Made by a program: the position numbers and the translations under genes. From NCBI RefSeq assembly GCF_035555455.1, contig NZ_DATMGM010000037.1:84996-148995 (forward strand): a DNA stretch of 64,000 nucleotides, given 5' to 3'. The DNA is from Pelagibacterium sp. Lineage in GTDB: Bacteria > Pseudomonadota > Alphaproteobacteria > Rhizobiales > Devosiaceae. Below, piece by piece: positions 1 through 64,000 of the stretch (position 1 is the first letter of the stretch; every line of letters begins with the position of its first letter). The notes below the pieces were generated by a model. The model saw only the letters and a list, made by a program, of their open reading frames with translations. It made no database searches and was not told the origin of the DNA.

Positions 1-893
1 GCGGGCGTAAACAGAGCGCCAGCCGTTTCGGCATAGTTCTTCAGCGCGTCCGAATTGGCCACATCTTCGGCCCAGATCGCATCAAGGGTCGCGACGACTT
101 CATCGGGAACACCCTTCGGCACCAGAACACCGAAGTAGTTGTAGGAGAGATCGACATCGGGCAGCCATTCGGTGACCGGCGGGATCGGATCGACGCCCTG
201 GATGATCAGCGGCTGATCGGAAAGCACCGCCAGAGCACGCAGACGGCCGCCACGGATCAGTTCGGACTGCTCACCAGCCAGCTGGGTGGTGACCATCGAT
301 TCACCGGACGCGGCAGCAATGGTGGCCGGGCCACCACCTTCATAAGCAACCAGGTTGTACTCGAAATCGCCAGCCTGGGCCAAAGTGGAAATGGCCGTAC
401 CGCCAGCCGAGCTCACGCCGGCCGTAGCGATCGTGACGTTAGAGCCGTTGGTCTGAAGAGCTTCGAGCAGATCGCCGAAATCGGCGAAGGGGCTATTGGC
501 AGGAACGCTGACGACCGACACGTTAGCGACGCTGAGATAGAGGTGCCAATCGTCGATCGAGGTACCCTCGATAAGACCGGTGATCGAATAGGTGGCGGCG
601 TCGGCGATGCCCGTGGCAAGCAGCGTGTAGCCATCGAGCGTACCATCGAGAACGCCCTGCGTACCGACCGCGCCGGAAGCGCCCGGCTGGTTGACGACAA
701 GGACGTCAGCACCGAGATTTTCGGCCAGGATCGGCGCGGTGACGCGGGTTACCTGGTCAGTGGCACCGCCGGCGCCCCAGGGAACAATAATGTTGACCGG
801 ATGATCGGGCGCCCACTCTTGGGCGAGTGCCGACAAAGAGGTTGCCGAAATTGCTGCAACCGCAACGGCGGTCACCACAGAAAGTCTCTTCAT
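1..893 (-). CDS. tctC: Tripartite tricarboxylate transporter substrate-binding protein (TctC/Bug family), runs off the left edge
   Basis: Manual translation from CAT at 891-893 gives MKRLSVVTAVAVAAISATSLSALAQEWAPDHPVNIIVPWGAGGATDQVTR: a signal peptide plus the IVPW-GAGG-TD signature of Bug/TctC. Absent from the ORF track because the stop lies outside the window. Confidence 0.9.
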   Translation of the reverse strand, partial: MKRLSVVTAVAVAAISATSLSALAQEWAPDHPVNIIVPWGAGGATDQVTRVTAPILAENLGADVLVVNQPGASGAVGTQGVLDGTLDGYTLLATGIADAATYSITGLIEGTSIDDWHLYLSVANVSVVSVPANSPFADFGDLLEALQTNGSNVTIATAGVSSAGGTAISTLAQAGDFEYNLVAYEGGGPATIAAASGESMVTTQLAGEQSELIRGGRLRALAVLSDQPLIIQGVDPIPPVTEWLPDVDLSYNYFGVLVPKGVPDEVVATLDAIWAEDVANSDALKNYAETAGALFTP

Positions 894-941
894 ATTTTCC
901 TCCCGGATAAGGTCAGGGGCTGACAGGCCCTGACATTCAGA

Positions 942-953
942 CTAGGATACTAG
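942..953. promoter_or_regulatory. Putative GntR-family operator (CTAGGATACTAG)
   Basis: 1 mismatch to the palindrome CTAGTATACTAG; lies between divergent tctC and gntR; related sites at 3145, 5671 and 10784. Confidence 0.6.
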
Positions 954-1220
954 CATACACATAGCGTATTTCAAGCTGCAACCCCCAATCTTCGCAATTG
1001 ACATCCGCGCGGTATGCCGAAAATTTCGTTCTTGATCGGCCGCCCGGAATCACAGGGAAACCCGGCATGGAATTGGGGGAAACACTGTTGAATACTACTA
1101 CACTAAGGGCTAGATCATAAGCCTAAAGTCGAATACCTGGCGGAATGATTGTATCGAACCGCTTCGACCTGAAAGCGCAAGGAGGAATGCGCAGATGCCA
1201 GTTGGGGAAAGGGCTCATCA

Positions 1221-1916
1221 GTGACCAGGACAATGGACGATAGGAAGTCGATCGAAGAGCGCTACGTAGAAGCTCTCGGCGACGTCCGGATCGACTTCAC
1301 ACGATCAATGGCGCCCCAGATTTACGATCTGATGCGCAAGATAATCGTGCAGAACCGTATTGGGCCCGGCACGCCGATCTACGAAGCCAAGTTCGCCGAT
1401 ATCATTGGCGTGAGCCGCACCCCCCTCCGCGCCGCCATGCAGCAACTGGCAAAGGAAGGGCTGGTCGAAACCCGGCCTCAGGTCGGTTCGATTGTTGCGC
1501 CCATCGATCAAAAGAAAATCTTCTCCGCCGTCTTCTGCCGTGGGGCGCTGGAAACGGCGGTGGTGCGCCGGTTGGCCAGCATGCGGCCCTTTGATATCAG
1601 CCCGTTCCTCGGCGTCCTTGCCGAGCAGCAGGATTTCGCCGAGCGCCACGACTATATCGGCTTTTTCGATCTCGACGAACGGTTCCACGCCCTGCTCGCT
1701 GAAGCTGCGGAGGTGCCCGAGGCCTGGCAATTGGTCCTGTCGAGCAAAACGCATGTGGACCGGGCCAGAATGCGCCTGCAAAGCGCGGCGCCTGAACGCG
1801 CGGCCATTGCCTATCAGCAGCATCTCGATATCATCGACGCCATAAAGGCCGGCGACGTCGAACGCGCTGTCCTGTGCATGGACAAGCATGTGCGCTCGGC
1901 GCTCGATATCATCTAG
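1221..1916 (+). CDS. GntR-family transcriptional regulator (wHTH + FCD)
   Basis: GVSRTPLRAAMQQLAKEGLV HTH; C-terminal DERFH...H FCD motifs. Start may be the ATG at 1233. Confidence 0.92.
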   Translation: MTRTMDDRKSIEERYVEALGDVRIDFTRSMAPQIYDLMRKIIVQNRIGPGTPIYEAKFADIIGVSRTPLRAAMQQLAKEGLVETRPQVGSIVAPIDQKKIFSAVFCRGALETAVVRRLASMRPFDISPFLGVLAEQQDFAERHDYIGFFDLDERFHALLAEAAEVPEAWQLVLSSKTHVDRARMRLQSAAPERAAIAYQQHLDIIDAIKAGDVERAVLCMDKHVRSALDII

Positions 1917-1949
1917 GGGCGAAACCCGATCTGATTGACTCCGATCGGG

Positions 1950-2095
1950 CCTCCAATTCCTTGTTTTACACCGCTCCCGTACAGAGCAAGTGGCCGCCAC
2001 TTGCTCTGCAAGCGCTCATCCTTGCCTTGTCGCGCCTCCGAACCGGAGCGCTCGTCCTTGCTGTGTCGCACCTCCGAACCGAAGCGGTTCAGGCC
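1950..2095. repeat. Intergenic mosaic: two tandem 36 bp imperfect repeats (2011-2046, 2047-2082) plus a 12 bp-stem palindrome (1982-2008)
   Basis: agcgctcatccttgccttgtcgcgcctccgaaccgg / agcgctcgtccttgctgtgtcgcacctccgaaccga; cagagcaagtgg-ccg-ccacttgctctg. Resembles alphaproteobacterial intergenic palindromic repeats (CIR/BRU-RS/RIME class; inference). Confidence 0.6.
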
Positions 2096-2104
2096 ACACA
2101 ACGA

Positions 2105-2133
2105 AAATAGCCGCCTGTGGCAGGCGGCTATTT
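2105..2133. terminator. Probable bidirectional intrinsic terminator
   Basis: Perfect 13 bp stem aaatagccgcctg-tgg-caggcggctattt between convergent genes. Confidence 0.75.
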
Positions 2134-2195
2134 CAAGCTTGCAGGTCCGGCTTCACGGCGACCGCCCAGGATCGCCGTGAAGCCTTTGCATCAGA

Positions 2196-3128
2196 TCAGT
2201 TCGGGGCCACTTCAGCCGAAAGATAGGCGTAGCTTTCGCAAGCCGAGGTGATTCCATCGGGCTCAGGGCGGTCGTTTTCGATGAAGTAGTAATCAACGCC
2301 GGCGACATCGCTCAGATCGAAGATCTCCTGGAAGTCGATGAAGCCCTGTCCAACAGTTGCAAAGGTGATCGATTCTTCACCTTCGGCGTTGGTCACCATC
2401 TGCGCGTCCTTGACGTGCAGCAGCGGGAAACGTCCCGGGTTGGCTTCCATGAGCTCAACCGCGTTTGCGGAGCCGATGACAGCCCAGTACAGATCAAGCT
2501 CGAAAGCCACCAGATCCGGATCGGTTTCATTGAGCAGGATGTCATAGCCCGACTGACCAGCGCCAAGGTCGTCAAATTCATGACCATGGTTGTGGTAGGC
2601 AACGGTGACGCCCGCTTCGCTCAATCCGGCGCCCGCCTCGTTCAACAAGGCAGCAAGCTCGGTATAGTACGTCGTTGCATCTTCGCCTTCAGCCGGACCA
2701 CCGCTGATGCGCACATAAGTGGCGCCCACAGCCTGCGCGGCGTCGATGACCTTGTCGAGTTGATCGGAGAGATGGTTTGCGTTCACGCCAAGCGACGGCA
2801 CGTTAAAGCCAAACTCTTCGGCATATTCTTGGATCGCCGGAATAGCGACACCCTGGAAGCTGGGGACATCGCCATCGAAATTGGGGCCGGAGAACTCGAT
2901 GTTTTCGATACCGCATTCGGCCACTGCCTTCAGTGCACCGGCTGCATCTTCGCCGATCTGCGCCCGGATGGTAAATCCGACGAGGCCGATCTTATCGACC
3001 GGGATACCCAGATGCGACTGGCCGCTATCCTGGGCCAGCGCCGGTGCGGCGACCAGACCGAGCGAAAGGGCAGCAGCGCCGACGCCGCTCAGGATAAGCG
3101 CATCAAATGCGCGACGTGAGAGATTCAT
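2196..3128 (-). CDS. Tat-exported sugar phosphate isomerase/epimerase (AP_endonuc_2, IolE-like TIM barrel)
   Basis: N-terminal SRRAF twin-arginine signal ending ALA-Q; metal motifs YHNH, FELDLYW, LHVKD, FIEND. Confidence 0.85.
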   Translation of the reverse strand: MNLSRRAFDALILSGVGAAALSLGLVAAPALAQDSGQSHLGIPVDKIGLVGFTIRAQIGEDAAGALKAVAECGIENIEFSGPNFDGDVPSFQGVAIPAIQEYAEEFGFNVPSLGVNANHLSDQLDKVIDAAQAVGATYVRISGGPAEGEDATTYYTELAALLNEAGAGLSEAGVTVAYHNHGHEFDDLGAGQSGYDILLNETDPDLVAFELDLYWAVIGSANAVELMEANPGRFPLLHVKDAQMVTNAEGEESITFATVGQGFIDFQEIFDLSDVAGVDYYFIENDRPEPDGITSACESYAYLSAEVAPN

Positions 3129-3144
3129 GTGTTCCTCCTCTGTG

Positions 3145-3156
3145 CTGGAATACTAG
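3145..3156. promoter_or_regulatory. Putative GntR-family operator (CTGGAATACTAG)
   Basis: 2 mismatches to CTAGTATACTAG. The reverse complement of 3148-3159 is identical to 10781-10792. Lies just upstream of the isomerase start. Confidence 0.55.
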
Positions 3157-3273
3157 AGTACAAAGGCAGTCTAGCGAAGGGTCTTCCTGAAGGAAAGCGA
3201 TAAGATTGGCACAGGGAAAAAATTTCCCCGGCCAGCCCGCTTTGCTGCTGTGGCCAGGGGGATTCTTGCAAAC

Positions 3274-3831
3274 TCAGTAAAAGAGTCCGGCGACGAGCCC
3301 GGTTTCGACATAGATTTTGAACCATGGAGCGTAACGCTCGGGATTGGCCTTCACATCGTTTTCGATCTCGTTGAGACTGGCGGTCCTGATCTGCGCGACT
3401 TCCCTGGGCCGGAACCCGTCCAGAGGCTGATCGGGGGACACCTCGCCGCGAAAGCACTCGACGATCTCGTTCTCAAACAGCGCCCCGATCGGCGCTTGAT
3501 AGTGCACCCGCCCCACATGGCGAGTTTCCGGGCCGATCGCCAACTCACGGTCGAGGGTGCGCGCCACGCAATCCTGGGCGCTTTCGCCCCAGCGCGGATG
3601 CGAGCAGGCAGAATTGGCCCAGAGTAGCGGCGCATGATATTTCGTCGCGGCGCGCTGCTGCAACACCAGCCGGTCGCCCTGGAACAAAAACACCGAGATC
3701 GCCAGATGCGGGGTGCTGACCCGATGCGCGTCGAGCTTTGCGATCGGATAAAACAGGCCCCGCTCGTCGACCCCGGTGATCAACTCGCCCAGGGCGTCAT
3801 CGTCCGGCAAGGATAGAGGCGCTTGCGTCAT
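3274..3831 (-). CDS. idi: Isopentenyl-diphosphate delta-isomerase type 1 (NUDIX)
   Basis: PHLAISVFLF, QQRA..KYH, WANSACSHP, ENEI and W-F motifs; ATGA overlap with the eboB stop. Confidence 0.9.
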   Translation of the reverse strand: MTQAPLSLPDDDALGELITGVDERGLFYPIAKLDAHRVSTPHLAISVFLFQGDRLVLQQRAATKYHAPLLWANSACSHPRWGESAQDCVARTLDRELAIGPETRHVGRVHYQAPIGALFENEIVECFRGEVSPDQPLDGFRPREVAQIRTASLNEIENDVKANPERYAPWFKIYVETGLVAGLFY

Positions 3832-4745
3832 TCGATGATCAGCTTGTTGGCGTCTGGCCGCACATCCCCGATCACCGGTTCACGACCGCCGCGAAGAACG
3901 GAATTTCCTTCATGCAGCCGAGTCTGGTCAACGCTGATGCCGTCAGCCCAATCCGATTCGCTCATCTGTCCCGACTGTCCATAAGCGGCGAGCGCGTTGG
4001 CGTAGGTCGCCTTTTTGATCGCGTCTTCCGAAACGCCGCGCTCGCGGGCCAGTTGTGCGGTCTTGGGGACCGCAAGCGGATCGGAAATCCCCCAATCGGT
4101 GGCCGAATCCAGGATCACCTGGTCGCCGCCATATTTCTTGAGCAGTTCAACCATCCGCACATTACCCATCTTGGTCGATGGATAGATGGAAAAGGCCGCC
4201 CAGAACCCGCGATCGAGCACGTCCTCGATCGTTTCCTCATTATTGTGGTCGATCACCACCTTGGTTGGGTCCAGCCCGTGCTCAAGGCAGACTTCCATCG
4301 ATTTGATGGTGCCCTTTTTCTTGTCCCGATGGGGCGTATGCACCATCACCGGCAAATCGAGCTCCTTGGCCAGTTCAAGCTGGGCGCGGAAATACTTGTC
4401 TTCGAGCGGCGTCTGTTCATCGTAGCCGATCTCGCCGATGGCAACGACGCCTTCCTTGAGCGCGAAACCGGGGAGGATGTCCATCACGCCTTCGGCGAGT
4501 TCTTCGTTGTTGGCTTCCTTGGAATTGAGGCCAATGGTGCAATAGTGCCGGATGCCGAACTGGGAGGCGCGGAAACGCTCGAAACCCACGATGTGGGAGA
4601 GGTAATCCACATAGGACCCCACATAGGTGCGCGGCTGGCCCACCCAGAAGGACGGCTCGATCAACGCCACGACACCCGCCGCCGCCATGGCCTGATAGTC
4701 GTCAGTGGTCCGCGAGATCATATGAGCGTGAGCATCGATAAACAT
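3828..4745 (-). CDS. eboB: EboB, TatD-family metallohydrolase
   Basis: IDAHAH, IGEIGYD, VHTPH, DHN motifs; ebo context. Start trimmed to MFIDAHAHM. Confidence 0.88.
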   Translation of the reverse strand: MFIDAHAHMISRTTDDYQAMAAAGVVALIEPSFWVGQPRTYVGSYVDYLSHIVGFERFRASQFGIRHYCTIGLNSKEANNEELAEGVMDILPGFALKEGVVAIGEIGYDEQTPLEDKYFRAQLELAKELDLPVMVHTPHRDKKKGTIKSMEVCLEHGLDPTKVVIDHNNEETIEDVLDRGFWAAFSIYPSTKMGNVRMVELLKKYGGDQVILDSATDWGISDPLAVPKTAQLARERGVSEDAIKKATYANALAAYGQSGQMSESDWADGISVDQTRLHEGNSVLRGGREPVIGDVRPDANKLIIE

Positions 4746-4779
4746 GTGCATTTCCATCGTTAAATCTGAATAGGCCCCG

Positions 4780-5655
4780 TTAGGCCGCAAGCGATTGCCA
4801 GGACACCGCGCCCGATTTGATTGCCTGACGCTCAGCCGTCAACACATCGAGCATATGGCCCGCGGCGGGATCGGGGCTTTCCATGAGGCACAAGGCGGCA
4901 GCCAGCCGTTCATCGGGGTCAGCGCTCTCAACGAGCGGGGCGATATCGTTGAGAACCTCGCCCTCGGCGAACGGAGCGATGCACCGCCAGACCTGAAGAT
5001 CGACGGCGCGCCCGGCGGCACGGCGCTCATGGACGTGATCGACCAGCGTTGAGGCCAGCGCGGCGTTGCGCCGCTCATCCAGCCCGATGATCGGGCCGAG
5101 CGTCGAATCGATGAACAGCGCCTTGAGCACCATGTGGTTCCAGCGCTGCTCCGGGAAGGTGTCGGCGGGCACGGGATTGTTGTGGGCGATGGCCTCGAAC
5201 ACCAACTGAATCGAAGTGCGCAGGCCCTCGCCCAATTGCCAGTCAAGGCCAGCGCTTGCTGGAAACAGGGGCGCAGCCTTGTACAGGCCAAGCAAGGTCG
5301 CCAGATCGGCGGTGCGGCACAAATCCTTGTAGATCTGGCCAAATGCCTCGCCGTCGTCAGCCAGGGCCAGCAGGATCGCGGTGCGGGCGGCATCCGCCAG
5401 CGTCCAGGACAAGGGCACCCATCCAGGACGCACTGCATCGGCGTCCGCCAGATCGTCTTCCGCCAGCACCAGCGGGCCCTTGCCCGCCTTGCGGCCGGCC
5501 AGCGCCATGGTCTTTTCAATCTCGCTGAACGTCATGGTGGGGGCCGCCGAGCGCGCCTTGGCCAACCAGTCGGCGACCGCGTCATCCAAAGCCCGTTCCA
5601 GCCAACCCACGATCAGATCCGCCCTGTTCACGGCGATGTTTTCGGTCAAACTCAT
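4780..5655 (-). CDS. eboA: EboA domain protein
   Basis: C-terminal part of ORF 4780-7140 from the ATG at 5655 (RBS GGAGG). GLRTSIQLVFEAIAHNNPVP and WNHMVLKALF are EboA motifs. Confidence 0.88.
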   Translation of the reverse strand: MSLTENIAVNRADLIVGWLERALDDAVADWLAKARSAAPTMTFSEIEKTMALAGRKAGKGPLVLAEDDLADADAVRPGWVPLSWTLADAARTAILLALADDGEAFGQIYKDLCRTADLATLLGLYKAAPLFPASAGLDWQLGEGLRTSIQLVFEAIAHNNPVPADTFPEQRWNHMVLKALFIDSTLGPIIGLDERRNAALASTLVDHVHERRAAGRAVDLQVWRCIAPFAEGEVLNDIAPLVESADPDERLAAALCLMESPDPAAGHMLDVLTAERQAIKSGAVSWQSLAA

Positions 5656-5670
5656 TGGACCTCCTCTATA

Positions 5671-5690
5671 TTTGTATACTAGTATAACCC
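5671..5690. promoter_or_regulatory. Putative GntR operator in the divergent eboA/eboF promoter
   Basis: tttgtatactagtataac holds the perfect palindrome TATACTAGTATA and two overlapping matches to the CTAGTATACTAG family, in a 66 bp intergenic gap. Confidence 0.6.
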
Positions 5691-5721
5691 AACTTTCCCG
5701 TCCATGCGTCCTTAGGCCCCC

Positions 5722-7104
5722 ATGAAAAAAACACTCGTCATTCTCGCCGTTGGCCTCACCCCGTCCCTCGTCGGTGAATACACGCCCAACATTGCCAAGC
5801 TCGCGCGCCGGGGCGGCCAGCGCGCGCTCACGACGATTGCCCCGGCGGTGACCTGTTCCGTGCAGGCAACGCTGATGACCGGCCTTACTCCATCCGGCCA
5901 CGGCGCGGTCGCCAATGGCTGGTATTTCCGCGATACCTCGGAAGTCGCGTTGTGGAAGCAGTCCGACCATTTGCTGGATGGCGAGATGATCTGGGACGCC
6001 GGGCGCAAGCTTAATCCGGACTTCACCTGCGCCAAGATGTTCTGGTGGTACAATATGTATTCCAGCGCTGACTGGACTGCGACGCCACGCCCCATGTATC
6101 CGGCGGACGGGCGCAAGGTGCCCGACCATTACACCCAGCCGGGCAATCTGCGCGACGAACTCAACGCGCGCTTGGGCACATTCCCGCTCTTCAACTATTG
6201 GGGCCCGACCGCATCGCTGAAATCCACGAACTGGATCGTCGGCGCGACCCAACACGTTACCGAAACCCGGGACCCGACGCTCAGCCTCGTTTATATCCCG
6301 CATCTCGATTACGATCTTCAGCGGTTCGGGCCTGACCTGAGCCATCCGCGCGTGCAGCAATCGCTCCGCGACATGGACGCGGCCATCGCGCCATTGATCG
6401 AGCAGGCCGAGCGCGATGGGCGCGAGGTGATCATCGTTTCGGAATACGGCATCACGCCGGTCACAGAGGCCATCCATATCAACCGCGCCCTGCGCGAAGC
6501 CGGGCTCATTGCCTGGCGCGAGGAAATGGGCCGGGAGGTGATCGACCACGGCGCGTCGCGTGCCTTCGCCGTTCCCGACCACCAGCTCGCCCATATCTAT
6601 GTGCGGGACCCCAAGGACATCGAGTTGGTGTCGGGCCTGATTGCCGGGCTCGACGGCGTGGAAACCGTGTTGGGCGATGAGGGCAAGCGCGCCATTGGCT
6701 TGGATCACCCGCGCTCGGGCGAGCTGGTCGCCATCTCCGACGCCGATCGCTGGTTCTCTTATTATTACTGGCTCGATGACGCCAAAGCGCCGGACTACGC
6801 GGCCACCGTCGATATCCACCGCAAGCCCGGTTATGATCCGGTTGAGCTGTTCGTCGATCCGGAACTGACCCTGCCCATGGTGCAAACCATCTGGAAGGTA
6901 GGCAAGCGCAAGCTCGGGTTCCGGGGACTGCTCGACATCATCTCGGTCAATCGCACCGATCTGGTCAAGGGCTCCCACGGACGGATCACCGACCGGGAAG
7001 AGGATGGGCCACTGGTCATTTCCACCCGCCCCGACCTGTTGCCCGAAGGTCCCGTGGCAGCCACCGGGTTCAAGCAACTGGTGCTCGACCACGTTTTCAA
7101 CTGA
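5722..7104 (+). CDS. eboF: EboF, alkaline phosphatase/nucleotide pyrophosphatase family
   Basis: PAVTCSVQAT nucleophile region, PHLDY, SEYG, DIHRKPGYDPVELF, KGSHG; ebo context. Confidence 0.9.
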   Translation: MKKTLVILAVGLTPSLVGEYTPNIAKLARRGGQRALTTIAPAVTCSVQATLMTGLTPSGHGAVANGWYFRDTSEVALWKQSDHLLDGEMIWDAGRKLNPDFTCAKMFWWYNMYSSADWTATPRPMYPADGRKVPDHYTQPGNLRDELNARLGTFPLFNYWGPTASLKSTNWIVGATQHVTETRDPTLSLVYIPHLDYDLQRFGPDLSHPRVQQSLRDMDAAIAPLIEQAERDGREVIIVSEYGITPVTEAIHINRALREAGLIAWREEMGREVIDHGASRAFAVPDHQLAHIYVRDPKDIELVSGLIAGLDGVETVLGDEGKRAIGLDHPRSGELVAISDADRWFSYYYWLDDAKAPDYAATVDIHRKPGYDPVELFVDPELTLPMVQTIWKVGKRKLGFRGLLDIISVNRTDLVKGSHGRITDREEDGPLVISTRPDLLPEGPVAATGFKQLVLDHVFN

Positions 7105-7160
7105 CGGGCTCCGCAATGCTGTGGCCGTTGATACCACCAACGGCCACAGACCACCTGATG

Positions 7161-8027
7161 TCAGGTGCCACGCACCCAGCGTTGCAGAATGAGGGTCAGG
7201 GGGAAACCAAGACAGGCCAGCAGCGCGAGTGCCAAGTGGCCCTGGCTGGCAATCAGCATCGCATCGAGCAGAGGGATCGCCGCGATCAGCAGAGGTATGG
7301 CGCGGCCAAATTGCGGCTTGGGACGGGCGCGTGTGTAGCGAACCGCAACGATGTCAGCGGCGAGAAGAGCCGCAACCAGCAGCAGCAAAACCGGCTGCGC
7401 CATCGCGAGATAGAGCCCGTATAGGGGCGCGACGGCCAACGCCACAAGCGGCCACAACCTGCCGACCAGTCCAGCGCCTTCCTGCTTGGCGATGAAGGTG
7501 AGCCCCATCACATGGGCCATGAGCACCAGCGCGCCGAGCCAGAGGGCCTGTCCAGGCGCAGTGGTCAGCGCCAGGGCGGCCGCGACATAGACCATCACCC
7601 GGCACAGCCCCATCAGCACCGGGCCGAAGGCATTTTCCTTGTGATTCCTGTTGTAGGCAATGATGACGCCCGCCAAAACGAGCCCGACAAGGCCCGCAGC
7701 CAGCGCGGTTCCGGCCAGAGTTCCGGCAACGACAATGAGCACCACCGCAGCCCCGAGCAGGCCATAGCCCCAGGCGAACACCTCGCCCCGGCTGGCAAGG
7801 CCCGCCGGGATCGGACGATACGGCTGGTTGACCGCATCATACGGCGCGTCGAACGCGTCATTGAGGAACATGCCCGCGACATAGGCCAGCCCGGCACCAA
7901 GGGTGACCAGCGCCAGCGAGGCGGGGACGATACCGGCTCCAGCCAGCGCCATTCCGGCCATGGCATTGGTCAACACGGTGGGCAGGTTGGACACCCGCCC
8001 CAGCTTGAGGGCCGTTTCAAGCCTCAT
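7161..8027 (-). CDS. eboC: EboC, UbiA-family prenyltransferase
   Basis: RVSNLPT, GMFLNDAFD...D...RPIPAG aspartate-rich motif, multiple TM segments. Confidence 0.9.
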   Translation of the reverse strand: MRLETALKLGRVSNLPTVLTNAMAGMALAGAGIVPASLALVTLGAGLAYVAGMFLNDAFDAPYDAVNQPYRPIPAGLASRGEVFAWGYGLLGAAVVLIVVAGTLAGTALAAGLVGLVLAGVIIAYNRNHKENAFGPVLMGLCRVMVYVAAALALTTAPGQALWLGALVLMAHVMGLTFIAKQEGAGLVGRLWPLVALAVAPLYGLYLAMAQPVLLLLVAALLAADIVAVRYTRARPKPQFGRAIPLLIAAIPLLDAMLIASQGHLALALLACLGFPLTLILQRWVRGT

Positions 8028-9211
8028 GATTGCAGCTCTTGCCGCACCCAGTTGAGTTCGCGCGCAATCGCCGTGCTCATCGACTGGCCTCGGTACTGAT
8101 CGGGCAGCACGTCCCAGGTGTAGGTTTCCACCTCAAGGTGCTCGGAAATCGGCGCTTCCTTATGCAGCGCCAGGATGTCGCGCAGGAAAGCCTGCGTGGT
8201 CCCAAACGCTCCCATATCTTCGAGAAACACCGGCACGTGGAAATGCACCCGCCACTCGCTACCCATGGCCGATTCGATATCGGCCAGGGCCGGGCCAAGA
8301 TCGAGCCACTTGTCAAAATTTTCGCCTTTTTTGCCAACGACCTGATGGAGATAGGTGGGTTCGGCAAAGGGAGCGAGCAAGGCGGCTGTGTTTTCATCGA
8401 CTGAGGCAAAACGCAGGGCTGAGCTCAGCTGTAGCTTGAAAATCGGGATCCCTGCGGCACGCAGATCGGCGATCGATCCGCGCGGATCTTCGAACTCTAT
8501 GGCCGCGTGGCAGACGTCATAGCACAGGCCCAGATGGGCCCGCAGGGCTGCGGAAGCATCGTCGCGGGATAGGCCGGTCAGGTCCGCCAACTGCCCGACC
8601 GCCGCGTCGGCATACAGATCGCCGGTGAAAAACGCGATCGCCTCGGCGATGGTTTCGAGCATGCAGCAGGGTTCGGGTTCGAGCGCCAGGGTAATGTGCT
8701 TGCCCGTGCGCTGACGCAACTCAATAAGATGTGCAGCGTTACGCACAAGATTGGCGGCTATCTCGTCGCGCCCACCCTCGGCCCAGGGCGCGAATGTACC
8801 CGGCACCGTGCTGATGCTGCCGGTCATGCCCTCTGGCAGCAGATCGGCGAGCAGGTCGGCCAGTTGATTGGTGTAATCGAGACGAGCAGGGTCCGCCCAA
8901 TCGGGGCTATAGACATTTTCCTTCACCCGCACACCGTGGAAATCGCCATAGGGAAAGCCGTTGATCGTGAACACATAGGCGTTGTGTTCGGCAAGGAACG
9001 CCTTGAGTTCATTGAGCGAAACAGGATCGGCGAGATCATGGGCCGCCTGTGCCGACAGCCGCAGCCCGATGCCGAACGGGGCATCGCCTGCAACGTCCCT
9101 GCGGATGGCCGGGACGTTCTCGCGCAGCGCCGCAAGGGTCTGCGCCCAGCTTTCGCCCTTATGAATATTGGTGCAATAGGTCAGCTGACCCAGATCATCT
9201 GAAAGCCGCAT
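8024..9211 (-). CDS. eboE: EboE, xylose isomerase-like TIM barrel
   Basis: LTYCTNIH, TINGFPYGDFH..VKE.VY.PDW, LALEPEP, WRVHFHVP, HLEVETYTW. Confidence 0.93.
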   Translation of the reverse strand: MRLSDDLGQLTYCTNIHKGESWAQTLAALRENVPAIRRDVAGDAPFGIGLRLSAQAAHDLADPVSLNELKAFLAEHNAYVFTINGFPYGDFHGVRVKENVYSPDWADPARLDYTNQLADLLADLLPEGMTGSISTVPGTFAPWAEGGRDEIAANLVRNAAHLIELRQRTGKHITLALEPEPCCMLETIAEAIAFFTGDLYADAAVGQLADLTGLSRDDASAALRAHLGLCYDVCHAAIEFEDPRGSIADLRAAGIPIFKLQLSSALRFASVDENTAALLAPFAEPTYLHQVVGKKGENFDKWLDLGPALADIESAMGSEWRVHFHVPVFLEDMGAFGTTQAFLRDILALHKEAPISEHLEVETYTWDVLPDQYRGQSMSTAIARELNWVRQELQS

Positions 9212-10434
9212 TATGCACCTGCCCGCGACTTGAGGTTGGCCACGGCCTGGATCATCTTTTCCGCATTAATTTCATGGACTTCGAGACCCACGCCCAGCGC
9301 TTCGATGAGGGTGATGGTCAATTCGCCCCCCAGATGCTCCCTGAATTCGCGCAGGCCGTCGAGCAGGACATTCTGGCCGTCCCGCTCCTGTTCGAGCATC
9401 GGATGCCAGAGCGAAAAGCCCAGTCCCAACAGCACGGCGCGTACCCGCTCATTGTCCTCGGCGGGAAGCAGGCCGGCCAGCACCGCATATTCGGTATCGA
9501 GCGCGATGCCGATGGCAACGGCCTCGCCGTGACGCACCGAAAATTCGGTCAGCATTTCAAGGCGATGGGCCGCCCAGTGGCCGAAATCGAGCGGACGGGC
9601 GGTGCCGAATTCAAACGGATCGCCGCCCTGGCCGATCTGACGCATATGCAGTTCGGCACAGCGCCGGATCATATAGGCCATGGCCTTGGGCTCGAACCTG
9701 GCGAGGTCATCGAGGGCGGTTTCGAGCCAATTGAAGAACTCACCATCGCGGATCAGGGCCACCTTGACCGCTTCGGCAATGCCCGAGCGCTTTTCGCGGT
9801 CGGGCAGGCTTTCGATGAAGTCATAGTCGTTGAACACCGCGAAGGGCGGGACGAAGGTGCCGAAAAAGTTCTTGGAGTCGAAGAGGTTGACGCCGTTTTT
9901 CACGCCCACGCCGGAGTCGTTTTGCGACAGGACGGTGGTGGGGATGCGGATGTGGCGGATGCCGCGATGGGCTGTGGCGGCTGCCAGGCCCACAGCATCG
10001 AGCACCGCGCCACCGCCGATGGCGATGACATAGGAATGGCGGTCGATATGATGCTCGACCATAAACTGTTGCATCTCAACGATTTTTTCGAGGCCTGCTT
10101 TGATGCCCTCGCCGCCGGTCACCGGAACCGGCGCTGTAACGAGCTCGATATGGGCCGCGTGGCGGGCCGCATAGCGGGCGATTTCGTCGGCGAGAGAGGG
10201 GCGCGCGGCCAGGATTCCGGCGTCGGCGAAGATCAGGACCTTGTGGCGGCGATCGGGCTCAAGGCGCCGGAGGGTATCGACAAGGGCGGTGTTTTCGGGG
10301 TCGAAAATCCCGGTGCAGAATACTACCGGGAAGGTGTAGTCCACAGAGAAATTCTGCTGCCGTACGGTCACGGCATGGCCGTTGTGGGCATCGGACGATC
10401 GCGTGGGGGCGGCGAGAGGTTCAATCATTGCCAT
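9211..10434 (-). CDS. eboD: EboD, 3-dehydroquinate synthase-like sugar phosphate cyclase
   Basis: IGGGAVLD, PTTVLSQNDSGVGVKNG, EAVKVALI, LDFGHW.AH.LE, HGEAVAIG. Confidence 0.93.
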   Translation of the reverse strand: MAMIEPLAAPTRSSDAHNGHAVTVRQQNFSVDYTFPVVFCTGIFDPENTALVDTLRRLEPDRRHKVLIFADAGILAARPSLADEIARYAARHAAHIELVTAPVPVTGGEGIKAGLEKIVEMQQFMVEHHIDRHSYVIAIGGGAVLDAVGLAAATAHRGIRHIRIPTTVLSQNDSGVGVKNGVNLFDSKNFFGTFVPPFAVFNDYDFIESLPDREKRSGIAEAVKVALIRDGEFFNWLETALDDLARFEPKAMAYMIRRCAELHMRQIGQGGDPFEFGTARPLDFGHWAAHRLEMLTEFSVRHGEAVAIGIALDTEYAVLAGLLPAEDNERVRAVLLGLGFSLWHPMLEQERDGQNVLLDGLREFREHLGGELTITLIEALGVGLEVHEINAEKMIQAVANLKSRAGA

Positions 10435-10446
10435 GTGCTGGTCCTG

Positions 10447-10758
10447 TCAGTCTTGCAAACCGCCCATGCCGCTGACGGGGGCTGCGATAGAGCGCGCCTG
10501 ACGTGTGGCATGAAGGTAAAAAAGCGTGAAAATTCCGATAGTTGCCGTGACCGAGCACGACAGCGCCAGGCCGATGTGCCCAGTGTCGGCCACCCCGGAC
10601 AGGTGGAGAACAAGGGCGAGGGCCGAGGCGGAAAGGGCGGCTAGAAATGCGCCGATCACGATGCAGCGCTCGCATATATCGGCGCGCGCCGTACCGTCTC
10701 CGCCGGCAGAACCTTGCTGCCGTTCTGTTGGTTCGGAAACGGCGCTCCGGCCAGTCAT
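10447..10758 (-). CDS. Small membrane protein (two hydrophobic segments) heading the eboD-E-C operon
   Basis: Strong RBS GGGAGGTGGAG before the ATG at 10758; stop 12 bp before the eboD start. Confidence 0.55.
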   Translation of the reverse strand: MTGRSAVSEPTERQQGSAGGDGTARADICERCIVIGAFLAALSASALALVLHLSGVADTGHIGLALSCSVTATIGIFTLFYLHATRQARSIAAPVSGMGGLQD

Positions 10759-10783
10759 CTCCACCTCCCGCTTCATTCGGACT

Positions 10784-10795
10784 CTAGTATTCTAG
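10784..10795. promoter_or_regulatory. Putative GntR-family operator (CTAGTATTCTAG)
   Basis: 1 mismatch to CTAGTATACTAG; upstream of the eboD operon. Confidence 0.6.
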
Positions 10796-11126
10796 AACGG
10801 GAACGAATGTCAAACATCCTGAGGAACCGAAAACCGCACCGAACCTTGGGAAACATTGGCAATAAAATGCTGGTAGTTAGCGCAAGCTTTGCGCCGGTTG
10901 GGACGAAATTGACGCCCATCTGCGGACCTTGCGACGGGGCCCCCAGCCGATGGCGAACTAACCGGTCACAGCCTGTCGGACAGGGCGGGCTGGAGGGCAC
11001 GCGGATCGAGCGCACCTGCGCCCGGCCTGCCGGGTGGGATTTTGCAAAACTGACATATCAGTGTCGCCCCACTGTCAGAGAGCTGCCCTATCTACCCGGC
11101 CAATCCAACCATTAAAGGGCCGTCAA

Positions 11127-12707
11127 GTGACCTATTCCCCCACCCTTCCCAAGCCTGTCCTTCTTATCGCCGCAACAGTGCTGCTGGCCGCCACCTCCTC
11201 GCTGGCCATGGCGCAGGACCGTCCCGACCTCGTTGTCGGCGTTGCCGATCTCCCGCCCACCCTTGAGCCGGGCAAGGAATTGTCCAATGTCGGCACGCGG
11301 GTCAACTACAGCCTGTTCGACACCCTGATCCGCCGCGACTTCCTCTCGGCGGAAGGCGGCGGCGGCTCGGAGCTGGTCCCCGGCCTTGCCACGGAATGGA
11401 CGCGCCTCGACGACCTCACCCTCGAAGTCAAGCTGCGCGACGACGTGACCTTCCACAATGGCGCGCCGCTCACGGCAGAAGACGTGGTCTTTACGTTCTC
11501 GCCCGAACGGCTGAGTGGCGAGAACGCGATCCTGGCTGAAGGGCCGGCGTATTTCTCGGTCCTTGCCGAAGTGAAGGCAATCGACGAGCACACGGTGCAC
11601 TTCATCACCAAATCGCCGGACCCGCTGCTGGAGCACCGTCTCTCGTCCTGGGCGTCGTGGATCGTCAATAAAGAGGACTGGGAAGCCAAGGCCGAGGCCG
11701 ATGGCGGCATCCCGATGTTCCCGGTGGGCACCGGCCCGTTTAAGCTCGATGAATACCGGGCCGACGAATATATCCGCCTTGTCGCCTTTGACGACTATTT
11801 CGACGGCACCCCGACGGCAGAGACCGTCACCTTCCGCGAAATCCCCGAACCTTCGACCCGCGTGGCCGGACTGGTCTCGGGCGAATTCGACATCATCACC
11901 AACGTCGCCCCCGACCAGATCGCGCAGATCGACGGCTATGACGATATCGAGACCCGTTCGGTGGTGCTGGCAAACTCCCACGTCCTTGCCTATGGAACCC
12001 AGGACCCGGTGATCGGCGACGCCCGCATCCGGCAGGCGATGAACCTTGCCATCGACCGCGAGCTGCTCAATGCAGCGCTGTGGGGCGGTCAGGCCGTGGT
12101 GCCCAACGGCCACCAGTATCCCGAATATGGCGAGATGTATAATCCCAACCACGACGGGCTGGTCTATGATCCCGAACGCGCCAGGGAGCTTCTGGCCGAG
12201 GCCGGATATGATGGTGGCCTGATCCGCTACACCACTCAGGCGAACTACTATCTCAATGCCCTGCCCGCCGCGCAGGCCATCATCGAGATGTGGAAGGAAG
12301 TGGGCCTCAATGTCGAACTCAACGTCGTTGAAAGCCTCACCGGCCTCGACATGGCAGCGCTACAGGTCCGCTCTTGGTCCAATTCCACCCGCTATCCCGA
12401 TCCGGTCGGCGGGTTGTGGAACCTGTGGGGTCCGTTCAGCGGCCCGCAGCGGGGCGCCGGCAACTGGGCGGGCACGGAAAATCTCGATCGCTTCAACGAA
12501 CTGGGCCGCATCATCGAGAGCACCGTCGACCTCGAAACCCGTCAGGACGCCGCCTTCGAGATGCTCGACATCTGGGAAACCGACGCGCCGGGCACCATCC
12601 TGTACCAGCCGCTCGAAACCTATGGCGTGTCCAAAAACATCAAGTGGCAGCCCTATACTTTCTATTACATGGACCTGCGGCCCTATAACCTGGGCTTCGA
12701 AGACTGA
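11127..12707 (+). CDS. ABC transporter substrate-binding protein, family 5 (peptide/nickel/opine)
   Basis: GTG at 11127 gives a signal peptide (..AMA-Q); LVPGLATEW, LRDDVTFHNGAPLTAEDV, PVGTGPF signatures. Confidence 0.9.
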   Translation: MTYSPTLPKPVLLIAATVLLAATSSLAMAQDRPDLVVGVADLPPTLEPGKELSNVGTRVNYSLFDTLIRRDFLSAEGGGGSELVPGLATEWTRLDDLTLEVKLRDDVTFHNGAPLTAEDVVFTFSPERLSGENAILAEGPAYFSVLAEVKAIDEHTVHFITKSPDPLLEHRLSSWASWIVNKEDWEAKAEADGGIPMFPVGTGPFKLDEYRADEYIRLVAFDDYFDGTPTAETVTFREIPEPSTRVAGLVSGEFDIITNVAPDQIAQIDGYDDIETRSVVLANSHVLAYGTQDPVIGDARIRQAMNLAIDRELLNAALWGGQAVVPNGHQYPEYGEMYNPNHDGLVYDPERARELLAEAGYDGGLIRYTTQANYYLNALPAAQAIIEMWKEVGLNVELNVVESLTGLDMAALQVRSWSNSTRYPDPVGGLWNLWGPFSGPQRGAGNWAGTENLDRFNELGRIIESTVDLETRQDAAFEMLDIWETDAPGTILYQPLETYGVSKNIKWQPYTFYYMDLRPYNLGFED

Positions 12708-13735
12708 TGTTCTCGATGTCCCCACAGCACGGGAGCGGCATGTTTGCCGCTCCCCAATCCGCCATGTCCACCACCCCGGTGCTCGACATGTCGCGCTTGA
12801 GCGTACATGCCGGTCCCAACGCGCTCGTGGAAGACGTCAGCCTCTCGGTCCGGTCCGGTGAAACCCTGTGTCTCGTCGGCGAAAGCGGGTGCGGCAAGAG
12901 TCTGACCTGCATGTCCATGCTGGGACTTCTCGACGAGAATCTCGCCGTGGGGGGCTCGATCAAGCTGTTCGGGACCGAAACCGTCGGTGCGCCCGAACAC
13001 GTGCTCAACGATCTGCGCGGCAGCGCGGTGACCATGATCTTCCAGAACCCCATGGCAGCGCTGAACCCGGTCAAGCGGGTGGGCGTGCAGATCGCCGAAG
13101 CCATCGTGGCCCACACAGCGCTGCGCGGCGCGGCGGTGGACCGGCGGGTGGCCGAATTGCTCGATCAGGTCGGCATTCCCCATGTGGAGCGCCACAAGCG
13201 CTACTACCCGCATCAATTGTCGGGCGGCATGTGCCAGCGGGTCATGATCGCCATGGCCTTGGCCTGCAAGCCCAAACTGCTGATTGCCGACGAGCCGACC
13301 ACCGCGCTTGACGTGACCATCCAGGCGCAGATCCTGGACCTGATGCGCCAATTGCAGGCCGAACTCGATCTGGCCATCGTGCTGGTGACCCATGACCTGG
13401 GCGTGGTGGCGGAAATCGCCGACCATGTTGCCGTGATGTATGCGGGCCGGGTGGTGGAGGCAGCCCCCGTGGACGCGCTGTTTGACGATCCGCTCCACCC
13501 CTATACGCGCGCGCTGATGGCGAGCCGGATCGGGTTTCGCCGTCGTCCGGGCACAAAGCTCCAGGCCATCCCCGGCACGGTGCCCGCGCCATCGGCACGG
13601 CCCGCGGGCTGTAGTTTCGCCCCCCGCTGCGCGTTGGCCAGCGATGTGTGCCGGACCCGGCCCGTTCTCGCACGCTATGGCAACCGCTCCGTCGCCTGCC
13701 CCTCGTTCGGGGTGCAGGAGGATCTGAGCGCATGA
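12707..13735 (+). CDS. ABC ATP-binding protein (OppD/DppD-like)
   Basis: [27 protein letters not shown] and C-terminal Cys cluster. Exact start uncertain. Confidence 0.9.
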
Positions 13736-14631
13736 GCGGAAGCGACAGCGGCGTTGTCGCCGACGCTCTGGTGCAGACCTATGCGAGCGGGCGGAAGCTG
13801 TGGGGCAAGCCCGACACGTTCCGGGCGGTCGACCAGGTCAGCCTGACCATCGCCGAAGGGGAAACGCTCGGGATCGTCGGCGAAAGCGGCAGCGGGAAAT
13901 CGACGCTGGGCCGGATGATTGCCGGGATCGAAGCGCCGGCCAGCGGGACTGTGACCTTCTGGGGCCAGCGCTACGCCAAAGTGGGTTCGCCCGATTGGCG
14001 GCGGCAGCGCCGGGACGTGCAGGTGGTGTTCCAGAACCCGGCGGCGGTTGTCGATCCTCGCTGGACCATCCACGCTCAGGTGCGCGAAGCTCTGACCACC
14101 CATGAAGCGCTTGGCGCATCGGAGGCCGATGACAGGGTGCAGGCGATGCTCGACATGGTCGGGCTGGGGCCGATGAGCCAGCGACTGCCACACCAATTGT
14201 CGGGCGGGCAGTTGCAGCGCGCGGTGATCGCGCGGGCGCTGGTGCTCAAGCCGCGCCTCGTCATCTGCGACGAGGCGGTCAGCGCGCTCGACGTTTCGGT
14301 ACAGGCGCAGATCATCAATTTGATTTTGGACCTGCGCGAGACCCTGAACCTCTCGCTGATGTTCATTTCCCACGATTTGTCGGTGGTGCGCCATATCAGC
14401 GATCGGGTCGGCGTCATGCATGCGGGCCAATTGCTCGAAATCGGGGAGTCGCAGGCGCTGTTTGATGCCCCCCAGCATCCCTATACGCGCCGCCTTCTGG
14501 CGGCCATTCCCGCCGATACCCCGCGGCAGCGCCGCCAGCGCAATCTCAAGATCACCGCCAACCGGCAGGCCACCGCATATCCGTCGCTTAGGGTGATTCC
14601 CGATCTGACCGACTTCGATCGGGCACTCTAA
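13732..14631 (+). CDS. ABC ATP-binding protein (OppF/DppF-like)
   Basis: GESGSGKS, LSGGQLQR, ICDEAVSALD; ATGA overlap with the upstream gene. Confidence 0.9.
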   Translation: MSGSDSGVVADALVQTYASGRKLWGKPDTFRAVDQVSLTIAEGETLGIVGESGSGKSTLGRMIAGIEAPASGTVTFWGQRYAKVGSPDWRRQRRDVQVVFQNPAAVVDPRWTIHAQVREALTTHEALGASEADDRVQAMLDMVGLGPMSQRLPHQLSGGQLQRAVIARALVLKPRLVICDEAVSALDVSVQAQIINLILDLRETLNLSLMFISHDLSVVRHISDRVGVMHAGQLLEIGESQALFDAPQHPYTRRLLAAIPADTPRQRRQRNLKITANRQATAYPSLRVIPDLTDFDRAL

Positions 14632-14664
14632 GTCCTTGTTCTTCCACTTTATTCTGGTTCTCGC

Positions 14665-15387
14665 ATGAAAATCATTGCCCATCGCGGCGACAGCGCCAGC
14701 TTTCCGGAAAATACGCCCGAAAGCTGGTCCGCCGCCTATGCCAATGGCGCTTACGCCATCGAAGCCGACATCCGCCTGTCGCAAGACGGGGTGTGCGTGT
14801 GTGCCCACGATCCCGATCTGCGGCGGCTGTTTGACCGGCCCGAACGGCCCGAGGACCTGCCCTTCGACGCATTGATTGCCCTCAGGAGCGCCGATGGGGG
14901 CCGTATTGTCGGCCTTGCCGACGTGCTGGTGCATGCCCGTGACAACCGCGTGGTGCTGCTCGATCTCAAGGACGAAACCCCCGCGGCGCTCGCCGCCATC
15001 CACACGACAATCGAAGACGCGGTGGCGGTGGATCAGCGGCGGCAGGTGATCGCCGGATGCCACACGCTGGAGGCCGTGAAGTTCTTTGCCGGGTTGGGGC
15101 AGACCCAGATTTTGGGGTTCATCCCGGACCCCGACGCTGGCGAGGCCTTTTTCGAGGCGGGCGCGCCGGTGATCCGGCTGTGGGAACGGGACGTCACCGG
15201 CGCCCGCGTGGCGCACTTGCAGGCAAGGGGAGCGGAAATTTGGGTGACGACCGGCGGGGCCGGCACGCCCCATCGGACCGGCGATACCACGCCCGACACC
15301 CTCGCCGCCCTGGCCAAGGTCGGCGTCAGCGGCGTTCTGGTCAATGACGTTGCGGCAGCCCAAACCATACTGGAGGCGCTATCATGA
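14665..15387 (+). CDS. Glycerophosphodiester phosphodiesterase (GDPD)
   Basis: IIAHRG, PENT, IEADIRLSQDG, HD motifs. Confidence 0.9.
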   Translation: MKIIAHRGDSASFPENTPESWSAAYANGAYAIEADIRLSQDGVCVCAHDPDLRRLFDRPERPEDLPFDALIALRSADGGRIVGLADVLVHARDNRVVLLDLKDETPAALAAIHTTIEDAVAVDQRRQVIAGCHTLEAVKFFAGLGQTQILGFIPDPDAGEAFFEAGAPVIRLWERDVTGARVAHLQARGAEIWVTTGGAGTPHRTGDTTPDTLAALAKVGVSGVLVNDVAAAQTILEALS

Positions 15388-16820
15388 GCACCGGTTCGAC
15401 CCTTCTCGTCACCTTTGACGGCTTGCGGCGTGATCGGGTGACCGCCGCACTCATGCCCAACCTTTTCCGGTTCATGGAAGAGGGCAGCGATTTCCTCAAT
15501 TCACGTTCGGTGTTTCCGAGCGAAACCCGCGTTGCGGTCACCTCGACCATGACCGGTTGCCCGCCGGGGGCCCATGGGGTCGTGGCCAACCAGTTCATTC
15601 ACCCGGTGCGGCCCGATGGCTTGTTCCGCACCGCCGAGTGGGAGGACCTGGAACTGGCCGCAGCGGCGGGGCAGTTGCTCGATTGCCAGACCATGGGTGA
15701 GCGCATGGCCGCAGCCGGGCGGACGATGGCGGTGGTCAGCACCGCCACCATGGGTGCATCGCGCATGATGAATTCGAGCGCCCACGCGCTGGGCCAGCCG
15801 GTGTTTTCGGTGCATGGCGCGCCGGTTTCGACCCCGGACCTGCATCAGGCGGTGATCGACAGGCTTGGGGCCATCCCGCCTGCCGATGCGCCCAACAGTG
15901 CCCGCGTCACCTATGCGACACGCGCGCTGATCGAGGTGGTCTATCCGCGCCACAACCCCGATTTCTGCGTGTTGTGGATGAACGAGCCCGATACAAGTTC
16001 GCACGTGTTCGGCGTCACCAGCGCCGAGACCGAAGCCGCCCAGCGCATGGCCGATGCCAATTTCGGGGAAATCCTGGATTGGTGGCAGGCGGGCAATGGC
16101 CCGGACAACATCATCGTCATGTCCGACCATGGGCAGATCACCGGCGACGCGCAGCTCGAAACGCTCGACATCCTTCCCGCCGAGTTCGGGCGCGCCTCGA
16201 TCGGAGCGTTCAGCGGCATCTATCTCAATGATGCCTCGGACGCCCGCAAGGCCGAAGTGGTGGACTGGCTGGTGCAGCAGGCGTTCTGCGGGCTGGTGTT
16301 TGCCTCCGACTCAAAGGGCGAGGCGATCGATGGCGCCCTGCCCTGGTCGGCGGTGCGCAATGACCATCCCCGCGGCGCCGATATCGGCTTCACCCTGCGC
16401 GCCACCAATTGCGACAAGGGCTGGGGGCCGGAGATCGACCGCTGCCTGTTCGCGGCCTGGATCAAGCCGGGCGGCGGGATGCATGGCGGGCTCAATCGCG
16501 GCGAATTATCGACGGTGCTGGCAGCGCAGGGCCCGGCCTATCGCAAGGGGTTCCGCTCCGATGTGCCGTGCTGGCTGCCCGACATCATCCCCACCGTCTT
16601 GACCACGATGGGATTGCCGACCACGGGCTGCGAAGGCCGTCCGCTGGTCGAGGCGCTGGAGGGGGACGATCCGCGCTTCGGCATCGCGCCCGATGTGGCC
16701 CGGCGCACGCTGATGGCAACCCGCCACGGGCATATCCAGCATCTGCGTCAATGGGTGATCGAGGGGCAGACCATCGTCGATTGCGGGTGGACCGAAGGGA
16801 CGGGAGGCTGGACGCAATGA
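15384..16820 (+). CDS. Alkaline phosphatase superfamily phosphodiesterase/hydrolase
   Basis: FDGLR, SVFPSETR, TGCPPGAHGVVAN, EPD..SH, SDHGQ, GMHGG. Confidence 0.85.
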   Translation: MSTGSTLLVTFDGLRRDRVTAALMPNLFRFMEEGSDFLNSRSVFPSETRVAVTSTMTGCPPGAHGVVANQFIHPVRPDGLFRTAEWEDLELAAAAGQLLDCQTMGERMAAAGRTMAVVSTATMGASRMMNSSAHALGQPVFSVHGAPVSTPDLHQAVIDRLGAIPPADAPNSARVTYATRALIEVVYPRHNPDFCVLWMNEPDTSSHVFGVTSAETEAAQRMADANFGEILDWWQAGNGPDNIIVMSDHGQITGDAQLETLDILPAEFGRASIGAFSGIYLNDASDARKAEVVDWLVQQAFCGLVFASDSKGEAIDGALPWSAVRNDHPRGADIGFTLRATNCDKGWGPEIDRCLFAAWIKPGGGMHGGLNRGELSTVLAAQGPAYRKGFRSDVPCWLPDIIPTVLTTMGLPTTGCEGRPLVEALEGDDPRFGIAPDVARRTLMATRHGHIQHLRQWVIEGQTIVDCGWTEGTGGWTQ

Positions 16821-17755
16821 GCCTGCATTTTCTCATGACCAAGCTGCTGCGCGGCGCGATCACGCTGCTGCTGGCGGTGACGTTTGTGTTTATCGTCCTG
16901 CGCGCCTCGGGCGATCCGGCGCAGATGATGCTCTCGGATGAAGCCTCGCCGCAGGCCATCGAAGCCTTCCGCAAACGCTGGGGGCTCGATGGCTCGTATC
17001 TCGAACAATATGTGACCTATCTAAAAGCGGTGCTCCAGGGCGATTTCGGCGACAGCTTCCGCGATGGGCGGCCCGCCTTGCAGGTGGTGATGGAGCGGGT
17101 GCCGGTGACGCTGCAACTGGGGGTCACCGCGCTGCTGATCACGCTGCTGGTCGGCATCCCCGCCGGGATCATGGCGGCGCTGCATCGCGGCAAATGGGCC
17201 GACCACGCGGCGATGTCGTTCACGATTTTCGGCCAGAGCGTGCCCAATTTCTTTCTGGGCATCATCCTGATTCTGGTCTTTTCGATGACGCTGCGCTGGC
17301 TGCCCAGTTCCGGCACCGGCAGCTTCTGGCACCTGCTGATGCCCGCCGTGACCCTTGCCACGGCAACAGCGGCGACGGTGGCGCGGTTCACCCGCTCCTC
17401 CATGCTCGACGTTCTGCACCAGCCCTTCATGCGCACCGCCAGGGCCAAGGGCATTGCCCATGAACAGCGGGTGTTGCGCCACGCGCTGCCCAATGCCGCC
17501 ATTCCGGTGGTGACCGTGGTTGGCATGCGCATCGGCGGGCTGATCGGCGGGGCGGTAACCATCGAGACGGTGTTTGCCTGGCCCGGTATCGGCATGTTGC
17601 TGGTCAATTCAGTCAACCAGCGCGACGTCGCCGTGGTGCAGGCCGTGGTGCTGCTGATTGCCCTGACCATGGTGGTGGTCAATCTCATCGTCGACCTCAC
17701 CTATGGCTGGCTCGATCCGCGCATCGACCTGCATGACAAGAAGGCCACAGCATGA
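16817..17755 (+). CDS. ABC permease (OppB/DppB-like)
   Basis: TARAKG EAA loop, ETVFAWPGIG, LDPRI; ATGA overlap. Confidence 0.9.
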   Translation: MSLHFLMTKLLRGAITLLLAVTFVFIVLRASGDPAQMMLSDEASPQAIEAFRKRWGLDGSYLEQYVTYLKAVLQGDFGDSFRDGRPALQVVMERVPVTLQLGVTALLITLLVGIPAGIMAALHRGKWADHAAMSFTIFGQSVPNFFLGIILILVFSMTLRWLPSSGTGSFWHLLMPAVTLATATAATVARFTRSSMLDVLHQPFMRTARAKGIAHEQRVLRHALPNAAIPVVTVVGMRIGGLIGGAVTIETVFAWPGIGMLLVNSVNQRDVAVVQAVVLLIALTMVVVNLIVDLTYGWLDPRIDLHDKKATA

Positions 17756-18657
17756 GCAGCGTTGATCTGTCTCCCTCTCCTGTCCAGTTGCGCCGCCACA
17801 GCTGGCTGACCCGCATCTGGAAGGCGCGGCCGCCGCTGGTGATCGGGCTTTGCCTGTTCTGGCTGGCGCTGGTGGTCGTCCTCGCGCTTTGTGCCGAGGT
17901 GCTGGCACCGTTCGGCTATGCGCAACAGAGCCTGCTGATGCGCCTCAGGCCCCCGGCTGCGCTGGGCGGACCCGAGGGGTATTTTTTCGGCACCGACGAT
18001 CTGGGCCGCGACGTGTTCAGCCGCGTCATCTACGCCATGCGCACCAGCATCCTGATTGCCATCATGGCCACGGTGATCGGCGCGACGGTGGGCACGGCCC
18101 TGGGGATCGTCGCCGCGCATTTTCGCGGCTGGGTCGATGATTTGATCATGGTGCTGGTGGATTTCCAGGCCTCGGTGCCGTTCCTGATCGTCGCCCTGGC
18201 CGTGCTGGCTTTTTTCGGCAACAATCTGGTGCTGCTGGTCATGCTTATCGGCCTGTTCGGCTGGGACGGTTATGCCCGTATCGCCCGGGGGCTGGTGCTT
18301 TCGACCAACGGGCAGGGCTATGCCTTTGCCATCCGCACGCTGGGGGTGCATCCGGCCAAGGTCTATATCCGCCACGTGTTGCCCAATATGCTGGGCGTGA
18401 TCATGGTGCAGATCACGCTGAACTTTCCCGAGATCATCCTGCTTGAAACCTCGCTGTCGTTTCTCGGTCTCGGGGTGCAGCCGCCGGGCACCAGCCTGGG
18501 GCTGATGCTGGGCGAAGGCCGCAACTATCTGACCACGGCCTGGTGGATGGGCATCCCCGCCGGTATGGTCATCTTTCTCACAACGCTCGCCATAAGCCTT
18601 GTCGGCGACTGGCTGCGCGATATGCTCGACCCCAATCTGGGATCCAAAACCGCATGA
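17752..18657 (+). CDS. ABC permease (OppC/DppC-like)
   Basis: FGTDDLGRDVFSR, HVLPN, LSFLGLGVQPP. Confidence 0.9.
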   Translation: MSSVDLSPSPVQLRRHSWLTRIWKARPPLVIGLCLFWLALVVVLALCAEVLAPFGYAQQSLLMRLRPPAALGGPEGYFFGTDDLGRDVFSRVIYAMRTSILIAIMATVIGATVGTALGIVAAHFRGWVDDLIMVLVDFQASVPFLIVALAVLAFFGNNLVLLVMLIGLFGWDGYARIARGLVLSTNGQGYAFAIRTLGVHPAKVYIRHVLPNMLGVIMVQITLNFPEIILLETSLSFLGLGVQPPGTSLGLMLGEGRNYLTTAWWMGIPAGMVIFLTTLAISLVGDWLRDMLDPNLGSKTA

Positions 18658-19436
18658 CAACCACCCTCTCGCGCCGACTCGAAAGCATCGAGGACCTCAA
18701 TTTTTCCGCCGTGCTCTCGGACCTCGATGGTGTCGTCTATCGGGGCGAGGAGGCGGTGCCGGGCGCCGTCGCGCGGTTCCGGGCCTGGCAAGCACAGGGC
18801 ACGCCCTATTGCTTTGTGACCAACAACGCCGAAAAATCGGCCGACGCCTTTGCTGAAAAAATCCGCGGACTGGGCATCGCGTGCCGCCCGCAGCAGGTGG
18901 TCACCTCTGGCGACGTGGCGCTGGACTATCTGCAAACCCGGTTCGCGCCGGGCGAGCGCGTCTATGTCATCGGGTCGTCCTCGCTCAAGGACCGGGTGCG
19001 CGAACTTGGCTATCGCCTTGCCGAGACCGAGGCGGCAGCGGTGCTTGTGGCGCTCGATCGCCAGTTCGACTATGCGATGATGACGGTGGCGCTGGGCAAT
19101 ATTCTGGGCGGGGCCGAACTGATCGGCACCAATCCCGATCTCATCCGCCCGCTTGCCGATGGGTTCGAGCCGGGCGCCGGTGCCATCACCCAATCGATCG
19201 CGGCAGCCTCGGGGGCAACACCGATTTTTCTGGGCAAGCCCGATCCCGCCATCCTCAACACCGCCATGACGCGGCTGGGGGCAAGCCCCCAGACCACCAT
19301 CATGCTGGGCGACAAGCTCGACACCGATATTGTGGCCGCCCAACGGGCCGGGGTGGTCTCGGTGTTCATGGAAACCGGCGTGCCGCTGGACACCACCAGC
19401 CCGGTGCGCCCGGACCACATCCTCGCCCGGCTTTGA
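18654..19436 (+). CDS. HAD-IIA (NagD-like) phosphatase
   Basis: DLDGVVY, VTNN, TNPD, GKP, GDKLDTDI; ATGA overlap. Confidence 0.9.
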   Translation: MTTTLSRRLESIEDLNFSAVLSDLDGVVYRGEEAVPGAVARFRAWQAQGTPYCFVTNNAEKSADAFAEKIRGLGIACRPQQVVTSGDVALDYLQTRFAPGERVYVIGSSSLKDRVRELGYRLAETEAAAVLVALDRQFDYAMMTVALGNILGGAELIGTNPDLIRPLADGFEPGAGAITQSIAAASGATPIFLGKPDPAILNTAMTRLGASPQTTIMLGDKLDTDIVAAQRAGVVSVFMETGVPLDTTSPVRPDHILARL

Positions 19437-19511
19437 CTTGGAATGACACCGCACAAAAAAGCCCCACCCGAAAAGACGGGTGAGGCCGGGGCATCTTGAT
19501 GGCAAGCAGAC

Positions 19512-20018
19512 CTACATCTTGACGGCGGCGTTGTCGCCAAGCTCGGGCGCGCCTCCGGTGACGGCAGCCATGAGCATTTTGGCGCCCGAGACCAATGCGC
19601 CGGGCGTATCCCAGATTTCGCCGCGTTCGGGGGTGACGGTCAGAAGGCGGATGCTCGGATCGTCCTTGTCCTCCCACCACACCTTGTCCATGTCCGACCA
19701 TAGCTCGGCGATCTTGGCGCGGTCATTGCTGATGGTGCCCTGCCCGGACACCACGGCAAACCGGTAGCTGCCCTTGTCGGCCCACGCCAGCGACACGGTT
19801 GGAAACTTTTCCAGTTCGGCGTTCTTGTCGCCGCTGACATCGGTGAGAAAGTAGAACGCATTTTCGGCCCGCTTCGGGCGCGCCGACATCGGCCGACTGC
19901 GCTGCTGCTCGCCGTTCCAGGTGGTGAGCATGCAGATATCGATCTTGTCGGCCAATTCCCAAACGCGGTCGGTGACCTCTTCGGGGGTGGCGGGATTGTC
20001 GTCCTGACGTTCCTTCAT
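19512..20018 (-). CDS. Pyridoxamine 5'-phosphate oxidase-like / general stress protein 26 family
   Basis: CMLTT..G..RSRPM, FYFLT, D..KI.ELW, W..DKDDP.IRLL; RBS GGAG before the ATG at 20018. Confidence 0.85.
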   Translation of the reverse strand: MKERQDDNPATPEEVTDRVWELADKIDICMLTTWNGEQQRSRPMSARPKRAENAFYFLTDVSGDKNAELEKFPTVSLAWADKGSYRFAVVSGQGTISNDRAKIAELWSDMDKVWWEDKDDPSIRLLTVTPERGEIWDTPGALVSGAKMLMAAVTGGAPELGDNAAVKM

Positions 20019-20211
20019 GGGGGCTCTCCGTAAGATGATGCCGCAAGAACGGGTGCACATCACTATCGTTCCAATCGGGCGAAAAGGCCGTTTGACGGTT
20101 TCTGGACCGCCACGCGGGAACTTCCGTGGCCGCCTCCTCCTTTAGTGGGCAGCAGGGGTTTGATTTTCAAAATCAAATCCTGTTTCCGGCTCCCTCGTGT
20201 TGCGAGACCTC

Positions 20212-21462
20212 ATGACCTCCAAATTTTTCTGGCACCTCCGGCTTCTGTCCCGCAAGCTTTGGGTACGCGCCACGTTGATTTCACTTCTGGCGGCCGCCGC
20301 CGCTTTAGTGGCTTTTGTCATTTCACCGTATCTTCCCGAGGACCTGTCGGCCGAGATCGGTGCGGATTCGGTCGATAACATCCTCTCGATCATTGCCTCA
20401 TCGATGCTGGCGGTGACCACGTTTTCCCTCTCGACAATGGTTACGGCCTATGGCGCAGCGACCAGCAATGTGACCCCGCGCGCCACAAGGCTGATCATGG
20501 AGGATTCCACCACCCAGAACGTTCTGGCAGCGTTTGTGGGTTCGTTCCTGTACAGCCTCGTCGCCATCATCACGCTGGCCATGGGGGCTTATGGCAACCG
20601 GGGGCGGATCGTTCTGTTTTTCGTTACGATTCTGGTGGTGGTTCTGATTGTCGTCACGCTGTTGCGCTGGATCGACTATCTGATGCGGCTGGGCCGGGTG
20701 GGAGAAACCACCAAGCGCGTCGAACAGGCCGCTGTCCGTGCCATGACCCAACGCCACAAACAACCATATCTTGGCGGACGGCCCCTGTATGATCGCAAGT
20801 CCGTTGCGACAGACTGCATCGAAATCTGTGCGCCCGAGATCGGCTATGTGGACCACATCGACACGGCGGCGCTGCAAAAACTGGCTGAACAGCATGGAAC
20901 CGACATCTATGTCCTGGCGCTGCCGGGGACCTTCATCGATACCAAACGCGCCGTGGCGGCCACATCGGGCGGTGACCAGAACCTGCATGACAAGATCGCC
21001 AAAGCCTTTTCCATCGATGCCGAACGCAGTTTCGATCAGGACCCGCGCTTTGGCCTGATCGTTCTGGCGGAAATTGCCCAAAGGGCGCTGTCGCCAGCGG
21101 TCAACGATCCCGGAACCGCCATCGACGTCATCGGGCGGGTGGTCCGCGTGCTCTCGATCTGGGGCGAGCGTGTTGACGCTGAGGACGTGCTGTTTCCCAA
21201 CATTCACGTGTCGCCGATCGTGGCAGAAGAGCTGTTCGATGACTTCTTTCTGCCGGTGGCGCGGGATGGTGCGGGACTGGTGGAAGTGCAGGTGCGCCTG
21301 CAAAAAGCACTTTCGGCATTGGCGCGGCTGGATGCGCCGCATTATCGGGAGGCAGCTGCCAAACACGCCGCGCTGGCGCTCGACCGCATGCGTAATGCCG
21401 GGGGGATGGAAATCGACATTAGCCGGGCCGAAGCCTTTGCGCTGGCCTTGCGTCCGGCGTAG
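20212..21462 (+). CDS. DUF2254-family membrane protein
   Basis: IASSMLAVTTFSLS, PRAT, QDPRFGL..LAEIA.RALSPAVNDPGTAID. Confidence 0.85.
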   Translation: MTSKFFWHLRLLSRKLWVRATLISLLAAAAALVAFVISPYLPEDLSAEIGADSVDNILSIIASSMLAVTTFSLSTMVTAYGAATSNVTPRATRLIMEDSTTQNVLAAFVGSFLYSLVAIITLAMGAYGNRGRIVLFFVTILVVVLIVVTLLRWIDYLMRLGRVGETTKRVEQAAVRAMTQRHKQPYLGGRPLYDRKSVATDCIEICAPEIGYVDHIDTAALQKLAEQHGTDIYVLALPGTFIDTKRAVAATSGGDQNLHDKIAKAFSIDAERSFDQDPRFGLIVLAEIAQRALSPAVNDPGTAIDVIGRVVRVLSIWGERVDAEDVLFPNIHVSPIVAEELFDDFFLPVARDGAGLVEVQVRLQKALSALARLDAPHYREAAAKHAALALDRMRNAGGMEIDISRAEAFALALRPA

Positions 21463-21474
21463 GGCACCAAATCA

Positions 21475-21509
21475 GTCGGGGGGACCGCTCAACGAGCTTG
21501 CCCCCCGAC
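21475..21509. terminator. Probable terminator hairpin between convergent genes
   Basis: gtcgggggg...ccccccgac 9 bp stem. Confidence 0.5.
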
Positions 21510-21540
21510 ATGGTTCTTATGATTGGCCTGACGCCGCCGG

Positions 21541-22215
21541 TCAGAGCGGGCCGGTGCTGCCCAGTGGCCAGACGCTTTGCAGCTTTTCGCCCGCCAGCAG
21601 GCGCTCGCGGCACTCAGCCTCTGCCTTGCCGTTCTCATCGGCGGCATCGGCGACCTGCCGGACCAGCTCGCGCGGGATGACGACGACGCCGTTGATGTCG
21701 CCAAAGATCACATCGCCGGGGCGGACCTTGACGCCATCGATATCGAGATCAACCTGCGTATAGGTGGCTTCCATGCGACCCGACACGCCCACCGGGCTGG
21801 CACCGCGGGCAAACAGCGGATAGCCGAGGTGCCGCACTTCGGCGAGATCGCGCACGGTGCCATGCACCACGGTGGCTGCCGCGCCGGCCACTTTCGCGCC
21901 GGTCGACATCAATTCGCCGGTGCCCGAGCCTTCGGCGCAGGACGAATCCACCATCAGGACCCCGCCCTTCACCACGCTGTCGATGGCACCGTGATAGACG
22001 TCCTGGGGCTGACCGACACGCTCGCTGGGCTCATAGCGCACGGTGACGGCCGGGCCGCAGATGACCTGGCCGGGCGTAAGCACGCCAAAGAGCGAAATGC
22101 CCTTGAGGTGGCCATAGGCCCCGAAGCGGTCCATGACGTCATGGATATCGCCCGAGTACCATTTGGACAGGCGCTCGATCGAATCCCAATCGGTCTGTGC
22201 GTAATCGTAAGTCAT
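21541..22215 (-). CDS. RraA/HMG aldolase family protein
   Basis: GPAVTV, GTGELMST, GTVRD, VRPGDVIFGDINGVVVIP. Confidence 0.85.
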   Translation of the reverse strand: MTYDYAQTDWDSIERLSKWYSGDIHDVMDRFGAYGHLKGISLFGVLTPGQVICGPAVTVRYEPSERVGQPQDVYHGAIDSVVKGGVLMVDSSCAEGSGTGELMSTGAKVAGAAATVVHGTVRDLAEVRHLGYPLFARGASPVGVSGRMEATYTQVDLDIDGVKVRPGDVIFGDINGVVVIPRELVRQVADAADENGKAEAECRERLLAGEKLQSVWPLGSTGPL

Positions 22216-22242
22216 TGTGTTCTCCATAGACCGGCGTTGATT

Positions 22243-23835
22243 TCAGACGCCGCAAAGATTGACGTTGATCCCCAGCTCCGCCGCCAGCGCCGCCCGCACC
22301 TGCAAGGCGCGGTCTGCCTCCTGGGCCGAATGGGCGTAGGCCACCTGAATGTGGTTGGCCTTGTGGCGCGCCATCATCGCGTCGCGATCGACCCCGGTGA
22401 GCACGGCGTGCATGATCGGCCATTCGGGGTTGGTCGCCTGCGAGCGGCGTTGGGTTTCCTCGGCGGGAAGCGACACCGCCTGTCCGCGCCCGATATCCAT
22501 GTGCAGCGCACCGTTTTCGACAAAGATCCGGCTCCAGACCAACTCGCCGACCCGGGCCACGCCGCGCAGGGTTCCGCCGCCTGCGGGAAAGAACATCGGC
22601 GGCTGCCGCAGGCTTTCCGAGCCCGCCCAGCCCCCTTCATGATGGGCCGGGGGCGCAGCACCGGAGATTTCGAACACCCAGATGAAATCATCGCGGCTGC
22701 CGGACTGGTCCAGATCGCCCCAGCGCAAATCGTGCAGGGTATTTTCGGCGGGCTGTCCGAGGGCCCGATGCACGCGGTCGATCAGCACACCATCGAGGCC
22801 GGCGCATTCGTCCACCTCGTTGAAATGGGTGATCGCCTGTCCGGCGCGGATGACGCTGCCATCGGCGCGGGTCACGTCCGGGCGGTCGTCATTGTTGAGG
22901 ATGCCTTCGACGAGGTCAGAGGCCGGGAGCAGGTCCTTGAGCCCCTGCTGATACTGGATGCCGATGGCCTCGCAGCCGAACTGGTCGCCCATGCGCACCG
23001 CAGCGATATACATGCGGCACTGGTCGATGACCTGATCTTCGGTCAATTCGGTCACCGGATCGGTGCCCAGATGGAATTTCAGGCCCCGCCCGACCAGCCA
23101 GTCATAGACGGCGCGCGCTTCGGCCTCCGGCACCTGCCGTGTGGCGTGGTAAAGCGCAGACTGCGACAGACGCTCCTTATAGACGCCCAGCGGCATCAGC
23201 AGTTCGTCGGGAATGATGGCATTATACATGCCCATGCAGCCTTCATCGAAGACCCCGAGGATCACCTTGTTGCGGCGCATGTCGTCGGCAATGGTCTCTA
23301 CCAGCGCCCGATCTTCAGACGAAACGGCCTCAGCCGTGAACGGGCGCACATGGGTGATCTCGTGGACAAGGCGCCCGGTTTCGAGCCAGGCCTTCAGCCC
23401 ATCGAGGAAAAAGGCATCGTCAAAGTTCTCGCTCCACAGCGTGGAATATTGGACACCGGCCTTGGTCAGCGAGCCGTTGAGATTGAGCAGGCCGACAAGG
23501 CCGGGCCACTCGCCCGACCAGTTGGCCACGGTGAGGATGGGGCCCTTGTGACTGACCAGCCCGGCCAGCACGTGGTGGGAATATTGCCAGACCGCTTCGG
23601 CGACAATCACCGGGGCGTGGGGATCGAGAGCGGCAAAAATGTCCATGCCTTCGCGCTGAGAGGCGATAAAGCCGTGGCCCTTGTCGGCCTTGACCGGGTG
23701 GCCGCGCTCCAGCGTGTGGCCAAAGCTCGCCACAACCTCGGTGAGCTTGTCTTCCATGGCCTTTTGGGCCGGCCAGCACTGGACGTTGGCGCTTTCGCGC
23801 AGATCGCCGCTGGAGACGAGAATGATATTTGTCAT
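22243..23835 (-). CDS. L-fucose/L-arabinose isomerase-like protein
   Basis: WPGLVG, GCMGM, GIQYQQG, FNEVDE, LHDLRW, SG motifs typical of the FucI/AraA-like fold. Confidence 0.75.
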
Positions 23836-23890
23836 GTCAGCTACCTTGAGAGCTTTAACAGGAGGCAGGCGGCGGCGGAGGACCGAAGCC

Positions 23891-25525
23891 TTATTGGGAT
23901 GAACCGGCGGCCCCCATCAGGGCGGCATAGGCGGCGTAATCATCCTGCATTCTGCGGAACACCGCATATTTGGCGTCGTGATAGGCCGCGATGTCGCCGC
24001 CACGGGGCGTGATGGTGTGCGCCGTTCCGCTCATGGCCCGCATGGCTTCGCCGATATCGGCATAGGTTCCTGCTGCCGCCGCGCCGAGCATGGCCGAACC
24101 GAGCAGCACCGGTTCGCTCTGGGCAGGCACCACGACCTGACAGCCGGTGGCATCGGCGTGTTCGCGCAGATAGAGCGCATTGCGGGCCAGCCCGCCGCTG
24201 ACAACAAGGGTATCAATCACAACGCCCTGCGCACGCAGCGCCTCGATGATGTGGCGCGTGCCATAGGCAAGCGCCTGCTGGGTCGCCAGATAGTCGAGCG
24301 CCAGATCATCGAGCCCGCCGGACAGGCTCAAACCGGTGATCGCGCCCTTGCGCCATGGCTCGGCGAGCGGGGAGCGGTTGCCATGGAAATCGGGCTGCAC
24401 GTGGCGATCGCGGGTGAGATAGGCCGTCTCTTCGCCCATGGTGGCGAGATGAATGTCGAGCAGCTCCGCCGGACGCCGCTCGTCCGCCATGGCGTCCAGC
24501 GCCACCGAGGCAGAGTGGCGGGCGATCACGTGATCGATCAGCGCACCCGCTGCCGATTGTCCGCCCTCATTGGCCCACAGGCCATCCAGCAGAACGGAAT
24601 AATATGGCCCCCAGACGCCGGGCACGAAGGCCGGATCGTCGGTGAGGGTAATATGGCAGGTGGAGGTTCCCGCTATGACCGCCAGCCGGCCCGTCAAGCC
24701 GGTTTCGCCCGAGCTGTCGGCAACGGCAAGCGTTCCCAGCGCTCCGGCATAGGCGTCGATCAGGGCCGTCGAGACGGCTGTGCCCGGCACCAGCCCCAAC
24801 TCGGTCGCCGCCTGAACACCCAGCCCGCCCGAGCGCACGCCCGCAGCGGCAAAGCGCGCGCCGATGCTCTGGGCCCCCGCCTCGACAAGTTCATCAAGGC
24901 CGATCTTTTTCAGGAATGCCTTGTCCCAGCCCTCGCCGGACAAGCCGTGGTGGCCCAGATAGGTCCATTTGCAGACCGGCGAGCACAGGGACCGCAAATG
25001 CGAGCCGGTGGCGCGATAAACGAGCCAATCGGGCAGATCCCAGAAATGCTCGGCGGCCGCCCAGCTTGCGGGCAGTTCGCGCTTGAGCCAGCGCAGTTTG
25101 GGCAGCTCCATCTCGGGCGACATCACGCCCCCGACATGATCGAGCACGCTGCCGCCCATGCGGGTGATATCCTGGGCGTCGGCGATGGCGCGGTGATCCA
25201 TCCACAGCATCACATCCTGATCGGCTGCGCCGTCGGGGCTGATGGAGACCGGGCGGTCATCCTTGCCGGTGACGACCAGCGAGCAGGTGGCATCAAAGCC
25301 CAGCCCGGCGACGGCCTCGGGCGTAACGCCCGAGGTCGCGACCGCGCTGCGCACGGCGGTTGTCACCGCCTGCCAGATATCGGCCGAGCTTTGCTGGGCA
25401 AAATCGGGTCGGGGACGGACCGTCTCTATCGCACATGCGGCGGCCCCAAGAAGAACGCCTGACGCGTCGAAGACTCCCGCCCGCGCGCTTCCGGTTCCAA
25501 CGTCTATTCCGATAAAGACACTCAT
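23891..25525 (-). CDS. FGGY-family carbohydrate (pentulose/ribulose-type) kinase
   Basis: [43 protein letters not shown]. Confidence 0.92.
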
Positions 25526-25547
25526 GTCCGTCCCGCAGCCCTATTTC

Positions 25548-26369
25548 TTACCAGGCGGTGAAGCCGCCATCGACGACGACGTTCGAGCCCGTCATGTATG
25601 ACGAGGCATCGGACGCAAGGAAGCGGATGACGCCGTTGTATTCGTCGATCTCAGCCTGGCGGCGCATCGGGACACGATCCAGGAACGCATCGATGAATTC
25701 CTTGTCGAAGCTGGCCGTCTTGACCCCACCGAACGAAATCAGGTTGCAGCGCACCTTCTTTTCCGCCCAGTAGGTGGCAAGATAACGGGTGAGGTTGACC
25801 AGACCGGACTTGGACGCCGCATAGGAGACGGCCTTGATGAAGGGCACGCCGTCACGGGCTTCGCGGTAGGCGTAGAGCGCCTGATTGGGCGACACCATGC
25901 CATAGATGGACCCGACGTTGATGATCGAGCCCTTGCGGTTCTCGGCCATCAGTGATCCGACGACCTGGCTGGTCAGCATCACGCCGGTGAGATTGGCGTC
26001 GATGATTTCATCCCAGAACTTCTGCGGATACACCTCGAACGGGGCGTTCTGCTCAGCACCGCCATCGGGCTTGGAGTCGATACCCGCATTGTTGACGAGC
26101 ACTTCAGGTGTGCCCCAATCGGAAACGAGCTTTTCGGTCGCTGCCTGGAGGGCGGCCTTGTCGGTCACGCTGGCTTCGTAAACGCGGATATTGTCTCCGG
26201 CGAGGCCGGGAAACTTGTCGGCAAGCTGTTCGTCCGAGAACGGACGGCGGCTGTAGATGGCGACCTTGGCCCCGGCTTCAGCCAAAGACTTGGAAAACTG
26301 GGTGCCCAACTGCCCCAGGCCGCCGGTCACGATGGCAACGCGGCCTTCGACAGAAAAAGTATCGGACAT
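25548..26369 (-). CDS. SDR-family oxidoreductase
   Basis: TGGLGQLG, NNAG, YAASK. Confidence 0.92.
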   Translation of the reverse strand: MSDTFSVEGRVAIVTGGLGQLGTQFSKSLAEAGAKVAIYSRRPFSDEQLADKFPGLAGDNIRVYEASVTDKAALQAATEKLVSDWGTPEVLVNNAGIDSKPDGGAEQNAPFEVYPQKFWDEIIDANLTGVMLTSQVVGSLMAENRKGSIINVGSIYGMVSPNQALYAYREARDGVPFIKAVSYAASKSGLVNLTRYLATYWAEKKVRCNLISFGGVKTASFDKEFIDAFLDRVPMRRQAEIDEYNGVIRFLASDASSYMTGSNVVVDGGFTAW

Positions 26370-26398
26370 AAATATAGGTCTCCTGAAAATACCGGGGA

Positions 26399-27205
26399 TT
26401 AGGCCTTGGACGCCGTGTCGATGGCTTCACGGGCGCGACGAACGCCTTCGTTGAGGAACATCACGTCATTGCCCATGATGATCATGTCGACGCCCTTTTT
26501 CTTGAGGGCTGCGACGTTCTCTGCGACAGGGGGAATGCACGGGGCCATCACCTTGATGCCGCGGGCGTGGGCCTTCTCGATCAGCTCGGCGAGCTTGTCT
26601 TCGACCTCGGGGTGCGACATCGAATAGTCGATGGAAATGCCGCGCGAGATCGAATAATCAGCCGGGCCGAAATTGACGACATCGATGCCTTCGACGTCGA
26701 GAATTTCATCGATGTTGTCGAAGAATTCGTAGCTCTCGGCCATCGGGATCACGAGACGGGTTTCGTTCTCGCGCTCCATGTAGCTCGACCACTGGAAACC
26801 CGGACCGGCAAAGCCGGCGGCCCGGCACGAGGCGTCACCGCCGCGACGGCCATAGGGCGGGAATTTGGCGGCGCGCACGATCTCGCGCATCTGATCGGCG
26901 CTGCCGACCTGGGGCACGATCACGCCGGTGGCACCGAATTCGAGCGCCTTGCGAATGTCCCATTCGTTGGTCCCGCGCACACGCACCAGAGGCGCGATGC
27001 CGCCCAGAAGGGCTGCGAGGACCAGCTTTTCCATCTGCAAATCGATGTTGACCGGGGTGTGCTCGGCATCGATGAACGCGAAATCCAGCCCCCAATTGGC
27101 GGCGACTTCGATGGCTGTGGTCGTACCGGTGTAAAAGGTTGCACCGAAGACGGCTTCGCCAGCCTTCATTTTTTCTGCGAGAGTTGTGTTATGGGGGGCA
27201 GCCAA
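26399..27205 (-). CDS. HpcH/HpaI aldolase family protein
   Basis: IDAEH, PLVRV, KFPPYGRRG, FGPADYS; TTG start with RBS AGGAG. Confidence 0.88.
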   Translation of the reverse strand: MAAPHNTTLAEKMKAGEAVFGATFYTGTTTAIEVAANWGLDFAFIDAEHTPVNIDLQMEKLVLAALLGGIAPLVRVRGTNEWDIRKALEFGATGVIVPQVGSADQMREIVRAAKFPPYGRRGGDASCRAAGFAGPGFQWSSYMERENETRLVIPMAESYEFFDNIDEILDVEGIDVVNFGPADYSISRGISIDYSMSHPEVEDKLAELIEKAHARGIKVMAPCIPPVAENVAALKKKGVDMIIMGNDVMFLNEGVRRAREAIDTASKA

Positions 27206-27255
27206 TTGCTTCTCCTGATTGCACTGCGTTGCCGAAATGAGGGTCGGGTCCGGCC

Positions 27256-27987
27256 CTATTTGAGATCGGGGGCGATGAAATTCGCCAGTTCGGGAGTCCT
27301 GGGATTGGCAAAGAGCTCTTCGGACGGCCCCTCCTCCCAGATCTTCCCCTCATTCATGAAGACGGTGTGGGTCGCAACGCGGCGCGCAAACCCCATTTCG
27401 TGGGTGACCAGCACCATGGTCATGCCCGCTTTTGCCAGTTCGGCGATGGTCAAGAGCACTTCCCCGGTCAGTTCGGGATCGAGTGCCGAGGTCACCTCGT
27501 CAAACAGCATCACCTTGGGCTGCATGGCGAGCGAGCGGGCAATCGCCACGCGCTGTTGCTGACCACCCGAGAGCTCATCGGGATAGGCATACGCCTTGTC
27601 TGACAGCCCGACCCGGGCCAGAACCTGCACGACGATCTCGTCGCATTCCGCCTTGCCCACGCCCTTGACGACGCGCGGCGCGAGCTTGATGTTTTCAGCG
27701 ACGTTGAGATGGGGAAACAGATTGTAGCTCTGGAACACCATCCCCACTTCCTTGCGCAATTCGCGCAGGCCCGAATGGCTGCCGTCCAGCATATGACCGG
27801 CGACCTCGATGCGGCCCTTCTGGAACTGCTCAAGTCCGTTGATGCAGCGCAGCATGGTGCTCTTGCCCGACCCGGACCGGCCGATCACGGCAACAACATC
27901 GCCCTCACCGACCGAAAGGCTGACACCCTTGAGAACCTGGACGGCTCCGTAGGACTTCCACAAATCCTCAATGCGCAGAGACGCCAC
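27256..27987 (-). CDS. Polar amino acid ABC transporter ATP-binding protein
   Basis: GRSGSGKS, VFQSYNLFPH, LSGGQQQR, FDEVTSALDPE. Confidence 0.93.
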   Translation of the reverse strand: MASLRIEDLWKSYGAVQVLKGVSLSVGEGDVVAVIGRSGSGKSTMLRCINGLEQFQKGRIEVAGHMLDGSHSGLRELRKEVGMVFQSYNLFPHLNVAENIKLAPRVVKGVGKAECDEIVVQVLARVGLSDKAYAYPDELSGGQQQRVAIARSLAMQPKVMLFDEVTSALDPELTGEVLLTIAELAKAGMTMVLVTHEMGFARRVATHTVFMNEGKIWEEGPSEELFANPRTPELANFIAPDLK

Positions 27988-28624
27988 TTTTTCTCTCCTT
28001 GAGTTTTTCGCTCCACCACGACAGCGGATAGCAAAGCGCGAAATACATCGCCGCGACCGTCAAAAAGACGTGGAACGGCTGAAAGGTCATGTTGTTGAGC
28101 AACTGCCCGGCCCGCGTCAGTTCCACGAACCCGATCAGGGCGGTCACCGAGGTGTTCTTGACGATCTGCACCATGAACCCGACGGTGGGCCCGAGCGCGA
28201 TCCGCAAGGCCTGCGGCAGGATCACATAGCGCAGCCGCTGGATTCTGCTCAGCGCCAGCGCATCGGCGGCTTCCCACTGGGTTTTGGGAATGGCCTCGAT
28301 GCAGCCGCGCCAGATATCGGCCAGATAGGCTGTCGCATAGACGGCGAGCGAAATGGCCGCGGCGGCAAAGGGCGGGAAATGCAGGCCCAGAAAGCTCAGC
28401 CCGTAAAAGCACAGGAACACGATGATCAGCAGCGGGGTTGCCTGCACGATCTGGATGTACCCGGCGATCACCAGCTTGAGCCAATTCGGCCCCAGCGCAC
28501 GCCCCATGGCCAGAAACAGGCCGAAAAAGCCGCCCAGCACAAACGTCATCGCCGACAGGCCAACCGTCCAGGTCAGGCCCATGATGAGAAACTGGACGCT
28601 GGACCAGCCAAAATCCTGGATCAT
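27968..28624 (-). CDS. Polar amino acid ABC permease
   Basis: QATPLL, QWEAADAL, ILPQA, VKNTS; ATG at 28624 overlaps the upstream stop. Confidence 0.9.
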   Translation of the reverse strand: MIQDFGWSSVQFLIMGLTWTVGLSAMTFVLGGFFGLFLAMGRALGPNWLKLVIAGYIQIVQATPLLIIVFLCFYGLSFLGLHFPPFAAAAISLAVYATAYLADIWRGCIEAIPKTQWEAADALALSRIQRLRYVILPQALRIALGPTVGFMVQIVKNTSVTALIGFVELTRAGQLLNNMTFQPFHVFLTVAAMYFALCYPLSWWSEKLKERKSGVSAH

Positions 28625-29340
28625 GACGCCGCCTCCGAAGATGTAGCCGGGCGCACGGCCTGGGCGACCGAGGGCGCTTTCTTGCGCCGGAACAGCCGCA
28701 GGCCGATGAGCCAATAGACAAGCCGGAACGCGAACGTGATGGAAATGTAGATCGCCGCGATGACCAGAAACGTCTCAAGGCTGCGGAAGGTCTGCGATTC
28801 AATGCGAGCCCCTGCCAGCGTCAACTCGCTCGCCGAGATGGCCGAGACGATTGAGGTGCCCAGGAGTGTCAGCGTGAGCTGCCCGGTGAGCGCCGGATAA
28901 ATGATGCGCAGCGCGGGCACGATCACCACATGGCGCAGCACCTGAAGGCGCGACATGCCCAGCGCCAGACCGGCTTCGATCTGGGTTTTGGGAATGGCCA
29001 TCAAACCGGCGCGAAAAATTTCCGTCGAATACGCGCCAAGATTGATGGAGACCGCAAACAGAGCCGCCTGCTCGGCGCTCATGCGCAGCCCCAGATAGGG
29101 CAAGCCGAAGAAGATGAGAAACAGCTGGACGAGAAGCGGCGTGTTGCGAAACGCCTCTACATAGACGCCCGCCAGAACGGACGACCACTTCGGACCATTG
29201 GTGCGCACGATCGCGGCAGCAAGGCCAATCGCAAGGCCCAGCGTGATCGACTGCGCGGAAAGGACAATAGTGTCGGTCGCACCCTGGACGAGCAACGGCG
29301 CACGCGCCAGCACAGGGGCGAAGTTCATCTCATATGCCAT
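28621..29340 (-). CDS. Polar amino acid ABC permease
   Basis: FRNTPLLVQLF, EIFRAG, QIEAG.ALG. Confidence 0.9.
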   Translation of the reverse strand: MAYEMNFAPVLARAPLLVQGATDTIVLSAQSITLGLAIGLAAAIVRTNGPKWSSVLAGVYVEAFRNTPLLVQLFLIFFGLPYLGLRMSAEQAALFAVSINLGAYSTEIFRAGLMAIPKTQIEAGLALGMSRLQVLRHVVIVPALRIIYPALTGQLTLTLLGTSIVSAISASELTLAGARIESQTFRSLETFLVIAAIYISITFAFRLVYWLIGLRLFRRKKAPSVAQAVRPATSSEAAS

Positions 29341-29422
29341 GAAAGCCGCCTCGAACGGGGCGGGCTGACCGACTATGGCTCAGCCCGCACCAAAGGGGGT
29401 TTAAGGAGGATATTCGCCGCGC

Positions 29423-30232
29423 CTAGAACGTGGGCAGCTTCCCGCCGGGCGTGGGGACGCCGATCCACTTTTCGTGCAGCTCATCAAGCCGGCCGGTCAC
29501 TTCGGTGTAATAGATGAAGTTGTTGAGCCAGTGATGGAGTTCGGTGCTGCCCTGACGCACCGCCATGGACCAGTAGAGGGTGAAAATCGGAACGTCGGAC
29601 TTCACTTCGAGCGTGTCGAGATTGCGGTTGGCGATGACATCATTGGCAACCGTTGCGACCGCAGCAGTCGCGTCCACCTGGCCCGAAATCAGAGCCTGCA
29701 TGGCCAGCGCGTCATCGTCGAAGCGCACGACTTCAAGACCCTCGACATCATAGCCCGACACCGCGTCGTCCTGGGTGCCACCGCGCGGCACCGACACGCG
29801 CTTGCCGGCCAGATCGTCAAGGCTGGTCAGCTGCATGCTCTTGGCAGCAACAAAGCGCATCTCATAGGCCCCATAGGGGTTGGTCATGAGAAACATCTTC
29901 GCCCGCTCGGGGGTCGCGGTCATATGCGCGATCAGCAGATCGACACGGCCGGACTCGAGAGCCGCCGCACGCGAGGCGTTGTTGACCGGAACAATGTCCA
30001 GCTCCACGCCCATATTTGCCGCCACATCGCGCGCCAGATCGACCAGAAATCCATCCGTGTTGCCGGACGCATCGACCGTGTCATACGGCGGAATACCGGT
30101 CAGCACGCCGATGGAAATGCGTCCCTTGGCTTCGATTTCAGCGATGGACTGCGCGTTGGCAGCCCCGGGCAGCGCCAACATGGCCGCGATCCCGATCACG
30201 CCCGCCGTGCGACGGACAAAATTGGAAAACAT
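29423..30232 (-). CDS. Polar amino acid ABC substrate-binding protein (family 3)
   Basis: Signal peptide from MFSNF (ATG 30232); GF.VDLAR, RAAALESGRVDL, TPERAK. Confidence 0.9.
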   Translation of the reverse strand: MFSNFVRRTAGVIGIAAMLALPGAANAQSIAEIEAKGRISIGVLTGIPPYDTVDASGNTDGFLVDLARDVAANMGVELDIVPVNNASRAAALESGRVDLLIAHMTATPERAKMFLMTNPYGAYEMRFVAAKSMQLTSLDDLAGKRVSVPRGGTQDDAVSGYDVEGLEVVRFDDDALAMQALISGQVDATAAVATVANDVIANRNLDTLEVKSDVPIFTLYWSMAVRQGSTELHHWLNNFIYYTEVTGRLDELHEKWIGVPTPGGKLPTF

Positions 30233-30344
30233 AGTTTTTCCTCTCCCTGGAGAATCCTCATCGCGGCCCTGAACCCAGCCAGGCGAGAACCGCTTGATTG
30301 ACGTCATCACCCCACCGGGCAAGCACCCTTTCGGATATGACACT

Positions 30345-30367
30345 TGACATATGCCTTATGTCATAAG
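30345..30367. promoter_or_regulatory. Operator/promoter between the divergent ABC operon and GntR
   Basis: Overlapping inverted repeats TGACATA-N5-TATGTCA (30345-30363) and CTTATG-T-CATAAG (30355-30367); TTGACA at 30344. Confidence 0.55.
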
Positions 30368-30479
30368 TAAGAGTCAATGGCGTTTCGATACACTTGTGTT
30401 CGACCGCCGCGACTTGCAGTCGCATACGTTTACGGGCATCAGGAAGAAGACGGATGGCATCGGCTTTCAGGGGGGCGTC

Positions 30480-31235
30480 ATGGACGCTGAAAAGATGAAA
30501 GACCGCGCGGAGGCGACTCTTCCCCGCTTGCGCGACAGATTGCACGCTGTCGTTGCGAGCGCCTTCGAAGAGCGCATTCTTTCAGGCGCGCTGGCGGTCG
30601 GCGACAAATTGCCGTCCGAAAGCGAAATCGCGCGCGATTTCGGGATTTCGACCCGCTCGGTGCGCGAGGCCATGCAGATCCTTGAAACAAAAGGCCTGGT
30701 CCGGCGCAAGCACGGCGAGCGCACCACGGTCGCCCGCGATGATGTCGATGAATTTCTGGGCACTCTTGCCACCAGCGTCCGGCAGCTGCTGAGCAATGAT
30801 TCCAACTACATGACCGAACTCATGGTCGTCCGGCGGATGATCGAAACCGACGTGCTCGACCTTCTGGCCGACAAGCCCGATGTCGACCTGTCCAAGGTGG
30901 AAGCCGCATTGACCGAGATGGAAGCGGCCGGGGAGAGCAAGGATTTTGCCCGGTTCACCGCGGCCGACGCCGCGTTCCACCGCGCTCTTGTCGATTCCGC
31001 CGACAACACCATTCTCTCGGTGTTTTACGACAACGTGTTCGCGCTGGTGACCGAGGTTATTCGCGTGACCAGCAGCGTGCCGACCAAATCCTACGCCGCC
31101 GCCCTGGCCGAACATGCGGAAATCTATAACAAAATCCGCGAAGGCAACCTCACCGACGCCAAATCCCTCATGCGCGAACACATCGAGAGCAGCGCCGACT
31201 ACCTGCGCATCGCCATCGAAAAGGGCAATTCCTGA
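30480..31235 (+). CDS. GntR/FadR-family regulator
   Basis: LPSESEIARDFGISTRSVREAMQILETKGLV; FCD with D..FH and H. Confidence 0.92.
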   Translation: MDAEKMKDRAEATLPRLRDRLHAVVASAFEERILSGALAVGDKLPSESEIARDFGISTRSVREAMQILETKGLVRRKHGERTTVARDDVDEFLGTLATSVRQLLSNDSNYMTELMVVRRMIETDVLDLLADKPDVDLSKVEAALTEMEAAGESKDFARFTAADAAFHRALVDSADNTILSVFYDNVFALVTEVIRVTSSVPTKSYAAALAEHAEIYNKIREGNLTDAKSLMREHIESSADYLRIAIEKGNS

Positions 31236-31323
31236 GCCTTGTGGCGCTCAGCCCGCGTGTAGCGCGGACACTGCCAGCGATATAGGGTACTATCGTTCAC
31301 AACCAAGGCGATGGTGGAGACCT

Positions 31324-31827
31324 ATGTTCGCGATGACCGAAGTGGCGCACGCCACGAAAGCCGACCTCTATGCCCAGTTGCGTACCCAGCTCGGCGCGCT
31401 GCTGTCAGCGGAAACCGACCCGATCGCCAATGCGGCAAACACTGCCGCGCTCCTGTTCGGTGCGATGCCCGACGTCAATTGGGCGGGATTTTATTTCCTG
31501 CGTTCAGAATCCGAGCTCGTTCTGGGACCGTTCCAGGGCAAGCCGGCCTGTGTTCGTATCGCCGTCGGCCGAGGGGTCTGCGGCACCGCGGTCGAACGGG
31601 GGACGACGATAAGGGTCGAGGACGTCCACGCCTTCCCCGGCCACATTGCCTGCGACGCAGACTCGCGGTCGGAACTGGTCGTTCCCCTCATTCGGCAAGG
31701 CAGCGTCTTCGGCGTCCTCGACCTCGACAGCCCCCGGGTGGGCAGGTTCGACGCCGATGACCAGGCCGGCATCGAGGCGCTCGCAGCGATATTTGTCGAG
31801 GCGTCAGACTGGCGAACCGAGCAATAG
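31324..31827 (+). CDS. GAF-domain protein (free methionine-R-sulfoxide reductase-like)
   Basis: NWAGFY, LGPFQGKPAC.RI..GRGVCG, V.DVH.FPGHIACD..S.SE.VVP, DLDS. Confidence 0.9.
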   Translation: MFAMTEVAHATKADLYAQLRTQLGALLSAETDPIANAANTAALLFGAMPDVNWAGFYFLRSESELVLGPFQGKPACVRIAVGRGVCGTAVERGTTIRVEDVHAFPGHIACDADSRSELVVPLIRQGSVFGVLDLDSPRVGRFDADDQAGIEALAAIFVEASDWRTEQ

Positions 31828-32078
31828 CGCCGGGGGATGCGGCCCCGCAGACCCGATCAGCGTTCGAGATAACGGGGTCGGCTTGGTAGCAGAGAAACCA
31901 AGCGAAATCCCGCTGTCCTGCGGGATGCTCCGAGCGAAATACTCAATGATGACAATATAGTGGGCATTATGGCGGAGAGTTCAGGACGAAGTCCAAACTT
32001 GCCGACAGGAGCGCGCCTGCCCGACCGACCGCCCCGCCGGAGCGTTTTTACGAAGTAAAATGAGCGCGGGGCAAATAA

Positions 32079-32092
32079 TGGCGGAGACGGAG
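32079..32092 (-). repeat. att-like core resembling a tRNA(Ser) 3' end (CTCCGTCTCCGCCA); no full tRNA present
   Basis: Ends in CCGCCA on the minus strand, followed by a hairpin (gccccgc...ttttac-gaa-gtaaaa...gcggggc). A second degenerate copy TGGCGGAGAG lies at 31970. The tRNA identity is inference. Confidence 0.55.
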
Positions 32093-32222
32093 TCCCCCAC
32101 CTTAGCGTCTCGCGTCATCGCGTAACGTCGCCAGATTGCCAGCAAACCCTCGTAAATACAAGACTTTCTCCGCGCTGATCGTCTCGGATGGTCTCGACTT
32201 ATCGCGTAAGATCGTATAATCT

Positions 32223-32243
32223 TAGGCGGGTTTATAGGCGGGT
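32223..32243 (+). repeat. Integrase arm-type sites (TAGGCGGGT x2, 12 bp period)
   Basis: Direct repeats at 32223 and 32235 just before the integrase; matching pair at 34746/34758. Confidence 0.7.
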
Positions 32244-32249
32244 GCGATT

Positions 32250-32558
32250 ATGCCAAGAGTAGCGAAAGAACTATCCGCGTTGGAGGTGAAACGCCTCTCA
32301 GAGCCGGGGATGTACGCCGTTGGGGGCGTGCCTGGGCTCCATCTTCAAGTCCTCCCCGGCGGAGGAAAGACCTGGCTGCTGCGGGTCACTATCGGGGCGA
32401 CCGCGAGCGGCAAGCAGCGCCGCAGCGAGGTCGGCTTGGGCGGGTATCCGGCGGTGAAACTACAGCAGGCCCGGGACAAGGCGCGCGAGGTCCGGGAGAA
32501 GATCGCCCAAGGCATCGACCCGATAGCGGAGCGCAAGGCTGGGCGTTCACTCCGATGA
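32250..32558 (+). pseudogene. Truncated P4-like tyrosine integrase (only the Arm-DNA-binding/DUF4102 domain)
   Basis: MPRVAKELSALEVKRL..PG..GLHLQV..GG.KTW..R...GLGGYP.V.L.QAR.KA......GIDP; stops right after this domain, with no catalytic domain. Confidence 0.85.
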
Positions 32559-32670
32559 AGGGGCCGGGCGCGGGAAGGGGTTGGCCTTCAGCCTCCTGAA
32601 ATAGATTCTTGTAGATTTACTGAATCTGATACAAAATTGCGTGAATCGTAAATTCATGCAGGGGGCGTCA

Positions 32671-33408
32671 GTGACTACCGAATTCAACTTGCCGGGCTCC
32701 TCATTCGAGGAGATTCAGAAGATTCTCAAGGGATACAGCCATGCCCCAGAGCAGGCGTCCCTCGACCAGTTGTCAAAACTGACTGGACTTCACGCAACCG
32801 TTATCAGCAGGAATAACAAGTTCCTCTCCGACATCGGCCTCATCACAGGAGGCATGAAGAAAAGCTCAACCGAGTTGGGCAAGAAACTCGGGCGTGCCCT
32901 GGACCATAAGCAGGATGCCGATGCTCAGGGCTACTGGAAAGAAGCGGTCCAAACCAATGAGAAGGTCGCTGGGCTGGTCACTACCGTGCGCATTAAAGGC
33001 GGCATGACGGAAAACGAGTTCTCTGCGCACGTGCTGTATGTGTCCGGTCAAAAGAACAACGCAGGGAACAAGACCGGAGCCCGCTGTGTCGTTGATGTCT
33101 TACTCGCAGCGAACCTTCTTCAGGAGGAGAACGGCAAACTAGTTGTGTCTTCCGCTCCCGCGAAGGAGACGTCCGCTGACCTCAAGCTCGCCGTCCTTAC
33201 GCCCACACAGCCGACGACGCAGGAGAATGGCAATGGAGGTGGAGCCGAAACCCCGCTTCCCACCCTGCCCGTGATCCCGCAAACCTCGAACCTGACGCCG
33301 CAAATCGCAATCAATATCCAGCTACACCTGCCGGAAACTGAAAATGCAGAGGTGTACGAGAAGCTGTTCAAGGCGCTCCGCGAACATCTTCTCAGTCCGA
33401 AGGAATAA
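32671..33408 (+). CDS. DUF5343-like protein (wHTH-like N-terminus, low-complexity linker, conserved C-terminal module)
   Basis: C-terminal INIQLHLPETENAEVYEKLFKALREHL resembles the DUF5343 tail. GTG start with GGGGG RBS (alternative starts 32641/32656). Confidence 0.6.
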   Translation: MTTEFNLPGSSFEEIQKILKGYSHAPEQASLDQLSKLTGLHATVISRNNKFLSDIGLITGGMKKSSTELGKKLGRALDHKQDADAQGYWKEAVQTNEKVAGLVTTVRIKGGMTENEFSAHVLYVSGQKNNAGNKTGARCVVDVLLAANLLQEENGKLVVSSAPAKETSADLKLAVLTPTQPTTQENGNGGGAETPLPTLPVIPQTSNLTPQIAINIQLHLPETENAEVYEKLFKALREHLLSPKE

Positions 33409-33411
33409 TCC

Positions 33412-33939
33412 ATGGGGCTGGAGGACTGGACCGCCCGGGCGAGCAAAGCCCGCCGCTCGGCGCATTGGGCATTGGCAAAGCACGAAAGCGCCGCCTCCCG
33501 TGTCGTGCTCTTGGAGGACTTGACCAAGAGCCTGTCGGGCACCCCGGTGGACGTACAGGACTATTTCAGCGAGGCGATTTCATGCCTTGAAAGCGAGCTG
33601 TACAGGTCCGGGATCGTCCTCGCTTGGGCGGGACACTTCCATGTGTTCTCGGAAGTCTGTTATCAGAAGCATGAAGCGGACATCCGAGCTGCGCGCCCGA
33701 AATGGACGTTCAAGGACCTTGGAGAGCTGAAAGAGGCCATCGCTGAGTCCCACTTTCTGATTGTCGCTAAAGATGTGAAGTTCACGACCAAGGCTCAGCT
33801 ACGCATTCTTGATGGTCAGCTATCGCAGCGTAACCAGTGCGCACACCCGACGCTCTACCGCCCAAGCATGAATGCGGCTATCGGGTACGTTGACGAGTTG
33901 ATCCGACAGACGTTGTCTTATCTGCCCTCGTCACCATGA
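33412..33939 (+). CDS. HEPN-domain protein (putative RNase)
   Basis: EAISC....YRSGIV.AW helix and the Rx4H motif RNQCAH(P). Confidence 0.7.
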   Translation: MGLEDWTARASKARRSAHWALAKHESAASRVVLLEDLTKSLSGTPVDVQDYFSEAISCLESELYRSGIVLAWAGHFHVFSEVCYQKHEADIRAARPKWTFKDLGELKEAIAESHFLIVAKDVKFTTKAQLRILDGQLSQRNQCAHPTLYRPSMNAAIGYVDELIRQTLSYLPSSP

Positions 33940-34670
33940 GTGGATTCTCTCTTTCCCTACTCCAAGCCGTCAGCGATTGGCAGCGCGGCGGTGATGCCAA
34001 GCAAAACAAGAAACGCGGCGAGAGGCTGAAAGAGGTGTGTGCGTCCCTTCCCGAGAAGTACCGTACTTGCTCGCTATGTTGCTTTCGACAAGTTGGTTTG
34101 CCCAAGGGCGGCGTGTGGAATCTCATTGGCGAGGATCGCCTGCCCGAGAAAATATCATCATGGACGCTCGACCTTGAAGTGGCGAAGGGGTTCAAGGGAG
34201 GCGTACCGCCCGAAGGACAGGGGTATCAGGGCGTTATCCTTTGCGTGTCTCCCCCGCCCAGCTCTGTCATCATCAATCTGCGCGAGCTATACCGTGACCC
34301 GGACTTCACTGCGGCGCTAGAACAGCACAAGGGGAGTATCACCGGCTATCACGACGGAGCCGGACGCTACGGCAACAATCAAAGCGAAGTCGTGCTTGAG
34401 GTCGCCTCTGTCACGCAGCAGGACATCTACTCGATGGGCGGTCACTCAAGCCCCTTCGAGCAACTTGTAGATGAAGCCGCAAAGCTGGCCTATGGCCCCA
34501 ACGCAACCCCAGAGCAACGCGCGGCATTGCTGTTGAAAGCAGAGCACGTCCGATCCGAAGCAGGCCCAAAATGGTTGAGCTCGGAAGCGACGCAGCGCGT
34601 GGTCATAAAGATGAAGCCTCACGCGAAGCGGCTGCGTAAGATCAAGCGTCAGCAGGACGCCGCCAAGTAA
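33936..34670 (+). CDS. ADP-ribosyltransferase-like protein (R-S-E clade)
   Basis: Ordered motifs CFRQ, ISSWT..LEVAKGF, QSEVVL; ATGA overlap with the HEPN gene. Confidence 0.6.
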   Translation: MSGFSLSLLQAVSDWQRGGDAKQNKKRGERLKEVCASLPEKYRTCSLCCFRQVGLPKGGVWNLIGEDRLPEKISSWTLDLEVAKGFKGGVPPEGQGYQGVILCVSPPPSSVIINLRELYRDPDFTAALEQHKGSITGYHDGAGRYGNNQSEVVLEVASVTQQDIYSMGGHSSPFEQLVDEAAKLAYGPNATPEQRAALLLKAEHVRSEAGPKWLSSEATQRVVIKMKPHAKRLRKIKRQQDAAK

Positions 34671-34675
34671 CAAAA

Positions 34676-34696
34676 AAGCCACCGCAAGGGTGGCTT
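34676..34696 (+). terminator. Intrinsic terminator
   Basis: aagccacc-gcaag-ggtggctt immediately after the stop. Confidence 0.7.
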
Positions 34697-34745
34697 CTTC
34701 ATCGTCTTACAGCGCCTTATCCAGTAGCGTCCCACCACTTCGGGG

Positions 34746-34766
34746 AAGGCGGGCTTTTAGGCGGGT
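34746..34766 (+). repeat. Distal integrase arm-type sites (AAGGCGGGC / TAGGCGGGT, 12 bp period)
   Basis: Same motif, spacing and orientation as 32223-32243. Confidence 0.65.
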
Positions 34767-34810
34767 TCGCCCTGAAAACCACACGGAAAACCCACTAGAT
34801 ATGGCAAAAT

Positions 34811-34882
34811 TGGCGGGCCATGCGGGATAGCGATGAGAACTATATCTACTCCATAGCCCTCCATAGCCCTCCATAGCCCTCC
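34811..34882 (+). repeat. att-like direct repeat copy 1, with 3 tandem CCATAGCCCT units
   Basis: 34811-34872 matches 43947-44008 at 55/62 nt (first 19 nt identical). Confidence 0.85.
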
Positions 34883-34963
34883 AAAATAGGAATGAGGGGA
34901 AGATAGAGCTGCATCACCGTCATCAGATGTGCGTACGGTTCTAGCTACCCGGCATGGCCCGCG

Positions 34964-37900
34964 TCAGGCCCATCCTCCAAGCTCAGCAGCGACGTTGACG
35001 AAATAGCTCGGGATATGCGCGAGCACCGCGCGTAGAATCTCCTCTTGCTGGCAAGCTGCGCGGACGCCGCCGCGGTCGACGACATTTCCCCAGACGAGAC
35101 CGAGAATGCTCGCTACATGCCTATCCGCGAACCCGGCCTCGTGAAACGCAATCGCCGCGCGATCAGTCAGGCCGTATTTAATCTGCTTTTGCAGCAGGCT
35201 GACGCCCGTGTGCAGTGCGTCGTCCAAGTCCTCGGTCAGGTCCGCTATCGATGCAACGATCATCGCAACATCGTAGCCGAAGCCGCTTTCGCACAGCGCA
35301 ACAGCATCTTCGACAGTGACATGGTCACGCCCGACCCGGACTCTTGCATCAGCCAATATGTCGAAGATCACGGCATAGGATCTGCCCGCCACCCACTCTT
35401 CAAGAGAGCGCGGAACTAAATTCTGATCGCTAATCGCCTGGATCGCCCGGGACGTGGTGAACCGGAGTGCCAACGGAGAGATTTCGGCGAATAGCCGGTT
35501 CTCTTGCACTGCGGTCTGCAGGGTTTCAAGGTTCTCAGTCAGCCAAGTTTTGAGTTCTGCAACTGCCGCCGGCGGTAGGGGGGACCGTCGAATAAGCGCG
35601 CGCTGGTCGCCATCGGTGTTGGCCGTAATCGAATCCCCGATCGATCGAAACACTTCGACGAGACGAACCCGCGTCTCCTCGTCAGCGAGGTGATAAGCTA
35701 ATGTATTAGCTGCAAGTTCACCGATCCGCGCTGCCACGTCCTCTCCCTCGGCAAAGGTCATATTGGCTACGAGGAAGGCGGCGATATTCTGGACAGCGCG
35801 GGCGCGACCTTCGATGAACCGGCGGAATTCCCGTTCGCTGATATTAGGTTGCGCCGCGAGCGCTGCGGCCACCACCTCATCTATCCGCGCGGCATCGGCG
35901 AACGCGAGGTCGAGCCAATCGGGCGGAATCTCTTGGACGATCGGCGGTTGGCGCTGCTGATACGCATCGAACAAAGCAAGGATCGAGCTGCGAGAGGGTT
36001 CAGAGTTTCGAGCATCGAGCAGTTCGGTTGCGCGGTCCCACGTCCATCGGCCGCGAAATTGCTGCCGCTGATCGTAGATGGACGGGGTCGAGAAGATGAC
36101 ACTGCCCTCGGTGTGCATCCCCGCGCGACCGGCACGCCCCATCAGATTGTGGAAGTCGCGCACCAAGATCTGTTCGCCGCCTTGGCGCGTCGATGTGATG
36201 ATCAGATATTTGAGCGGAAAATTGACGCCTTGCGCCAAGGTCGAGGTGCAAATGACGAATTTCGCCATACCTTCTTTCATGGCGTGTTCGATCGCGAGGC
36301 GGATGCCGTGCGGCGTGTCGGCGTGATGGGCGAATATTCCAAGCGCTGCCGCGCGGGTCGCTGACGCGCCGGCTCCGAGCTCGACTTCGCAAAGCGCTCG
36401 GATCTTCTCCACCTCGGCGGCGTCCGAGGCTTCAATCGGCCATTCGAGGACGACGCCGCGATCGACGATTTCGACGGCGCGCGAGCAGATCTTCGTCACG
36501 CTGTCTTTTCGGCCGCAGAAGATCGCAACGCTGCCGTTGCGCACGACGTGCAGGCCGAGGAACAGACCGACGTCACCGCCGGTTTTCTCAGGAAATCTGC
36601 GCTGGGCAGTTTCCTTGCCACGGAGTGGCAGAGCGACGTCGCTGATAATGCGAGGCACGAAATATTCTCGCTCGGCCGGATCCTCCGGTTTTACATATTC
36701 GAGTCGCCCGCGTTGGTCCTGCCAACTCGCAAAGGCGATACTTTTAGTCGTCGGTAGCAGACCCTCGGCGCCGACAACCGCATCGGCATCGCCGATCAGC
36801 CATGCAGCGACATCCGGCGCGTTGCCGATCACGGCAGAGATGAGAATGATCTGGGTTTCAGCGGGGAGCGACATGCGCAGCGACGTGAGGAGGAGTTCGT
36901 AGGTCGGCCCCCGGGTCATTCCGTCGAATTGATGTCCTTCGTCATAGATCACCAATCCGATCCTCTGGGCGAGGTCCGGAGCCCGGCGCAGCATATAGAG
37001 GAGCTTTTCGGGCGTCACGATGAGCACCGAGTCTTCGGCGAACAGCGCATCGAGTGCGAGGTCGAATTGATAGGCGTCTGATGCTTCGTCCAGGCGCACA
37101 TTCTCACCGGCAAAGGCCGTTACCAGGTCGCCCCGGATGTCGTGGCAGAGCGAACGATAGGGTGCGACGATCACTGCAAGGTGCGCTCGACCGGACAGAA
37201 AGGCCGATCGAATGATGATTTCGGTGGCGCGAGTCTTTCCGGCACTGGTCGGCATCTGAATGACTACGGAACGTCCAGCGAACACGCCAGCATCCGCGAT
37301 CCGCTGCTGAGCAGGCCAGAGTTCTATCGGAAAATGCGACTTCGCGAGCGCTAGGCGCCACGCGTCCGGCGCCAAGCCTGATGCTGTTGGCAGGATCGTC
37401 CGGGCAGAATTTCTGAGCTTGAGCGCACACAAGGCGCCAGCAATGTCGGCGTAGAGCAATTCGCGCGGTGAGCCGGATCGGTGGAAATACTCGCGGATTC
37501 TGCGGCACGCTTCGGCAATGCCATCCGCCCCGGCCTCGAAGTTGAAATAGCCGGCTAGCGCCTGGAGAAGCTCAGTCGTCGCCGCTTGATGAGCATGGGC
37601 CGCCTCGGTCGGAGCGAAGCTGTTCTTGAGGATGCTGTATACGAGATGACCAAGCCCGCCCGCGAGGTCGAGGCTCGGCTCCGTCATGTGCCGAATGATT
37701 ACCGTCGCGCTGCCGACATTCCCGGCGATGTAGTATGCCGCTGCGCACAGGAGTGAAAATTCGGTGTCTAAGTCGGCATCGAGCTGCGCGTTCAAATATG
37801 CATCGAAGAAAACTGAGGAAAAGCGTAGCACATCTTGCGGGTCCTCATCCAACTCGTCCCAGCCGGGCGGTTGAGGAAGCGCGGCCGGTGCCACTCCTGC

Positions 37901-38083
37901 AACATTGAGCGTATCTGCGACGGCGGCCGCAACATCTCCCAAGATGCCGATTGCCAATGAGAAGAGTAGCGACGGGTCGCGCGGCAACGCATTGAAGTCC
38001 GCTGGCGCGACGCGGAATTCGTGCATCTTTGCTCGTGCTCGCGCGGTGGATAGGATGGTGAGCGCGGTCGCCTCAGGCCTCAT
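34964..38083 (-). CDS. hamB: Hachiman HamB SF2 (Ski2-like) helicase
   Basis: MPTSAGKT, TPEK, DEGH, SAVI, TSTLAQGVNFP, GRAGRAG; overlaps the upstream DUF1837 gene. Confidence 0.85.
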   Translation of the reverse strand: MRPEATALTILSTARARAKMHEFRVAPADFNALPRDPSLLFSLAIGILGDVAAAVADTLNVAGVAPAALPQPPGWDELDEDPQDVLRFSSVFFDAYLNAQLDADLDTEFSLLCAAAYYIAGNVGSATVIIRHMTEPSLDLAGGLGHLVYSILKNSFAPTEAAHAHQAATTELLQALAGYFNFEAGADGIAEACRRIREYFHRSGSPRELLYADIAGALCALKLRNSARTILPTASGLAPDAWRLALAKSHFPIELWPAQQRIADAGVFAGRSVVIQMPTSAGKTRATEIIIRSAFLSGRAHLAVIVAPYRSLCHDIRGDLVTAFAGENVRLDEASDAYQFDLALDALFAEDSVLIVTPEKLLYMLRRAPDLAQRIGLVIYDEGHQFDGMTRGPTYELLLTSLRMSLPAETQIILISAVIGNAPDVAAWLIGDADAVVGAEGLLPTTKSIAFASWQDQRGRLEYVKPEDPAEREYFVPRIISDVALPLRGKETAQRRFPEKTGGDVGLFLGLHVVRNGSVAIFCGRKDSVTKICSRAVEIVDRGVVLEWPIEASDAAEVEKIRALCEVELGAGASATRAAALGIFAHHADTPHGIRLAIEHAMKEGMAKFVICTSTLAQGVNFPLKYLIITSTRQGGEQILVRDFHNLMGRAGRAGMHTEGSVIFSTPSIYDQRQQFRGRWTWDRATELLDARNSEPSRSSILALFDAYQQRQPPIVQEIPPDWLDLAFADAARIDEVVAAALAAQPNISEREFRRFIEGRARAVQNIAAFLVANMTFAEGEDVAARIGELAANTLAYHLADEETRVRLVEVFRSIGDSITANTDGDQRALIRRSPLPPAAVAELKTWLTENLETLQTAVQENRLFAEISPLALRFTTSRAIQAISDQNLVPRSLEEWVAGRSYAVIFDILADARVRVGRDHVTVEDAVALCESGFGYDVAMIVASIADLTEDLDDALHTGVSLLQKQIKYGLTDRAAIAFHEAGFADRHVASILGLVWGNVVDRGGVRAACQQEEILRAVLAHIPSYFVNVAAELGGWA

Positions 38084-38888
38084 CGGCTGCCCTCTCGTAA
38101 AGCGTATGTACGAGCTTCATCAATGACGGTCCGCGGATAACCAGAAGGCGCAAATTCTCTTGGTTAAAATGAGCCGCACCGTTGGTCGCCGCCATGTCGG
38201 TCTCGGCGAAGACGGCCTCGTCGAGAATGGCGGCCGCTCCGTTGATCCGGCGAAAGGGTCGGTCGGCCTCGTTTTGAAAGCGCTCGACCTTTCGGGCATC
38301 GCCCATTTCGCCCCGATCGAAGAAACGGCGTTTAATCGCATTGAGGCTCATGCCCTCGCGAAGTCTGTCCTTTACGCTGTCATCGATCGCATCCTGGAGC
38401 CGGTTTGCGTCGGACGCAGACATGCCAGATTTGGACTCGAAGATAAAAAGCTCGTCGGCCGGACCGGGGTTGTCCTCGTTCGCGAACTTGAACCCGATAA
38501 CATCGCAACCCTTTGTCGAGTCATTTCGGTTCCAGCGATCCTGGTAGCGCAACTCGCGTGGGCACCAATATCCTAGGAAATATTCGATGAAGTCGGCGAC
38601 GACGATCTCGCCAAAATCTCCTGATCGAAGGCTCGGGCCGGGTGCCACCTTCGCATCGGGGAAGAGAATGGTCCTTAGATAATCGGGATGGCCGAGTCCC
38701 GTTCCGCCAGCCATGAACGGTAAATCGGCATCGGCGATGTAGTGGTTGCGGAAATGCCGAGCCCAGTTTGAAAGGATTTCAGCGTCATCTTGCGGATTTA
38801 GTTCCCATATCTCGATTTCACGGCCACACGCCGTTGCTTGACGCTCTCCAGTATCGACCAGCCAGTTCAGATAGCTCGGTGTCGCCAC
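38073..38888 (-). CDS. hamA: Hachiman HamA (DUF1837 nuclease-fold protein)
   Basis: GDFGEI, KGCDVIG, FESKS (PD-(D/E)xK-like); GTG start with GGGGGAGG RBS; adjacent to the helicase. Confidence 0.8.
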   Translation of the reverse strand: MATPSYLNWLVDTGERQATACGREIEIWELNPQDDAEILSNWARHFRNHYIADADLPFMAGGTGLGHPDYLRTILFPDAKVAPGPSLRSGDFGEIVVADFIEYFLGYWCPRELRYQDRWNRNDSTKGCDVIGFKFANEDNPGPADELFIFESKSGMSASDANRLQDAIDDSVKDRLREGMSLNAIKRRFFDRGEMGDARKVERFQNEADRPFRRINGAAAILDEAVFAETDMAATNGAAHFNQENLRLLVIRGPSLMKLVHTLYERAADEA

Positions 38889-39052
38889 GGTATGCCTCCC
38901 CCAAGGCCGATAAATAATATGGCGTCGATTCGAAGCCATCTTTGCAACGCAGAATGCGCGCGTTTCTTACGAAGTATAATTTAATTCAGATTTCATAATT
39001 AGTTCTCAGCAATACCATCGCTTCGGTTTATTTATAATTTGTAGAAACCTCC

Positions 39053-40504
39053 TCACATGAACAACCGATAAGGATAAACATTCCGGGGTAGGTCCGGGAC
39101 GTTCGCTATTGTGCGGGCCAGTTTCTGCGAATAGCGAATGCTAACTGGCACTGGGTCGTAGAGCGCGTCGTTATTCCAATCCATCTTCGTGAGGGCCAAC
39201 ACCTCATGGGCGGTGAGTTCAAGTGGCCCGCTGCCGGCATGACGGATCAGTTGTAGCGGCCGGGGAATGCTCTTCTTGCCCTGATAGTAATCGCCTTTGG
39301 TTGAGACCTCGGGAGCATTGCCCGCCACCCATATTAAGGCAGAATTGCCCGTGCGGATCACCATCGTCCCGCGCGGCACGGGAAACCCCGAAGGTTTTGA
39401 TGGCGGTTTCTCTACGCCCGACTTGATGAGCCAGACGCCGCGCCAGCACGATGCCGAACTGACCTCGACGCACTCTATTTCCGCTACGCCGGTAAGCGCA
39501 TCTAACGCGCCCTCGATTTCAGCGTCCTTGAACGCGGTCGTTTTGTGAATGACCATGCGTTTTGGTAGGTTGCCGCCATTGCGTCCCTGATAGAGTTCCA
39601 GGCTACGGGCGAGGACCGCGCGCATGTCGTCGCGACTTAGAAAGGGGTTCCGGCGGGCTTCGGCCACGTCGGCCACCGGGTCTCGCGCCTCGAACGCGAC
39701 GAACTGCATGCCGCCACCGTCCATGTCGAAGACCTGCGAGCAGCACGTCACATAATGCGCGTCTTGTTGGTCACCGCGCAGGGCATAGGCCAACCCGATG
39801 TAGGCGGTGTCCGCCGGCACACCTTTTAGCGGCGCGAGCTTCCATGGCGTGCCCGCAGCCTTCACGTACAGTGCGGTTGAAAGACGCCAAGCGAGCGAGG
39901 CCTTAAAGCTGAAGTTAAAGACGCGATCGTTCAGAACCTGGGTCGGAATATTATACTTGGCGCCCAGAGCCTTCAGCACGTCGTGTGCGTCAAAGAATTT
40001 TCCGCGTGTCGCCGTGTCCCAGTTGTCGGGAAAGTGGACCAGCACAACGTCGAACTCGTTGCGAACGGTGTCGAGGCGGCGGAGCGCGGCATCCATTGCG
40101 AGGTATAGGCGATGCTGCACGTTGCCGTCACCCGGTAGTTGGTCGAGGTGTTCAGGCCACTTGATGTGCGCGCTCGCTGGCGCGGGATCGAGCGACACGC
40201 GGAACAGGCGCTCGAAACCGGGATATTCCGGCACATATTCTGATCTGTCGGAAGGCCGATGCACGTCGCGCAACAGCTTCATCAGATCGCCACGACGATG
40301 AAAAGCGCTCTCCGGGCCAACCGTCGCGATTCGAATGCGGGGAGTGTATCCGCTAAACGATCCTTTCGAATACGGCCCGAAGTTCAGGAGGCCGCGCAAT
40401 GGATGGACATCTACCTGGGTGGCATCGGATGGGGAAAACGACAGGTCCGGCTCATCCAAGAGCGTGAATGGCGGCAGCTCGGTTAGGGCTGGGTTCGCCA
40501 TCAT
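39053..40504 (-). CDS. Short prokaryotic Argonaute (MID-PIWI, no PAZ)
   Basis: PLRGLL.FGPYS, HD.LKA....IPTQV, LYVKAAGTPWKL, YIGLAYA, RMVIHKTT.F, L.LTKMDWN, PV...YS. Confidence 0.92.
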   Translation of the reverse strand: MMANPALTELPPFTLLDEPDLSFSPSDATQVDVHPLRGLLNFGPYSKGSFSGYTPRIRIATVGPESAFHRRGDLMKLLRDVHRPSDRSEYVPEYPGFERLFRVSLDPAPASAHIKWPEHLDQLPGDGNVQHRLYLAMDAALRRLDTVRNEFDVVLVHFPDNWDTATRGKFFDAHDVLKALGAKYNIPTQVLNDRVFNFSFKASLAWRLSTALYVKAAGTPWKLAPLKGVPADTAYIGLAYALRGDQQDAHYVTCCSQVFDMDGGGMQFVAFEARDPVADVAEARRNPFLSRDDMRAVLARSLELYQGRNGGNLPKRMVIHKTTAFKDAEIEGALDALTGVAEIECVEVSSASCWRGVWLIKSGVEKPPSKPSGFPVPRGTMVIRTGNSALIWVAGNAPEVSTKGDYYQGKKSIPRPLQLIRHAGSGPLELTAHEVLALTKMDWNNDALYDPVPVSIRYSQKLARTIANVPDLPRNVYPYRLFM

Positions 40505-42384
40505 CTGCTCCTGTCGAAGTAGGTATGGTGATGCGACGGTCGGCTAAACCCTGTAACGGGTGACACCTTGAACACGGCATCAATGCCAGTGCCGTCTTCG
40601 AGTCCGAAAGCGCTTCGAAGCGTGCCGCCCGTCTCCGTCAGAAGCTGGGCCCAGGCCCCAATAATGCTGGCCCAATTCCTATTATAGCGCGGAGCCCATC
40701 GTTCCCGGCGCCAGTCACCGGCAGGATCACCTCGTCGCTCGGCTTGGATGCCCATTTCAGCCGCAGCTTCTTGCGCGACCAGATCCTCCGAACCTTCCGT
40801 TTGTGGAGTGTCTTGTCGGGGCAACTGGACGAACGTGTAAGGCTCGAAGCCGCACCACCACTTTCCATCGACCTGTTCCAGCTTGAGCTGGACACCCTCC
40901 TGAAACGGGAAGCCGAGCTTGGGCACTGTGCCAAACAGACTGGTGCCGTAGGCATCGCGCAGCCGGGATAGGGTTTGTTGAAGACGCCGCGTTCGATCAG
41001 GATCATCGCCGTCGCGCGGTGTTGCAACGACGAGCGAATGGCCGGAACGCCTGTAGCGTGGGATGAGCGGGCGCTGCCGGGCGAGAGATCGCACGAGCGT
41101 GTCGTAGAGCAATCCCGTCGCCCAGCTATCAGCGACCGGATCTAGGTCGATCGTTCCAGCGAGCGATGGGCCAAGCGGAGCCAAGGCATCCAGGATTTCC
41201 TGGTCACGCCCGAACACCGCTAGCTCACGCCCCAAAGCGGCCGCCGTCGCCCGACATCCCTTCGCCTTGAAGATCTCGCGCACCTCTGCCGATGTTGTCG
41301 GTTGGCTCAACCTGATGCGCCTGGCCGCGGTCGGCATCGATTGAAGCAGAATTGCCGAATAGCGCAGCACCGGGAATGCGCGGGCTTTGGCATTTGGAAT
41401 CTGAACGGGTATGAGACGCGGCGTAGGTCGCCCTTCCATCACCCGATCAAGAAGCGGCTTGGGTAAATCGGTTACCTTGATGATATCGGCAGCCAGTTCG
41501 TCAAAGGTCGCGCACTCAACGACGGCCACATCCACGCCAGCCGCTGCGGCCCGACCCAGAAATTCGATCACTGCGGGCAGCAAGCGCGACGCCGACGAGG
41601 CAAGCCAATAAAGTCCGTTGGGAAATGGCGACGGCGCGTCGAGAACCTCGTTCAGAGCCTCCATGATCGAAGCGTCACGTCCGCTATAGCCGACGAAGAT
41701 CATTCCGAAGCGTTGGCCGGACTCCACCAACACATGCCGCATCCGGTTGTCCTGTTCCTCCAGTTCCGATCCCGCATTCTTAATTGCGATCGATTGGTAA
41801 TCACCGTGGAGCTTAGCGACTAATGGCCAGTCCGATTCATTGAGGCACCGCATGGCACGGTCGGCGGAATCGATCGCAGCCACAGTCGGGCGGTTCTGGT
41901 CGCCCACTGGCAGAATCCCATTTGCCGAATGCGCCGACTCCTCGATGAGCGGATCGAAGTTCGTCGTGAAAACGCAATCGACCTTGCCGGCAGCCATCAG
42001 ACTGCCAAGTACCTTGTGTCCAAAACAGGGAGTGCCCTTGGAGATCGCATCGTCGATATACTGTCGGCGATGCCGGGCCTCTGGATAGACCGCTTCGAAG
42101 GCCTTGGCATATTCTGTAGGATCACCGTCAGGTGGCAACAGCGAGTTTTGGCGGAAAAAGGCATCGATCCTGTCGATCCAGATCGGGTCAGCGGTATCGA
42201 TCTCGCGCTTTGACAGGTTCGTTTCGCGGCAAAAGATTTGCGCCTTGAAATCGCGGATCATGGCATAGCCCGTCGGAATGCCGGAGGCGGCCGATGCGCC
42301 TGCGCCGAGGAACCAGGCCACAAGATTTGGCCTGAGATCGAACGCTGTCGTGAATTGTGCGGCGGAGATAGTTTTTATCGGCAC
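40501..42384 (-). CDS. SIR2-APAZ effector (SPARSA system with the short pAgo)
   Basis: FLGAGAS..SGIP, TTNFD, KLHGD, GYSGRD sirtuin-like motifs; C-terminal APAZ-like region; 4 bp overlap with pAgo; GTG start. Confidence 0.88.
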   Translation of the reverse strand: MPIKTISAAQFTTAFDLRPNLVAWFLGAGASAASGIPTGYAMIRDFKAQIFCRETNLSKREIDTADPIWIDRIDAFFRQNSLLPPDGDPTEYAKAFEAVYPEARHRRQYIDDAISKGTPCFGHKVLGSLMAAGKVDCVFTTNFDPLIEESAHSANGILPVGDQNRPTVAAIDSADRAMRCLNESDWPLVAKLHGDYQSIAIKNAGSELEEQDNRMRHVLVESGQRFGMIFVGYSGRDASIMEALNEVLDAPSPFPNGLYWLASSASRLLPAVIEFLGRAAAAGVDVAVVECATFDELAADIIKVTDLPKPLLDRVMEGRPTPRLIPVQIPNAKARAFPVLRYSAILLQSMPTAARRIRLSQPTTSAEVREIFKAKGCRATAAALGRELAVFGRDQEILDALAPLGPSLAGTIDLDPVADSWATGLLYDTLVRSLARQRPLIPRYRRSGHSLVVATPRDGDDPDRTRRLQQTLSRLRDAYGTSLFGTVPKLGFPFQEGVQLKLEQVDGKWWCGFEPYTFVQLPRQDTPQTEGSEDLVAQEAAAEMGIQAERRGDPAGDWRRERWAPRYNRNWASIIGAWAQLLTETGGTLRSAFGLEDGTGIDAVFKVSPVTGFSRPSHHHTYFDRSR

Positions 42385-42396
42385 AGGCTCCCCCTT

Positions 42397-43578
42397 TCAG
42401 GCCGTCGTGGGGAGCGGGTCGGTTCCCTCGCTCAAGATGGCGAGATATCGCCGGTAACTGAACACGCGCCCCCGTTTGCGCCCGGTGATTTCTTCGACGA
42501 TGCCGAACCGTTCCAGATCGGCGAGCGCCGCATTGACCGTGGGGGCTGAGAGCCCTGTTTGCTGAACGAGTTGGTTGGCCGTCAGGAACGGGTTTTGCTG
42601 AAAAAGATCGTGGATACGCAGCGCGGAGCCTGCCCGGTCGCTCTCTGTCGTGATCCGCTCGCGGTCTTCCTTGAACAGATCGACAATCCGGGTTGCTGCT
42701 TCGAATGCCTGATTGGCCGTATCCGCAACACCGGCAAGGAAGAAATCGAGCCAGGCTTCCCATGCCCCGTGCTCTCGCACCTCCTGAAGCAGGCGGTAAT
42801 AGTCGGCGCGATGCGTTTTAAGGTAGAGGCTCAGATAGAGCAGCGGCTTGCGCAGCACACCGTTGACGCACAGGTACAGCGTCACCAACAAGCGACCGAT
42901 CCTGCCGTTTCCATCCAGGAACGGGTGGATGGTCTCGAATTGGACGTGCAGCAACCCTGCCTTGATCAGGGCGGGCAGACGCGAGCCGTCCTCGTGCATG
43001 AAGCGCTCAAGCGCATCGAGACAAGCATCCATCTCGGTCGGCGGTGGCGGCACGAACAGTGCGTTGCCTGGACGTGAACCACCGATCCAGTTCTGAGACC
43101 GCCGAAACTCGCCGGGATTTTTCGTGCCGCCGCGCCCGCTTTGCAGCAGTCGCTCATGCATCTCGCGGATCAGACGTAATGACAGCGGAAGATCTTCCAG
43201 ACGCTCCAGCCCATACATCATCGCATCGACATAGTTCGATACTTCACGGATGTCGTCGATCGGTTGGCCGGCCTGCGCCTCGGTTTCGAAGCGGAGCAGG
43301 TCCGAAAGGGTGGACTGCGTTCCTTCGATCTGGGACGAGAGGACTGCTTCCTTCCTTACATACATGTAGAGGAACAGCTCCTGACGCGGGAGCAACATCG
43401 TGATCCCGTCCAGACGACCTAACGCGCGTTCGGCCAGGCCTAGCCGCTCCAGAAGGGCCAGCACGTCGATCGGCGGTTCGGGCGGCAGTGAGGGCGGCAC
43501 GAAGGCGCGCACGATTTCTCCCGCAACAGGGGTCTCGACAAAGCGGCCTAGCCGGAGGCTGAATGCTGATTCGGACAT
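42397..43578 (-). CDS. Fic-domain protein (class II, with C-terminal wHTH)
   Basis: Canonical HPFLDGNGRIGR; N-terminal inhibitory SSQIEG. Confidence 0.92.
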   Translation of the reverse strand: MSESAFSLRLGRFVETPVAGEIVRAFVPPSLPPEPPIDVLALLERLGLAERALGRLDGITMLLPRQELFLYMYVRKEAVLSSQIEGTQSTLSDLLRFETEAQAGQPIDDIREVSNYVDAMMYGLERLEDLPLSLRLIREMHERLLQSGRGGTKNPGEFRRSQNWIGGSRPGNALFVPPPPTEMDACLDALERFMHEDGSRLPALIKAGLLHVQFETIHPFLDGNGRIGRLLVTLYLCVNGVLRKPLLYLSLYLKTHRADYYRLLQEVREHGAWEAWLDFFLAGVADTANQAFEAATRIVDLFKEDRERITTESDRAGSALRIHDLFQQNPFLTANQLVQQTGLSAPTVNAALADLERFGIVEEITGRKRGRVFSYRRYLAILSEGTDPLPTTA

Positions 43579-43602
43579 GCTCCCACTATGCGAGAGCGGC
43601 CT

Positions 43603-43632
43603 TATTTAAGCAATTGGCTTTTGGCTTAAATA
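43603..43632. promoter_or_regulatory. Inverted repeat upstream of fic (possible autoregulatory operator)
   Basis: TATTTAAGC-N12-GCTTAAATA, with a third half-site CTTAAATAA at 43656. Confidence 0.4.
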
Positions 43633-43946
43633 GGCGTTGAACTAAAGTAAGTGCTCTTAAATAACGGTCGACAACATTATGGGCGCGTACACGCAAAAGG
43701 TTCGTAGCAGCATTTTTCCCGCCTTCAATGACGGAACCCCTGCCGATCGCATTCGCCCTTTGGCCCGTCGCCGACAACACGGTCTTTCACGAACAACCCA
43801 TCGAGATCATCATCGCTATAGACGCTGATATGTCGGGCTGTAGCGTAGAAACGGCGGTGATCGACGGTGCGTATGCTACTTGGTGACGTTGCGGCCATCA
43901 GCGGTGATCGGCGGCAATATCGCGCTATAGAGGGCAATCGGCGGGA

Positions 43947-44008
43947 TGGCGGGCCATGCGGGATACCGATGGGCACGATACCTACTCCATAGCCCTCTAT
44001 ATCCCTCC
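43947..44008 (+). repeat. att-like direct repeat copy 2
   Basis: 55/62 identity to 34811-34872; an inverted TATAGAGGGC at 43926 pairs with GCCCTCTATA at 43992. Confidence 0.85.
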
Positions 44009-44145
44009 TAAATAAGGACTTCTGCTTTGCGCCTCCATTCTTGCCACTCGCTTACGGGAACCGTGGTGACGCTCCAAGCGGAAAGCTCTGCCGTAATGAC
44101 AGAGTTCGGGACCGGGCTGTCCAAGGATGCTCGTCAGCCTATTGA

Positions 44146-45633
44146 TTATTGAGGCGCACCGCGCTTTGCCTCATGATCGTGTTGAACTCGGCCTATGCCA
44201 TCCTTTCTTTGAGATGGCGGTCTGGAGATCTGTGTCAGGAGGATGATTTCTTCGCTGGGATTTTCAGTCGAGGGGTACGCAACGCCATTCTGGACGAAGC
44301 CATGATGCTTGAGGATGCGTTGTAATTTCTCATTCGCCTTCCGCGTCGTCGCGTAAACGAGTTTGGCACGCGCCGCATCTAGCAGGCTCGTGATGAGGTT
44401 CCGGGTCTGCTTTCCGCGATGCTTTTGCTCGACGAAGAGCCATCCTATTTCACGCGTGAAGTCACCAGAATTGGCCGTAGCCTGCGCCTTCTGAAAAACA
44501 CCGTTTCGGTAAGCGAGAGCCGGTTTCTTAAGAGCCCCGACGCCAACAATTGCCTTCTCATATCGAATGAAGCCCAAGACATCCGCCCTCTTGAGACGAG
44601 CCTCAATGCCATCCGCGACTTCACCTCCCTTCTTTACGAGGAGCGCGAAATCATCGAGTTCGTTTTTGGTACATTCGCCGGGCTTCTTGATTTGAACCGA
44701 GTATTTCTCCTTCTCGACCTTGTCGACGGCGATCTTGAGCGCGCCCTTGAAAATTGGGTGGAGATCTTCCTTCGTCAGCTCTTCTGCGGCCTTACCCTTA
44801 GCATTGATCGTGAAGTTGGCGGTGCCTTTCGCGATGACGTCCAGAAGCTTTCTATCGTTTAGAAGTTGGTCGACTAACTCGTCACGAAGCTTGGTCCGCT
44901 CACGCTCCGTGACGGGATCATCGCGCTTGTCCTGACGGAAAATCGTTCGAAGTCTCGAGGCAATATCGTTGGTTTCTGAGTTGATGCGAGTGACGTAAGC
45001 TTGGATGGTGTCGAGAGCGCTTTCGGTATCGCCAAGCTTGCTGTCAGCCCAGCCGAGTTGATCGGCCATGCTCTGGATGCTGACATCTAAAGAAGCTTCG
45101 AGCTGACCGAGTTCCTTTGTTATACGGCCTGCTGCGGCCTCAAACCGCTCGGCGAATGCGCGCGCTTCGCTTTCGAGGAAGATTTTCAGAAGCTCGGTTG
45201 GATGCAGTGCGCGATTACGTCGCCCATCACGCGTGCAGTAGATACCCTTGGGAGTGCAGTGTGGCTTCGTGGCGCTGCTCGGGATATCGATTCGCAAAAA
45301 CGGCTTGCCGTCGTCATTTTCGATGCTGACATCGATAGCGACCGGAGGGATGCACCCCAAAGCTTTGTTGGCTATCTGGAGTATCGTTCCATCGCCAACA
45401 TCACATCCCACCACGACGCCGACCTGTGCGCCTCCATCGTTGGCGCGTTCGTCGACGCCGGCAAGGATGGCTCCGCCACCCGCGTTGGCGAACGCGACCA
45501 AGTCTTCAGCAGACACTCCGTCAGGGCCGCGCTTGAAGTCCGCGCGATCACCTTCCCCTGCCTGCAGCAGAGTTGCGGTGTCCGCAGTTACTGTCCTAGT
45601 GATCTTATTTGAAGGCATTTCTAACACTAGCAT
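44146..45633 (-). CDS. AlbA_2 (Schlafen-like) domain - coiled coil - GNAT fusion
   Basis: GEGDRADFK, LVAFANAGGG.IL.GVDE; helical middle; C-terminal EIGWLFVEQKHRG...YATTR..N..LQRIL..HGF. Start may be 45618. Confidence 0.75.
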   Translation of the reverse strand: MLVLEMPSNKITRTVTADTATLLQAGEGDRADFKRGPDGVSAEDLVAFANAGGGAILAGVDERANDGGAQVGVVVGCDVGDGTILQIANKALGCIPPVAIDVSIENDDGKPFLRIDIPSSATKPHCTPKGIYCTRDGRRNRALHPTELLKIFLESEARAFAERFEAAAGRITKELGQLEASLDVSIQSMADQLGWADSKLGDTESALDTIQAYVTRINSETNDIASRLRTIFRQDKRDDPVTERERTKLRDELVDQLLNDRKLLDVIAKGTANFTINAKGKAAEELTKEDLHPIFKGALKIAVDKVEKEKYSVQIKKPGECTKNELDDFALLVKKGGEVADGIEARLKRADVLGFIRYEKAIVGVGALKKPALAYRNGVFQKAQATANSGDFTREIGWLFVEQKHRGKQTRNLITSLLDAARAKLVYATTRKANEKLQRILKHHGFVQNGVAYPSTENPSEEIILLTQISRPPSQRKDGIGRVQHDHEAKRGAPQ

Positions 45634-45706
45634 ATCGCGGTCTTCGAAAACACTGGAAGCTCCGCATTTTGCCTGAACTTCCTGCGTTTTCCGAACGCAG
45701 GCTCCG

Positions 45707-48700
45707 TCAGTGATCGTAGATCACGCCGATGATCGGCCGAGCATATGCCATGATCGGCATGTTCGGTGCTCCCTCAATGCTTTCGGTCGCAATGACGACA
45801 GATTCGCCGAGACCGCCGATCGTCTCAAATTGGCGCAGATACGGGAAGGCGGAGGTCACTTGAGATCCGACCCGCTTCAGGATGCTCGTGCCGTCATCCA
45901 GAGTTAGCGCGACGACCTGTCCCTCAAGCGCCGACAATTCCCCCGCCGTCAGCACTTTTCCTCCCAGTATCGTCTGACCCGGAAGCGCAAGTGGAACCGC
46001 GCTTTCTTCCCGCACCCGATAAGCCACCTCTACTTTGGCGAGGATCGGATCGCTTTCGATTTCGATGGCCTCTTCACGGCCATGGGGCGGCGGCAGATGA
46101 CTGAGCAGAAGGCCTACGACACGATGCACATCAATACCATGATCCTCGAAGGCTAGGGTAGGACGACTTTTCCTTGGGTCGGTCGCTTCGGCAGCGAGTG
46201 AAAAGCCCTCGCCATTTCTGGGACGCAGGAGACGACGGGCATAAGCCTGCTTTCCACGCCGAGCGACGACCAAACTATGGTCGCGCGCTGGCGAAGGCTC
46301 CGCCTCGACGATAGCTACGGATCCAGCCGGCATCGCGAAACCCATCGTGTCGTGCCTTATGTAAAACAGGGCCTTATCGTCGAACCAACTGCTCGAAAAA
46401 ATTTCGCACTCGGCTACCTGGCTTTCTCCCAACGGGAGATGGCCGGTGAACGCCGCGATATCTTGTCTGACGGGAATGCTGAACGCCGGTACCTTGACCG
46501 GGATTAACGTCACGACATTAGTTGGTAGCGCTTCGGTCAGTGGCTCACGCCAGCGATAGCGGCGGAATTCGCCGTGAACGCGCTCGACGCCAGCACGGAG
46601 ACGCTTCAGGTCGCCATCAACACGCTCGACATCAGCATAGCTGATCGACGCCTTGTCGTGGTGTGAAGTGTTCAGGATGCGCCGTGTGTCGGCGCCAGCA
46701 GTCATCGCCTGATCGTTGCAAAAATCATTCAACACCGGGCTGCGGAACAATTCATTCGAGCGACCGCTGACCAATGCTTTCAGTCGGTCGAACAGCGGCA
46801 CCAGTGTCGGTGCCTTGGTCGGCGCGGAGTGTGCAGGATAGGCAGGATCATCAAAGAGGTCACCGAGTCTTGCTTCGATGAAGATCCTGGCTTCGTTCGC
46901 ATAGTCCTGCGCGTAAGATGCGACGTCGGGATTTGCGATGAATAGCTGACGTTTCCGGTCCAGTTCATCGACAGCAAGCGACGTCTCGAGCGTGGCACGC
47001 GAGATATTCACCGGGTGGACGGACCGATGCGCGATCAAATCGGCGGGCCGGGATTCCTGTACCAGCGTCCGCGCAAAGCTGCGATCATGTGTCGTGGTGA
47101 CAATCTGAGCGCCGTCACTCGCGAGTTGGGTAAACGCTCGGGCTAGACGCTGTCGATTATCATAATCGAGCAGATCCTGCGGGTCATCGAGCACCAAGAT
47201 CGTTAGGCCACCACTGGTCTTCAGCACATATTCCCGGAACGCGAGGTAGAAGGCCATCAACCCCGCGCGCAGCGCAGAGGAATTTGACACGTGTTGGGCA
47301 GGAGCGCGAACAATACCTCGCCCCACTTGAATGTCGATGACGCCCTGTGCACTCATCCCTGAGGCTAGTGGCTTAGGCGCAAACGACGTGGCGTTCTGGT
47401 AGATCTGATCACGCCAATATTCCGCGCGATCATGGAGTTGGCGCCGCAAGCCCTCCACTTGCTCCTGTGCCAGCGCGCCGATGGGAACAATTTCGTCTAG
47501 CGCCTTGGCACACTGGCCACAAGCCTCGATCCGCGCAAGTTTTGTCTGCCGTGACTTGAGCGAAGCGTCGAGCCGGTCTGTGAGGGTGATCGCGGCCGAG
47601 ATAGGTGCTACTCCTTTCACGATCTCGTCAAGGCGACTGAGGCTTCCGCCGATAGAAGCGGCATGTTCCTGCATCCCCACAACGACTTCCCCTGCTGCCG
47701 TGCCTCCACCATTGCGAACCTTCTCTAATGCAGACCGCAAGGCACCAGGATTTGCTGCCATCCACTCGGCAAAGGCCAAGGCGCGTTCGATTCTGGCGAT
47801 CATGATCGGGAGCTTGCCAACTTCGGCGACCATATTTTCCGGCAGGGCCTCGCTCTCCGGTTCTTCAAACGGCGGCAGCGCAGCCGTTGCCGCCTCAACC
47901 AGCTCTTTGGCTAGAGGTTGTAACGCCCGCAGCGTGCCGCGGAAGCCGTCGGTGGCGAACAGTTCTTCTTTGAGTCCCGTATCGAGCAGTGCGCCAGGGT
48001 GCTTTGGCAGATCGCGCTCCATCTCTGCGCGAAGCGCTTCCGGCAAGTCGCGCGACAATGTTCCCGACCATCGACGTTCCCACTGGGCGATCGTCTGCGC
48101 GACGAGTTCGCCATCGTCGCGCACTTGTCGTATATGTTCCGCAACTGCCATGTTGGTATCGGGATCGATCACGCCCGCAAGTGAATGCCGACAGACGGCG
48201 CAATGGTCTTCCTGCGTCTCCCCCTGTTCGGCCATCCAGGTCGCGACGCGCGCATAGAGCTGGGTTCGACGGGCCAGCGTCGGATTGTCCGCAAGTTCCG
48301 AAAGCATCGATGCCTCGGTTCGCAGTGTCTTGAGCAAATCGCGAGCCTTCGCGATTGCCTCAGCGTCCAGCACGAGTTTCCCGATCCGCTCGATGCTGGG
48401 AAGCGTGCGCACCATCCGGAGTTGCTCGATCGCCGGCCCGATATTCTCCTCCAGGTCCTTGCGTTGGCTGGCGACCTCCGGATCAAAACTATCTCCCAAA
48501 ACCTCCCGTGCGTCGGCGAGCCCCTCGGCCTTAAGTTTCTCGAAATGGATCTGAAGTCGAATAACGACTTCCGCTGCACTCTCGTCTGCTGCGTTGGGAA
48601 GAGCATCTGCCGGTCTCATCGCCGGAAACTCCTCGATCCGCGCTTCGAGGTCACGCCTGTGCTCGGCAAAACCGTCGTCGATCCGATCGAGCTCATTCTT

Positions 48701-49651
48701 GCGCTCTTTCGTTATATCACCGGCGATCTTCTTGCTCGCTTTCCCCGCATGACGTGCCAGATCGACTAAGTCCGCGAGCCCTGTCAACTTGGCAATCGCG
48801 ACACCCAGTTCAGAGCTGCTACCGATTTGGAGAAAGGGAAGAATCCCCGGCATAGAGGTGCCCAGCCGAAACGCGATAGGGTCGACACCAAGGGTCGCGA
48901 TGTCCGGCCCCTCCTCAACCAACTTTCCGTTCGTCTTACGGGTCTGCGTGCGCCGCACCGGCGGAAGCAGGTTACCGCCCACATCGGCGAAGGTTAGTTC
49001 TACCCAAGTATCCGCCGGGATCGACTTTGCCGATGCGTCGGGCGTCCAGTCGTTGGCATGCGGCAGCGGAGTAACAGGGCTGATTATATGCTTGGTCGGG
49101 TCCACATCCCGATCAATGATGCAATCAAAATCGCGATCACCGCCCTCGGGCAGCCGCTGCGGGCGCAGCAATTGCCCTGTCAAGCACCAGATTATGGCAT
49201 TCACAAGCGAAGTCTTGCCGGATCCGTTCCACCCTTCAAACATAGTGATGGGTTTCACTGGCTCGAAAACAAAATCGTCGGGTGCGCTGGTGGCGGTCCC
49301 ATAGGCATGAAGGCCGGCAAAGCGATGTGCCACGAGCTTTACCAGCTTCAGGTGTTGCACTGCTCGGCTCGAAGCCGAAACCGGGGTAGCAAGTGTGGGA
49401 GCTACGTTGGCAATAGCGTCGATGATCGCCTCGCAGTCGGTGGCCATCACGTTGCCAGCCCACTTGCGGTTGCTTCGATACCAATTGAGTACTGATCGGG
49501 CATGGTCCGTCGCGACAGCTAAAGAGTGCCCCTCGTTGGTGGAAATCGCTCGTCCCGAAATCAGGTCGGCTAGCAGGATGTCGGTGGTCAATAGGTGCAG
49601 AGGCCGGACTGTTGTCGACACCGCACCATCACTGCCCTTATTAACTCCCAT
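45707..49651 (-). CDS. Rad50/SbcC/RloC-like ABC-ATPase with zinc hook, HEPN-like domain and tandem LexA/S24-like domains (1314 aa)
   Basis: GWNGSGKTS, CAVC, SNSSALRA, LVLDDP, TTHD; NEARIFIE...RRILNTSHH; two S24-like repeats. ATG at 49651 with GGGGAGG RBS. Confidence 0.75.
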   Translation of the reverse strand: MGVNKGSDGAVSTTVRPLHLLTTDILLADLISGRAISTNEGHSLAVATDHARSVLNWYRSNRKWAGNVMATDCEAIIDAIANVAPTLATPVSASSRAVQHLKLVKLVAHRFAGLHAYGTATSAPDDFVFEPVKPITMFEGWNGSGKTSLVNAIIWCLTGQLLRPQRLPEGGDRDFDCIIDRDVDPTKHIISPVTPLPHANDWTPDASAKSIPADTWVELTFADVGGNLLPPVRRTQTRKTNGKLVEEGPDIATLGVDPIAFRLGTSMPGILPFLQIGSSSELGVAIAKLTGLADLVDLARHAGKASKKIAGDITKERKNELDRIDDGFAEHRRDLEARIEEFPAMRPADALPNAADESAAEVVIRLQIHFEKLKAEGLADAREVLGDSFDPEVASQRKDLEENIGPAIEQLRMVRTLPSIERIGKLVLDAEAIAKARDLLKTLRTEASMLSELADNPTLARRTQLYARVATWMAEQGETQEDHCAVCRHSLAGVIDPDTNMAVAEHIRQVRDDGELVAQTIAQWERRWSGTLSRDLPEALRAEMERDLPKHPGALLDTGLKEELFATDGFRGTLRALQPLAKELVEAATAALPPFEEPESEALPENMVAEVGKLPIMIARIERALAFAEWMAANPGALRSALEKVRNGGGTAAGEVVVGMQEHAASIGGSLSRLDEIVKGVAPISAAITLTDRLDASLKSRQTKLARIEACGQCAKALDEIVPIGALAQEQVEGLRRQLHDRAEYWRDQIYQNATSFAPKPLASGMSAQGVIDIQVGRGIVRAPAQHVSNSSALRAGLMAFYLAFREYVLKTSGGLTILVLDDPQDLLDYDNRQRLARAFTQLASDGAQIVTTTHDRSFARTLVQESRPADLIAHRSVHPVNISRATLETSLAVDELDRKRQLFIANPDVASYAQDYANEARIFIEARLGDLFDDPAYPAHSAPTKAPTLVPLFDRLKALVSGRSNELFRSPVLNDFCNDQAMTAGADTRRILNTSHHDKASISYADVERVDGDLKRLRAGVERVHGEFRRYRWREPLTEALPTNVVTLIPVKVPAFSIPVRQDIAAFTGHLPLGESQVAECEIFSSSWFDDKALFYIRHDTMGFAMPAGSVAIVEAEPSPARDHSLVVARRGKQAYARRLLRPRNGEGFSLAAEATDPRKSRPTLAFEDHGIDVHRVVGLLLSHLPPPHGREEAIEIESDPILAKVEVAYRVREESAVPLALPGQTILGGKVLTAGELSALEGQVVALTLDDGTSILKRVGSQVTSAFPYLRQFETIGGLGESVVIATESIEGAPNMPIMAYARPIIGVIYDH

Positions 49652-49707
49652 CTCACCTCCCCCTAGCTCAGCGCTTACCAGATTTTCGCAGCGATACTGA
49701 CCTTTGT

Positions 49708-49959
49708 ATAGACTACGACAGTGAACGTGCCACCTCCTCTTGGAAAATCGGCGATGCAGTCTTAGCGCTGATCTTCCTCTCACGCGATCATGACGGCCGA
49801 TCGTGAAAAAGTTTTGATTGGGAAGCGATGAACAGGCTTCATGAGAAGGGGTTCATCAGCAATCCAGTCGGCGAAGCAAAATCCGTAGTCTTGACCATCG
49901 AAGGCGTCAGGCAGCCAGAAAAGCTGTTCCGCGCGATTTTTCAGGCCCACGAACAGTGA
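49708..49959 (+). pseudogene. DUF6429-like gene with a premature stop
   Basis: Frame reads IDYDSE..KIGDAVLALIFL..HDGRS*KSFDWEAMNRLHEKGFISNPVGEAKSVVLT; TGA at 49804-49806 where Trp is expected; no ATG start. Confidence 0.7.
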
Positions 49960-49974
49960 TGATCTGTAAAGACG

Positions 49975-51096
49975 CTAAAGAAGCCGCAGGCTGAGCTGTC
50001 GATCATTTTGCTCAGCGCTGCTCTGCATCAGTGATGACAATGTGACGCCCAGCAGGCGGATACCTTTCACTGTCGGGAACAGCGGGGTGAGGAGCTGAGA
50101 GGCTACGCTCTCAAGATCCTTGTCGTTTCGGATGGGTATTTCAGCGGTCCGGCTGCGCGTGATCTGCTGGAAATCAGCATATTTCACCTTCAACGTCACC
50201 GTCCGCCCGGTCAACCCCTTGGCCTCACAGCTTCGCCAGACCTTCGCTGACAGTGCGGCGATCTCCGCCTTGGCCTGGTCGAGCATGAAGATGTCCGCGT
50301 CGAACGTGTCCTCGGCGCCAATCGATTTTCTTTCGCGATTCGGCTCCACCGGCCGATTATCGATGCCTCGCGAGACACGATAGTACCAGCCGCCGGATTT
50401 CCCGAAATGCTCCCGCAGGAATTCCGGCGATTTCTCCCTGAGATCAGCGCCGGTCACAATGCCAAGGCGCTCCATCTTCGCTGCCGTGGCAGGGCCGACC
50501 CCGTGGAATTTCTTGACCGGCAGCTCGGCCACGAACTGCGGGCCGCGCGCCGGAGTGATGACGGCCTGGCCGTTGGGCTTGTTCAGGTCGCTCGCCATCT
50601 TGGCGAGAAACTTGCAATAGCTGATCCCGGCTGATGCATTGAGGCCCGTCACCTCCTTGATCCTGTTGCGGATTATCTGAGCGATCTCGGTTGCGGCAGG
50701 GATGCCCTGCTTGTTCTCGGTGACATCGAGATAGGCTTCATCCAGCGACAGGGGCTCGATCAGGTCGGTGTGCTCAGCGAAGATCTCACGGATTTGCGCC
50801 GAGACGGCGCGGTAGACTTCGAAGCGGGGCTTCACGAAAACCAGATCGGGGCAACGCCGCTTCGCCGTGACCGACGGCATCGCCGATCGCACACCATATT
50901 CGCGCGCTTCATAACTTGCTGCGGCCACCACGCCGCGCGCGGCTGAACCGCCGACCGCGACCGGCTTGCCGCGCAGCTCGGGATTGTCGCGCTGTTCGAC
51001 CGAGGCATAGAAGGCATCCATATCGACATGGATGATCTTGCGGACCATGCCCTCCCGATCATCCCTCTCCTCGATCTGTTCTGCGTGCCCCGACAT
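49975..51096 (-). CDS. dinB: DNA polymerase IV
   Basis: IIHVDMDAFYASVEQ, AASYEAR.YGVRSAM, SLDEAYLD, KMASDLNKPNG, RLLGV. Confidence 0.95.
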   Translation of the reverse strand: MSGHAEQIEERDDREGMVRKIIHVDMDAFYASVEQRDNPELRGKPVAVGGSAARGVVAAASYEAREYGVRSAMPSVTAKRRCPDLVFVKPRFEVYRAVSAQIREIFAEHTDLIEPLSLDEAYLDVTENKQGIPAATEIAQIIRNRIKEVTGLNASAGISYCKFLAKMASDLNKPNGQAVITPARGPQFVAELPVKKFHGVGPATAAKMERLGIVTGADLREKSPEFLREHFGKSGGWYYRVSRGIDNRPVEPNRERKSIGAEDTFDADIFMLDQAKAEIAALSAKVWRSCEAKGLTGRTVTLKVKYADFQQITRSRTAEIPIRNDKDLESVASQLLTPLFPTVKGIRLLGVTLSSLMQSSAEQNDRQLSLRLL

Positions 51097-51105
51097 GGAA
51101 AATGC

Positions 51106-51774
51106 TCAGCCAGCCTCAGGAGTGGGCTTTTCGATGAGCTCAAGCAGGTCGTCATCGAGCGGGCGTTGCAGCGTCTTTGCCTCATGCCAGTCTGCCCCCA
51201 GCCAGGTCTCGACGTCCTCCCGGCTGGTCAGGATCACAGGCATGGCTTTGGGGTGGATCGGCTTCACGATGTTGTTCGGCTCGGTGGTGAGAAAGGCGAA
51301 CAGTTCATGCTGGCCGGGACGCGGGGTCCGGTTCGATCCGCGAACGCCTTCCCAACGCGTCCAGATGCCGGCGAAGAAGAACAGCGGCTGGCTGTCGTCC
51401 AGAGCGAACCAGTAAAGCGGTTTGCGCCTCGTCACGGGGTCAGGCGTCTGTCCGTATTCCGAGAAGGCCGTGGCCGGGACCACGCATCGGTTTTCGATTC
51501 CAAGCCATTGCTGCCAATGTCTTATCCACGTCTTGCGGACATTGGTGACGCCTGTGTCGGGCGCCTCGGGTGACTTCAGGTGTTCGGCCGGTGTCGGCAT
51601 GCCCCAGGTCAGGGAGGCCAGTTCTCTGTTGCCGTCGATGTTGCGAACAACCGGCGCCGGACGATCAGGATAAACATCCAGCGACGGTTCAAGATTGCCG
51701 AGGCTGTCATGGGTTGCTGCCACGAAATCCCGGATCGCCTGCTGGTTCGTCGTCAGATTGTAGAGATTACACAA
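51106..51774 (-). CDS. SOS response-associated peptidase (SRAP/HMCES/YedK family)
   Basis: TTG start at 51774 behind GGAGGA gives the required Met-Cys-Asn N-terminus; RCVVPATAFSEY, TTEPN..V.PIHPKAMP. Confidence 0.9.
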   Translation of the reverse strand: MCNLYNLTTNQQAIRDFVAATHDSLGNLEPSLDVYPDRPAPVVRNIDGNRELASLTWGMPTPAEHLKSPEAPDTGVTNVRKTWIRHWQQWLGIENRCVVPATAFSEYGQTPDPVTRRKPLYWFALDDSQPLFFFAGIWTRWEGVRGSNRTPRPGQHELFAFLTTEPNNIVKPIHPKAMPVILTSREDVETWLGADWHEAKTLQRPLDDDLLELIEKPTPEAG

Positions 51775-51873
51775 GCCCGATCCTCCGGTTTTACTCTGCT
51801 CCCATAATAAAGACCTCGAACGGGCCTGTCGTTCACATCTCGCCGGACTCAGATTGACTCCTGGCGAAAATGA

Positions 51874-51888
51874 GAACAAATAAGGAAC
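51874..51888 (+). promoter_or_regulatory. Alphaproteobacterial LexA box GAAC-N7-GAAC
   Basis: GAACAAATAAGGAAC between the divergent SRAP-dinB and imuA-imuB-dnaE2 units; TTGACT at 51854. Confidence 0.85.
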
Positions 51889-51935
51889 ATAACAGCGAGA
51901 ATCCACAGTGACAACCCTCGGAGCACCAAACGCGC

Positions 51936-52697
51936 ATGACTACGCGCCCCCTCAATCCAGCCATTCTGGCGCTGCGTGAACGTATCACGCAGTTGGAGGG
52001 AGATGGTGCGCGCACGCGGGAGGTTCTGCCCTTCGGCGTGCCGGTTCTGGATCGGAGGTTGCCGGGTGGCGGACTGGCGCTTGGCTGCCTGCATGAGGTG
52101 GCGGGCGGCGGGAATGGCGCTGTCGACGGTGCGGCAGCCGCCTGTTTCGTGGCCGGGATAGCCGCTAGAACACCTGGCAAGGTTCTGTGGTGTGTCGCGC
52201 AGCAGGATCTGTTCGCGCCGGGACTGGAACAGGCTGGCCTCGCCCCTGATCGCGTCATCCATGTCGAGGCCGGGGACGACAAGTCGGTTCTTGCCTGCAT
52301 GGAGGAAGGGTTGCGGCATGGCGGACTCGGCGCGGTGGTCGCCGATGTCGCCCGCCTGCCTATGACCGCTTCGCGGCGGCTGCATCTGGCCGCGAAGGAG
52401 AGCGGGACCATAGGCATCGCCCTGCGGCGCTGGCGACGGCAAGCCGAGGCTAGCGATTTTGGGCAGCCGACGGCGGCGATGACGCGGTGGCGGGTGTCAG
52501 TGCTTCCGTCGCAACCCTTGCCGGTTCCGGGCGTCGGACGCGCGCGCTGGCTCATCGAGCTGATCCGCGCCCGTGCGGGGGAATCCCTCGATATTGAACT
52601 GGAGGCGTGCGATGGCTCGGGTCATCTCGGTCTTCCTGCCGACATGGCCGACAGACCGGCTGCGGCGGAAGACTGGCGACACAGCGCTGCCGGTTGA
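51936..52697 (+). CDS. imuA: ImuA
   Basis: LPFG...LDRRLPGGGLALGCLHE, EEGLRHGGL, SRRLHLAA, RARW.IELIRAR. Confidence 0.9.
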   Translation: MTTRPLNPAILALRERITQLEGDGARTREVLPFGVPVLDRRLPGGGLALGCLHEVAGGGNGAVDGAAAACFVAGIAARTPGKVLWCVAQQDLFAPGLEQAGLAPDRVIHVEAGDDKSVLACMEEGLRHGGLGAVVADVARLPMTASRRLHLAAKESGTIGIALRRWRRQAEASDFGQPTAAMTRWRVSVLPSQPLPVPGVGRARWLIELIRARAGESLDIELEACDGSGHLGLPADMADRPAAAEDWRHSAAG

Positions 52698-54135
52698 AGC
52701 GCCTCTGGTCCTCGTCGGGCGAGACCGGAACCGGCGCATCGTCACTGCGGCAGATGCGGCGGCAAAAACGCTCGGACTGCGGGTCGGGATGCCTGTCACC
52801 AAGGCGCAGGCGCTGGTGCCGGGGCTGGCCATCGAACCCGCCGACCCCAAGGCCGATGCGGAAGGCCTGGAGCGTCTCGCCCTCTGGGTATTGCAGCGCT
52901 TCAGCCCCATCGTTGCTGTCGATCTACCGGACGGCATCGTCATTGAGTCCACCGGCGCCGACCATTTACACGGCGGCGAGGCTGCCATGCTGGATGCGCT
53001 TATCGGTCGGCTGACCCTTTCGGGTGTTGCTGCCCGCGCCGCCATGGCCGACACTTGGGGCGCCGCCCATGCGCTCGCCCGATACCGGGCCGATCCGATC
53101 CTGATCTCCGAGCCGGGAAAGGCAGAGGCCATGTTGGCGCCTTTGCCGCTGGAGGCGCTTCGCCTGCCGCCTTCCATCCCGGCTGGGCTGCGCGATCTGG
53201 GTTTCAACTCCATAGGTGATCTGATCGGTCAGCCCCGCGCGCCGCTCACCCGCAGGTTCGGTCCGGAACTCGGACGCAGGCTCGACCAGGCGCTTGGGCT
53301 GGCCGCAGAGCCGATCACGCCCGTCCGTCCCGAAGACATGATCGAAGCGAGGCGCAGTTTTGCCGAGCCGATCGGTGCGGCCGAGACCATCGCGCGCTAT
53401 ATCGGCAAGCTAGTTGTCTCCCTCTGCGCTAGTCTGGAAGAACGCGGCCTGGGCGCGCGCAGGCTCGATCTGCTGTGCCATCGCATCGACAACCGCATCG
53501 AGACGGTCCGCATCGGGCTGGCCCGGCCGGTTCGCGATCCGAAACGGCTGACCCGGCTGCTTTGCGACAAGATCGAAACCATCGATCCCGGCCTCGGCAT
53601 TGAGATCATGTCGCTTGCGGCCACCATCACCGAGCCTCTGGAGGCGCGGCAGGCGGTCACTTCGCTGATCGATACGCCGGAATCTGATCTTTCGGGCCTG
53701 ATCGACACGCTGGCCAACCGGGTCGGAGCGCGAGCGATCTATCGCTTTGCCCCCGTCGCCAGCGATGTGCCGGAACGATCTGTCCGCCGCATCCCGGCCT
53801 TGGCCGAGGAGACAGGCGCAAGCTGGCCGGATCACTGGCCGCGTCCGTCGCGGCTCTTGATGCGGCCAGAGCCAATCGAGACCATGGCGCTTCTGCCCGA
53901 CCATCCGCCGAACTGGTTCTCCTGGCGCGGTGTGCGTCGGCGGGTGCGCCGGGCCGACGGCCCCGAGCGGGTGTTCGGCGAATGGTGGAAGCGCGACGCC
54001 GAACTGGTTGCGGTGCGCGATTATTTCCGCATCGAGGATGACGCCGGCGAGCGTTTCTGGATCTTCCGCGCCGGCGATGGCGAGGATGCTGCCACCGGCT
54101 CGCATCGCTGGTTCCTGCATGGAATCTTCGGATGA
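52612..54135 (+). CDS. imuB: ImuB, inactive Y-family polymerase
   Basis: [34 protein letters not shown]; start MARVISV. Confidence 0.9.
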
Positions 54136-57100
54136 CGGACGCTCCGAACAATGGCCCGCGCTATGCCGAATTGCAGGTGACGTCGCAATTCTCCTTCCTC
54201 CGCGGTGCTTCCTCGGCCGAGGAGTTGTTCGCAACCGCCGCCCTCATGGGGATCGAGGCACTCGCTGTCGTGGACCGCAACTCCGTCGCAGGGATCGTCC
54301 GTGCGCATGAGGCGGCGAAGGCCACCGGAGTCCGGCTGATCGTCGGCTGTCGCCTTGATCTGGCCTGCGGCATGTCGGTGCTGGTCTATCCCACCGACCG
54401 CGCGGCCTGGTCGCGGCTGTGCCGTCTGATGACGCTCGGCAAGGGACGGGCCGGTAAAGGGGGATGCCATCTCGAATGGGCTGATCTCGTCGCCTATGGC
54501 GAGGGTCTGATCGCGGTACTGGTACCGGACCTCGCCGATGAGGACTGTGCCCTGCGCCTGCGCCGCCTGCGCGAGGCGTTCGGGGACCGCGCCTATCTGG
54601 CGCTGACACTGCGACGCCGCCCCAATGACCAGATGCGGCTGTGGGAACTGTCACAACTGGCGCAGCAGGCGCGGGTGCCGACCGTCGTGACCAATGACGT
54701 GCTGTTCCACGAGCCCGGTCGCCGCATGTTGCAGGATGTGGTGACGGCCATCCGCCACAGCACGACAATAGACGCCCTCGGTCTTCGGCGGGAGCCCCAT
54801 GCCGACCGCTATCTCAAGCCGCCCGCCGAGATGTACCGCCTGTTCGCCCGCTGGCCCGAGGCTTTGGCGCGAACGCTGGAGATCGCGCGGCGCTGCACCT
54901 TCAGTCTTGACGAACTCCGCTACCAATATCCCGAGGAACGGGCCGATCCGACCCTGACCCCGCAGCAAACGCTGGAGCGCCTGACCTGGGAGGGCGCGGC
55001 AACCCGATATCCCGAAGGCGTTCCGGATGAGGTGACGGCGGCCCTGCGCCATGAGCTGACCCTGATCGGCAAGCTCGAATATGCTCCCTATTTTCTGACC
55101 GTGAACAGCATTGTCCGCTTCGCGCGTTCGAAGGGCATCCTCTGCCAGGGGCGTGGCTCGGCGGCGAACTCCGCCGTCTGTTATGTTCTGGGCATCACCG
55201 CCATTGATCCCGGCCGCAACGATCTCCTGTTCGAGCGCTTCGTTTCCGAAGAACGTCGCGAGCCACCCGACATCGACGTGGATTTCGAGCACGAGCGACG
55301 CGAAGAGGTCATCCAGTGGGTCTATAATCATTATGGCCGAGAGCATGCCGCGCTGACCGCCACCGTCATCCGCTATCGCTCCAAGGGAGCGCTGCGTGAT
55401 GTCGGCAAGGCCATGGGCCTGCCCGAGGATCTGATCCAGTCCCTGTCCGGCCAGCTCTGGGCCTGGTCGGAAACCGGCGTCTCGGATCAGCAGATCCGTG
55501 AGCTGAACCTCAACCCCGAAGATCGACGCCTGCGTCTGACCCTGGAACTGGCTGCCCAGCTCCGCGGTGCGCCGCGCCATCTGTCGCAGCATCCCGGCGG
55601 TTTCGTCCTGACCCACGACCGGCTCGATGATCTTGTGCCGATCGAACCTGCCGCCATGGCGGATCGCCAGATCATCGAATGGGATAAGGACGATATCGAC
55701 GCCCTGTGTTTCATGAAGGTGGATGTGCTGGCGCTCGGCATGCTGACCTGTATGCGCAAGGGGCTCGACCTGATTGCGGAGCACAAGGGGATCGAACTCG
55801 ATCTGGCGACGATCCCGGCCGAAGACCCACGCACCTATGCCATGATCCGCAAGGCGGACACGCTCGGCACATTCCAGATCGAGTCTCGCGCGCAGATGTC
55901 GATGCTGCCTCGCCTGAAACCACGCACCTATTACGACCTCGTGGTGCAAGTCGCCATCGTCCGGCCCGGACCAATCCAGGGTGACATGGTTCATCCCTAT
56001 CTCCGCCGCCGCGAAGGGCTGGAAGAGGTTCATTACCCAACGCCGGAGCTGGAGAAGGTGCTGGGAAAAACGTTGGGCGTGCCCTTGTTTCAGGAACAGG
56101 CCATGCGCGTGGCCATCGAATGCGCGGGCTTCACCCCCGGCGAAGCCGACCTGCTGCGCAAGAGCATGGCGACCTTCAAGTTCACCGGCGGGGTCTCGAA
56201 GTTCCGCGACAAGCTGATCGAGGGCATGGTGGCCAATGGCTATGAACAAGAGTTTGCCGAACGCACCTTCCGGCAGTTGGAGGGCTTCGGCTCCTACGGT
56301 TTCCCCGAGAGCCATGCCGCATCCTTCGCACTCGTGGCCTATGCGTCGGCTTGGTTGAAATGCTGGCACCCCGATGCCTTCTGCGCCGCGCTTTTGAACT
56401 CTCAGCCCATGGGCTTCTATGCCCCGGCGCAGATTGTTCGCGATGCGCGCGATCATGGCGTCGAGGTGCGTCCGGTCTGCGTTAATGCCTCCCGCTGGGA
56501 CTGCACGCTGGAGCCGGCCGGCGACGAAACTCGCTTCGCGGTGCGCCTTGGTCTGCGCATGGTCAAGGGGCTGGCCAATGCCCATGCCGGCGCCATTGCC
56601 GCCGCACGGGCCGATCAGCCCTTCACATCGGTTGACGACCTTTGGCGCCGTTGCGGCGTTCCGGTCGCGGCATTGACGAGAATCGCCGAAGCCGATGGTT
56701 TTCGTCCGGCCTTTGGCCTCGCCCGTCGGGAGGCGCTTTGGGCCATCAAGGGCCTGCGCGATGAAGAACTGCCGCTCTTCGCCGCCGCCTCAGCGCGGGC
56801 GGGCGCGACCATTGCGGAGGTCAAAGAGCCTGCGATCAGCTTGCGCGCCATGGCTGCCGGGCGCGAGGTGGTCGAGGACTACAGCCATACCGGCCTGTCG
56901 CTGCGCCGCCATCCGGTTTCCTTCCTGCGTGCTGATCTCGCGAGACGTCGGATCGTCTCCTGTGCCGAGGCCATGGGGTCACGCGATGGGCGATGGCTGG
57001 AAGCGGCCGGGATCGTTCTCGTTCGCCAGCGTCCCGGCTCGGCCAAAGGGGTGATGTTCGTAACCGTGGAAGATGAAACCGGCATCGCCAATCTCGTCGT

Positions 57101-57419
57101 CTGGACCAAGGTGTTTGAGAAGTTCCGCCGTATCATCCTGTCCTCGGGCATGATCGCCGTGAAGGGCCGTATCCAGCGCGAGGGCGAGGTTGTGCATCTC
57201 GTCGCGCATAGGATCACCGATCTGTCACGGGAACTGGCGAGCATCGGGCAGCGGGACGCCGCCTTTCCGCTGCCGCATGGTCGTGGCGATGAATTCCACC
57301 ACGGATCGTCCTCGCCAGATCCCCGCGGTCAGCCACCCAAGGTGTCGAGAACGCGCGATATGTATGTGCGCGACCTGCATATCGACGCCATCAGGGTCAG
57401 AACGCGGGATTTTAAGTGA
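54132..57419 (+). CDS. dnaE2: Error-prone DNA polymerase DnaE2/ImuC
   Basis: [46 protein letters not shown]-terminal OB fold and SRDF-like tail (TRDFK). Confidence 0.95.
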
Positions 57420-57544
57420 AATCGGGACTGCCGGGATAATCAGATCAGCGGCGGCGCACCAAGCTTGACCGCATACGGTCACTAAATCATCGCCGTTGCT
57501 TCCGCCGACTCTATTCAAAGGCTTGGGGACGCCGCCCCCGAGCG

Positions 57545-57725
57545 CGGCGCAAGGGATCGCTGACGCTCGACCGGGACGGTTTCCCCGGCCTTCCTCCACT
57601 TCGTTCCTCCGTTACGTGCAGGCCGGGTGATCCCCCTCCATCCCGATCGCTCTTGCACCTTTCACCCCCCGGTCTCGCCGACGGGCAAGGGTTCAGGAGC
57701 GCGCGCTTCGCGGCTCTGAACCCAA
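57545..57725 (+). promoter_or_regulatory. Structured leader upstream of the orphan methylase (possible ssDNA promoter/ssi-like)
   Basis: Stems cccggcct(57584)/aggccggg(57620), gggttcag(57689)/ctgaaccc(57716), gcaag/cttgc. Function is inference. Confidence 0.4.
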
Positions 57726-57743
57726 ACCGGAAGGATTAGAGAT

Positions 57744-58415
57744 ATGACCAACACAGCCAACACCCCCAGCAATGTCATTTTCAATGGCGATTGCATCGAC
57801 GTGATGCGGTCCTTTGACCGCGCATCGGTGGATTTCATCCTGACCGACCCGCCCTATGTGACGAACTTCCGCGACCGGCAGGGCCGCACTATTGCCAACG
57901 ACGATAACGGCCGCTGGCTTCGCCCGGCGTTCACTCAGATGCACCGCGTTTTGAAGGACGGCGGCTTTTGCGTCAGCTTTTATGGGTGGAACAAAGTCGA
58001 TCTTTTCATGGACGCATGGAAGGCGGCAGGCTTCCGAGTTGTCGGGCATCTTGTTTTCCGCAAGCGTTATGCGTCATCAACGCGCTTCCTTCGCTATCAG
58101 CACGAACAGGCTTATTTGCTGGCAAAGGGTAATCCGACTTTGCCCGCCCAGCCTATCCCTGACGTGCTGGACTTTCCTTATACCGGCAACCGGCTGCATC
58201 CGACGCAGAAACCCGTCGAAGCCTTGACGCCGCTTATCGAGGCGTTCACGAAGCCCGGCGATTTAGTGCTGGACCCGTTCAGCGGCAGCGGTTCGACCCT
58301 GGCGGCCGCGCAGCAGACTGGGCGTAACTGGACCGGCATCGAATTGGACAACGCCCACTATCACACCGCCAGAAAGCGCCTTGCGGAGCTGCAACACCAC
58401 CGGGTGGCCGCATAG
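57744..58415 (+). CDS. Orphan N4-C/N6-A DNA methyltransferase (beta class)
   Basis: DPPY, HPTQKP, VLDPFSGSGST, GIE; no cognate endonuclease adjacent. Confidence 0.92.
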   Translation: MTNTANTPSNVIFNGDCIDVMRSFDRASVDFILTDPPYVTNFRDRQGRTIANDDNGRWLRPAFTQMHRVLKDGGFCVSFYGWNKVDLFMDAWKAAGFRVVGHLVFRKRYASSTRFLRYQHEQAYLLAKGNPTLPAQPIPDVLDFPYTGNRLHPTQKPVEALTPLIEAFTKPGDLVLDPFSGSGSTLAAAQQTGRNWTGIELDNAHYHTARKRLAELQHHRVAA

Positions 58416-58485
58416 CCCCTTTGCACCGGCGCTCGTCGATGGGGCGGGCGCCATCATGCCACCATTTTACGAAAAGGACCTCACA

Positions 58486-58776
58486 ATGCGCCGGATTGTT
58501 ACGGTTGATCACCATGGCGGCTGCATAGGCTTGGGCGAGGACGCGAATGGCATTCCGGCACGCGGAGAACCGAAACAGGCCGCAGCCCTTCCGATGGATT
58601 TCAGGCTTCACCTCGCAAGCGGAGAAGTGCTGTTCGAGGGCCGTTGCGGTGACATCGATGCCGATTGGTGGAACGGTTTCGAGCCGCTGAATTACCTATG
58701 GCATCCGTTCCATTGCCGCCGCCTGTCATACCGCCGTGCAGGAACTCAAGACGCCTGGCGCTCGCTTCGCCCATAA
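58486..58776 (+). CDS. Hypothetical protein (96 aa, possibly truncated)
   Basis: AAGGA RBS and ATG at 58486; no recognisable motif. Confidence 0.35.
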   Translation: MRRIVTVDHHGGCIGLGEDANGIPARGEPKQAAALPMDFRLHLASGEVLFEGRCGDIDADWWNGFEPLNYLWHPFHCRRLSYRRAGTQDAWRSLRP

Positions 58777-58801
58777 AAAAATTGTATGGCCGCAAGTCGC
58801 C

Positions 58802-58830
58802 GCCGCCGTCCCAGCCGGGACGGCGGCTTT
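58802..58830 (+). terminator. Intrinsic terminator
   Basis: gccgccgtccc-agcc-gggacggcggc-ttt, 11 bp stem. Confidence 0.7.
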
Positions 58831-59040
58831 CGCGCGTCCATTCGGCATCGCGTTGGAAAAACACGCTCGCCGGGCGGGGCCCGGCTCGCAGGACAATGCA
58901 AGCATTGTCGGAACGCATTGGGGCACTGATCGGGTTACGCGGACCAGTTATCTCTCAACGAGGGCTACCCCTGTGGCCGGACGTACCGAATGATCTTTAT
59001 GCGGGCAGCGCTTGCGCGCCCGACATAGGGAGGAAGCGCC

Positions 59041-59824
59041 ATGCTCAGCATCGATTGGCGTACTCCGGCGGCTTACAGGCACACTAGGAATCTGCCGGCC
59101 GCCGGTTTCGCCTGGGAATACCTTCGCCGCAACAACGAATACCGCCAGGAATACAGGGCTCTGGCGGCGAGTAAGCAGTCGGCTTCCGGACATCTGGAGG
59201 CGTTCGTCGAGCGTTGGGGTGTGCGATTTCCCCAGCAATCCCGACGAGCCGCATGAACAGCAGACCATAATATGGTCGCCAAAACTCCAGCCACAAGCAG
59301 TGAGGTTATCAGAGGTCGAGGCCGATGGAGCTCACGGCAGCTCCTTGTTCACGCTGGCGCATCTTGATGGTCTGGAGCTTCGCCGAGCGACTGACGGCTG
59401 GCACGGCATATGGCGTCTAGACGGAATAGCGCACCAATTCTGGTTGCCGGATGGCACACCGGACACAGCAGCCAGCTACGCGGTGACTTTGCCGCTGGAC
59501 AGCTTTCTGGAATTGCGTATCCACGCGGCAAGACGACTGTGGCGCTCCCTGACACGCCGCCCGCCAGGCCCGGCCATCGGCACGCTCCCAGATCAATTGC
59601 GCGAATGGCACATCCTGTCCTTGCGCGCGCTGGACGCGAAACTGCGCGGTGAGAGCTATCGCGCCATTGCCGAAGTCCTGCTCGGCTTTCAGGGGACGAA
59701 AGAAGATTTTGAGAACGACCCGCGCAAGAACAAGGCGCGCCGTCTGGTCAAGCATGGCATCAGGATGATGCGGGGAGGCTATCGTCTGCTGCTTCACTAC
59801 CCGGTCAAGCCGGGCAAGTCCTGA
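59041..59824 (+). CDS. fseA: FseA-like activator (DUF6499 + DUF2285) joined by a programmed +1 frameshift
   Basis: ORF 59041-59256 (AWEYLRRN..Y) contains TGG GGT GTG CGA TTT C at 59215-59230; a +1 slip enters the DUF2285 frame (ALD....G.SYR.IA..L.G), giving 260 aa. Confidence 0.8.
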
Positions 59825-59840
59825 CACTGGGATCTCAGCA

Positions 59841-60128
59841 TCACGCCTTGTTTGCAGCGGCCTGCTCCAGAATCCGTTTATAGCCTTCACGCGAAAGCCA
59901 TTGCGCGCGTGCCAGGTGGCTTTGCCAGCAGCGGTAGGTTCGCAATTCTTCGCCAATCGGATCTCGGTGCAGAACGATCTGCGCCACTTCCTTCCAGTCT
60001 GCATCTTCGGCCTTGGCATCGAGTAGCCGCAGGTAGGTCACAAAATGCTGCTCGTCATACGGCGTGATCTGATCGCCGGTCGGCGCGACGTCATCGACAT
60101 CGGGATCGAGTTCAGTGGGTGTTTTCAT
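59841..60128 (-). CDS. qseM: QseM-like antiactivator (small DUF2285 protein)
   Basis: PYDEQHFVTYLRLLDA..ED....VAQIVL..DP...SHLARAQW.SREGY resembles QseM; convergent with fseA; RBS GGGAG. Confidence 0.75.
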   Translation of the reverse strand: MKTPTELDPDVDDVAPTGDQITPYDEQHFVTYLRLLDAKAEDADWKEVAQIVLHRDPIGEELRTYRCWQSHLARAQWLSREGYKRILEQAAANKA

Positions 60129-60183
60129 TTCACTCCCCATCCGAAGAATTGCCTTGCTTGCGGTGCGCCCCCGCAACTGGCCC

Positions 60184-60319
60184 CTTTGACCTGGTGATCG
60201 GGAAGTTCGAAACCGTGACTAGACGGCCCCATGGCCTTTAGGCGGGTAGCCCTGGACATACGCCATGGGCTCCCCGACCATAGGGTCAAGGAGTTTGGTG
60301 TCGTCACGGCCGACACCAA
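60184..60319 (-). other. Nested stem-loop region upstream of qseM (candidate cis-regulatory RNA or sRNA)
   Basis: Perfect 9 bp hairpin 60295-60319; 60184-60202 pairs imperfectly with 60273-60291; inner stem cccatgg/ccatggg. Confidence 0.4.
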
Positions 60320-60596
60320 CCGCTAGTCAGGGGTTTCGACGCCCCCGGAGCAGTGCGTCTGCTCCATCTACATTCATAGCTGAACCGCGCAGGATTGTCT
60401 TCGGCAATTCGACGAGGCAGCCATCTCGCCTCTGAAATCTCACGTCTTTTTCCGTGCCAGCCCCGTCTTGGAGGGGGTGCCGCCAGCGAGTGGTCGCAAA
60501 TGCGGCACGCTACACGCCGCCGGTGCCTCGCCATGGTTCGCCACAGTCCGCCGTCCCCGCGACGGCCTGTCTGTCTGACCAACCGGAGGCGATCCC

Positions 60597-60869
60597 ATGA
60601 CCCACGGCCGCAAAGCCGACCTGCCGCCGCGCCTGCTTCGCACCCAGGAAGCTGCACGCTTCCTCGGTATCTCGCTGCGCACCCTCGAAAAACACCGGAC
60701 CTATGGAACTGGGCCCGTCTATCGGAAGATCGGCGGGCGCGTCCTTTACACCCTGCACGATCTGGAGGCCTGGAGCGCAGTCGGCTCGCGGAAATCCACG
60801 CGCGACCAAAATGCCGGTACGGTCTTTCCGGCGCGTCCGCTCACCCCTGCCGAGAGGGGTGAACTCTGA
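60597..60869 (+). CDS. rdfS: RdfS/AlpA-like HTH excisionase
   Basis: LLRTQEAARFLGISLRTLEKHR..G.GP.YRKIGGRVLY...DLEAW; directly upstream of repA. Confidence 0.8.
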   Translation: MTHGRKADLPPRLLRTQEAARFLGISLRTLEKHRTYGTGPVYRKIGGRVLYTLHDLEAWSAVGSRKSTRDQNAGTVFPARPLTPAERGEL

Positions 60870-61898
60870 ATGCTGTGCACCAACGATCATAAACCGTCGA
60901 GGCGCGATGCTGTCAGCGAGCGCAGCCACCTCGACCCATTCGTCGTAGCCACCGGAGACGCCGCGCCGCGCGATCAGCGCGACCTGATGGAACGACCGTT
61001 CTTCTCGCTGGCCAAATCCCCGCGCACCAGGCCCATTCTCTACAAGGCCGCCGATGTGGAGGTGCAGGTGCTCGCCATGCCCGAGCACGGCATGGCGACC
61101 ATCTGGGATGCCGATGTGCTGATCTGGGCGGCGTCCCAGATCGTCGCGGCCGAGAACGCCGGCTTTCCCACCTCGCGCTTCTTTCGCTTCATGCCCTATC
61201 AGCTCCTGCGCGCGGTCGGCCGGTCCACCGGAAACCGCGACTATCTTCTGCTGAAGGCCGCACTCGCGCGGCTGCAATCGACCGTCATCGCGACCAGCAT
61301 CCGCAATGGCGCGCATTGGCGGCGCCGCCAATTCTCATGGATCAACGAATGGGAAGAGATGACGACGCGCAGGGGCCGCGTCGAGGGCATGGAGTTCGTC
61401 CTGCCCGAATGGCTCTATCAGAGCGTCATCGATCGCTCGCTGGTTCTGGCAATCGACCCGGCATATTTCCGGCTGAAAGGTGGCATCGAGCGCTGGCTCT
61501 ATCGCGTCGCCCGCAAGCATGCCGGACATCAGCCCGAGGGCTGGGTATTCGAGTTTTCTCACCTGCACCATAAATCTGGCAGCCTCGCACGGCCGTCTGA
61601 CTTCGCGCTCGATCTGCGCCGGATTGCAGCCCGCCAATCTCTGCCCGGTTATCGTCTCCAGATCGAGTGGCAGGACGGGCGAGAACTGCTGCGCTTTCTC
61701 CCTGCAAAACTATCCACAGGCACTGTGGATAACCCTATGGAGGCAATCGGGACATCGGGCGCACGCAGCATCGGGACATCAGGCGCAAATCGCCGCCGAC
61801 ACTCTATAGAAGACTCTAACAATAAAACTAACTCTTCTTCTTTGACGCGCGCGCATCCGAGCCATGGTGCTGGTGCCAACCGCCGAGCTGCGCCATGA
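60870..61898 (+). CDS. repA: Replication initiator protein A (Tn4371-type)
   Basis: RDQRDLMERPFFSLAK, GMATIWDADVLIW, L.RLQST...T.I, IERWLYR.ARKHAG.Q. Confidence 0.9.
   Translation: MLCTNDHKPSRRDAVSERSHLDPFVVATGDAAPRDQRDLMERPFFSLAKSPRTRPILYKAADVEVQVLAMPEHGMATIWDADVLIWAASQIVAAENAGFPTSRFFRFMPYQLLRAVGRSTGNRDYLLLKAALARLQSTVIATSIRNGAHWRRRQFSWINEWEEMTTRRGRVEGMEFVLPEWLYQSVIDRSLVLAIDPAYFRLKGGIERWLYRVARKHAGHQPEGWVFEFSHLHHKSGSLARPSDFALDLRRIAARQSLPGYRLQIEWQDGRELLRFLPAKLSTGTVDNPMEAIGTSGARSIGTSGANRRRHSIEDSNNKTNSSSLTRAHPSHGAGANRRAAP
61710..61850. other. Putative replication origin inside the repA 3' end
   Basis: Inverted DnaA boxes CTATCCACA (61710) and TGTGGATAA (61724); 18 bp repeats at 61746 and 61770 (17/18 identical); AT-rich tract at about 61800-61845. 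Confidence 0.55.
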
Positions 61899-63124
61899 TG
61901 CGCGCGCTCGATCTGTTCAGCGCAGCCGCCGGAGGCCGGTCGCTTGGCCTCCATCGCGCCGGCTTCATCACCGTTGCTGCCTGCGAGATCGTCAAATGGC
62001 GGCGCATCCTTTACGCAGAGAACAATCCTCATGTCCGCCTCTACGACGACATCCGTGGACTCACGGCAGCTCGCCTTGTTTCCGACCTTGGAATACTCCC
62101 CGACATCATCGTCGGCAGCCCGCCCTGCCAGGACATCTCCAGCGCCAACACCAAAGGCAAGGGGATCGAGGGCGAACGGTCGGGCCTCTACCTTGAAGCC
62201 GTCCGCCTGGTCGGAGATTGCCGCCCTCGCTGGTTCGCTTTTGAGAACAGCGCTAATCTCAGAACTCGCGGCGCTGACCGAGTGCTCGGCGAGCTGGAAG
62301 CGCTCGGCTACGCCACAGAACCGTGCGTGGTGGGTGCTGCGGACGTCGGCGCCAACCATATACGCAAGCGGTCATGGCTCATCGGCTATGATCCCGAGCA
62401 GCTTGCCAACACCCATGGCCTCGGATGGAATGAAAGACGCCGCAGGCGGCGGAGCGGGATCGACATATCCGCTGCGGGCAATCCTGGCGACTCCGAGGAA
62501 ATCGGATGCGGATCGAGGTGGCAGGGGCGACGTTCTCAGCCAGTTGCAGGGCCATGCCAGCCGCCATGCGGGTATGCTGCCGACGCCGGTGAAGCCGAAT
62601 GGCGGGCGCAGGTTGAGTCCGCGGGAAATCGAGACGGGCAAGCGGGAGAACGGGACGAAGGCGCAGATCGACACGCCGAACCTCTTGCGCCACGCGGCGG
62701 AAATCCTGCCGACACCCACGAAACGCGACAGCCGCATGGACGGCTGGAGCCCGGCCTACGATCGGCGCAATTCGCCGACGATGGATGCGGTGATGGATGG
62801 CGCGATGACCAATCGTGCGCCGGACAGATGGGCGGGAGCGCGGGCGCTGGCGGCGATGCTGCGGAACCATGGGCTAACTGGAACGGCGGCCTTGCCCATC
62901 ACCTACGGCTGGATGATGGGCTTTCCGCCTGGGTGGCTGACACGCGCATTGCGCTCGGCAGTCGCAAAGGGACTGCTGCGGCCAGCCTGATCGTCGAGGC
63001 GTTCGGCGACGCCGTTCTTCCGCAAATCCCAGAAGCCATCGGGCGCGCCATTCTGCGCACTGAAGCTGCACTCGACGCGGTGCTCGCCTGTACATCCTTA
63101 GACATTCCCGGAGAAGAACAATGA
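61895..63124 (+). CDS. C5-cytosine DNA methyltransferase, main (alpha-like) frame
   Basis: DLFSAAAGG (atypical motif I), GSPPCQDIS (IV), FENS (VI), RKRSW (VIII), EAFGDAVLPQ (X); no motif IX in this frame. Confidence 0.85.
   Translation: MMRALDLFSAAAGGRSLGLHRAGFITVAACEIVKWRRILYAENNPHVRLYDDIRGLTAARLVSDLGILPDIIVGSPPCQDISSANTKGKGIEGERSGLYLEAVRLVGDCRPRWFAFENSANLRTRGADRVLGELEALGYATEPCVVGAADVGANHIRKRSWLIGYDPEQLANTHGLGWNERRRRRRSGIDISAAGNPGDSEEIGCGSRWQGRRSQPVAGPCQPPCGYAADAGEAEWRAQVESAGNRDGQAGERDEGADRHAEPLAPRGGNPADTHETRQPHGRLEPGLRSAQFADDGCGDGWRDDQSCAGQMGGSAGAGGDAAEPWANWNGGLAHHLRLDDGLSAWVADTRIALGSRKGTAAASLIVEAFGDAVLPQIPEAIGRAILRTEAALDAVLACTSLDIPGEEQ
62031..62990 (+). CDS. Overprinted (beta-like) methyltransferase subunit in the +1 frame
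   Basis: Open frame 61944-62990 nested in the methylase, with four L[P/A]TP repeats and a terminal motif-IX-like TYGWMMGFPPGWL. Start uncertain (61944 or 62031). Confidence 0.6.
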   Translation: MSASTTTSVDSRQLALFPTLEYSPTSSSAARPARTSPAPTPKARGSRANGRASTLKPSAWSEIAALAGSLLRTALISELAALTECSASWKRSATPQNRAWWVLRTSAPTIYASGHGSSAMIPSSLPTPMASDGMKDAAGGGAGSTYPLRAILATPRKSDADRGGRGDVLSQLQGHASRHAGMLPTPVKPNGGRRLSPREIETGKRENGTKAQIDTPNLLRHAAEILPTPTKRDSRMDGWSPAYDRRNSPTMDAVMDGAMTNRAPDRWAGARALAAMLRNHGLTGTAALPITYGWMMGFPPGWLTRALRSAVAKGLLRPA

Positions 63125-63636
63125 CCCGGCGCACCTTTCCCGGCGCGCGCGGACGCGGTCTTGCGGATGCACCACCCTTCATCACGCTGGTCGAACTGAC
63201 GTTTCAGCGGAAGAAGGTCGAACACTGGATACGCTTCGGGCGCAAGAGCTACGAACAGATCATCGACCGCCGCCGCAGCGTCGTCGGGTTTGCGCCGGGC
63301 AGCGTCTTCGCCTTCGTCCGATGGGCGAATGGCGAGCATGGCACGGTCGTCTCCCGCATCGATATCGTGCGGGCCATCGGGCGCGGTGAGCCATTCCAGA
63401 CATTGCCGTTCGTCCGCCCCGGCGGCGAAATCCTGTTGCGCCTCGATGGCTGGCCGAAGGTGCAGCGCGGTCTTGCCGCCATCGACGCCGTGGAATCGCT
63501 CGGCCTCGATCCGGCCGACGCCGCACCGGAGCATTGGCGGCACGTCCACAACCGTTTGACCGCCAATCTGGAGCCGCACGCCTACACGCCCGAGCGACAT
63601 GCCGCGTGGCTTCATCGCCGAAGAATCGAGCCATGA
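63121..63636 (+). CDS. DUF2840 protein
   Basis: TLVELTF..KKVEHWIRFG, FAFVRWANGEHGT, PFVRPGGEILL, HVHNRL. Confidence 0.9.
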   Translation: MTRRTFPGARGRGLADAPPFITLVELTFQRKKVEHWIRFGRKSYEQIIDRRRSVVGFAPGSVFAFVRWANGEHGTVVSRIDIVRAIGRGEPFQTLPFVRPGGEILLRLDGWPKVQRGLAAIDAVESLGLDPADAAPEHWRHVHNRLTANLEPHAYTPERHAAWLHRRRIEP

Positions 63637-64000
63637 CGCGCCGCCGCACCCTCACGGTGACGGCGCTCGCCGCCATCGGCATCGCCGCCGCCAGCGCCGT
63701 CAATTGGCCCGTGAAACTCATCTGGAACGCGACGGCCAGCGCACCCATCGGCTTCTACACCGTCGAGCCGGCCGAGCGGATCGAGGTGCACGAGCTGGTC
63801 GCCGTCATGCCGCCCGAACCGCTCGCGGCCTTCATGGTTGAGCGCGGTTATATCGCGCGCTGCGTCCCGCTGTTGAAGCGCGTCTTGGGCCTGCCGGGAC
63901 AGCGGGTTTGCCGCTTGCGATCCACGATCACGGTTGATGGGATCGAGATGGGCGAGGCGCTGGACCGTGACAGCCTCGGCCGCGATCTCCCCGCCTGGCA
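63633..64000 (+). CDS. traF: S26-family conjugative pilin-processing peptidase TraF, runs off the right edge
   Basis: Manual translation MTRRRTL...LIWNATASAPIGFY...ERGY....PLLKRVLGLPGQRVCR; ATGA overlap with DUF2840. Confidence 0.88.
   Translation, partial: MTRRRTLTVTALAAIGIAAASAVNWPVKLIWNATASAPIGFYTVEPAERIEVHELVAVMPPEPLAAFMVERGYIARCVPLLKRVLGLPGQRVCRLRSTITVDGIEMGEALDRDSLGRDLPAW

Follow-up and report, generated by a model that had tools for sequence, protein, structure and literature searches.

Nested same-strand genes in a mobile element of Pelagibacterium sp. probably encode two subunits of one DNA cytosine-5 methyltransferase

Introduction

Is a gene that reads as a single DNA cytosine-5 methyltransferase in fact two genes, one inside the other, and do their products form one enzyme? 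The question is raised by a locus in the window analysed here, a stretch of 64,000 nucleotides of Pelagibacterium sp. The two reading frames concerned are as follows.

61895..63124, plus strand: alpha gene; frame 1, 409 aa; C5-methyltransferase large-domain subunit (predicted).
62031..62990, plus strand: beta gene; +1 frame, 319 aa followed by a TGA stop (62988-62990); wholly inside alpha.

The locus is probably a pair of nested same-strand genes for a large-domain and a small-domain subunit, which would jointly make up one DNA cytosine-5 methyltransferase. Selection keeps both frames open, the frame selected at the amino-acid level switches twice, and the beta start is conserved.

Conservation of the two frames

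The sample comprises 66 intact homologous loci, nine more that were read by eye and two Rhizobium phages, and the two frames stay open across it. A copy with 99.9% identity is carried by Shinella daejeonensis JCM 16236. Intact loci share 52-100% protein identity and come from Rhizobiales, Rhodobacterales, Sphingomonadales and Acetobacteraceae. The layout is common to about 75 related elements and phages, and persists in the Rhizobium phages at 59% GC. A sequencing error or a pseudogene with two compensating indels is ruled out by this conservation in about 75 loci and phages.

The initial annotation had named interruption of the internal frame in close homologues as grounds for refutation. No such pattern is seen: counted from its conserved ATG, the frame is stop-free in both phages and in all but one of the 66 intact loci. 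Across its linker the alpha frame contains zero stops in any intact locus, against 3-10 expected. The +2 frame, used as a control, contains 14 stops in this gene and 8-22 per gene among the loci.

The widest +1-frame ORF spans 61944-62990 (348 codons from a TTG), as first described; not this TTG but the ATG at 62031 is the conserved start. An ATG at this position is kept in 66/66 loci, and stops in the beta frame of relatives occur only upstream of it. In distant relatives the ATG is shifted by four codons, and a stop then appears just upstream of the shifted ATG. The candidate ribosome-binding site is the following.

62017..62022, plus strand: Shine-Dalgarno-like AGAGAA; weak, ends 8 nt before the beta ATG; putative assignment.

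Most relatives have GGAGAA at this site, with GGAG about 10 nt upstream of the beta ATG (66 loci). The weakness of beta's own AGAGAA, and an unconstrained linker of 200-300 residues, which is unusual in an enzyme, speak against a nested gene pair.

Three or four copies look decayed: L031 (beta stop, motif X lost), L048 (beta stop), L080 (PPRQ in place of PPCQ) and perhaps L024. A search of the long profile matches for a natural single-chain or unlinked alpha and beta yielded only frame-switching chimeras (P0146, P0169, P0126, P0314, P0270), which look like indel variants or assembly errors.

Alpha chain

61895..62404, plus strand: residues 1-170; motifs I, IV, VI and VIII; frame 1 under purifying selection.
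Within 61895..62404, plus strand: motif I, DLFSAAAGG.
62120-62131, plus strand: motif IV, PPCQ.
62240-62251, plus strand: motif VI, FENS.
62357-62377, plus strand: motif VIII, HIRKRSW.
62405..62975, plus strand: linker, residues about 171-360; rich in G, A, R and D; always open, amino acids unconstrained.
62976..63121, plus strand: C-terminus; putative motif X FGDAV (63002-63016, residues 370-374), then a long helix.

Pfam PF00145 matches alpha residues 2-171 through positions 1-167 of its 324-position profile (E=4e-30). Since the match is limited to these residues, motifs I-VIII lie in frame 1, and the TRD and motif IX are missing from it. Columns of the large-domain motifs I, IV, VI and VIII are invariant in 35 homologues, and the catalytic residues are conserved. 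FGDAV is invariant in the homologues aligned; the Pfam alignment does not extend to it. The main frame has the motifs first ascribed to it (I, IV, VI, VIII and a putative X, without IX). A nearly invariant SLIVEAFGDAVLPQIPEAIGRAIL is also present in the C-terminus. A further profile, phrog_363, matches residues 1-393.

In the AF2 model pLDDT is mostly 65-95 over residues 1-170, with a low-confidence loop at 79-89. Foldseek with this model finds M.HaeIII, M.HhaI and 3g7u at E of about 1e-12 over about 175 columns, in the large domain only. Residues 175-374 are modelled as disordered (pLDDT 23-42); a helix follows at 377-400 (pLDDT up to 86). The middle of the chain had been called low-complexity; disorder is predicted there for about 200 residues, whose amino-acid sequence is not under constraint.

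Beta chain

62031..62207, plus strand: leader, residues 1-59; rich in S, T, A, P and R; kept open, sequence unconstrained.
62208..62345, plus strand: dual-coded segment, residues 60-105, SEIAALAGSLLRTALISELAALT.CS.SWKRSATP..RAWWVL; overlaps alpha motifs VI-VII.
62403-62483, plus strand: LPTP-type cassette 1, LPTPMASD...
62484-62576, plus strand: LPTP-type cassette 2, LATPRKSD...
62577-62705, plus strand: LPTP-type cassette 3, LPTPVKPN...
62706..62987, plus strand: last cassette (LPTPTKRD...) and helical C-terminus; cassette invariant; most conserved part of beta.
62892-62939, plus strand: motif-IX-like LPITYGWMMGFPPGWL; in the C-terminal part, pattern GWMMGFPPGW.

The repeats SLPTPMASD, ILATPRKSD, MLPTPVKPN and ILPTPTKRD, and ITYGWMMGFPPGWL, are present in the frame-2 translation exactly as reported. 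Homologues differ by gain, loss and reordering of cassettes, in support of the proposed modular array, and beta reaches about 409 aa in relatives (319 aa here). Many columns are invariant in residues 60-105; the AF2 model has a helix at 59-83 followed by a hairpin at 87-105, both with low confidence. Beta is matched by phrog_1008 (E=1e-13). More than 270 database proteins are called in the beta frame and annotated "hypothetical protein".

The initial annotation had also placed motif IX in the second frame. A GFP-type pattern is found there; significant matches are found neither in Pfam and PDB nor by hhalign. Searches against PDB sequences (phmmer, profile) give no match at E up to 10, and a Pfam scan of all 35 beta members gives nothing relevant. 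The hhalign comparison with six canonical single-chain enzymes of related genomes covers 18 columns at a probability of 0.2%; this non-significant match pairs PNGGRRLSPREIET with the start of motif IX. AF2 of beta alone (35 sequences) gives pLDDT 43, too poor for a fold search. Beta having no significant match in these searches, its identification as small domain with motif IX rests on the short pattern and on complementarity with alpha. The distance from MGFP in beta to FGDAV in alpha is a constant 101 nt in 20/20 loci examined (pattern LPITYGWMMGFPPGW).

Both products might be made with beta not a methyltransferase subunit at all, being for example a DNA-binding or anti-restriction factor, and with alpha inactive or serving another function. 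The missing homology to known TRDs or motif IX, and a cassette array without a characterised counterpart, would fit such a role. It is nevertheless considered unlikely: alpha and beta are complementary for the canonical motif set, alpha retains conserved catalytic residues, and the GFP-type motif precedes motif X by the canonical distance. Moreover, in phages as at three different backbone positions, one frame is never inherited without the other.

Selection on the two frames

Near 62391 the most variable codon position changes from that of frame 1 to that of frame 2, and near 62976 it returns to that of frame 1; phase-resolved GC of the window sequence shows the same switch. Over 61895..62404 the frame-1 wobble is most variable (diversity 0.30-0.37). 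Over the cassettes (62403..62705) it is the frame-2 wobble (0.35-0.42), and along the alpha linker position 1 of frame 1. The frame-1 wobble pattern is back at 62976..63121. Frame 2 has the wobble pattern of coding sequence over about 585 nt, with amino-acid diversity of 0.09-0.24 in most bins. A test for selection on the frames had been suggested, and the codon positions show the beta frame under purifying selection across the repeats and the motif-IX region.

Within the beta leader frame-1 wobble diversity is not lowered: at 0.30-0.37 it equals that of alpha codons 1-45, which lie outside the overlap. In the segment coding for beta 60-105 it falls to 0.15-0.25. The lower synonymous diversity at alpha codons 106-150 would fit selection acting on beta residues 61-105.

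When the constraining frame is resampled synonymously, about 2.3 partner-frame stops are predicted in 62031-62390 and about 3.7 in 62391-62987, with none observed in either; the resampling as a whole predicts 2-10 per region. The open second frame exceeds chance because the +2 frame carries its 14 stops and the resampled stops are absent. Codon use is context-specific: T at the stop-creating wobble occurs 0/1451 times in the alpha linker versus 584/7127 (8.2%) elsewhere, and partner-stop-creating codons occur 0/171 times in the beta leader versus 316/1188 (26.6%) elsewhere, the sequences being related so that Fisher p-values overstate independence. Upstream of the beta ATG such codons occur 10/50 times; stops are therefore tolerated there. 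A chance ORF in GC-rich DNA is ruled out by the +2 frame (8-22 stops), the resampling and this codon avoidance.

The frame under purifying selection follows exactly the path that two programmed frameshifts would trace, +1 at about 62391 and -1 at about 62976, to give a single canonical polypeptide (I-VIII, TRD, IX, X). The constant 101 nt between the GFP motif and FGDAV, close to the motif IX-X spacing of single-chain enzymes, agrees with this. Such a double shift is nonetheless improbable, and is rejected here as an explanation. Junction alignments of 20 diverse loci contain no conserved slippery heptamer, in-frame stop, rare codon or other stall signal at either site, and the junction bases vary at both. 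Open frames outside the required path are left unexplained: frame 1 is stop-free over its middle of 200-300 codons, and frame 2 is stop-free for 120 codons before the junction, but not upstream of the conserved beta ATG, which itself finds no explanation. Two efficient shifts within one gene would be unprecedented.

It is very improbable that only alpha or its large domain matters, with frame 2 a non-functional by-product or the whole gene a decaying pseudogene: GC-rich DNA does yield many long spurious ORFs (several on the opposite strand here) and the L031, L080 and L048 copies are clearly decayed, but frame 2 has its coding wobble pattern and low amino-acid diversity, the +2 frame is full of stops, the layout is kept in phages at 59% GC, and alpha alone is without a constrained TRD or motif IX.

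Proposed enzyme and comparison with known systems

In the two-subunit reading, alpha would be translated from 61895 into the AdoMet-binding and catalytic large domain, with motifs I-VIII and the motif X helix. Its linker of about 200 residues would be the out-of-frame reading of beta, merely kept open and predicted to be disordered. Beta would be translated in the +1 frame from the internal ATG at 62031, in the order unconstrained leader, helix-hairpin element, variable LPTP-type cassettes, motif-IX-like C-terminus. The cassette array is the likely target-recognition part, with a presumed role in specificity. Beta would be the counterpart of the small domain of a canonical enzyme. By analogy with M.EcoHK31I, the two chains may assemble non-covalently into an active enzyme.

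Alpha has the same large-domain fold and motifs as M.HhaI, M.HaeIII and the prophage CP-933R enzyme (PDB 3g7u). In these canonical monomers the TRD and motif IX are in the same chain and frame, which is not so here. The Bacillus phage C5 methyltransferases SPR, phi3T and rho11s are multispecific single polypeptides with tandem, characterised TRDs. As in these enzymes, the variable region consists of tandem modules that differ in number and order between relatives; here a separate nested subunit carries the cassettes, whose part in specificity is putative.

M.AquI (CYCGRG) is a two-subunit C5 methyltransferase (PMC3404938). It is likewise split in the variable region after motif VIII. In M.AquI motifs IX and X are on the small subunit and the genes are not nested; here motif X is on alpha and the overlap is complete. 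For M.SssI fragments, complementation works best with the break after motif VIII and before the TRD (PMC3404938).

The precedent cited by the initial annotation is M.EcoHK31I of E. coli HK31 (YGGCCR; Lee, Kam and Shaw 1995), and it is as claimed: according to PMC2836561 and PMC3404938 it is a C5 methyltransferase of two polypeptides, the beta gene is nested in another frame and both chains are needed. The likeness is partial. A conserved ORF with its own start lies entirely inside alpha in the other frame, known here from sequence. In M.EcoHK31I, alpha keeps the TRD and a small beta provides only motif IX. Here beta is 319 aa long and covers about 78% of alpha; on it lie the entire variable and presumed recognition part, which is constrained, and a conserved N-terminal element, and alpha has an unconstrained linker at the TRD position. 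The nested second-frame gene is thus shared, and the TRD-like part is in beta, not in alpha. A literature search found no paper on the nested gene of this ICE family.

Wider significance

Tentatively, and with more doubt than confidence, the ICE and phage clade may be seen as an extreme version of a class of obligate alpha/beta C5 methyltransferases that is very large and has mostly escaped recognition, with specificity residing in exchangeable LPTP-type cassettes of the nested subunit. Cassette gain, loss or reordering would then re-target or multiply specificity, and the partner frame would have to tolerate each event as an open, otherwise meaningless linker. With overlaps of 957-1227 nt, few same-strand gene pairs that overlap fully in cellular mobile elements would be longer, and the linker would be a naturally occurring stretch of protein on which selection acts only to keep stop codons out.

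Should beta be a real subunit, there would be two genes where annotation now shows one "DNA cytosine methyltransferase", in hundreds of cases that include ICE copies of Rhizobiales, Paracoccus, sphingomonads and acetic acid bacteria, and the part that probably decides which sequence is methylated would be missing from protein databases or filed as "hypothetical protein". Predictions of methylation motifs, and of how mobile elements evade restriction, would be affected. So would gene-calling benchmarks, because long same-strand overlaps are discarded by callers and by curators. The locus offers a clean natural dual-coding system: one 45-codon segment under selection in both frames, and two long segments, one per frame, in which one frame is selected only to stay open. 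As engineered split methyltransferases work best when divided at this place, after motif VIII and before the TRD (PMC3404938), the family is a potential source of ready-made heterodimer scaffolds.

Genomic context

Alpha overlaps its neighbours by ATGA at both ends, its start with the repA stop and its stop with the DUF2840 start. Neighbours of the locus are RepA (PF10134), DUF2840 and a TraF-like protein. No nuclease gene directly flanks the nested locus as a cognate restriction endonuclease. The product is most likely an orphan methyltransferase that would shield element DNA from restriction in new hosts. The gene had been described as sitting where parA usually sits. Its place between repA and DUF2840, with the ATGA overlaps, is as described; a fixed site is not found, and replacement of parA is unconfirmed, a 213-aa ORF after RepA in L005 having no Pfam match. 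In relatives the nested gene occupies three different slots within the same backbone, with a PAPS-reductase-like gene as a neighbour.

Architecture of the locus

The initial annotation had described a second frame open within a C5 DNA methyltransferase gene and had read it as a nested subunit of the M.EcoHK31I kind. The open frame is confirmed in the sequence and in homologues, and the comparative evidence supports the nested-subunit reading. This evidence gives good support to a probable nested heterodimer resembling M.EcoHK31I, in which the nested subunit is predicted to hold the whole recognition half. The overlap of the two genes, alpha and beta, comprises 957 of 1230 nt.

Features of the locus
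61895–63124, + strand, alpha ORF, frame 1, 409 aa
61944–62990, + strand, open stretch of the +1 frame (frame 2), with the conserved beta ATG at 62031

Description of alpha

PF00145 (Pfam) matches residues 2–171 only (profile positions 1–167 of 324, E = 4e-30), with the same partial coverage by the NCBIfam dcm model. Motifs I–VIII are present (DLFSAAAGG, PPCQ, FENS, HIRKRSW); the predicted motif X lies near the end as FGDAV followed by a helix. The middle, about 200 residues between the HIRKRSW part and FGDAV, is G/A/R/D-rich. In the AF2 model (35 sequences) residues 1–174 and 375–406 are confident, and residues 175–374 have a pLDDT of 23–42. Foldseek aligns about 175 columns of this model, the large domain only, to M.HaeIII, M.HhaI, DNMT1 and the prophage enzyme 3g7u (E of about 1e-12 to 1e-13). 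More than 1,000 database relatives; the best 120 of them are 384–535 aa long, almost all full-length, and usually named 'DNA cytosine methyltransferase'. These 120 originate from Brucella/Ochrobactrum, Shinella, Paracoccus, sphingomonads, Acetobacteraceae and others, and differ in length in the middle part.

Description of beta

The repeats SLPTPMASD, LATPRKSD, LPTPVKPN and LPTPTKRD and the end sequence LPITYGWMMGFPPGWL, all noted in the initial annotation, are read in the +1-frame translation. The product has no match in Pfam or NCBIfam; residues 26–306 match phrog_1008 ('DNA methyltransferase', E = 1e-13). As a query by itself, beta recovers 274 database proteins, designated 'hypothetical protein' wherever the source gives a name; a few are chimeras passing from frame 1 to frame 2. 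A profile of 35 beta proteins matches 795 cluster representatives (E ≤ 1e-3) among 1.84 billion sequences, many of them sharing the start position of beta. Pfam found a domain in 0 of 9 long beta-only profile matches tested; the tenth long match, P0314, is a frame-switching chimera with PF00145. The matched proteins P0270 (255 aa, without motifs VI–VIII), P0146, P0169, P0126 and P0314 run from alpha to beta, or from alpha through beta to alpha, in a single frame via indels or deletions; faulty assembly or degeneration of the copy is the probable explanation, and they are not true single-chain relatives.

AF2 folds beta alone poorly (pLDDT 43). No match to beta was found among PDB sequences, none to its family in Pfam that would account for a small domain or motif IX, and no significant one between its profile and canonical single-chain C5 enzymes of related genomes (hhalign). 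We therefore infer its identity, a small domain with motif IX, from complementarity to alpha, the GFP-type pattern and the fixed 101-nt spacing of this pattern to FGDAV of alpha. The sole hhalign alignment, non-significant at a probability of 0.2%, pairs the TPVKPNGGRRLSPREIET cassette (62577–62630) with the motif IX start HP..R.LTVRE.AR, a hint that the LPTP cassettes might have arisen by duplication of sequence close to motif IX.

Among homologues, variation is in units of whole cassettes, e.g. LPTPVSQSQQGG..., LPTPRTSDAAHGPE..., GTPTANAAPRGS..., LPTPTATRYGS..., and the cassette order is changed in the beta-matched proteins P0200 and P0174. Homologues share an invariant last cassette and C-terminus. 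Both frames are kept open in every cassette variant. The array fits a putative modular recognition region. At two homologous loci (L066 and L069) the last LPTPTKRD cassette of beta is lengthened by a short tandem repeat, KRD(KRD)n, to give TKRDKRDKRDKRDKRDKRMD; the expansion keeps both reading frames in register.

Conservation of both frames

Eighty loci were fetched from genome contigs, 66 of them with intact frame 1 (alpha 387–526 aa, beta 298–409 aa). Interruption of the internal frame was looked for in these 66: from the conserved ATG to the conserved stop the +1 frame is stop-free in 65, the exception being L048. The ATG, at alpha codon ~45 (62031 in the window), is present in 66/66, and the stop lies 22–45 codons before the alpha end. 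The +2 frame contains 8–22 stops per gene. Stops of the +1 frame occur in relatives only upstream of the beta ATG, at codons 16–47. GGAG is found ~10 nt upstream of this ATG in most loci, AGAG in the window. Nine more loci, read by eye, follow the same pattern. Rhizobium phages RHph_N2 and RHph_X2_25 (59–60% GC) have the same two-frame layout, annotated as a single methyltransferase gene. In distant relatives the beta ATG is four codons further downstream, sometimes directly after a stop.

Some loci look like decayed copies: L031 (Nitratireductor aestuarii), where beta has a stop and alpha has lost motif X through a frameshift; L080 (Daeguia caeni), with the catalytic Cys replaced (PPRQ vs PPCQ); L048 (Paracoccus versutus), with a stop at residue 44, in the beta leader; and L024, with LDLSS in motif I.

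Frame under selection

Fifty-nine non-identical loci were aligned by codon, and nucleotide diversity was determined for each codon position.

Most variable position by region
61895–62390, frame-1 wobble, 0.30–0.37; frame 1 constrained
62391–62975, frame-2 wobble, 0.25–0.42 (0.18 in one bin); constraint on frame 2, with free variation at frame-1 position 1
from 62976, frame-1 wobble; frame 1 constrained again

In the window sequence taken by itself, GC content by phase gives the same frame switch. Both frames are constrained in alpha codons 106–150, equal to beta residues 61–105 (predicted helix and hairpin), where frame-1 wobble diversity is down to 0.15–0.25. Dual constraint is less evident for beta residues 270–314. 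In 62841–62975, the last 45 beta codons, frame-2 wobble diversity is 0.18–0.29 vs 0.35–0.42 upstream; alpha reads PWANWNGGLAHHLRLDDGLSAWVA there, so the segment could be another one under constraint in both frames, or RNA-level constraint could apply.

The ~59 N-terminal residues of beta (leader) and the ~190-residue alpha middle (linker) are unconstrained in sequence and never interrupted. To obtain the expected stops, the constraining frame was resampled among synonymous codons according to local codon usage.

Partner-frame stops
Beta leader: expected 1.7–3.5, P(none) per locus 0.02–0.11, observed 0
Beta leader, phage locus L081: expected 6.8, P(none) 0.001 (codon usage without flanking ORFs), observed 0
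Alpha linker: expected 3.6–10.8, P(none) per locus ≤0.015, observed 0

In fourfold-degenerate frame-2 codons, wobble T occurs in 0/1451 where a frame-1 stop would arise vs 584/7127 (8.2%) where harmless. Frame-1 Leu/Val codons before A have wobble G/A in 0/171 inside the beta ORF vs 316/1188 (26.6%) elsewhere, with 10/50 upstream of the beta ATG. Within-gene p-values for stop avoidance are inflated because the sequences are related; the direction of the effect is clear all the same, as is its sharp limit at the beta ATG.

Mode of expression and comparison with known systems

The data fit two polypeptides: alpha would depend on an open frame 1 through the middle for linking motif X with its large domain, and beta on a frame 2 that is open from the beta ATG onward. 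The path of selection would also be accounted for by a double programmed frameshift giving a single chain, but this leaves both open 'spacers', the conserved beta ATG and the boundary in stop tolerance unaccounted for, and a conserved slippery or stall signal is present at 0 of 2 junctions.

According to PMC2836561 and PMC3404938, the coding sequence for the beta chain of M.EcoHK31I lies wholly within the alpha gene in a different frame; motifs I–VIII, X and the TRD are on alpha, motif IX on beta, and both chains are needed. Unlike M.EcoHK31I, with its TRD on alpha, the present locus carries the whole variable part on beta. Fragments of M.SssI complement one another most effectively if the break falls after motif VIII and before the TRD (PMC3404938), exactly the position of the frame switch here.

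Genetic setting

The window belongs to an integrative conjugative element. Alpha has an ATGA overlap at either end, its start with the stop of repA and its stop with the start of the DUF2840 gene; a TraF-like gene lies 3' of the latter. Three slots are found among the relatives compared, all within the same backbone.

Slots of the methyltransferase gene (MTase)
Slot 1 (window and relatives): RepA-MTase-DUF2840-TraF
Slot 2 (relatives): RepA-...-PAPS-reductase-like-MTase-DUF2840
Slot 3 (relatives): RepA-DUF2840-MTase-TraF

The position between repA and DUF2840, initially taken as the parA slot, thus holds for the window, but strict replacement of parA does not. Distant relatives stand in other contexts, probably prophage. 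Because of the three slots and these other contexts, the nested methyltransferase gene is seen to behave as mobile cargo. No nuclease gene adjoins it, which fits a putative orphan, restriction-evading methyltransferase.

In many related elements a PAPS-reductase-domain gene, absent from the window, lies between repA and the methyltransferase gene, directly upstream of the latter (L029:1853–3001 and L005:1730–3001; 383–424 aa, PF01507 E of about 1e-13); this gene may travel along as a partner in DNA modification or anti-restriction. The genome of the window has one copy of the methyltransferase gene. Over 2185 nt at this end of the element (window positions 61816–64000), identity to a scaffold of Shinella daejeonensis JCM 16236 is 99.86% (L001 and L002 compared), and that strain has a second copy as well (95% identity); the element may have been transferred recently between hosts.
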